Virus record (IMG/VR): IMGVR_UViG_3300020045_002805
Location: 1 to 26,244 of that record
Strand: one strand, 5' to 3'
Source of the DNA: a virus
Lineage: Duplodnaviria > Caudoviricetes
DNA: 26,244 nt
The translations under genes were made by a program, and so were the position numbers. Shown piece by piece: positions 1 to 26,244 of this stretch (positions are counted from its first letter, which is position 1; the number at the start of each line of letters is the position of its first letter). The notes below the pieces were generated by a model. The model did no database searches. It saw nothing but the letters and a program-made list of their open reading frames with translations, and was not told the DNA's origin.

Positions 1-355
1 TCTGAGACATTAGCGTGTTTTTCGCTTTAGCAACGAAAAGATTATCGGCGAATATCAAATAAACGGGAATGTTCCCTTGTGATTCTTTTTGAACTTTTAA
101 CTTTTGCTTTTTCATGAATATACAGCCGTTAAGTATGACGTCGGGCTCGTACCCTTGTGTCATGTTTTTGGCCTTAGAATTTGGCAAATAGTTAGTGCCT
201 AAAAGGCGGCTATTCTTTGCGCTGTCTTTCAGGTTAAAAGTATTGGAAAATGAGTATAAATCTTGAATCCCGTTCAACTGCTGCGACTTTTTGAAGGTTA
301 CAACGGTTGCCGGGTCGATGTCTAGGGCCTCGTTATTTAGGATTATTTTTATCAC
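1..355 (-). CDS. Putative tail/baseplate structural protein, 5' part only (runs off the window's left edge)
   Basis: Not in the ORF track. GTG at 355 overlaps the upstream TGA stop (GTGA). The frame reads MIKIILNNEALDIDPATVVTFKKSQQLNGIQDLYSFSNTFNLKDSAKNSRLLG... and stays open to the edge. The LDI...YSFSNTF...N.RLLG pattern resembles N-termini of Bacteroidota phage tail proteins. Confidence 0.6.
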   Translation of the reverse strand, partial: MIKIILNNEALDIDPATVVTFKKSQQLNGIQDLYSFSNTFNLKDSAKNSRLLGTNYLPNSKAKNMTQGYEPDVILNGCIFMKKQKLKVQKESQGNIPVYLIFADNLFVAKAKNTLMSQ

Positions 356-1470
356 AGTTTAAAGTTTCCGCTATTGGTTATTTTTGCGCTAAGCGTAAAG
401 TCGAAAGTTTGCCGGCGAGACGCCGAAGATCCGGATACTTCGCATTCGATAAATACGTCGTTATCGTTTAGCTGTTTTAAATTCATTTCGACTTTTGGCG
501 AACGAAGCATCATGTCGAATAGCTCTTTTAACTGGATTAGCTTCGAGCCCTTGAAACTTAATTCAGATTTATAGTCCACGTCCGACTGAACGGCGGGGGA
601 CTTATTCTCATTTTCGTTAAAATATGCGCGATCGTAAAACGTTGTCTTTGAACGGTCGGAGCTTTCAGCGTCGAGGTTCGAATAGAAATAAGAAAAGCCG
701 CCTTTATTGTTGAAAAATCTAAATTGGATTACTGGCTCGCACGTGTCTTTGAAGTCAAGTGTAAAAAGCTTTTTCGCTGGGTTCTGATTGGTGCAAGTTA
801 CTTCGCGCAACGACTTAACGGCGTCGAGTTGGCCCTCGGTAAACGCGTAAGTTGCAACCCCAACCGTGTCAACTATTGCGGCGGTTATGCCCGCAACCGT
901 TACGGTGTTGGACGTCAACTCGTTCGTAAATATCGAAACATAGTTATCGAAGCCTCTGCATATCTCTATGTTTTCAGGTGCTAAGAATGTGAGCTTATCA
1001 GCAACTAACGGGTTGGTAAACTTATCAAATAGCAGGCGTTCGCCCAATATTGAGTAAAAGTCTGCGGAGGTGCTGTCCACCGCGCCTAGGCCGTCAGTGA
1101 ACACAAAATTATCGAAAATGTAATTGTCGAAAGTAAATGAGGTGTCCTCTGGCACTGAGCCGTCACGGATCTTTAGCGAGGTTTCGAATTTTTCGATTGA
1201 TAAGTTTTTCGTCCCGCTGAAATCGAACTCGAAGCCGTTTAGTTGCAACGCCTTGAAGAACTCTTCGGCGTTTACCGAAAATACCTTAGTTTGAGTGTTG
1301 GGAAAAACGTTTCGGATTATTGCCGTTTTATCGGCGTATAAGGATTTTATCACAACGTCACAAACATAATCGTCGAAGTTTCCCACGACTGAGTCGGTTG
1401 TAAACTCAAAAAGTACGGGACTCGTACAGTTGAAAAATAAAGCGGGTTGCTTGGTTATCGTAATTGCCAT
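352..1470 (-). CDS. Putative virion tail structural protein (distal-tail-like)
   Basis: 372-aa beta-rich ORF coupled to its neighbours. The FRFFNNKGGFSYFY motif resembles the N..GG...F motif of Bacteroidota phage tail proteins. Position is downstream of terL. Confidence 0.5.
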   Translation of the reverse strand: MAITITKQPALFFNCTSPVLFEFTTDSVVGNFDDYVCDVVIKSLYADKTAIIRNVFPNTQTKVFSVNAEEFFKALQLNGFEFDFSGTKNLSIEKFETSLKIRDGSVPEDTSFTFDNYIFDNFVFTDGLGAVDSTSADFYSILGERLLFDKFTNPLVADKLTFLAPENIEICRGFDNYVSIFTNELTSNTVTVAGITAAIVDTVGVATYAFTEGQLDAVKSLREVTCTNQNPAKKLFTLDFKDTCEPVIQFRFFNNKGGFSYFYSNLDAESSDRSKTTFYDRAYFNENENKSPAVQSDVDYKSELSFKGSKLIQLKELFDMMLRSPKVEMNLKQLNDNDVFIECEVSGSSASRRQTFDFTLSAKITNSGNFKL

Positions 1471-1886
1471 TGTGTTGTCTTTAAGTTCGTAACTATATCG
1501 TTAATCGCCAGATCCATAACACGCTGGATATTGGCCGGATTTAAAACCGATTTCAAAGCGGGAGAGCCTCCTACTCTGTCCCACGTTGTACCGTCTCGAA
1601 GTATCGCGTTAAGCACTGTTTCGGGATCCATAACCCCGTCAAGTCCTTTCGCTGCGAGCCATTCAACAATATCGGCCAGCGTTGGCGGGCTTTTATATTG
1701 TTCGCCGTCCCGGAGTTCCAGAATATAGTCGAGAGCGTATATCTTAACTTCGTCCTTATCCGGTGTTGAGGTGCTTTCAGAAGTCACGGACTCGATTAAT
1801 CGCCGTGTGGCGATCAGGTCGTCCGTTTCGATTGCGCCTATAAGCGGCTGCACAAACTCTGTTTCGACTATTCGCTCTAAATCCAT
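1455..1886 (-). CDS. Putative neck/tail-completion protein (HK97 gp10-like)
   Basis: 143 aa with a Y..EL.DG....PP...I.EW...KG...AI.RDGT pattern, in a structural operon. Confidence 0.45.
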   Translation of the reverse strand: MDLERIVETEFVQPLIGAIETDDLIATRRLIESVTSESTSTPDKDEVKIYALDYILELRDGEQYKSPPTLADIVEWLAAKGLDGVMDPETVLNAILRDGTTWDRVGGSPALKSVLNPANIQRVMDLAINDIVTNLKTTQWQLR

Positions 1887-2344
1887 ATCAAATAATTAAC
1901 CTCAACGCCTGTACAGCTTGTAGACTTGGTGTATTTCACCGAGTTATAAAGTGGGCGTAAAGAGTTTATATCTATTTGAAAGTCGCACGCGATATAGTTC
2001 TGCAGCTCTATTGCAAATGCTAAATTTAAAAGCTTTTTCACGATATCGGTAAATTGGCCGTTATCGGACGTTGCGGCGTTCGTGTCTGTACCTATTTCGG
2101 CAGGCACCCCAATAAACAAAACGCCGTCGAATCTCATTCTGCCCTCACCGCGTAACGGTGTGCCGCTGTCAAGGCGGTCGATAAAAAACCAATTTGGTTT
2201 TATTTCGTTCGGCGTTACGCCGGTGGGGTCTGTCTCGTAGTATTGAAAGTCGTTAAACCCTGCAATGTACGCGAACAGGTCCGACGGGTCGGATATCGTG
2301 GGTAAAATGTACGTTTCGTCTTTTGGTCTTAGTATGGTTGCCAT
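1877..2344 (-). CDS. Hypothetical structural protein (possible tail terminator)
   Basis: 155 aa, overlaps both neighbours, ends in a beta-strand-like segment (GVEVNYLIWI). Function inferred from size and position only. Confidence 0.45.
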   Translation of the reverse strand: MATILRPKDETYILPTISDPSDLFAYIAGFNDFQYYETDPTGVTPNEIKPNWFFIDRLDSGTPLRGEGRMRFDGVLFIGVPAEIGTDTNAATSDNGQFTDIVKKLLNLAFAIELQNYIACDFQIDINSLRPLYNSVKYTKSTSCTGVEVNYLIWI

Positions 2345-2553
2345 ATCTCAAGTGTTACTTTTATAAAACAATAAAGCCCGTAGGCTTTTACCGTGTAATC
2401 TAATACCCGCATACCCGTATGAGCTTTAGGCAGCCATTGCCGTAACCAGTTGTGATATTTTTGGCCGGGCGAGCGCAACACGTAAAAGCACGATCGCACA
2501 TATATCCAGACAAATAGGCTTACAAGTAGGAAAAGTTGAATAGTGTATATCAT
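2329..2553 (-). CDS. Small membrane protein
   Basis: 74 aa with a hydrophobic N-terminal segment and an ATGA overlap with the upstream gene. Confidence 0.5.
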   Translation of the reverse strand: MIYTIQLFLLVSLFVWIYVRSCFYVLRSPGQKYHNWLRQWLPKAHTGMRVLDYTVKAYGLYCFIKVTLEIWQPY

Positions 2554-3098
2554 TTTTTCGGTTTATTTCGTTCGAACTCATTGAACACGTTCAATTTATC
2601 CGCTAAGATAGATAAAATAATTGTGTCGAGGTTAAAGAGTTCTCTTTTTTCCTGTCTTTTTTCGTTGAAGTTTACCGGAATGCTCTTTTTATCGGCCCAA
2701 TACTGGATATAATACAGCTTGTCAACGGTTGCATCGCGAAATCCGCGGCTCGATCCCTCGACGTTGTAACTCGCCTGAACGTCCGCTATCGCGTCACGTA
2801 GGTATTTAACCGCCTGTGTGAATTTATGCGTGAACGCTTTAGTGACTATTGGCGTGTAAGCGTTGGGGCATTGAATTTTAAACGCCTTGAAAAACCTCAA
2901 CACGATAGCGGCGAACGCTTCGGGCGTGTCGGCTTCCTGAATGTCGAGCCAGTCGAACGCGTTGATCTTATCCACGATGTCGAGGTGAGTAATCCCGATA
3001 TTAAGAAATTCGGCGTTAACGTCTTCGTGTCTTAAGATTGCTTTTTCTTTCCGGTTTGGGAGTTTGAAAGCATTGCGTATTTTAGCGGTTAATCCCAT
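2550..3098 (-). CDS. Hypothetical protein
   Basis: 182-aa ORF overlapping the terL stop, on the operon strand. Confidence 0.7.
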   Translation of the reverse strand: MGLTAKIRNAFKLPNRKEKAILRHEDVNAEFLNIGITHLDIVDKINAFDWLDIQEADTPEAFAAIVLRFFKAFKIQCPNAYTPIVTKAFTHKFTQAVKYLRDAIADVQASYNVEGSSRGFRDATVDKLYYIQYWADKKSIPVNFNEKRQEKRELFNLDTIILSILADKLNVFNEFERNKPKK

Positions 3099-4453
3099 TT
3101 TGGCATTGTTTTAAGTTCAAAAATAAAGCGCATCAGTAACGCATCGAACCAGTCAGGCGAGCGACCGGTGCGCTTTTTAAATTCCTTTTTGCTTTCAAGC
3201 TTAATAACGCCTTCATCGTCCGCCGGCTCCCGCAGGATTTGCTCTAGGTCGGAGATAATTTGTTTCTTGAAAGCCAAATCGGCTATAAAGATAATATTAT
3301 TTTTCAATGCATCGCGCAAAAGAAAGGCACATTCTGTCTTTAAATTTTTGTACTGCTTGTTTTTAAGCGGTGCGGAGTTGTTGATAAACGGCTTTGCGGC
3401 GTCTAGTTTCTTAAGACTTTCCGCCGTGAACTTTCGAAGCCCGTCCGCATCATATACGATATTGCTGTATGGGACTTGCCACTCTTCGGCGAGTTCTTTT
3501 ATTCGCGTGCCTATCGCCGTTTCGTCTATTTTGTCGATAGCGATAACTTTTATAACACGCCAGCCATGCCAGATCAATATCACGAAAATATCGGCACCCA
3601 TGTACGCGACATCGGCAGACATGTATTTCTGTCCGGTTGGTTTTATGAATGAGTTCGTGAATAAGTTCAGAATGTCATCATAATCGATAAGCGTTAGCGG
3701 GTTGTCGGCGTACTCCCAGATCCCGTGAACGAGTCGAGCTATGCTCTTTGGATCGTCCTTGAAGGTTTTTAAAAGGTCCGGGATATAGTTCTTTGGTAAG
3801 CACTTATTATCGGTTGGCAAGGCTTGCACGAACTTACGCCACGACGGTAAGGTGTTTTCCTTGTTCGCTAGGTAATAGTCTTCGTAAACGAAATTCTTTG
3901 AAGGGTTGAGCGTTACGAGTAGTTTAGCTCTAAGGCCGTAAAGATCATTTTTCCAGCGCCCAATGGCTGCCTGTAGCATGGATTTAGCTTTCGCGCTAAG
4001 CTCGCCCGCTTCTTCGATCCAACCGCGGGTAAACTGCATCGATCCGAAGCGTTCGAATTCTGGATCCGTTGGCAAATATGCCGCTTCGAGCAGAAATACC
4101 TTAGATCCGTTGTACAGCGTGTAAAAGTTATCTTGCCCGTTAAAGCTGTAGTATCTTTCGTCGAGGCCCCAATCAGTTAGGACTTCGGCAATAGTTGGCA
4201 TTGTAAATTTTCTAAGGTCGTTTAGCTTTTTTCGGGCGATAAAATAGTGAGTTCCTGGGTAAATAAGCGCATCGCCGAAGATAAGCGAGGCCCCAAGATA
4301 CGATTTACCGTTACCTTTCGAACCCCCGTAAGCGATATCGCTCACTTCGTCGTCAATCCAGTACTTCGCGACTTGTTCCTGCTTGTCGTTGCCTCGAGTA
4401 TTGAACTCGATAACGATCGACTTAGAGGTCGTATTCCTCGTTTGGGCTTTCAT
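3089..4453 (-). CDS. terL: Terminase large subunit
   Basis: Walker A YGGSKGNGKS, Walker B GWIEEAGE, coupling motif TLNP, and RNase H-like nuclease motifs SADVA, YDADG and SPDWFDAL. Confidence 0.95.
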   Translation of the reverse strand: MKAQTRNTTSKSIVIEFNTRGNDKQEQVAKYWIDDEVSDIAYGGSKGNGKSYLGASLIFGDALIYPGTHYFIARKKLNDLRKFTMPTIAEVLTDWGLDERYYSFNGQDNFYTLYNGSKVFLLEAAYLPTDPEFERFGSMQFTRGWIEEAGELSAKAKSMLQAAIGRWKNDLYGLRAKLLVTLNPSKNFVYEDYYLANKENTLPSWRKFVQALPTDNKCLPKNYIPDLLKTFKDDPKSIARLVHGIWEYADNPLTLIDYDDILNLFTNSFIKPTGQKYMSADVAYMGADIFVILIWHGWRVIKVIAIDKIDETAIGTRIKELAEEWQVPYSNIVYDADGLRKFTAESLKKLDAAKPFINNSAPLKNKQYKNLKTECAFLLRDALKNNIIFIADLAFKKQIISDLEQILREPADDEGVIKLESKKEFKKRTGRSPDWFDALLMRFIFELKTMPKWD

Positions 4454-4886
4454 CTGAGGCTATTTCGTTTTTTATAATCATTCCCGTAATAACTGGCATT
4501 TGCAGTTTTTCGCCGTCGCTGGTAATGTCTAGCTTATCGCCGTATTTAGTCGGGCGCATCTTGCCAAGTACCCATTTACGGGCATCGATTCGAATACGGG
4601 ACCGCGCGGCAAACTCCTGATTAAACTGAATCCCTTTTTCGGTCACAAGTTCGTCGAGCGTGGAGTCGTCGGCTATTTCCAGAATCTCCTCGAAGATCTT
4701 TTCTGCCCGTAAATCAGTCGCGCGCGCGTAACGCTCTCGGTATTTGTCCGATCTGTCGCACCAAAGATAAAAAGTATTTATGCCGATACGCATTTCCTTT
4801 AGAATTCGCCTGAGAGGTTCCCCGGCGATAATCCTTTTTAAAATGCTATCAAACGCCTCTTCTCGTTGCTCGGCTGTATATGCCAT
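4422..4886 (-). CDS. terS: Terminase small subunit
   Basis: N-terminal HTH (GEPLRRIL...INTFYLW) and the typical RSRIRIDARKWVLGKMRPTKYGDK motif. Start moved to the ATG at 4886 because the longer start overlaps the -7 promoter element. Confidence 0.9.
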   Translation of the reverse strand: MAYTAEQREEAFDSILKRIIAGEPLRRILKEMRIGINTFYLWCDRSDKYRERYARATDLRAEKIFEEILEIADDSTLDELVTEKGIQFNQEFAARSRIRIDARKWVLGKMRPTKYGDKLDITSDGEKLQMPVITGMIIKNEIASDESPNEEYDL

Positions 4887-4910
4887 GATCTTTTCAGGTT
4901 TAAACTTTTT

Positions 4911-4918
4911 CAAAGATA
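4911..4918 (-). promoter_or_regulatory. Bacteroidota -7 promoter element (TATCTTTG) for the terS operon
   Basis: Matches TAnnTTTG, ~25 nt upstream of the terS ATG. Confidence 0.75.
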
Positions 4919-4943
4919 TAAACTATTTCCGAATGTGGGCCGC

Positions 4944-5360
4944 GTAAACACAAATATTTTTAGGTTGCACTTTTTAACTTGCACGGCGTCAAGCAGTTAC
5001 GGCTAAAACGTAAACACGATTTTATTTGTGTTTACGTTCGTGTTTACCTGTTAAGCCTTATTGTCAAAGGGCTAAGGGCTAAAAGTAAACACAGAAACAC
5101 AGAAACAGACGCGGCAACATATTATACGTGCGTATTACGTAAATATACGTTTTATATGTATTATTATTCTTATATATTTAATATATTTATAATTTACCTA
5201 TATATTGTGTTTCTGTGTTTACTTTTAGCCCTCCGCCCTTACGGGCTATGGTGTTGAAACGTAAACACGTTGTGTTTATTTCTGTTTATTTGTGTTTACT
5301 TTTTCAATTTGGTACATTTCTATGCCTCAAAACGTAAACACGGGTTTTATTTGTGTTTAC
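4944..5360. repeat. Iteron-like array (element A): 10 copies of GTAAACAC/GTGTTTAC with a 27-bp perfect inverted repeat around an AT-rich core; candidate replication origin or packaging site
   Basis: Octamers start at 4944, 5010, 5028, 5040, 5085, 5215, 5261, 5292, 5334 and 5353. The IR AGGGCTAAAAGTAAACACAGAAACACA lies at 5075-5101 and its complement at 5206-5232. Confidence 0.85.
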
Positions 5361-5403
5361 GTTTTTACCGGTTAATTTTATAATTTTAGTCGTCAGGAGG
5401 CAT

Positions 5404-5430
5404 AAAAAAAACCGACTCTTTGAGCCGGTT
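5404..5430 (-). terminator. Rho-independent terminator ending the accessory operon
   Basis: Minus strand AACCGGCTC-AAA-GAGTCGGTT followed by a T-run. Confidence 0.8.
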
Positions 5431-5453
5431 CGGATTATTCGCGTTTGTGAAAT

Positions 5454-6215
5454 TTACATTTTTGGGCGCGTGGTCCTCTTAGTATAATACTCGTGCAACT
5501 CCTCTATATATCCTACTCCCGAGTGCCCTTGAATTTCACTAGACATGTAAGTTAATTTACTTCGATCGTGATCGCTTAGTTTGGCCCACCAGGTTAGCGA
5601 GTTTATTGTTTGTAAATGATGGTCTACCGTAAGTACTAGTTTATCTATTGTTCCGCGAAGACTTGCCTCTTCGGCGTTGCCGTTCATAACTTGTAGGGCG
5701 TATCTGGCGCTGCACTCCGTTGTTTCAACTTTTCGGTTTAGACTGATATCGTAAAATCTTAGCCCCCTGATTTGTGCCTCATTTTCTACAGCTCTGGATA
5801 CTTCGGTCGAGTGTGTTTGCGACGTGAAGGCAACGATCTCGTAACTCCGGTTAAATTCTAGCGCGGTATGTATCTCATAGGGTGTAGTAAACGCGGCGCC
5901 TCTATCGTCAACTCCGGGCATTTCAAACGTATTTACTTCGGTTGAATTGGCCAAGGATTGAATTAGTATCGACTTTCCGGCGCCAGCTTCTCCGCTAATA
6001 TACATAAGACACTTAAGTCTGTTCTCCGGTGTTTCGGGCTCGCCGATATTCGCGTATCCGTTGCGCCAGTCCCATAATAGCGTACCGTCTTGCAACGCCC
6101 ATATTGAGGTATTATCTGGCTGCATTAGCGGCGCATCGGTTGGTATTTGTTCTCCGAAGTGTTTACGTACTTCGGCTTCCTCTGGCCTCTGTGGGCGGGT
6201 GTTAAATGATTCCAT
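5454..6215 (-). CDS. Hypothetical protein with a P-loop (Walker A) motif
   Basis: 253 aa with MYISGEAGAGKS after a hydrophobic strand. Confidence 0.7.
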   Translation of the reverse strand: MESFNTRPQRPEEAEVRKHFGEQIPTDAPLMQPDNTSIWALQDGTLLWDWRNGYANIGEPETPENRLKCLMYISGEAGAGKSILIQSLANSTEVNTFEMPGVDDRGAAFTTPYEIHTALEFNRSYEIVAFTSQTHSTEVSRAVENEAQIRGLRFYDISLNRKVETTECSARYALQVMNGNAEEASLRGTIDKLVLTVDHHLQTINSLTWWAKLSDHDRSKLTYMSSEIQGHSGVGYIEELHEYYTKRTTRPKM

Positions 6216-6228
6216 AGTTTATACGGTT

Positions 6229-6873
6229 TTAAGAATTTAAAAATGTGTAGTACGCGCGATAACCTTCATACGCGGCGCGTATCTGATTGAATTCGTCGGT
6301 ACCGCGTCGCGTCGAGTATTCCTCTTCTGAGGCGAAAAAGGCGTCCCATGTGTCTATAGTTTTCCACTTGCAGCCTATCTGAATGCCTTCGCCTAAGACA
6401 GTTACAGGCCATTTACAATAGATAGGCATGTTTGCCAATTTAGCATTTACGGCGCCGCTAAGGCTGGCGCCTCTAAGGTCGGCGCCGCTAAGGCTGGCGC
6501 CTCTAAGGTCGGCGCTGCTAAGGTCGGCGCCTCTAAGGTTGGCGCCTCTAAGGTCGGCGCCTCTAAGGTTGGCGCCTCTAAGGTCGGCGCCTCTAAGGTT
6601 GGCGCTGCTAAGGTCGGCGCTGCTAAGGTCGGCGCCTCTAAGGTTGGCGCCTCTAAGGTCGGCGCCTCTAAGGTTGGCGCTGCTAAGGTCGGCGCTGCTA
6701 AGGTCGGCGCCTCTAAGGTTGGCGCTGCTAAGGTCGGCGCTGCTAAGGTCGGCGCCTCTAAGGATCGCATGTTTAAGTGTTTCTTTAATTGTGTTGCCTT
6801 CGCATTCGTATTCGAAGATTACGCGGCCTAGCCACGTTTTAATCTGGATCTTAATTTTTGTTGGGCTTTCCAT
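6229..6873 (-). CDS. Pentapeptide repeat protein
   Basis: 21 tandem A(D/N/S)Lxx repeats flanked by the N-terminal domain and the C-terminal IQIGC-containing domain common in phage pentapeptide proteins. Confidence 0.92.
6448..6762. repeat. 15-bp tandem repeat, 21 units, encoding the pentapeptide repeats
   Basis: Near-identical units GGCGCCTCTAAGGT(C/T) and GGCGCTGCTAAGGT(C/T). Confidence 0.95.
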
Positions 6874-6877
6874 TTTT

Positions 6878-7036
6878 TTAGGAGTTTTTAAATTTATAAT
6901 TATGCTTTTTAGTTATTCGGATCCTTCGGCGCTCAACCGCTTCGCCGCTATTGGCAAGTATGAACGCGGCCACGAGTTCAGGCGTTACGACCGCCCCGTC
7001 GTTAAGCAGGACGGTTTTAAATTCTGTAACCGTCAC
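6878..7036 (-). CDS. Small hypothetical protein (52 aa)
   Basis: Not in the track. GTG overlaps the upstream TGA, reads [40 protein letters not shown]..., and fills the gap to the next gene. Confidence 0.45.
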
Positions 7037-7284
7037 GATACGTTAGGTTTAGCCGCCGTAACGGCGTTAATCAGATTACCGTTTAAGGCTCTGAGGTCTG
7101 CAATAGTTTCCGCCTGCATCGTGCGCGCTCTTAACTGCGCCGCGAGTGTTGCGTCAAGTACAGCGTACACGCCTATCCCACCGACAAGACTATCGATTAC
7201 CTTTTTGAAAACTGGATCGGCACTGTATCGCTCTTCGCCGTTTACGAACTTTTCGAGAACATCAGTTAATTGGATCTTTTCCAT
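7033..7284 (-). CDS. Hypothetical protein
   Basis: 83 aa, ATG start, tightly packed in the operon. Confidence 0.7.
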   Translation of the reverse strand: MEKIQLTDVLEKFVNGEERYSADPVFKKVIDSLVGGIGVYAVLDATLAAQLRARTMQAETIADLRALNGNLINAVTAAKPNVS

Positions 7285-7291
7285 AATTACG

Positions 7292-7483
7292 TTATTTAGT
7301 TAGTGTATCGCCAACGGCGATATATTTAAGGTCCTGAGAATTGAAGGCGTTGCCGCCTCGTTCGAGTGTGCGCTCGCACCGGTTAATAATCGCGGTCTGG
7401 CTAAACACATACCCGCCTATCGCGCCAAGCGTTACCAGCGTAACGGCTATAGCTAGTTCAGTTAATAGTTTCTTTATGTCCAT
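7292..7483 (-). CDS. Small membrane protein
   Basis: 63 aa with one TM segment (LAIAVTLVTLGAIGGYVF). Confidence 0.7.
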   Translation of the reverse strand: MDIKKLLTELAIAVTLVTLGAIGGYVFSQTAIINRCERTLERGGNAFNSQDLKYIAVGDTLTK

Positions 7484-7493
7484 AATTCCTATT

Positions 7494-7649
7494 TTAGTTA
7501 GTAGCGAGCGTTAGGCGGCCGGTGAATGCATTTTTAGAATGGGCTTTTCGAACTTTCTGGATTTTCAAAGCTTCTTTGTAGTCATGGGCTTTTACCGTGT
7601 TAGTGTAGTTAACTCCGTTAATAATGACGATGTTCGTGTATGTTTTCAT
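7494..7649 (-). CDS. Small hypothetical protein (51 aa)
   Basis: Not in the track. MKTYTNIVIINGVNYTNTVKAHDYKEALKIQKVRKAHSKNAFTGRLTLATN; ATG 2 nt after the upstream stop. Confidence 0.7.
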   Translation of the reverse strand: MKTYTNIVIINGVNYTNTVKAHDYKEALKIQKVRKAHSKNAFTGRLTLATN

Positions 7650-7651
7650 AA

Positions 7652-7960
7652 TTAAAGATTTTTAAACTGATTAACTTTTGCGGCTCCAAAGTATGCCACT
7701 TGTTTTGCGTGATTGCTTTCAGAATAAGGCTTAGAAAATGATACTGAAATAGTTTTAGAACCCGCCCCTAAAATAGTATCTAGATGAGAATACGTAGGCA
7801 ATAAAGAATCACTTTCGTTTGTAAGATAAAAGTCTTTTAACATTGTCATTGCTTCAGCCAAAGTAACTTCGTTGTTTTTAACGGCGTTGTATTTGTTAAG
7901 CTCAGTAATTATTCCGATTCTTTTAGCTTTTAAGTTTTCTATTTTTTGAGCAGTTGTCAT
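7652..7960 (-). CDS. Hypothetical protein, AT-rich, first gene of the accessory operon
   Basis: ATG at 7960 (MTTAQK) preferred because the longer TTG start overlaps the promoter. Confidence 0.75.
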   Translation of the reverse strand: MTTAQKIENLKAKRIGIITELNKYNAVKNNEVTLAEAMTMLKDFYLTNESDSLLPTYSHLDTILGAGSKTISVSFSKPYSESNHAKQVAYFGAAKVNQFKNL

Positions 7961-7987
7961 AGTTTCTAAGTGTTTTATTTTGATATT

Positions 7988-7995
7988 CAAAGATA
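7988..7995 (-). promoter_or_regulatory. Bacteroidota -7 promoter element (TATCTTTG)
   Basis: Minus strand TAGTTGTATCTTTG, same context as the promoter at 18801. Confidence 0.8.
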
Positions 7996-8055
7996 CAACT
8001 AATTTACGCTATGTAAAATTATTTTACCATTTTAACAAAACTTTAACATTTACGG

Positions 8056-9456
8056 CTAATCTACTGAGTTGCGATAATTCGCAATCTTAGCCTTAGTGGC
8101 GGCTAATAAACTATCTTGTACGGCGCCTTTAGAGTTCCACGATTTTACCACGCTTTCGTCTTCCGTGCCCTTCACAATGATACGGTATATTCGTACCTGC
8201 TCTCTTTGCCCTGGGCGTGCTAGTCGCTCGTTCCATTGTAGATATAGTTCGAGCGGCCAACATAGGCCGTACCATACTTGGACGTTTCCGCCGTGTTGGA
8301 GGTTCAGACCGTGACCGCCCGAAGCGGGGTGCATAACCATAACGGAAATCTTACCCGAGTTCCAGTCCTTAATATGCTGGTCGGTCTTGAAGTGCACCGG
8401 TTTGTACGCTCGTAACACATGCATTATTCGGTCGAGTTCGTGCTTGAAGTTATACGCTATCATAACCGGTGCGCCGTTCGCCGCTTCGATTATTTCCTCC
8501 AACGCTTCCAGCTTCTCGCCGTGGACGTTATGGACATTGCGCTCTTCGTCGTAGATCGCACCGCCGGCGAACTGCAAGAGCTTACCGGATAACGCCGCCG
8601 CCGTTGCAACTGATAACTTTTTCGGGAGAAGATCCTCAGCCTGTATAATCTCCATTACCTTATCGCGTTCGAACTTCTTATACTTTGCCAGCACTGGGGG
8701 CGAGAGATAAACTGGTACGTCGATATACCGGATAGGCTCAAGGTCGAGATAGTCGGCCTTATTCATGGAGATAACTATATCCTTCAACTGGTTGTGTATT
8801 CTAGTCTGTGAGTCCTCAGACGGTATGTACTTCCCAAACTGAGAGCCGGGAGGGCACACCCGATTAAAGAACCTATCTTTGTAATGCGTTATGAACTTGC
8901 CAAGGCGTTGCCCCCGGTCTAGCAACCATATTTGAAACCACAAATCAATTAAGCCGTTAGGCGCGGGCGTGCCGGTCATAATTAGCACCCGGTCAAAACA
9001 CGCCTGTACGGCCTTAAGAGCGATCGATCTTTTACTCTTCGGGTTCTTGAAGCTTGAACTTTCGTCAATAATTAGCATATCATACGGCAGCATCGAGCCT
9101 CCGAATTGACCGATCAACCACGGTAGATTTTCGCGCGAAATGAGATATATGTCCGCCTTTTCGCGCATAGCGGCGAGGCGCTTCTTCTCAGTTCCGATAA
9201 TAGTTGATACGCGTAAATGCTTCAAGTGTTCCCACCGCTCCACCTCATCAGGCCACGTGGACGAGACCACGCGCTTAGGCCCTACGATTAGCACGGTGTT
9301 TATGAGTAGCTCCCGATAGATCAATATCTCGGCAGCCGTTAAGGCGCAAATCGTTTTACCGAGTCCCATGTCCATAAATAGCCCACAGAACGGATTTTTG
9401 ATGATGTGTCGAATAACTGGCGGTTGATACTTGTATAAGTCTTTTAGCTTTAGCAT
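8056..9456 (-). CDS. SNF2-family (SF2) helicase
   Basis: Motifs DMGLGKT, IIDESS, MTGTP, GGHGLNLQ and ERLARPGQ. Confidence 0.95.
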   Translation of the reverse strand: MLKLKDLYKYQPPVIRHIIKNPFCGLFMDMGLGKTICALTAAEILIYRELLINTVLIVGPKRVVSSTWPDEVERWEHLKHLRVSTIIGTEKKRLAAMREKADIYLISRENLPWLIGQFGGSMLPYDMLIIDESSSFKNPKSKRSIALKAVQACFDRVLIMTGTPAPNGLIDLWFQIWLLDRGQRLGKFITHYKDRFFNRVCPPGSQFGKYIPSEDSQTRIHNQLKDIVISMNKADYLDLEPIRYIDVPVYLSPPVLAKYKKFERDKVMEIIQAEDLLPKKLSVATAAALSGKLLQFAGGAIYDEERNVHNVHGEKLEALEEIIEAANGAPVMIAYNFKHELDRIMHVLRAYKPVHFKTDQHIKDWNSGKISVMVMHPASGGHGLNLQHGGNVQVWYGLCWPLELYLQWNERLARPGQREQVRIYRIIVKGTEDESVVKSWNSKGAVQDSLLAATKAKIANYRNSVD

Positions 9457-9457
9457 T

Positions 9458-9934
9458 TTACAGTCCTTTTATGTATAGTAGCCAATGCGTCTTAGACGCT
9501 TTTCCGGACTTGTGCCCTATTAAGGGCTCTCGCCCTATAATTCGAATAATCTCGGACGTCGAAACTCGCATTTCATTCCACTTAAATATAAGAACCCCAA
9601 AAGGTTCTAAAACTCGGATACATTCATCAAATCCTTTTTTCAGATCGTCTCGCCAATTTTCTTTATTTAGCTTGCCGTATTTTTGAGTGGTGAAGCTGTT
9701 CGCGCCGCCATACATGTCGTGCGGAGGGTCAAAGATTACCACTTTGAAACTCGCGTCTTTGAATTCCATATTTCGAAAATCGCCAATGACGTCCGGATCT
9801 ATTATTACTTTGCGACCGTCGCAGCATTCGAGCGTCTCCCGTCGCAGGTCTTGATAGATGGCGGAAGCGTTATTTTTGTTATACCAAAACATTTTGGAGC
9901 CGCAGCATGCATCGAGTATTATTTTATCGTTCAT
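9458..9934 (-). CDS. Small class I SAM-dependent methyltransferase (probable amino-DNA MTase)
   Basis: SAM-binding ILDACCGSKMFW and catalytic-type FDPPH motif. Confidence 0.85.
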   Translation of the reverse strand: MNDKIILDACCGSKMFWYNKNNASAIYQDLRRETLECCDGRKVIIDPDVIGDFRNMEFKDASFKVVIFDPPHDMYGGANSFTTQKYGKLNKENWRDDLKKGFDECIRVLEPFGVLIFKWNEMRVSTSEIIRIIGREPLIGHKSGKASKTHWLLYIKGL

Positions 9935-10218
9935 AGTGTATATTTTTCTAAAATTGTTTTTACTTGATCCGCGCCGTCAATCACGTACACCGCGAAGCCT
10001 AACCGGCGTAACTTCTCATGTATTAGTTGCTGTATCGGTGACGGCTTTTTGCCGGTACTCTTCAACTCGGCGAAGAAGACCACCCCGCCGGGGAGAAGTA
10101 CAAGGCGGTCAGGCAAGCCGCTTACATACGTGCAAACCATTTTAATCGCCCAACCTTTGCGCTTGTGCACCGTTTCAACTAATAGCCGCTCGATGTCTTT
10201 TTCAGATTCTTTAATCAT
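9931..10218 (-). CDS. VRR-NUC domain nuclease (Holliday junction resolvase-like)
   Basis: E..IE...GLPDRL...FAELK...PSPIQ pattern, upstream of the SNF2 helicase. Confidence 0.9.
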   Translation of the reverse strand: MIKESEKDIERLLVETVHKRKGWAIKMVCTYVSGLPDRLVLLPGGVVFFAELKSTGKKPSPIQQLIHEKLRRLGFAVYVIDGADQVKTILEKYTL

Positions 10219-10705
10219 TTAGCCGTTGGCGAAGATGGGAGAAGTTAATCGCCAAGGCCATAGGGGCGTCGTCTAAAAAAGGCGCTGCCTCGGGAAGGTG
10301 TTCGCGTATTTTCTTGTAACTTCTTAGCGACCATAGAGTCGCCTCTATATCCCTCCTTAATTCTCTGAGCTCTTTTCCTATCGCCGTTATGTTGTCTAAA
10401 AATTCCCGAATCACTTTAGCTTGCGCCTCGTCTGGGGCGAATCCTTTCCCCGAACATGGTAACGCTGACGCAATATTCACCCATTCATGTGCTAGTCCGT
10501 TACCGGATACTTGAAAATCGGCCCTGCAATTAAAGTAACTAGGGAATTTTCTGAACGTTTTTAAAAGTTCAGGGTGCAACGCAGACACATACATTTTTGT
10601 AAATTCTTCGCCGAGTTCGGCGCTTATTTTTTGCAACTGCTCCGCTTTCTTACAGGTTAATTTTCTTGCCACCTCGGCGGCTTTTGTCTTAGTGATAATG
10701 CTCAT
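10211..10705 (-). CDS. Hypothetical protein, Nmad5-like (nucleotide modification associated domain 5)
   Basis: C-terminal L.SLRSYKKIREHLPEAAPFL resembles the Nmad5 family pattern from memory. Confidence 0.55.
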   Translation of the reverse strand: MSIITKTKAAEVARKLTCKKAEQLQKISAELGEEFTKMYVSALHPELLKTFRKFPSYFNCRADFQVSGNGLAHEWVNIASALPCSGKGFAPDEAQAKVIREFLDNITAIGKELRELRRDIEATLWSLRSYKKIREHLPEAAPFLDDAPMALAINFSHLRQRLND

Positions 10706-10725
10706 AATTCTAAATAGTTTAAAGG

Positions 10726-13125
10726 TTATTTTTTAAGTGCGTAATATTTTTGTTTGCCATACACGCCAAAGTTGGCAGTGCTAGATTTGTATTCCCAATT
10801 TGTGAATGATTTCATTATGTCGTTAATGTCTCGCGTCTTCCACCGGTCCATCGCTTTAGGGTCGTTACCTAAACACTCGCACCATATTTCAGCTACGCAT
10901 ACCTTGGTACGCGTTGCACCCTCTTCGAAGTTCTGCGCCGGGTCTTCGAGATACATACGGCGAGCGTCGAGATCTAATTTCGCCCAGTTTTTAGGCAATA
11001 ACTTATTTAGGTAATACTCAATAACGCCGCGGCGTTCGTCAACCTCTGAATGGTTAACCTGCTCCATTCCCGCGATAACTTCGGCGGCGTTCGAAAAGTA
11101 CAGCGTCTCGCCTGCACGGTGCAACGCCGTTGCCTCCGACCATATCTGATCTATCTCGCCGTCTAGGTCTTTCCAAACATCTTTAACGATGTCGTCGGGG
11201 TTCACATCGATAGGCGCAAATCGCCTGTTGCCCGTTGGGTCCGTGAAAAGTTCCCTCTTATTCGATGTGGCAATGAAAATGTTTTGTCTTGGGTAATCCT
11301 CAGGGCTTCGACCGTATGCGGGGCGAAACGTGTCAACTCGTTTTGATATGAAATGTTTAACCGTTTCTTGGTCCGCTTTTCTAAATCCGGCCATTTCGGC
11401 AATCTCAATAAGCCAAGCCCCCTGCAATTGCTCGAATGCCTCTTTCCCGTGAACGGTTGTGAACGTGTCGCTGTACCAGCCTTTACCCAGTTTGTCGACA
11501 AATGAACTCTTTTTTGTGCCTTGTGCGCCTATTATGGTGAGCACTAGATCGAATTTACAGCCGGGGTTAAAGATGCGTGCAACCGCTGCAACTAATGGTT
11601 TGCGAATCGACTCCCGGGTATATGCGTTATCGGGTGCGCCAAAATAATCGTGGAGCAGGTAGTCGATTCTTTTCTTGCCGTCCCACTTTAACCCGTTGAG
11701 ATAGTCTTTAATTGGGTGGAAGGAGTCGCGCTCGAATACCATTGCCAGCGCGTCATCTATCTTTTGAACTCCCGTAACGCCGTAACACGATTCTATATAA
11801 TTTCTAACACCTGAATAATCTACGTTTTTAATCGGTTCGGGCTTTGGTATTTTTCTCCAAGGCAACGTACGAAACACGTATCTTTTATTATCGAACAGAT
11901 TTTGTTTGAAACTATTTTTTAACCTAGAATCGTTTTTCAATATTAAATTAATGTTGTTCGAACTGCTGAGGTAGTTTCCTTTGTTGTCGGCTTCGAGCTC
12001 TTCCATCCATTCGAAGTCCTCGCCGTCGCCTTCCACGTTCTCGGGAAGCTCTTCGTAATCCTGATAGTCTTCGTCAAAGTCGTATTTTGCATTCTCGCGG
12101 TTTTCCTTTGCAAGCGTCGCTTTAACGCCTTTATCCTTTAGGCACAACTCTTCCATAGCGGCGAAGCTCTTAGGCTTTTGCCCTGACTGAGTTTCACCGT
12201 CCAAGTGGCCGAACTTGTGCAACCGCACAAGATCGAAGGCGTTCGACGTCTTCCCGCTGCATGGATCGGTACCGTGATGGGAGTAAGCGAAAGTGTCATC
12301 ATATACGATAAGCCCGGCGGCGGTGGATCCTTGAGTATAAGTGTATCGGTCTTCGTGGTCAGTGGCGATATACTGCTCAGCTAGGAACTTTTCCAGTGCC
12401 TCAACTATGGAGTAGGTGCGGCAAAAAGCCCCTACGACGCCCGACTTTTCGCGCGGATCGGCTTGCTTCGACACGTCGCCGTTAATGCTCTTAAGCGTTG
12501 CGCCTGACGTTGGCCATAGGCTCGTATCTTTCCAGTCGATGTACGCGTTAAGTATTTCGTCAGCGTCCAACCAGTCCCCGTCTTGGACCTGCATATAGTA
12601 TTCTACGTCTTTCGGCGTTGAGGGCCAAAACATAAGGCGGTTAACTTCGAAAGTTGTGGCGTCGAACAATTCAATGTCTAGCGTACCGGCAACGTGTCGA
12701 GAGATCGCGCCGTATTCGTCGCTCGTAACCTCGCGGTTAAGCGGCATTAACAGACGATAGCGCGGGTTTGCTTTTGAGTGCTTGTGTGTAGCGTGAAGGA
12801 TTGCGGCGTTCGGATATTGTAGCGTGAAATCGTCCCAGAAATGATAGTGTGAGAAATCGATATCTAACGTTAAAAGTTGACGGTGTCCCACATTTTTAGG
12901 GCTCCGTTTCCCGTCTCTCAGATACCCGCCTACATACCCGCCTACGTCTTTGATTACGCCCTGTTCGGCTTTCGACGATGCTATGAATTCTTTGTAGGTC
13001 TCACCTGTTACAACTACCTCAGATATTCTTTGGACAAACTGACTGAACAGAATTGTTTTGTTTTTCCATTTAAGCGTACCAGCCGAGCGGCCCACTGCGA
13101 TTGTTAATTTACCGTCGTTTTTCAT
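10726..13125 (-). CDS. Primase-helicase (AEP-like N-terminus plus VirE/VapE-type P-loop domain)
   Basis: LTLDID and HATHKH...PRYRL primase motifs, YSHHGTDP, Walker A GAQGTKKS, IEIAEM, FRPAYGR and DPTGNRRF. Confidence 0.92.
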   Translation of the reverse strand: MKNDGKLTIAVGRSAGTLKWKNKTILFSQFVQRISEVVVTGETYKEFIASSKAEQGVIKDVGGYVGGYLRDGKRSPKNVGHRQLLTLDIDFSHYHFWDDFTLQYPNAAILHATHKHSKANPRYRLLMPLNREVTSDEYGAISRHVAGTLDIELFDATTFEVNRLMFWPSTPKDVEYYMQVQDGDWLDADEILNAYIDWKDTSLWPTSGATLKSINGDVSKQADPREKSGVVGAFCRTYSIVEALEKFLAEQYIATDHEDRYTYTQGSTAAGLIVYDDTFAYSHHGTDPCSGKTSNAFDLVRLHKFGHLDGETQSGQKPKSFAAMEELCLKDKGVKATLAKENRENAKYDFDEDYQDYEELPENVEGDGEDFEWMEELEADNKGNYLSSSNNINLILKNDSRLKNSFKQNLFDNKRYVFRTLPWRKIPKPEPIKNVDYSGVRNYIESCYGVTGVQKIDDALAMVFERDSFHPIKDYLNGLKWDGKKRIDYLLHDYFGAPDNAYTRESIRKPLVAAVARIFNPGCKFDLVLTIIGAQGTKKSSFVDKLGKGWYSDTFTTVHGKEAFEQLQGAWLIEIAEMAGFRKADQETVKHFISKRVDTFRPAYGRSPEDYPRQNIFIATSNKRELFTDPTGNRRFAPIDVNPDDIVKDVWKDLDGEIDQIWSEATALHRAGETLYFSNAAEVIAGMEQVNHSEVDERRGVIEYYLNKLLPKNWAKLDLDARRMYLEDPAQNFEEGATRTKVCVAEIWCECLGNDPKAMDRWKTRDINDIMKSFTNWEYKSSTANFGVYGKQKYYALKK

Positions 13126-13313
13126 TTTTTCGTGAGGGTTAGATTATATTCTGCAGGTAATCTGAAAAGAGGCGACTCTTTTGACATCATAGCCACAACG
13201 GCGTTAATCGTATTACTCTGTTCTGGCGTGAGGGCTATTTGGTATATTTCACCGTTTTCGTCCTGCGAAATAAGTCCTACTTGGTTTGGTTCTAAGCTTT
13301 CAAAAGTTGGCAT
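13122..13313 (-). CDS. Small hypothetical protein
   Basis: 63 aa with an ATGA overlap with the primase. Confidence 0.7.
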   Translation of the reverse strand: MPTFESLEPNQVGLISQDENGEIYQIALTPEQSNTINAVVAMMSKESPLFRLPAEYNLTLTKK

Positions 13314-13317
13314 AATA

Positions 13318-15288
13318 TTAGTCTTTTTTATAGTAATTAGTTGAAAAGCCCTCAGCGGGTAGTGGTAGGCCTTTGGCCCAGGGGACGGGCTTCGCTAGAA
13401 TATCACAAAGCTGCGAGAGAACAAAGTCGACGCTTAGGTTCTCCACCTCTGCTATAACCTCATCATGAACATGCCCGACGATTGGAAAGCCCGCTTTGTC
13501 GGCTCTTCGCATTCCAAGGGCTAAGATGTCACGGGCTATGGCCTGTATGATGTTCTCCGAAATCTTGCCGCCGTAAGTGTCAACCCAACTCCACTTCTTA
13601 GTATCAGGATTGACCCCCATATACTTAATACTTGGGTTGTCCCATCGGTTCGTCGTGAGCATCGCGTCTCGATATATCAGTTTGCGCCCCGATGGTAGTT
13701 GAACCGTTAAACATTTATGTTCGAAGTTGAATATTAATCCTTTGTTCGAGGCCTGCGGCTGTTTGGTTTTAATCGCTCGAATCGCGGCGCGCTCAAAGTC
13801 GTACCACATCTTCACGATGTTTGGACTCTCCGCCCGCCAAACCTTTATAATTTCTTTTATTTGGGCGTCGGTCTCGGCTATGTCGTCGCCGGCCATTTGT
13901 CGGTACGCTCCAACGGATCCACCGAAGCCGAGCGCAAGCTCTGCGATCTTGCCCTTATCACGATACGCCGAGCCCTTGGTCACTTGTTCGATTGGCACCT
14001 TGAAAATCTTAGAGGCTGAGATCTCGTAAATGTTCCCTTTCCCTGCGAAAACCTCTTCGCGCCACTTCTCGGAAGCAAGCCACGCAGTTATGCGCCCCTC
14101 GATTGCGGAGTAATCGGCGATTACAAACGTGTGCCCCTCTTCGGCTATCAGCGTTGTGCGTATGAGCTCAGAAAGAACTTTAGAAATATTGCTAAACATC
14201 ATAACTAGGCCGTCGTAGTCGTTGGCTTTCACCATGTCACGTGCGAGATTTAGGAGTTTCATTTTGTTGCGGGGTAAATTCTGCAGCTGCACCGCGCGAC
14301 CCGCCCAACGGCCTGTACGCCCTGCGCCGTAGAACTGTAAAAGCCCGTGCGCCCGGTCGGTGCTTACTGCATAGTTTGCCATAGCAGTAAACTTTTTCGT
14401 TGAGGTTTTAGACCCTAATTGTCGAAGTTTCAAGACCTCCACCGCCGCCCCTGCCCGATGCTTTTTTATTAAGGACTCAACGGTCTTTTTTGCGAGTGAT
14501 GTAATAGGTTGTCGCAATTCGTCTGTTAGCCATTTTTTAAGCTGGGCGGGGCTGTTCGGATTTACGAGTCCAGTTTTGTCTTTTAGCTGTTCGATTATTT
14601 CGGCTTTGAAAAGGTCGTCAATTATAACAGCGTTGGCGGCCATGAGCGTATCAACCTTAATGCCTTTATCGTTTATTTTCTGATCTAAAATGTAGTTTTC
14701 TTTTTCTACTTCGGGAAACTCGAAGCATTCGTTTTCGTCTTGTACGGCCATTTCGGCCACGACATCCTGGCCGCAATAGTACTTGTAACGTTCCCACTTT
14801 GCGGGGTTGTGTTTCGGTAGATTTCTACATCGGAAGTCGTTCGACTTTACCGGCTTAACTGGGCAAGAAAAGTAACGGATAAGCGCCGAGCCTTCGGCAC
14901 TCTTCGCCTGTTCGCCCAAGTCTAGGACAGTTGATAAGACAGCCAAGGCCATAGGCAGGCCGCAATATGAAGCCTTAACGGCGGAGCAGTGCCAGTGCCA
15001 CGCGGGTATATCGTGACCGATAGCGCGAAACGCTAAGCGTTCAAACATTGCGTTGTGCGCATGCTTTTCGACTAATGGATCGTGTAATGCTTTTAGAAAT
15101 TTTTCGGGTATTTTTTCGCCTTGGAGTAAATCGACTATTTTAATTAAGCCTTTCACGCCGTTAATCTTGAAACAATAGGCCAGTATAACTATTTCAAAGT
15201 CGGGGCTTTCCATGTACTTATAAGCCCCGCATGTCTTAATATTGACGCTTGAAAAAGTTTCAACGTCTATGTGTAATTCAATTGCCAT
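13318..15288 (-). CDS. polA: Phage family A DNA polymerase with 3'-5' exonuclease
   Basis: Exo motifs HIDVET, AHNAMFE and YCGQD; polymerase motifs ADYSAIEGR, KIAELALGFGG and HVHDEV. Start taken at ATG 15288 (MAIELH). Confidence 0.95.
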   Translation of the reverse strand: MAIELHIDVETFSSVNIKTCGAYKYMESPDFEIVILAYCFKINGVKGLIKIVDLLQGEKIPEKFLKALHDPLVEKHAHNAMFERLAFRAIGHDIPAWHWHCSAVKASYCGLPMALAVLSTVLDLGEQAKSAEGSALIRYFSCPVKPVKSNDFRCRNLPKHNPAKWERYKYYCGQDVVAEMAVQDENECFEFPEVEKENYILDQKINDKGIKVDTLMAANAVIIDDLFKAEIIEQLKDKTGLVNPNSPAQLKKWLTDELRQPITSLAKKTVESLIKKHRAGAAVEVLKLRQLGSKTSTKKFTAMANYAVSTDRAHGLLQFYGAGRTGRWAGRAVQLQNLPRNKMKLLNLARDMVKANDYDGLVMMFSNISKVLSELIRTTLIAEEGHTFVIADYSAIEGRITAWLASEKWREEVFAGKGNIYEISASKIFKVPIEQVTKGSAYRDKGKIAELALGFGGSVGAYRQMAGDDIAETDAQIKEIIKVWRAESPNIVKMWYDFERAAIRAIKTKQPQASNKGLIFNFEHKCLTVQLPSGRKLIYRDAMLTTNRWDNPSIKYMGVNPDTKKWSWVDTYGGKISENIIQAIARDILALGMRRADKAGFPIVGHVHDEVIAEVENLSVDFVLSQLCDILAKPVPWAKGLPLPAEGFSTNYYKKD

Positions 15289-15315
15289 ATTGTTAGTTTG
15301 AGAGGGTTGGAGTTG

Positions 15316-15376
15316 CACGTCGTCAGGGATTCGAACCCCGCTACGATTAAGTAACTGACCATTACAGTTACGACGT
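15316..15376 (-). ncRNA. Mini tRNA-like element (61 nt) lacking an anticodon arm
   Basis: Acceptor ACGTCGT/ACGACGT, D-like arm AACTG-TAATGGT-CAGTT, a 12-nt linker, T-arm CGGGG-TTCGAAT-CCCTG, and 3' GCAA. Confidence 0.7.
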
Positions 15377-15395
15377 TTCAGACATATAATTAACT

Positions 15396-15510
15396 CGCGT
15401 ATATCGGGCGATAGTTTCGGGGCTAAATCCTAACTAGCGTTTAGCCGTATGCTAGGCGCGCTTATTATACTGCTTGGCTTGCAGTCTGTGAGCATCATCG
15501 CCACAACGCG
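15396..15510 (-). ncRNA. Candidate multi-stem structured RNA between the two tRNA-like elements
   Basis: Nested stems CGCGT/ACGCG, GGCGAT/ATCGCC, ATGCT/AGCAT, ACTGC/GCAGT and GGCTAAA/TTTAGCC. Confidence 0.5.
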
Positions 15511-15544
15511 GTATGTTACTCGAATGAAAGGGAACTTTCCCCTA

Positions 15545-15658
15545 GAGGGCGTGCGGGATTCGAACCCGCAAGAGAACGCTTTCTAGTGCCGTCGCGCTTT
15601 ACTTGCTATTTTATCCGCGCAACTTGTACGCTACGTTTACCAATTTCGCCAACGCCCT
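15545..15658 (-). ncRNA. tRNA-like element (114 nt) with an expanded, non-canonical anticodon region
   Basis: Acceptor AGGGCGT/ACGCCCT, Leu-like D region TGGCGAAATTGGTAAACG, T-arm GCGGG-TTCGAAT-CCCGC, and ~62 nt in place of the anticodon/variable arms. Confidence 0.7.
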
Positions 15659-15727
15659 GCCTTAATTGCCTCCTAATTGCGAGTTATATCGCTAGTGCCT
15701 ATCTTGGGCTTTCGGAGGTCTTTGCTT

Positions 15728-16309
15728 TTAAAGATCGTCGTAATCTTCCTCTTCGTCTTCGAACTCGTAATCGTCGCCGAAGTCCTCTACTACATTGCTG
15801 CTGCTGCCGCCTAAACGTGGGCCGTTTGCAATTTTTTGAATGCTTTCAAGTCCTGCGGTAATTCCTTTGGATTCGTCAGTCCAGTAGTAGTAAAAGTTCA
15901 AGCATACGCGGGCGTAACACCCGCTATACAAGTCCTCAGGGTCGGTAATTGCTTCGAGGTTTCTGTCCACAACGGGAGGGCGTCGGTTAGAACTTACGTT
16001 CATGTAAAATTTTCCTTCATATTCCTCTTCGTCCTTGTCCTCGCCCCCGTCGTTTAGCGTGTTTTTGATTGCTTTTTTAGGCGGTTTGCCGGCGTACTTC
16101 TCAGCGATCATCTTGGTCTCAACTGACTTAATAGCGGCTCGAATTTTCGCTACAGTTTCCTTATCTTTTTTGTCGATAAGAAGTAGACATTTGTATTTTC
16201 CCGGCTCTCCCGGCTTTTTCGGATCGATGTAAGGCGCGAACACGTTCACATAGCTTAGCATCACTTTTCCAGTTGTTACCCTTGTCGGGCTTTTCTCTTT
16301 AGTTGCCAT
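15728..16309 (-). CDS. Phage ssDNA-binding protein (DUF2815 / T7 gp2.5-like)
   Basis: LSYVNVF.P, YSGCYARV, GITAGLESIQK and an acidic C-terminal tail; located between DUF2800 and PolA. Confidence 0.88.
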   Translation of the reverse strand: MATKEKSPTRVTTGKVMLSYVNVFAPYIDPKKPGEPGKYKCLLLIDKKDKETVAKIRAAIKSVETKMIAEKYAGKPPKKAIKNTLNDGGEDKDEEEYEGKFYMNVSSNRRPPVVDRNLEAITDPEDLYSGCYARVCLNFYYYWTDESKGITAGLESIQKIANGPRLGGSSSNVVEDFGDDYEFEDEEEDYDDL

Positions 16310-16679
16310 TGTTTTCTAAGTTTTTAAAATTATTAGTGTTTAATTCTGGGTCAATTTTTGCCATTTGTATTGAAAAAACCGCTTTGGCAAATTCGGCTAA
16401 TCGGTCGTCGTTCGCGAAAACTTCGTCACGGGTGCCTCGGCTCTCGAAGCTGAACGGTGCAACGAGTTGTACGGGCTTTTCTCTCGAGTCATACCCATAG
16501 GCGCACATTTCTAAATGATTGTCGTCTCGGGTGTGTACAACCGCCTGAGCACTATCGGGCAAGTTAATTAACTTTACTCGTAAGGGCAAGTTAGCCCTGA
16601 TAAAAGCCTTTACAAAGTCACTTTTCCCGCTGGTAGGCGTTGCGCCTAGTAATGGAATTACTTTTTTATTTTTACTCAT
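16299..16679 (-). CDS. Hypothetical protein
   Basis: 126-aa ORF packed in the operon. Confidence 0.7.
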   Translation of the reverse strand: MSKNKKVIPLLGATPTSGKSDFVKAFIRANLPLRVKLINLPDSAQAVVHTRDDNHLEMCAYGYDSREKPVQLVAPFSFESRGTRDEVFANDDRLAEFAKAVFSIQMAKIDPELNTNNFKNLENNGN

Positions 16680-16690
16680 TTTTACAAATT

Positions 16691-17929
16691 TTATAAGTCG
16701 TATTCGTCTAATATCCCGTCTTCGAAATCTACAAACTCATCAGCAAACGCCGCTGAAACTTTAGACTTTCCTATCTCTTCGCGCTTGTCGCTTTCGACTA
16801 CTAGAGTCGGCGCGCCCTCTGGCTTTGTAAGAAGTGGATCCAACACCGCGGTAAATTCTTTTTTACCGAGTAGTTTTTCCAGATCTCCCAAGCCCTTAAG
16901 CTTGAAGTTCATGTATTGCGAAGCGCTAAAAAGATTTTCCTCTAAGACTTTGATTACAGCCGTTTCGCTTGTGAATTGTCGAGTGCTTCGCCCTTCTACG
17001 AGCTTATAACCTTCCCACTTCTTGCCGTTTACCGCTTCTTTTAAAACGGTCGATTTCACGTCATCGCACCATTTTTTAATAAAGTCCGCCGATTCATAGG
17101 CGTTAAGTAGCTCGGCGTCGTCTAGCATTCTAGGATCGTTTAGGATTTCAAAGTCTTGTTTCGCAATTGAGAGGCCTAACTCGTACAACGTGCGACAACG
17201 CGCTCTAGCTTTACAGAACTGGCACCAATCACCCGCTACGGCTTTTGCCTCTGGGTTTTCAGTCTCTAAGGCTTTTGGCCTTAGTACGTCTTCGCCCCAT
17301 TTGATAAGCGCATCGGCAGGAATTACCCACGTATCAATATTCGATAATCTTGGTTGAACGATTGTTAGCTTAACCACCTTTACAGCGGCCCGTTGTGCGG
17401 GCGTTAGTGTTTCCAACGCGCCTAGCGCGTAATACTTAAGATGCGGGTTATGCTTTGCTTTTACCTCTTTACCCTTCCCGAATTTCAAATCGATTACTTC
17501 TAAAAATACGTCGTGCAGTATTGCGCAATCGCTTGTACCGAAGCTTTTCTTTACATATTTTTCGAGGCTGAATTTTTGCTCTATAAAGATTTTCGCTTTT
17601 GAATCAATCCTTTTCGCCTCGGTAAATTGTTCTTTGACGTACGTCGGGTACGGCATTACCTCCTCTTGAATTTCATGATAATAAAGCGGGTGCTTTTTCA
17701 ATTCGTCAATTTGACGGCGATACTCTGGCATTGCCATAATCCGCAAGTCGACTTTTATCATCCGCTCGGCGAACTCATGAGCGAGCGTACCCTCTTCGGC
17801 GTACGAGCTTGTTTCCTCTGGATACTCCTCCTCTAATGTTGGAGAGGCGGGGCAGTTGATCCAGCGATCAGACCCCGAGGCACTCAGACGGGCGTGTGCC
17901 CGCTCCGAGTGTTTGACCTTGGTGTCCAC
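16691..17929 (-). CDS. DUF2800 / Cas4-like PD-(D/E)XK exonuclease
   Basis: HARLSAS...RWINCP, EGTLAH, FGTSD, VIDLKFGKG, WCQFCKARARC (4-Cys Fe-S pattern) and KLVEGRS. Confidence 0.9.
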   Translation of the reverse strand: MDTKVKHSERAHARLSASGSDRWINCPASPTLEEEYPEETSSYAEEGTLAHEFAERMIKVDLRIMAMPEYRRQIDELKKHPLYYHEIQEEVMPYPTYVKEQFTEAKRIDSKAKIFIEQKFSLEKYVKKSFGTSDCAILHDVFLEVIDLKFGKGKEVKAKHNPHLKYYALGALETLTPAQRAAVKVVKLTIVQPRLSNIDTWVIPADALIKWGEDVLRPKALETENPEAKAVAGDWCQFCKARARCRTLYELGLSIAKQDFEILNDPRMLDDAELLNAYESADFIKKWCDDVKSTVLKEAVNGKKWEGYKLVEGRSTRQFTSETAVIKVLEENLFSASQYMNFKLKGLGDLEKLLGKKEFTAVLDPLLTKPEGAPTLVVESDKREEIGKSKVSAAFADEFVDFEDGILDEYDL

Positions 17930-17932
17930 TGG

Positions 17933-18358
17933 CTATTTCAGACTAGTTAAGAACTGATGCATCGCTGCGTAGTGCTTCTCTGGTAAGTTCGCCCAGCCTT
18001 TAACGTTGTACTTGGCAAGCTTCGCGATAATCGCGTCTTTATGCTTGCCGATTTTCTTCGCGGACAATTCTCGGAGATCGTCCTCTGTGATGTCTGCCTC
18101 TTCGGCTTCGTCAAGTTCTTCCTCTTCGGTTTCGTCAAGTTCTTCCTCTTCTTCCTCTGGCTCAGGTTCTGGGGTCGGTTTGGCTTTGGCGCGTGAAGGT
18201 CTAGGTGTGGCAGGCTTTTTAGGTGCTGTGACCTCTTCGGCGTCTACAACTTCGATGTTCTTCACCTCTTTAACGCCTAACAGCGAGTTTGTAAGTGCGG
18301 CAACGGCTGCTACCACTGCGCTGTCTTCGCTTTCGAATTCTAATTTAATTGTGCTCAT
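17933..18358 (-). CDS. Acidic low-complexity protein typical of the gene upstream of DUF2800
   Basis: Pro/Glu-rich linker (with a 24-bp duplication near 18107-18151) and a small C-terminal helical domain LAKYNVKGWANLPEKHY. Confidence 0.75.
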   Translation of the reverse strand: MSTIKLEFESEDSAVVAAVAALTNSLLGVKEVKNIEVVDAEEVTAPKKPATPRPSRAKAKPTPEPEPEEEEEELDETEEEELDEAEEADITEDDLRELSAKKIGKHKDAIIAKLAKYNVKGWANLPEKHYAAMHQFLTSLK

Positions 18359-18367
18359 AATTTTAAT

Positions 18368-18781
18368 TTATTGATGTTTAATTATTAATTCAGTTAAAGA
18401 GGAAAGATAAACGGAAAGCTCCACACTTGGCGGGTGCTGTACCGTTTCAATGAAAGTTAACCCGTCTTTCGATATAGACGTGGTCATGGTGACAAGATCT
18501 AACTCCGCGAAGTAGTTGTATGCTCGCATCTGAATAACGCGCTTAGCTTGTCCAGACGGTACGCTCAACGACCATTCAACGTCATCAAACAGCATTCCCA
18601 CCGGAACGCCTACGATCTCGGATAACTTAACGATCTGTTCGGTGTTAAGGCTAAGACGGCCAGCTATTACAGCGGCGAGGCTTCGGTCAGGATGCTTTAA
18701 CTCTGGAAAGAGTATCACAGATAAATCCTTTTTGTTTAGTTTTGCTAAATCGATTATTTTGCCTAGTGGGATAGTTTTCAT
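18368..18781 (-). CDS. Putative Cro/XRE-type HTH transcriptional regulator
   Basis: N-terminal LNKKDLS...SLAAVIAGR..LNTEQIVKLSEIVGVPVGMLF pattern; first gene after the early promoter. Confidence 0.6.
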   Translation of the reverse strand: MKTIPLGKIIDLAKLNKKDLSVILFPELKHPDRSLAAVIAGRLSLNTEQIVKLSEIVGVPVGMLFDDVEWSLSVPSGQAKRVIQMRAYNYFAELDLVTMTTSISKDGLTFIETVQHPPSVELSVYLSSLTELIIKHQ

Positions 18782-18800
18782 TTCTCATTGTTTTGTTTAG

Positions 18801-18830
18801 CAAATATACAACTAGTTTTCAAACGTGCAA
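18801..18830 (-). promoter_or_regulatory. Bacteroidota promoter for the early/replication operon
   Basis: Minus strand TTGCA (about -33) ... TAGTTG-TATATTTG (-7 element at 18801-18808). Confidence 0.8.
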
Positions 18831-18873
18831 ATTATTTTACGATTATTTTTAATAAAAATTTATTTTTATTTTC

Positions 18874-19133
18874 TGTTTACGTGTTAATGCGTTGTATATT
18901 AATAAGTTAAGCGTTAAAAGTAAACAGAAACACAATAAACACGTTTTTCCCTATAGTATATACGGGTATTATGCGTTTTTACGTTTTTTATATACTATTA
19001 TTCTTATATATTTACTATCCTTATAATTCTGTGTATATTTATGTTTACTTTGTTTATTTACCCGTCAGGCTTTTACGGCGTTGCCTTGGTACGTCGTACA
19101 CGTTTTTAAAATTCGTGTTTATTTGTGTTTACT
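18874..19133. repeat. Element B: diverged collinear copy of element A
   Basis: Shares AAAAGTAAACA, TATTATTCTTATATATTTA and TGTTTATTTGTGTTTACT with 5041-5300 at nearly identical spacing. Confidence 0.8.
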
Positions 19134-19150
19134 GCGGAAAATTCGAGGCA

Positions 19151-19180
19151 TAAAAAAGCCCCGGCGGTTGGCGGGGGCTT
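19151..19180 (-). terminator. Rho-independent terminator after the lysis cassette
   Basis: Minus strand AAGCCCC...GGGGCTT hairpin followed by a T-run. Confidence 0.8.
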
Positions 19181-19267
19181 GGTTTTTAAAGTAGTTTTTC
19201 TTCTAGTATCGACAGATATTAGTCTGATTGCCGAATAAAAACTTTTGAATTTTGTAGAATAAAGTTT

Positions 19268-19708
19268 TCATAGTTTAGGAATTTTAAAGGTTGTTTTTAG
19301 ATAATAATATATAAACAAAAACAATGCCAGAATGAAAAACAGACCTAAAAATAAAATTGTGTTATCCGATCTGTATACTATTTTAACTTTTTCAATCGTG
19401 TATGTCGTGTGAACGCGCGTCTTTTCTTTTATGAGTAAGTACTTTTCGGAAGTCTTGTGCTTTTCGGCTTTTACGACGGCATTCTGGTACGACTTACCAC
19501 CTATAATCATAGGCTTTGAAGCGTCAGACGGCGTATAAGTGAAGGTACTTCCAAAGACTACCTTTTCACCCATTGAGTAGCTGTTATTTATGTTTATGTC
19601 GGCGGATCCACTTTCACTAGTACTTAGGTCGGCCTTTCGAGTTCCACAGCCATACACGGCGAAGAGCAACAATAGCATAACTGCAAAAGAAACTAATAAG
19701 CTTTTCAT
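19268..19708 (-). CDS. Putative unimolecular spanin-like lipoprotein
   Basis: Lipoprotein signal ending VYG|C, beta-rich middle, C-terminal TM helix; overlaps the endolysin stop. Confidence 0.65.
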   Translation of the reverse strand: MKSLLVSFAVMLLLLFAVYGCGTRKADLSTSESGSADININNSYSMGEKVVFGSTFTYTPSDASKPMIIGGKSYQNAVVKAEKHKTSEKYLLIKEKTRVHTTYTIEKVKIVYRSDNTILFLGLFFILALFLFIYYYLKTTFKIPKL

Positions 19709-20244
19709 GGTTCGCGGTGTTTAAGCTCTGCAGCAGTTAACTTTTTATCGTACCCTTTAATCCAATAATTTTTACCGTTGTAGTAGTACGCCACTAGTTT
19801 CGTATCCCATATCTGAACCGCCCTAAAAAGGCGTTTATCCGTTTCAATGAATTTCAGTCCTAACCACAACTGATTGGCCTCGGAATCCTTGGCGAAATCC
19901 CACATTTGATTTACTGACTTGAATCCTAAGCGCTTCCAGTGCTCACCCATCACCTGCATACGGCCAATAGAGGTGCTTTCCATTGCGGCGGTTGAGTTCT
20001 TAGCGTAGGCGTCGTTAAACGCTTGCCACTCCTTCGCTTGACGTTCGACTTTGTTCTGAGACCAAAGTCCAGAAATTAATCGGCTTATTCGCTTAAAATA
20101 ACTTGGCTCAAACTGGATTATTATTTTACTCGTGGCAGGGTCGAAGCCTATCCCGCTGCTCTCCACTTCGTCGATAGCTCGAACTTTCGATACCGAGATT
20201 TCGAACTCCTTGGCTAAATTCCTATATTGGTTTTCTGATATCAT
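19705..20244 (-). CDS. Endolysin, N-acetylmuramidase (DUF3380-like)
   Basis: VESSGIGF...IQFEP..F and STSIGRMQVMG...YYNG motifs. Start taken at ATG 20244 (MISENQ). Confidence 0.88.
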   Translation of the reverse strand: MISENQYRNLAKEFEISVSKVRAIDEVESSGIGFDPATSKIIIQFEPSYFKRISRLISGLWSQNKVERQAKEWQAFNDAYAKNSTAAMESTSIGRMQVMGEHWKRLGFKSVNQMWDFAKDSEANQLWLGLKFIETDKRLFRAVQIWDTKLVAYYYNGKNYWIKGYDKKLTAAELKHREP

Positions 20245-20248
20245 ATAT

Positions 20249-20542
20249 CTATTTATTTGTAAAAAGCCACAGAAAAAAGCCAATTATGGCCGTTATTAAA
20301 CCCTTCGCGACGAATTTAACGTTATCCATATTATCGTCTATTATGAGTTGTTTTGCTTCCAACTTGTCGACTTTTGCCTCTAGGGTTTCAAGGAGGTGAA
20401 TAACTCCTTTTTTACCATTTAGTTCTGTTCCGGTTAGTAGATTTCGAATGTCCTTCGTAACTTCTTTAACATCGACCATGTCGGTCTTATAGACTTTGAA
20501 ATGGTTCTCTAGGCGGTCGACTTTTTCTTCTAGTAATGGCAT
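20249..20542 (-). CDS. Coiled-coil protein with C-terminal TM helix (holin-like/lysis accessory)
   Basis: Heptad-rich N-terminus, C-terminal GLITAIIGFFLWLF, directly upstream of the endolysin. Confidence 0.6.
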   Translation of the reverse strand: MPLLEEKVDRLENHFKVYKTDMVDVKEVTKDIRNLLTGTELNGKKGVIHLLETLEAKVDKLEAKQLIIDDNMDNVKFVAKGLITAIIGFFLWLFTNK

Positions 20543-20558
20543 AGTGGTTATGTTTATT

Positions 20559-20566
20559 CAAAAATA
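20559..20566 (-). promoter_or_regulatory. Candidate -7 promoter element (TATTTTTG) for the lysis genes
   Basis: Matches TAnnTTTG, 16 nt upstream of the ATG at 20542. Confidence 0.5.
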
Positions 20567-20575
20567 CAAAAAATA

Positions 20576-20599
20576 TTCCCGCTAAATTAATAACGGGAA
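20576..20599 (-). terminator. Hairpin/terminator candidate after the small holin
   Basis: TTCCCG...CGGGAA inverted repeat followed on the minus strand by TATTTTTT. Confidence 0.5.
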
Positions 20600-20608
20600 A
20601 ATTTAATT

Positions 20609-20764
20609 TTATTTCGCGGTGCTATCTTTAGCGGCCCCTAATCCTATCGCAGTGGCAATAGTGGTAATAGCCGCCCCAACTTCCACAGTAATCCAACCCA
20701 TAGCAGTCGCAATCCCAATACCCGCTACAATTAAAGCGGCTAAATTTGTTTTCCAATTTTTCAT
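20609..20764 (-). CDS. Small two-TM holin-like protein (51 aa)
   Basis: Not in the track. MKNWKTNLAALIVAGIGIATAMGWITVEVGAAITTIATAIGLGAAKDSTAK with an ATGA overlap. The MKNWKT...AKD pattern is typical of small phage holin-like proteins. Confidence 0.75.
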   Translation of the reverse strand: MKNWKTNLAALIVAGIGIATAMGWITVEVGAAITTIATAIGLGAAKDSTAK

Positions 20765-21009
20765 AATCTATTTAGTTTTAAAGTTTCTAATGTAATTTCT
20801 TCCAAATAAGTGTTATCGTCTCCCCATTTAGAATACTGTTCTTCGGTTAATTGAACAACACCTGTTGCGAGGTCTTTGAAGTCATCGGTTAAAATTCTCC
20901 AATTTAATGCACATGTTTTGTCTTGCGTGTTTCCGATTGTGACACCTACCAATAATTGTGTGCCTTTTTGTTCTGGTATCCCTAATAGGACAGGTTGTAT
21001 TTGTATCAT
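20761..21009 (-). CDS. Small acidic protein, possible fibre-associated/chaperone protein
   Basis: 82 aa with a G...LTEEQYSKWGDDN.Y motif, directly after the fibre-like genes. Confidence 0.55.
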   Translation of the reverse strand: MIQIQPVLLGIPEQKGTQLLVGVTIGNTQDKTCALNWRILTDDFKDLATGVVQLTEEQYSKWGDDNTYLEEITLETLKLNRL

Positions 21010-21016
21010 AATTTAT

Positions 21017-21853
21017 TTAATTTTGTCTACCTAAAGATGTTTGATATGCTTGAACTATTGTGTATATTGTGGATTCTTCTGTATCCGTAAGCCCTTCACT
21101 TAATGTTGCAAAAGCGCAATTTGAACCGGCCGCTCCTGTAGCGTCATTTATAAAAAGATTTCCTGCTTGTAAAGTTCCTGCTGTCGTTCCATTAGATGCT
21201 TTCAAAACCCCATCTTTATATACCGCATGTTTAATTGGGGAAGGTAGTCTACTTGCAGAAAAATAACCTATTGAGCTAACATTAGCTACCGCCACCCTAG
21301 CGGGTCCAGCTCCAGTAGTGTCATACATATCGCTAAGCAATAAACTTGATACATTTGCGAAAAACTGCAAGGAGCCGGATTGTCTAAATAAATATGCGTT
21401 TGAAATTTCGTTTCTACAATAATACGAATATTGAAAATCATTTATAACTGAATTTGCACTCATTATAAAATTAGTAGTAATATCTGAACCGCTTAAAAAA
21501 GTAACCCCATTAGAATTATGAGTTATTGACCCTGAAAAAGTCAATCTAAATGCCGCGTTTAAATCCCTTGGGTCTTTTAAATTCCATTTATGTGAAAATG
21601 CAGTACCCCCTATAAATGGATATATAGCTTTCATTTTCAGCCATAAAGAGTTTGATTTTAAAGAAACTACCAGGGTATTTATCGCATTTTTTTGTGTTAA
21701 ATCTGTTAATCCTGCTGCGGTTATAAAAGCTTGCGCATCTGCATCATAAGCAGAAACTACTTTATGCGCAAAATTTTGTCGTGCAAATAAATTATATTGC
21801 GCATTTCCAAGTGTCGAACACGCTAGTAATAATATTAATAGATACTTTTTCAT
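21017..21853 (-). CDS. Signal-peptide-bearing beta-rich protein (fibre/lectin-like)
   Basis: MKKYLLILLLACSTLGNA|Q signal, a YDADAQAFITAAG...AIYPFIGG domain recurrent in phage genomes, and a beta-sandwich-like C-terminus. Confidence 0.7.
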   Translation of the reverse strand: MKKYLLILLLACSTLGNAQYNLFARQNFAHKVVSAYDADAQAFITAAGLTDLTQKNAINTLVVSLKSNSLWLKMKAIYPFIGGTAFSHKWNLKDPRDLNAAFRLTFSGSITHNSNGVTFLSGSDITTNFIMSANSVINDFQYSYYCRNEISNAYLFRQSGSLQFFANVSSLLLSDMYDTTGAGPARVAVANVSSIGYFSASRLPSPIKHAVYKDGVLKASNGTTAGTLQAGNLFINDATGAAGSNCAFATLSEGLTDTEESTIYTIVQAYQTSLGRQN

Positions 21854-21854
21854 G

Positions 21855-23369
21855 TTATAAACTTCCTGCTGTTAAATACTCGTTTGCAACCCCTGTATTA
21901 ACTATCGTATGGCTTAATTTTTCTGCCATTGTAATTCCTAAATTGTTTAATAAAACAACTGACCCCCCTAATGAATAAGTAAGCGTTACACCCGCTAACG
22001 TTGAAAAAGAACAGTTAAAACCACTCATTAATCCGTTTGGTAATGTTATAGTTGCACTCGCTGTTAATAGAATAATTTTGCCGTTGTCGCTGTCTGCAAG
22101 CGTTATATTTGTTGATATTTTACGAACGGTTAACGGTACGCTTAGCGTATTTGCAGTTACGGGCGCTAATAATTTTATTGAGCTTCCGTATATTTCAATT
22201 GTATCCGGTTTGGTTGGATGCGCATTTCCATAAATCCACATATACGCGGAAGAAAACCCGTTCATTACTCTAAAAGAACCAGTAAGCCCTCCGCCACTAA
22301 GGGCCGGTATTCCAGACGTATCTGTTAAATATAAGCTGCCGTTAAAACTTCCGCTACCGGATATTTTTAAATTAGCTGTTTGTGTAGTTGAATTTTGATT
22401 TTGGATATAATTTGCCGAGCCTGCTTCTGGGGCCTTGTTAACATTCAAATAATCCAACGCATTCGTTGTCGTTGTTCCCGTAACGGTACTTCGATTTAAG
22501 ACTGAGTTAGTATCAAAAGTTACCGGCACATCGTAGTAAGAATTATATAAGTTGCCGTACATGACTTGCATAACTATAGAACTCCCGCCTGTCCCGACTT
22601 TTTCGGCTGAAACGTGATATCTAAATCGTTGGCCGGCTGTAACCGATAAAGGCGCGGTTACGCTTCCAGTTATATTAATATTCGTTAGATTACCGGCAAC
22701 TAAGTTAATCAATCCACTGTCTAATATTGCTACGACTGTAACGCCCAAGCCTCCAACTGGTGCGCCCGGTATTCCAGAATTTAAAGGAGTTCCGTTCGTA
22801 TCACATAAGTACAATTCAACCGTATAACGCTGCTGTTGCGACGCGGGGTCTGTGCTTATCATAGTTGTTAATTGACCTGAGAAACTACCAGCTGGAACGG
22901 TTAAATTTAGCGGCTGTGCAATTGAAATTAAGTCTTGTGCGAAATACTGCTTAATATTATCATCATTTGTAACTCCCTGAATTGCGCTTGTTGCCGCGCC
23001 CTTGCCGGTTCCATTAGTTAGATAATAAGTCCCAGTTGATAGCGTAACGGGATCGGCTGTAAAATATATCCTATTAGTAATCCCAGCCGTTGTAGTTACG
23101 AAGTTACCTATGGCGAAGTCGATTCCTTGCAAATGTCCTTTTATGTTTGGCGCCAAAGGCACGTAATTAGATACCGGCGGCGTAACATCTATAGATATAT
23201 TTTCGCCTAGAATTTTACCTTGCACGCCGTTAACTTCGGTCGTGGTTATATGTGTTGAAGTTGTTACGGTTGGTTGCCCGCCGGTTATTTGAACACCCGC
23301 GTCAAACTCCGCCTGCCCGTAAAATACGGTGCAGCTAAAAAGAGTTAATAAAATTATTATTTTTTTCAT
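21855..23369 (-). CDS. Signal-peptide-bearing Thr/Gly-rich tail-fibre-like protein
   Basis: MKKIIILLTLFSCTVFYG|Q signal, a NYIQNQNS...ANLKISG fibre-like motif, and a C-terminal TLADSDNGKII...TITLP domain. Confidence 0.7.
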   Translation of the reverse strand: MKKIIILLTLFSCTVFYGQAEFDAGVQITGGQPTVTTSTHITTTEVNGVQGKILGENISIDVTPPVSNYVPLAPNIKGHLQGIDFAIGNFVTTTAGITNRIYFTADPVTLSTGTYYLTNGTGKGAATSAIQGVTNDDNIKQYFAQDLISIAQPLNLTVPAGSFSGQLTTMISTDPASQQQRYTVELYLCDTNGTPLNSGIPGAPVGGLGVTVVAILDSGLINLVAGNLTNINITGSVTAPLSVTAGQRFRYHVSAEKVGTGGSSIVMQVMYGNLYNSYYDVPVTFDTNSVLNRSTVTGTTTTNALDYLNVNKAPEAGSANYIQNQNSTTQTANLKISGSGSFNGSLYLTDTSGIPALSGGGLTGSFRVMNGFSSAYMWIYGNAHPTKPDTIEIYGSSIKLLAPVTANTLSVPLTVRKISTNITLADSDNGKIILLTASATITLPNGLMSGFNCSFSTLAGVTLTYSLGGSVVLLNNLGITMAEKLSHTIVNTGVANEYLTAGSL

Positions 23370-23379
23370 TTATTTAGTT

Positions 23380-23928
23380 TTAGAAAGTTATGTATATTTT
23401 TTTACCTGCTGCGAGTGTTGCCCCTGCAATGGTTATAGTCGTGCCGTCTTGGTCCCACTCCCCAGTCGGGTAATCGTCTGTAATCTTATACCTAACCCCG
23501 CGATCGATAAATAAGCTTTTAGCGAATGCGCCTATAGGTAATTCGAAGGCGTTGGTAAGTCCATCGGACACGAATAGAACGGGCTCGACTCCCCCATCAA
23601 TTAGGGTATAGTTTGCTGCATCTTGGGGATCCCCACCGTTAAACCTGGCATTTTCAAACACTCCGCTAACGGTTGAATATCGGTGCGCTATATCGCCCGC
23701 TTCGATGTTCAGCATGTCCTCGTTTCCCGCGCCTTTGAATTTCAATCCAAACACTTCATACAACGGAACTATGCTAAAGTTGGCCGCGTCTACGAGCTCG
23801 TTAAGCTTGTCTTTAATCGCGTTGGTTTCGTCGGCGGAAAGCTTATTATATAGATATATCGTAGCGCCAAGAACTCTCTCCTTAGTGCCGTCAGGCTTCG
23901 CGTCTATGAATTCGTAATGCTGAATCAT
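23380..23928 (-). CDS. Hypothetical structural protein
   Basis: 182 aa with a C-terminal beta-rich module (FVSDG..NAFELP...TTIT...LAAGKKIYI) and an ATGA overlap. Confidence 0.65.
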   Translation of the reverse strand: MIQHYEFIDAKPDGTKERVLGATIYLYNKLSADETNAIKDKLNELVDAANFSIVPLYEVFGLKFKGAGNEDMLNIEAGDIAHRYSTVSGVFENARFNGGDPQDAANYTLIDGGVEPVLFVSDGLTNAFELPIGAFAKSLFIDRGVRYKITDDYPTGEWDQDGTTITIAGATLAAGKKIYITF

Positions 23929-24383
23929 ATCTTGTCAATTTGGAAAGATGAATAAGGCCTAAATTCGTCCGCAGGGGTTTCGTCTAATAAGGTTAATACT
24001 TTTTTAGCTTCCAAAAATTGCGACGTAACCGCATCGCTAAGAGGCATTACGGTTGTATTTTTTTCAGCTTTGCTCGGGTTCGACCAATTAGGTTGATTAA
24101 TTGCTTTAAGCCCTGCGTTGGTGTGGGTGTAAACCTCACTGGCGAAATAGGCTGCAATGTTAAGCGCGACGAAAAGGCGGAAACCCATAAAAGCGTCGTT
24201 TGCCGAATCAACCACGTCGCCGCTGAATATCTTAGCGCTTAGCGAAAAGCCGAACATTTCTAAAAAGATGACGTTCTTAACGTGTTTTGTAACCGTGTCG
24301 ATCTTGCTCTGATTCAGCGAGTCAGTCACGGGGTAGAACTGTTGAATTTCGGCTAAAAGTATAGTGTCTATTGGTGTTGGCAT
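23925..24383 (-). CDS. Putative head-tail adaptor/connector
   Basis: 152-aa helical protein directly after the portal-like gene, with a TNAGL motif. Function inferred from synteny. Confidence 0.5.
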   Translation of the reverse strand: MPTPIDTILLAEIQQFYPVTDSLNQSKIDTVTKHVKNVIFLEMFGFSLSAKIFSGDVVDSANDAFMGFRLFVALNIAAYFASEVYTHTNAGLKAINQPNWSNPSKAEKNTTVMPLSDAVTSQFLEAKKVLTLLDETPADEFRPYSSFQIDKI

Positions 24384-24389
24384 GATGTC

Positions 24390-25670
24390 TTAGTTTACGA
24401 TTATTTCGTCCGTTGTCGGTGGCTCGGTCGCTGGTACGGGAGTTCCTAAAAGCTCATCGGCCTTCACGTCGTCAAAGCCGTAGATATATTTCAATATCGC
24501 TATTGCGCTTTCTCGAGACGTTGCGCCCGTGGTGTATGATTTCTGAACCTCTAAAAGCGCGGTTACACCCCCAACGCTTCCGCGTAAGGTTGCTTGCGCG
24601 TCGAGTGTCGCCTGGTCCACGGTGTTGTCTTCGGTTTCTTGGTCTTTTTCGGCTTCGTCGACTATCTGAATTGATATCCCTATCTCGGTGAACGCTTCCT
24701 CAATTCTCAAAGCTTCAAAGTAGCAAACCTCTTCCCAAATTTCAAGCGCGGCGCGATATGCCTCCCCGCTGTTACCGAATAGGCCGGCGTCTGGATTGGC
24801 TAATATCTGAGGAAAGCAATAGGCAGCGTTACATATCTTTTTGCTCGCCTTGTCGTCTACCGTGTTGAACTGGTTAACATCTATATTATTCCCAACCTCA
24901 ACTTTATGAAAAATTTTATCTAAATCTTTTTCGGTGTCAACGGTTAAAATATGATTTGTGCCTGTTTTCTTTGTCGATTTGGATTGCTTCAACGCGTTAA
25001 GCACTCGGTCGGTGTTGGAGACTTTTTTGGTTTCGCCGGTAATGGTGTCGGCCGCTTCGGTTGTCTCGGCTGCTTTAGCCATTATAAATATATTGTTTCC
25101 AAATAAAGCGTTGTCCGCCGCCGAAGTTACATGCGTGGGCGCGTCGTCTTCGATACCCATCCATTTAAAGACAGGAACAAATACGCTAAGTTCATACTCC
25201 GCCGTGGTGTTGTTTGATTGATAAATTTGGCCGTTGAAATTTCCAAAACCGTCCACTTTTTCGACTTGTTTCTCAACGATAGTTTTATCACTGTTAAACG
25301 CAGGAAAAATTTTGTTTGTTCGGGTGTTCAGATATTGGGAGATCGCCCCGATATCGTCCTGCTCTTTAGGTTGATAGTTTTTGTCAGGCCTAAAATGTAC
25401 CTGTTTTACTTTATAATCCGCGTCAAATTCTACCCACAAAGTAAAGAAGCCGTATTTTATTTTTTCATCAACGATGAGGTTCCAAAGTTTCGCGTACTCT
25501 GGCTTCAAATTTGGCAGCCTGCAATATTTTTTAAACATCAATACAGCCATTGAGGCCGTAGGGCTGTTGCGTATCGCTTCGTCCATCTCTTTAAAATAGT
25601 TTCCTTCTTTCAGTATTTTAATGAAATCCTTTTTCTCGAAAACCGGCTTATTAATTGTGGTAAGTTGCAT
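24390..25670 (-). CDS. Putative portal protein
   Basis: 426 aa. NSPTA, I.NAAYCFPQILA...GLFGNSGE and the C-terminal LRGSVGGV...YIYGF segment resemble Bacteroidota phage portals; followed by an adaptor-sized gene. Confidence 0.6.
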   Translation of the reverse strand: MQLTTINKPVFEKKDFIKILKEGNYFKEMDEAIRNSPTASMAVLMFKKYCRLPNLKPEYAKLWNLIVDEKIKYGFFTLWVEFDADYKVKQVHFRPDKNYQPKEQDDIGAISQYLNTRTNKIFPAFNSDKTIVEKQVEKVDGFGNFNGQIYQSNNTTAEYELSVFVPVFKWMGIEDDAPTHVTSAADNALFGNNIFIMAKAAETTEAADTITGETKKVSNTDRVLNALKQSKSTKKTGTNHILTVDTEKDLDKIFHKVEVGNNIDVNQFNTVDDKASKKICNAAYCFPQILANPDAGLFGNSGEAYRAALEIWEEVCYFEALRIEEAFTEIGISIQIVDEAEKDQETEDNTVDQATLDAQATLRGSVGGVTALLEVQKSYTTGATSRESAIAILKYIYGFDDVKADELLGTPVPATEPPTTDEIIVN

Positions 25671-25681
25671 AGGGTGAGTTT

Positions 25682-25710
25682 AAAAAAAGCCTATCGATAA
25701 ATAGGCTTTT
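25682..25710 (-). terminator. Rho-independent terminator upstream of the portal-like gene
   Basis: AAAAGCCTAT-TTATCG-ATAGGCTTTTTTT on the minus strand. Confidence 0.8.
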
Positions 25711-25771
25711 GTTTATTTTTCGATCCGGTTTTATACTAAATCTTCGTCGGTCTTTTTAGCTTTAGCCGCTT

Positions 25772-26221
25772 TCACGTCTGCCGCTTTTTTCGCCGCTCCG
25801 AATAATTGCTTAACTGGTTTGGCGTCTTCGATCTCTTCGATCTCTTCGATCTCTTCGATCTCTTCGATCTCTTCGATCTCTTCGATCTCTTCGATTCCGC
25901 CAAAATGGCCTCGATCTTATCCTCTTGGATGTAATCGAACGCGCCCGGCGAAGCTTTCGCAACCGCTAAGGCTAGTTCTAATTTATCTTTGATTTGGGCC
26001 TCGGTGTCTTTTGGGTGGATTGGGTACAATACGCCAGTTTCCCCGGATTCTTTTTTGAAGTTTACCGCGCCTCGGCGAAGCAAAAATAATTCTGTTTTTT
26101 TCATAGTCAAAAATGATTTATAAATTGCGTCCAGATCCGTAGGTCTCCCGCAACAAGGTTTTTGATTTTCGATAAACCGCCGCGCATCTGGCGGCAGTCT
26201 ATTAAATTCTTCGGCGGTCAT
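25772..26221 (-). CDS. Hypothetical protein, C-terminus probably frameshifted (alternative end 25731)
   Basis: ATG 3 nt after an upstream stop. The annotated frame gives (SKR)7, while the -1 frame gives (IEE)n-DAKPVKQLFGAAKKAADVKAAKAKKTDEDLV*. Confidence 0.7.
   Translation of the reverse strand: MTAEEFNRLPPDARRFIENQKPCCGRPTDLDAIYKSFLTMKKTELFLLRRGAVNFKKESGETGVLYPIHPKDTEAQIKDKLELALAVAKASPGAFDYIQEDKIEAILAESKRSKRSKRSKRSKRSKRSKRSKTPNQLSNYSERRKKRQT
25825..25895. repeat. Perfect 9-bp tandem repeat (TCTTCGATC) x ~7.9
   Basis: Read directly from the sequence. Confidence 0.95.
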
Positions 26222-26224
26222 GCC

Positions 26225-26244
26225 TTACGGTATTACTACCACTT
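26225..26244 (-). CDS. 3' end of an upstream gene (...VVVIP*)
   Basis: TAA at 26225-26227 immediately before the next ATG. Too short to identify. Confidence 0.4.

Follow-up and report, generated by a model that had tools for sequence, protein, structure and literature searches.

The gap between two replication genes of a phage contains an RNA cassette that, on comparative evidence, is real and conserved, in which two tRNA mimics without a normal anticodon arm, T1 and T2, enclose a middle RNA, M. Judged from its alignments, M represents a covarying structured RNA class that is absent from Rfam and undescribed. We suggest that the mimics probably act as marks for RNase P and for 3' trimming, which would free M early in infection to act in trans, possibly as a decoy that binds a protein. 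Such a processing logic would constitute a new phage variant of tRNA punctuation.

The window, the whole stretch of 26,244 nucleotides that was analysed, is a phage record rated 58% complete, with transcription on the minus strand, where the cassette and both of its neighbours lie. PHROG profiles identify exonuclease, SSB, PolA, helicase/primase and terminase genes among its 34 ORFs. The upstream neighbour of the cassette encodes a Gp2.5-like ssDNA-binding protein (SSB; 15728..16309, PHROG 112, E 6.6e-54) and the downstream neighbour a family A DNA polymerase (polA; 13318..15288, PHROG 17, E 2e-113). The SSB stop (15728) and the polA ATG (15288) are separated by a gap of 439 nt that holds both tRNA-like parts, in agreement with the original prediction, made from the letters of the window, of a structured gap of about 400 nt. 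A Bacteroidota host is likely, since the nearest cultured relative by PolA is the Croceibacter phage P2559Y (50%). The gap has no blastn match in 50,697 phage records, and a scan of genome contigs returned four matches, all in MAGs with non-Bacteroidota names, which gives no host.

T1 (15545..15658, minus strand; 114 nt) has an acceptor paired at 7 of 7 positions, GG in the D loop and a T stem of 5 bp capped by a canonical T loop. Its anticodon arm is replaced by a 7-bp hairpin with a 19-nt loop (15623-15591) together with a variable-arm-like hairpin (15584-15573), and CCA is not encoded. T2 (15316..15376, minus strand; 61 nt) likewise pairs all seven acceptor positions and carries a 5-bp D stem with a GG loop as well as a T arm with one G-U in its stem, while the anticodon remnant consists only of a 3-4-bp stem with a 6-nt loop. 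The element ends 28 nt before the polA ATG, with the trailer G-CAA. A 5-bp anticodon stem with a 7-nt loop bearing U33 is absent from both T1 and T2, and the T-arm 11-mer pattern occurs at just these two places in the window. The features first noticed by inspection, namely paired 7-bp acceptors, GG-containing D loops and canonical T arms in both parts and a normal anticodon arm in neither, are therefore all borne out.

The mimics of the window escape standard tRNA finders. ARAGORN called 0 genes; calls obtained at a lowered threshold were dismissed as noise. Rfam returned no match at E<=1 for the window, and for the gap alone merely T-arm fragments far under the cut-off. The T-arm-plus-acceptor detector described below recovers T1 and T2 and, over the whole window, one further relaxed match (23642-23561). 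Single-sequence folding beats shuffles only weakly (z of -1.06 for T1, -2.14 for T2, -1.79 for the middle and -2.00 for the three-stem element), so that the real support for the structures is comparative. The three-stem element itself (15668..15720, minus strand), which the original prediction had counted with the cassette, folds at z -2.0, but no homologue is found by blastn in 330 loci and it is absent from the closest relative; it is lineage-specific and at most a putative part of the cassette system.

Mimics recur in related gaps. The sample comprised 299 sequences (298 loci and the window). SSB as well as the polA start is present in 202 of them; the other 97 were set aside, leaving 155 distinct gaps. 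The detector takes pairing itself as a criterion and matched 0/715 shuffled gaps in its strict form and 2/715 in its relaxed form. It found 97 elements in 80 of the 155 distinct gaps (75 strict), a fraction that is no prevalence because the search patterns used enriched the locus set for one PolA clade; about ten further mimics that it overlooked are visible by eye. In a PolA tree thinned to 103 tips, mimics are present in 46 of the 51 tips of one Bacteroidota-type clade (support 0.93; six tips scored by eye) and in 1 of 52 outside it. Ordinary tRNAs are not what relatives generally carry here: a canonical anticodon arm is seen in just 3 of the 97 elements, and real tRNAs occupy the slot in L106, L183 and L209.

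Grouped at 80% identity, the elements form 46 clusters, across which the pair types of the acceptor and T stem vary freely and the stretch between the two can be absent or up to 166 nt long. Of the 43 longer linkers, 41 contain GG. The trailer, which is not a detector criterion, has C74 in 40/46 clusters, A76 in 40/46 and CCA in 0/46; the C-[A/U]-A of T1 lies one base early, its cluster being one of six such among the 46. In four loci (L142, L143, L219 and L243) the mimic is a bare 12-bp hairpin of acceptor plus T stem with a 7-nt T-like loop, and A-CAA follows directly. Stretches of 104-166 nt separate acceptor and T arm in L046, L106, L135, L068 and L160, which are natural tRNA-scaffold RNAs. 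Inserts in three loci are complementary to the region where a small ORF begins, 25-32 nt further downstream (L119, 14/15; L259, 13/15; L090, 12/15) and look like a C4-type antisense RNA or a cis switch. The motif [G/U]CCAU occurs in the inserts of 6/36 clusters, a weak signal with 8 matches against about 3 expected.

Most gut-phage gaps have mimics but no M; adjacent pairs about 6 nt apart are found in these phages (e.g. L233 and L230), and L243 contains three mimics. By eye, L240 and L243 share a second folded stretch, which lies after the second mimic and before the third and seems to be a further cargo RNA with no relation to M. A thymidylate synthase-like ORF, also recognized by eye, is inserted after the mimic or tRNA in L184, L209 and L242, and the slot of L209 additionally holds a real tRNA with a CAT anticodon. 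Some PolAs of the clade are 733-776 aa long or give split alignments (P0024, P0027, P0032, P0043, P0046 and P0047; L047 and L319), which suggests inteins or introns in polA.

M (15377..15544, minus strand) fills the stretch from T1 to T2 and is 168 nt long, not about 115 nt as initially assigned to the middle element. Its 5' motif (15499..15517, minus strand) consists of AAC-RY-AC and a 3-bp hairpin with a GUNNNG loop; it is present in seven loci including the window, across which the hairpin covaries (C-G-C/G-C-G versus C-G-A/U-C-G). A pattern for this motif gave 17 matches, of which 3 are real and 14 unrelated. Further along lies a predicted H-type pseudoknot, PK1 (15421..15455, minus strand), comprising a 5-bp P1, an AUAC loop, a 7-bp P2 and a loop ending in AGGA. 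Changes on both sides are seen in 7/7 pairs of P2, and PK1 parses 14-16 nt upstream of the hairpin H in 15 of 21 loci, being elsewhere or absent in the others. H (15381..15405, minus strand) has a 7-bp stem, 6 bp in the window, and an 11-nt loop with an invariant GUUAA. In an alignment of 21 sequences anchored on GUUAA, four of which came from a pattern containing GUUAA, 98.6% of the cells of H are paired and both-side changes occur in 5/7 pairs; U-G occupies one stem position in 15 of the 21. A second small pseudoknot, PK2, lies 3' of H in 17/21 loci and is not found in the window.

For the 3' part of M, aligned in 17 sequences, the second stem of PK1 and H together have 84.5% of their cells paired and both-side changes in 11/14 pairs, whereas slid registers lower the pairing to 21-58%. 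The covariation score was reached by 0/500 shuffles, which ignore relatedness and concern a structure read from the same sequences. Stem covariation, one of the checks proposed at the outset, is present in the T elements, whose pairing is a detection criterion, as well as in M. The window M is a divergent member of the family, in which the family fold has to compete with the long-range stems of the MFE fold. The model R1 matched 25 distinct loci, eight of them outside its 17 training rows; among 100 sources it matched 22, with L153 at 35 bits and P2559Y at 34 bits although neither had been used in training, and a further four loci outside the training set scored 73-85 bits. P2559Y, which carries a mimic at positions 26696-26782 of its record besides its R1 match at 2723-2836 of the locus L043, is also the best blastn match among cultured phages (E 0.04). 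Of 24 matches to a pattern for H, 12 are full M and 12, at <=21 bits, were treated as chance, as were H matches with E of 0.7 or worse in Flavobacterium LMO phages and elsewhere.

Rfam 15, run on relatives in 27 source searches, some of them repeated, yielded tRNA or T-arm fragments only and never M, for which it has no family. Its self-cleaving ribozymes and riboswitches gave no covariance-model match in the window or in relatives. What we took by eye to be resemblances to preQ1-I, T-box and fluoride riboswitches, a group I intron and HDV-like ribozymes have no Rfam support.

The closest relative, L001, has a PolA at 98% and an SSB at 78% relative to the window, and the two polA genes show 113 nucleotide differences over 1968 positions. 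L001 retains the middle as well as both acceptor/T-arm frames, with a different T1 interior. The T2 interior is identical at 21/29 positions, compared with 153/168-170 for M. In addition, the D stem of T2 shows a compensatory change from G-C to C-G, and two pairs of PK1 P1 are swapped between the two sequences; M as a whole combines its 153 identical positions with compensatory changes.

The position of M relative to the mimics is largely regular. An upstream T arm is present in 21/25 M loci, with its acceptor end 105-159 nt before H, a downstream T arm in 17/25 and both in 15/25; where the downstream T arm is missing (eight M loci), a terminator-like hairpin takes its place in five. T1 is missing beside M in L309, L153, L315 and P2559Y (L043), and in L309 and P2559Y there is a T arm on neither side of M within the range scanned. 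The M of L315 lies in G001, a 52-kb genome rated 100% complete that has no homologue of this PolA. There, M follows a promoter-like octamer, TAnnTTTG, with no T1, and a mimic comes after it; the operon that M heads consists of small genes and exonuclease-like genes and runs divergently from terminase. We take TAnnTTTG to be the Bacteroidota-type promoter octamer; its occurrence is not enriched over chance. No such octamer is found on the minus strand of the window from 18801 to 7995, so that the window M is without its own promoter of that type. By this comparison, a promoter-like site in G001 occupies the place that T1 takes in the operon-internal copies. A second strict detector match in G001 (L324, 11607-11650, minus strand), which has a 13-nt linker and lies inside an ORF, is probably due to chance.

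In the processing scheme that we favour, host tRNA-maturation enzymes would cut the early replication transcript at T1 and T2. RNase P would cleave 5' of 15658 and of 15376, and 3' cutting or trimming would create the 5' end of M near 15545 and free the polA mRNA near 15316. The SSB mRNA, T1, M, T2 and the polA mRNA would emerge as separate RNAs, of which the small T RNAs would probably receive CCA. The identity of the 3' enzyme is uncertain, given that Bacillus RNase Z is reportedly impeded by a C immediately 3' of the discriminator. What the mimics retain, the acceptor and the T arm, is the part of a tRNA that RNase P recognises. The bare minihelices of L142, L143, L219 and L243 have the build of minimal RNase P model substrates, hairpins with nothing but an acceptor stem, a T stem and a T loop, whose cleavage by RNase P is described in PMC11143913. 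[quoted passage not shown]

Excision of the middle RNA by the mimics, as envisaged in the original prediction, is the best supported of the proposed roles, with near-constant spacing and minihelix-only variants in its favour, while the cutting itself we infer. The absence of T1 where M has its own promoter-like site fits excision as well, although 4/25 M loci are without T1. Maturation of the 5' end of the polA mRNA, also suggested earlier, may come as a side effect, yet M is present in a complete phage that lacks such a PolA. Excision is not the sole role, since there are mimics without M and some adjacent pairs have nothing to excise. Rather, the M-less gut-phage gaps, the adjacent pairs and the start-complementary inserts suggest that the mimics probably act as RNAs in their own right too.

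A stronger form of this last point makes the mimics the main products, stable tRNA-shaped RNAs with antisense or aptamer cargo, or sponges for toxins whose target is the elbow or the acceptor end of tRNA, with M as a passenger. The adjacent pairs of L233 and L230, the three mimics of L243, inserts of up to 166 nt, the complementarity to downstream ORF starts in L119, L259 and L090 and the fast change of the T interiors relative to M all point this way. Yet the bare minihelices have no cargo, the window cassette has no antisense match of >11 nt within the 58%-complete window, and the fixed spacing to M is left unexplained; nor can T1 and T2, for which the original prediction also raised a decoy role, be decoys for anticodon nucleases, since they have no anticodon loop. 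We consider it unlikely that the mimics are the main products, a reading that is in any case compatible with excision. The retention of the slot in nearly all tips of one PolA clade could instead reflect action in cis on the SSB-polA message, where a cut would uncouple abundant SSB from scarce polA mRNA and M would be the polA leader. Many mimics do lie close to a neighbouring gene, ending 15-30 nt ahead of the polA ATG or beginning 6-20 nt past the SSB stop, and a terminator-like hairpin is present in 14/75 mimic-free gaps; such a hairpin is, however, also seen in 15/80 mimic-bearing gaps, and in the L136 group it lies between M and polA. Since M and a mimic occur in G001, rated complete and without a homologue of this PolA, M is not bound to polA and is not its leader, which makes the cis reading distinctly improbable.

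Least probable by far is that the slot simply tolerates decaying tRNA genes and that any structure lying between them is due to chance. Real tRNAs in the slot (L106, L183 and L209) and the modest folding z-scores speak for decay, but the acceptor, T arm, GG and trailer are kept and only the anticodon arm is lost across 46 unrelated clusters, compensatory changes are visible even between the window and L001, and M covaries. On these comparisons, decay is largely refuted.

If M is excised as we propose, it may bind a host protein via H and PK1 and thereby serve in counter-defence or in taking over the host, a function that we put forward tentatively and hold to be possible without being probable. 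A protein-binding decoy is favoured because of the invariant loops on covarying stems, the fixed spacing, the early-operon position and the lack of an antisense target in the window. A more specific and rather unlikely version holds that the GUUAA hairpin would be a free-standing decoy resembling the tRNA-Asn anticodon loop, which would jam a tRNA-cutting immune nuclease of Bacteroidota, with M excised via mimics that have themselves no anticodon. If true, the cassette would be an RNA counter-defence gene with built-in processing signals, by which phages take the tRNA apart. The H loop in L132 and L152 reads, as we take it, like the anticodon loop of tRNA-Asn. GUUAA is invariant (21/21), but the preceding U, like U33, is found only in these two loci, the usual loop having A in its place, and the loop has 11 nt, not 7. 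A loop decoy is conceivable, since Cas13b6 cuts isolated anticodon stem-loops after U, as stated in the accessible part of PMC13692257.

Several known RNAs share individual features with the cassette. YrlA and tmRNA likewise have an acceptor and T arm without an anticodon arm. T1 and T2, however, have G3-C70 and not the G3-U70 of tmRNA, show no tag frame, receive no ARAGORN call and score with their T arms only; the YrlA model (RF02553) has no match in the window and reaches 25.4 bits against 69 in L153 only. PHROGs reveal no Ro60 gene among the 34 ORFs of the window, a 58%-complete record. At 61 nt, mascRNA has the size of T2, and the mascRNA-menRNA model (RF01684) aligns with the T arm only (15.6 bits against a cut-off of 42.5). 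In mascRNA and menRNA, from MALAT1 and MEN-beta, and in plant mitochondrial t-elements, RNase P and RNase Z cut tRNA-like folds (accessible part of PMC4919922). These are also non-decoding tRNA-like folds at which cutting defines the end of a neighbouring RNA, as it would here, but they are eukaryotic and mark one end, whereas the phage mimics lie on both sides and have hypervariable interiors.

Among phage RNAs, RNAC and RNAD of T4 have tRNA-like ends. They are small RNAs from the tRNA region (PMC3014915, in the part accessible) and differ in phage lineage and locus, being likened here by description and not by sequence. Host RNase P processes the phage C4 antisense RNA (P1/P7) and M3 RNA, as PMC11143913 reports. 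They resemble the proposed scheme in that a longer transcript is trimmed by host RNase P to give a regulatory RNA of the phage, with the difference that there the regulatory RNA itself is the substrate, whereas here separate tRNA-derived marks would flank M. Rfam shows no C4 match, and no antisense target of the cassette is present in the window. The pseudo-ToxI of phage PhiTE reportedly serves as RNA mimicry in counter-defence. The type III antitoxin ToxI is a small H-type pseudoknot (PMC8860590, accessible part). An H-type core is shared by the predicted PK1 of the window, and PK2, present in 17/21 relatives, is of similar size; the window, however, is without PK2, and PK1 is larger with other loops. 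No other mark of a type III antitoxin is seen, be it tandem repeats, a toxin gene or a ToxI, CptI or AbiF match in Rfam, and the cassette is a single copy between SSB and polA.

The literature searched, full text with few subscription papers, yielded no report of a phage with paired anticodon-less mimics releasing a structured RNA. Neither element is described in the accessible text and supplements of Fremin 2023 (PMC10690425), whose alignments may hold either unnamed. Its candidate DNAVirus_1115, upstream of PolA, is probably not of this family, as it is assigned to Verrucomicrobia and Proteobacteria hosts; it is set apart by host and not by sequence. The accessible parts of the Minerva preprint and of the T4 review (PMC3014915) mention no such element or cassette. 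tRNA-like punctuation is already known from mitochondria and MALAT1, and the mimic family adds a natural series, from the bare minihelix to a 166-nt insert, of what RNase P may tolerate. M is also found in an unrelated phage at the head of an early operon, the usual seat of host-takeover and anti-defence functions, and P2559Y, with a mimic and an M-model match in a cultured phage-host pair, makes the proposals directly testable.

Elsewhere in the window, an AT-rich non-coding stretch (4914-5453) contains a 35-nt inverted repeat (5067-5101 / 5206-5240, 94%) and is rich in GTAAACAC-type repeats. A block at 18900-19140 resembles it (78% over 76 nt), and the two are possibly origins or protein-binding arrays before promoters. 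A 214-aa ORF (6229-6873) with several matches to PHROGs of unknown function bears a long array of 15-nt (5-residue) repeats, and a 9-nt tandem repeat at 25816-25904, within a 149-aa ORF, encodes an acidic tripeptide run.
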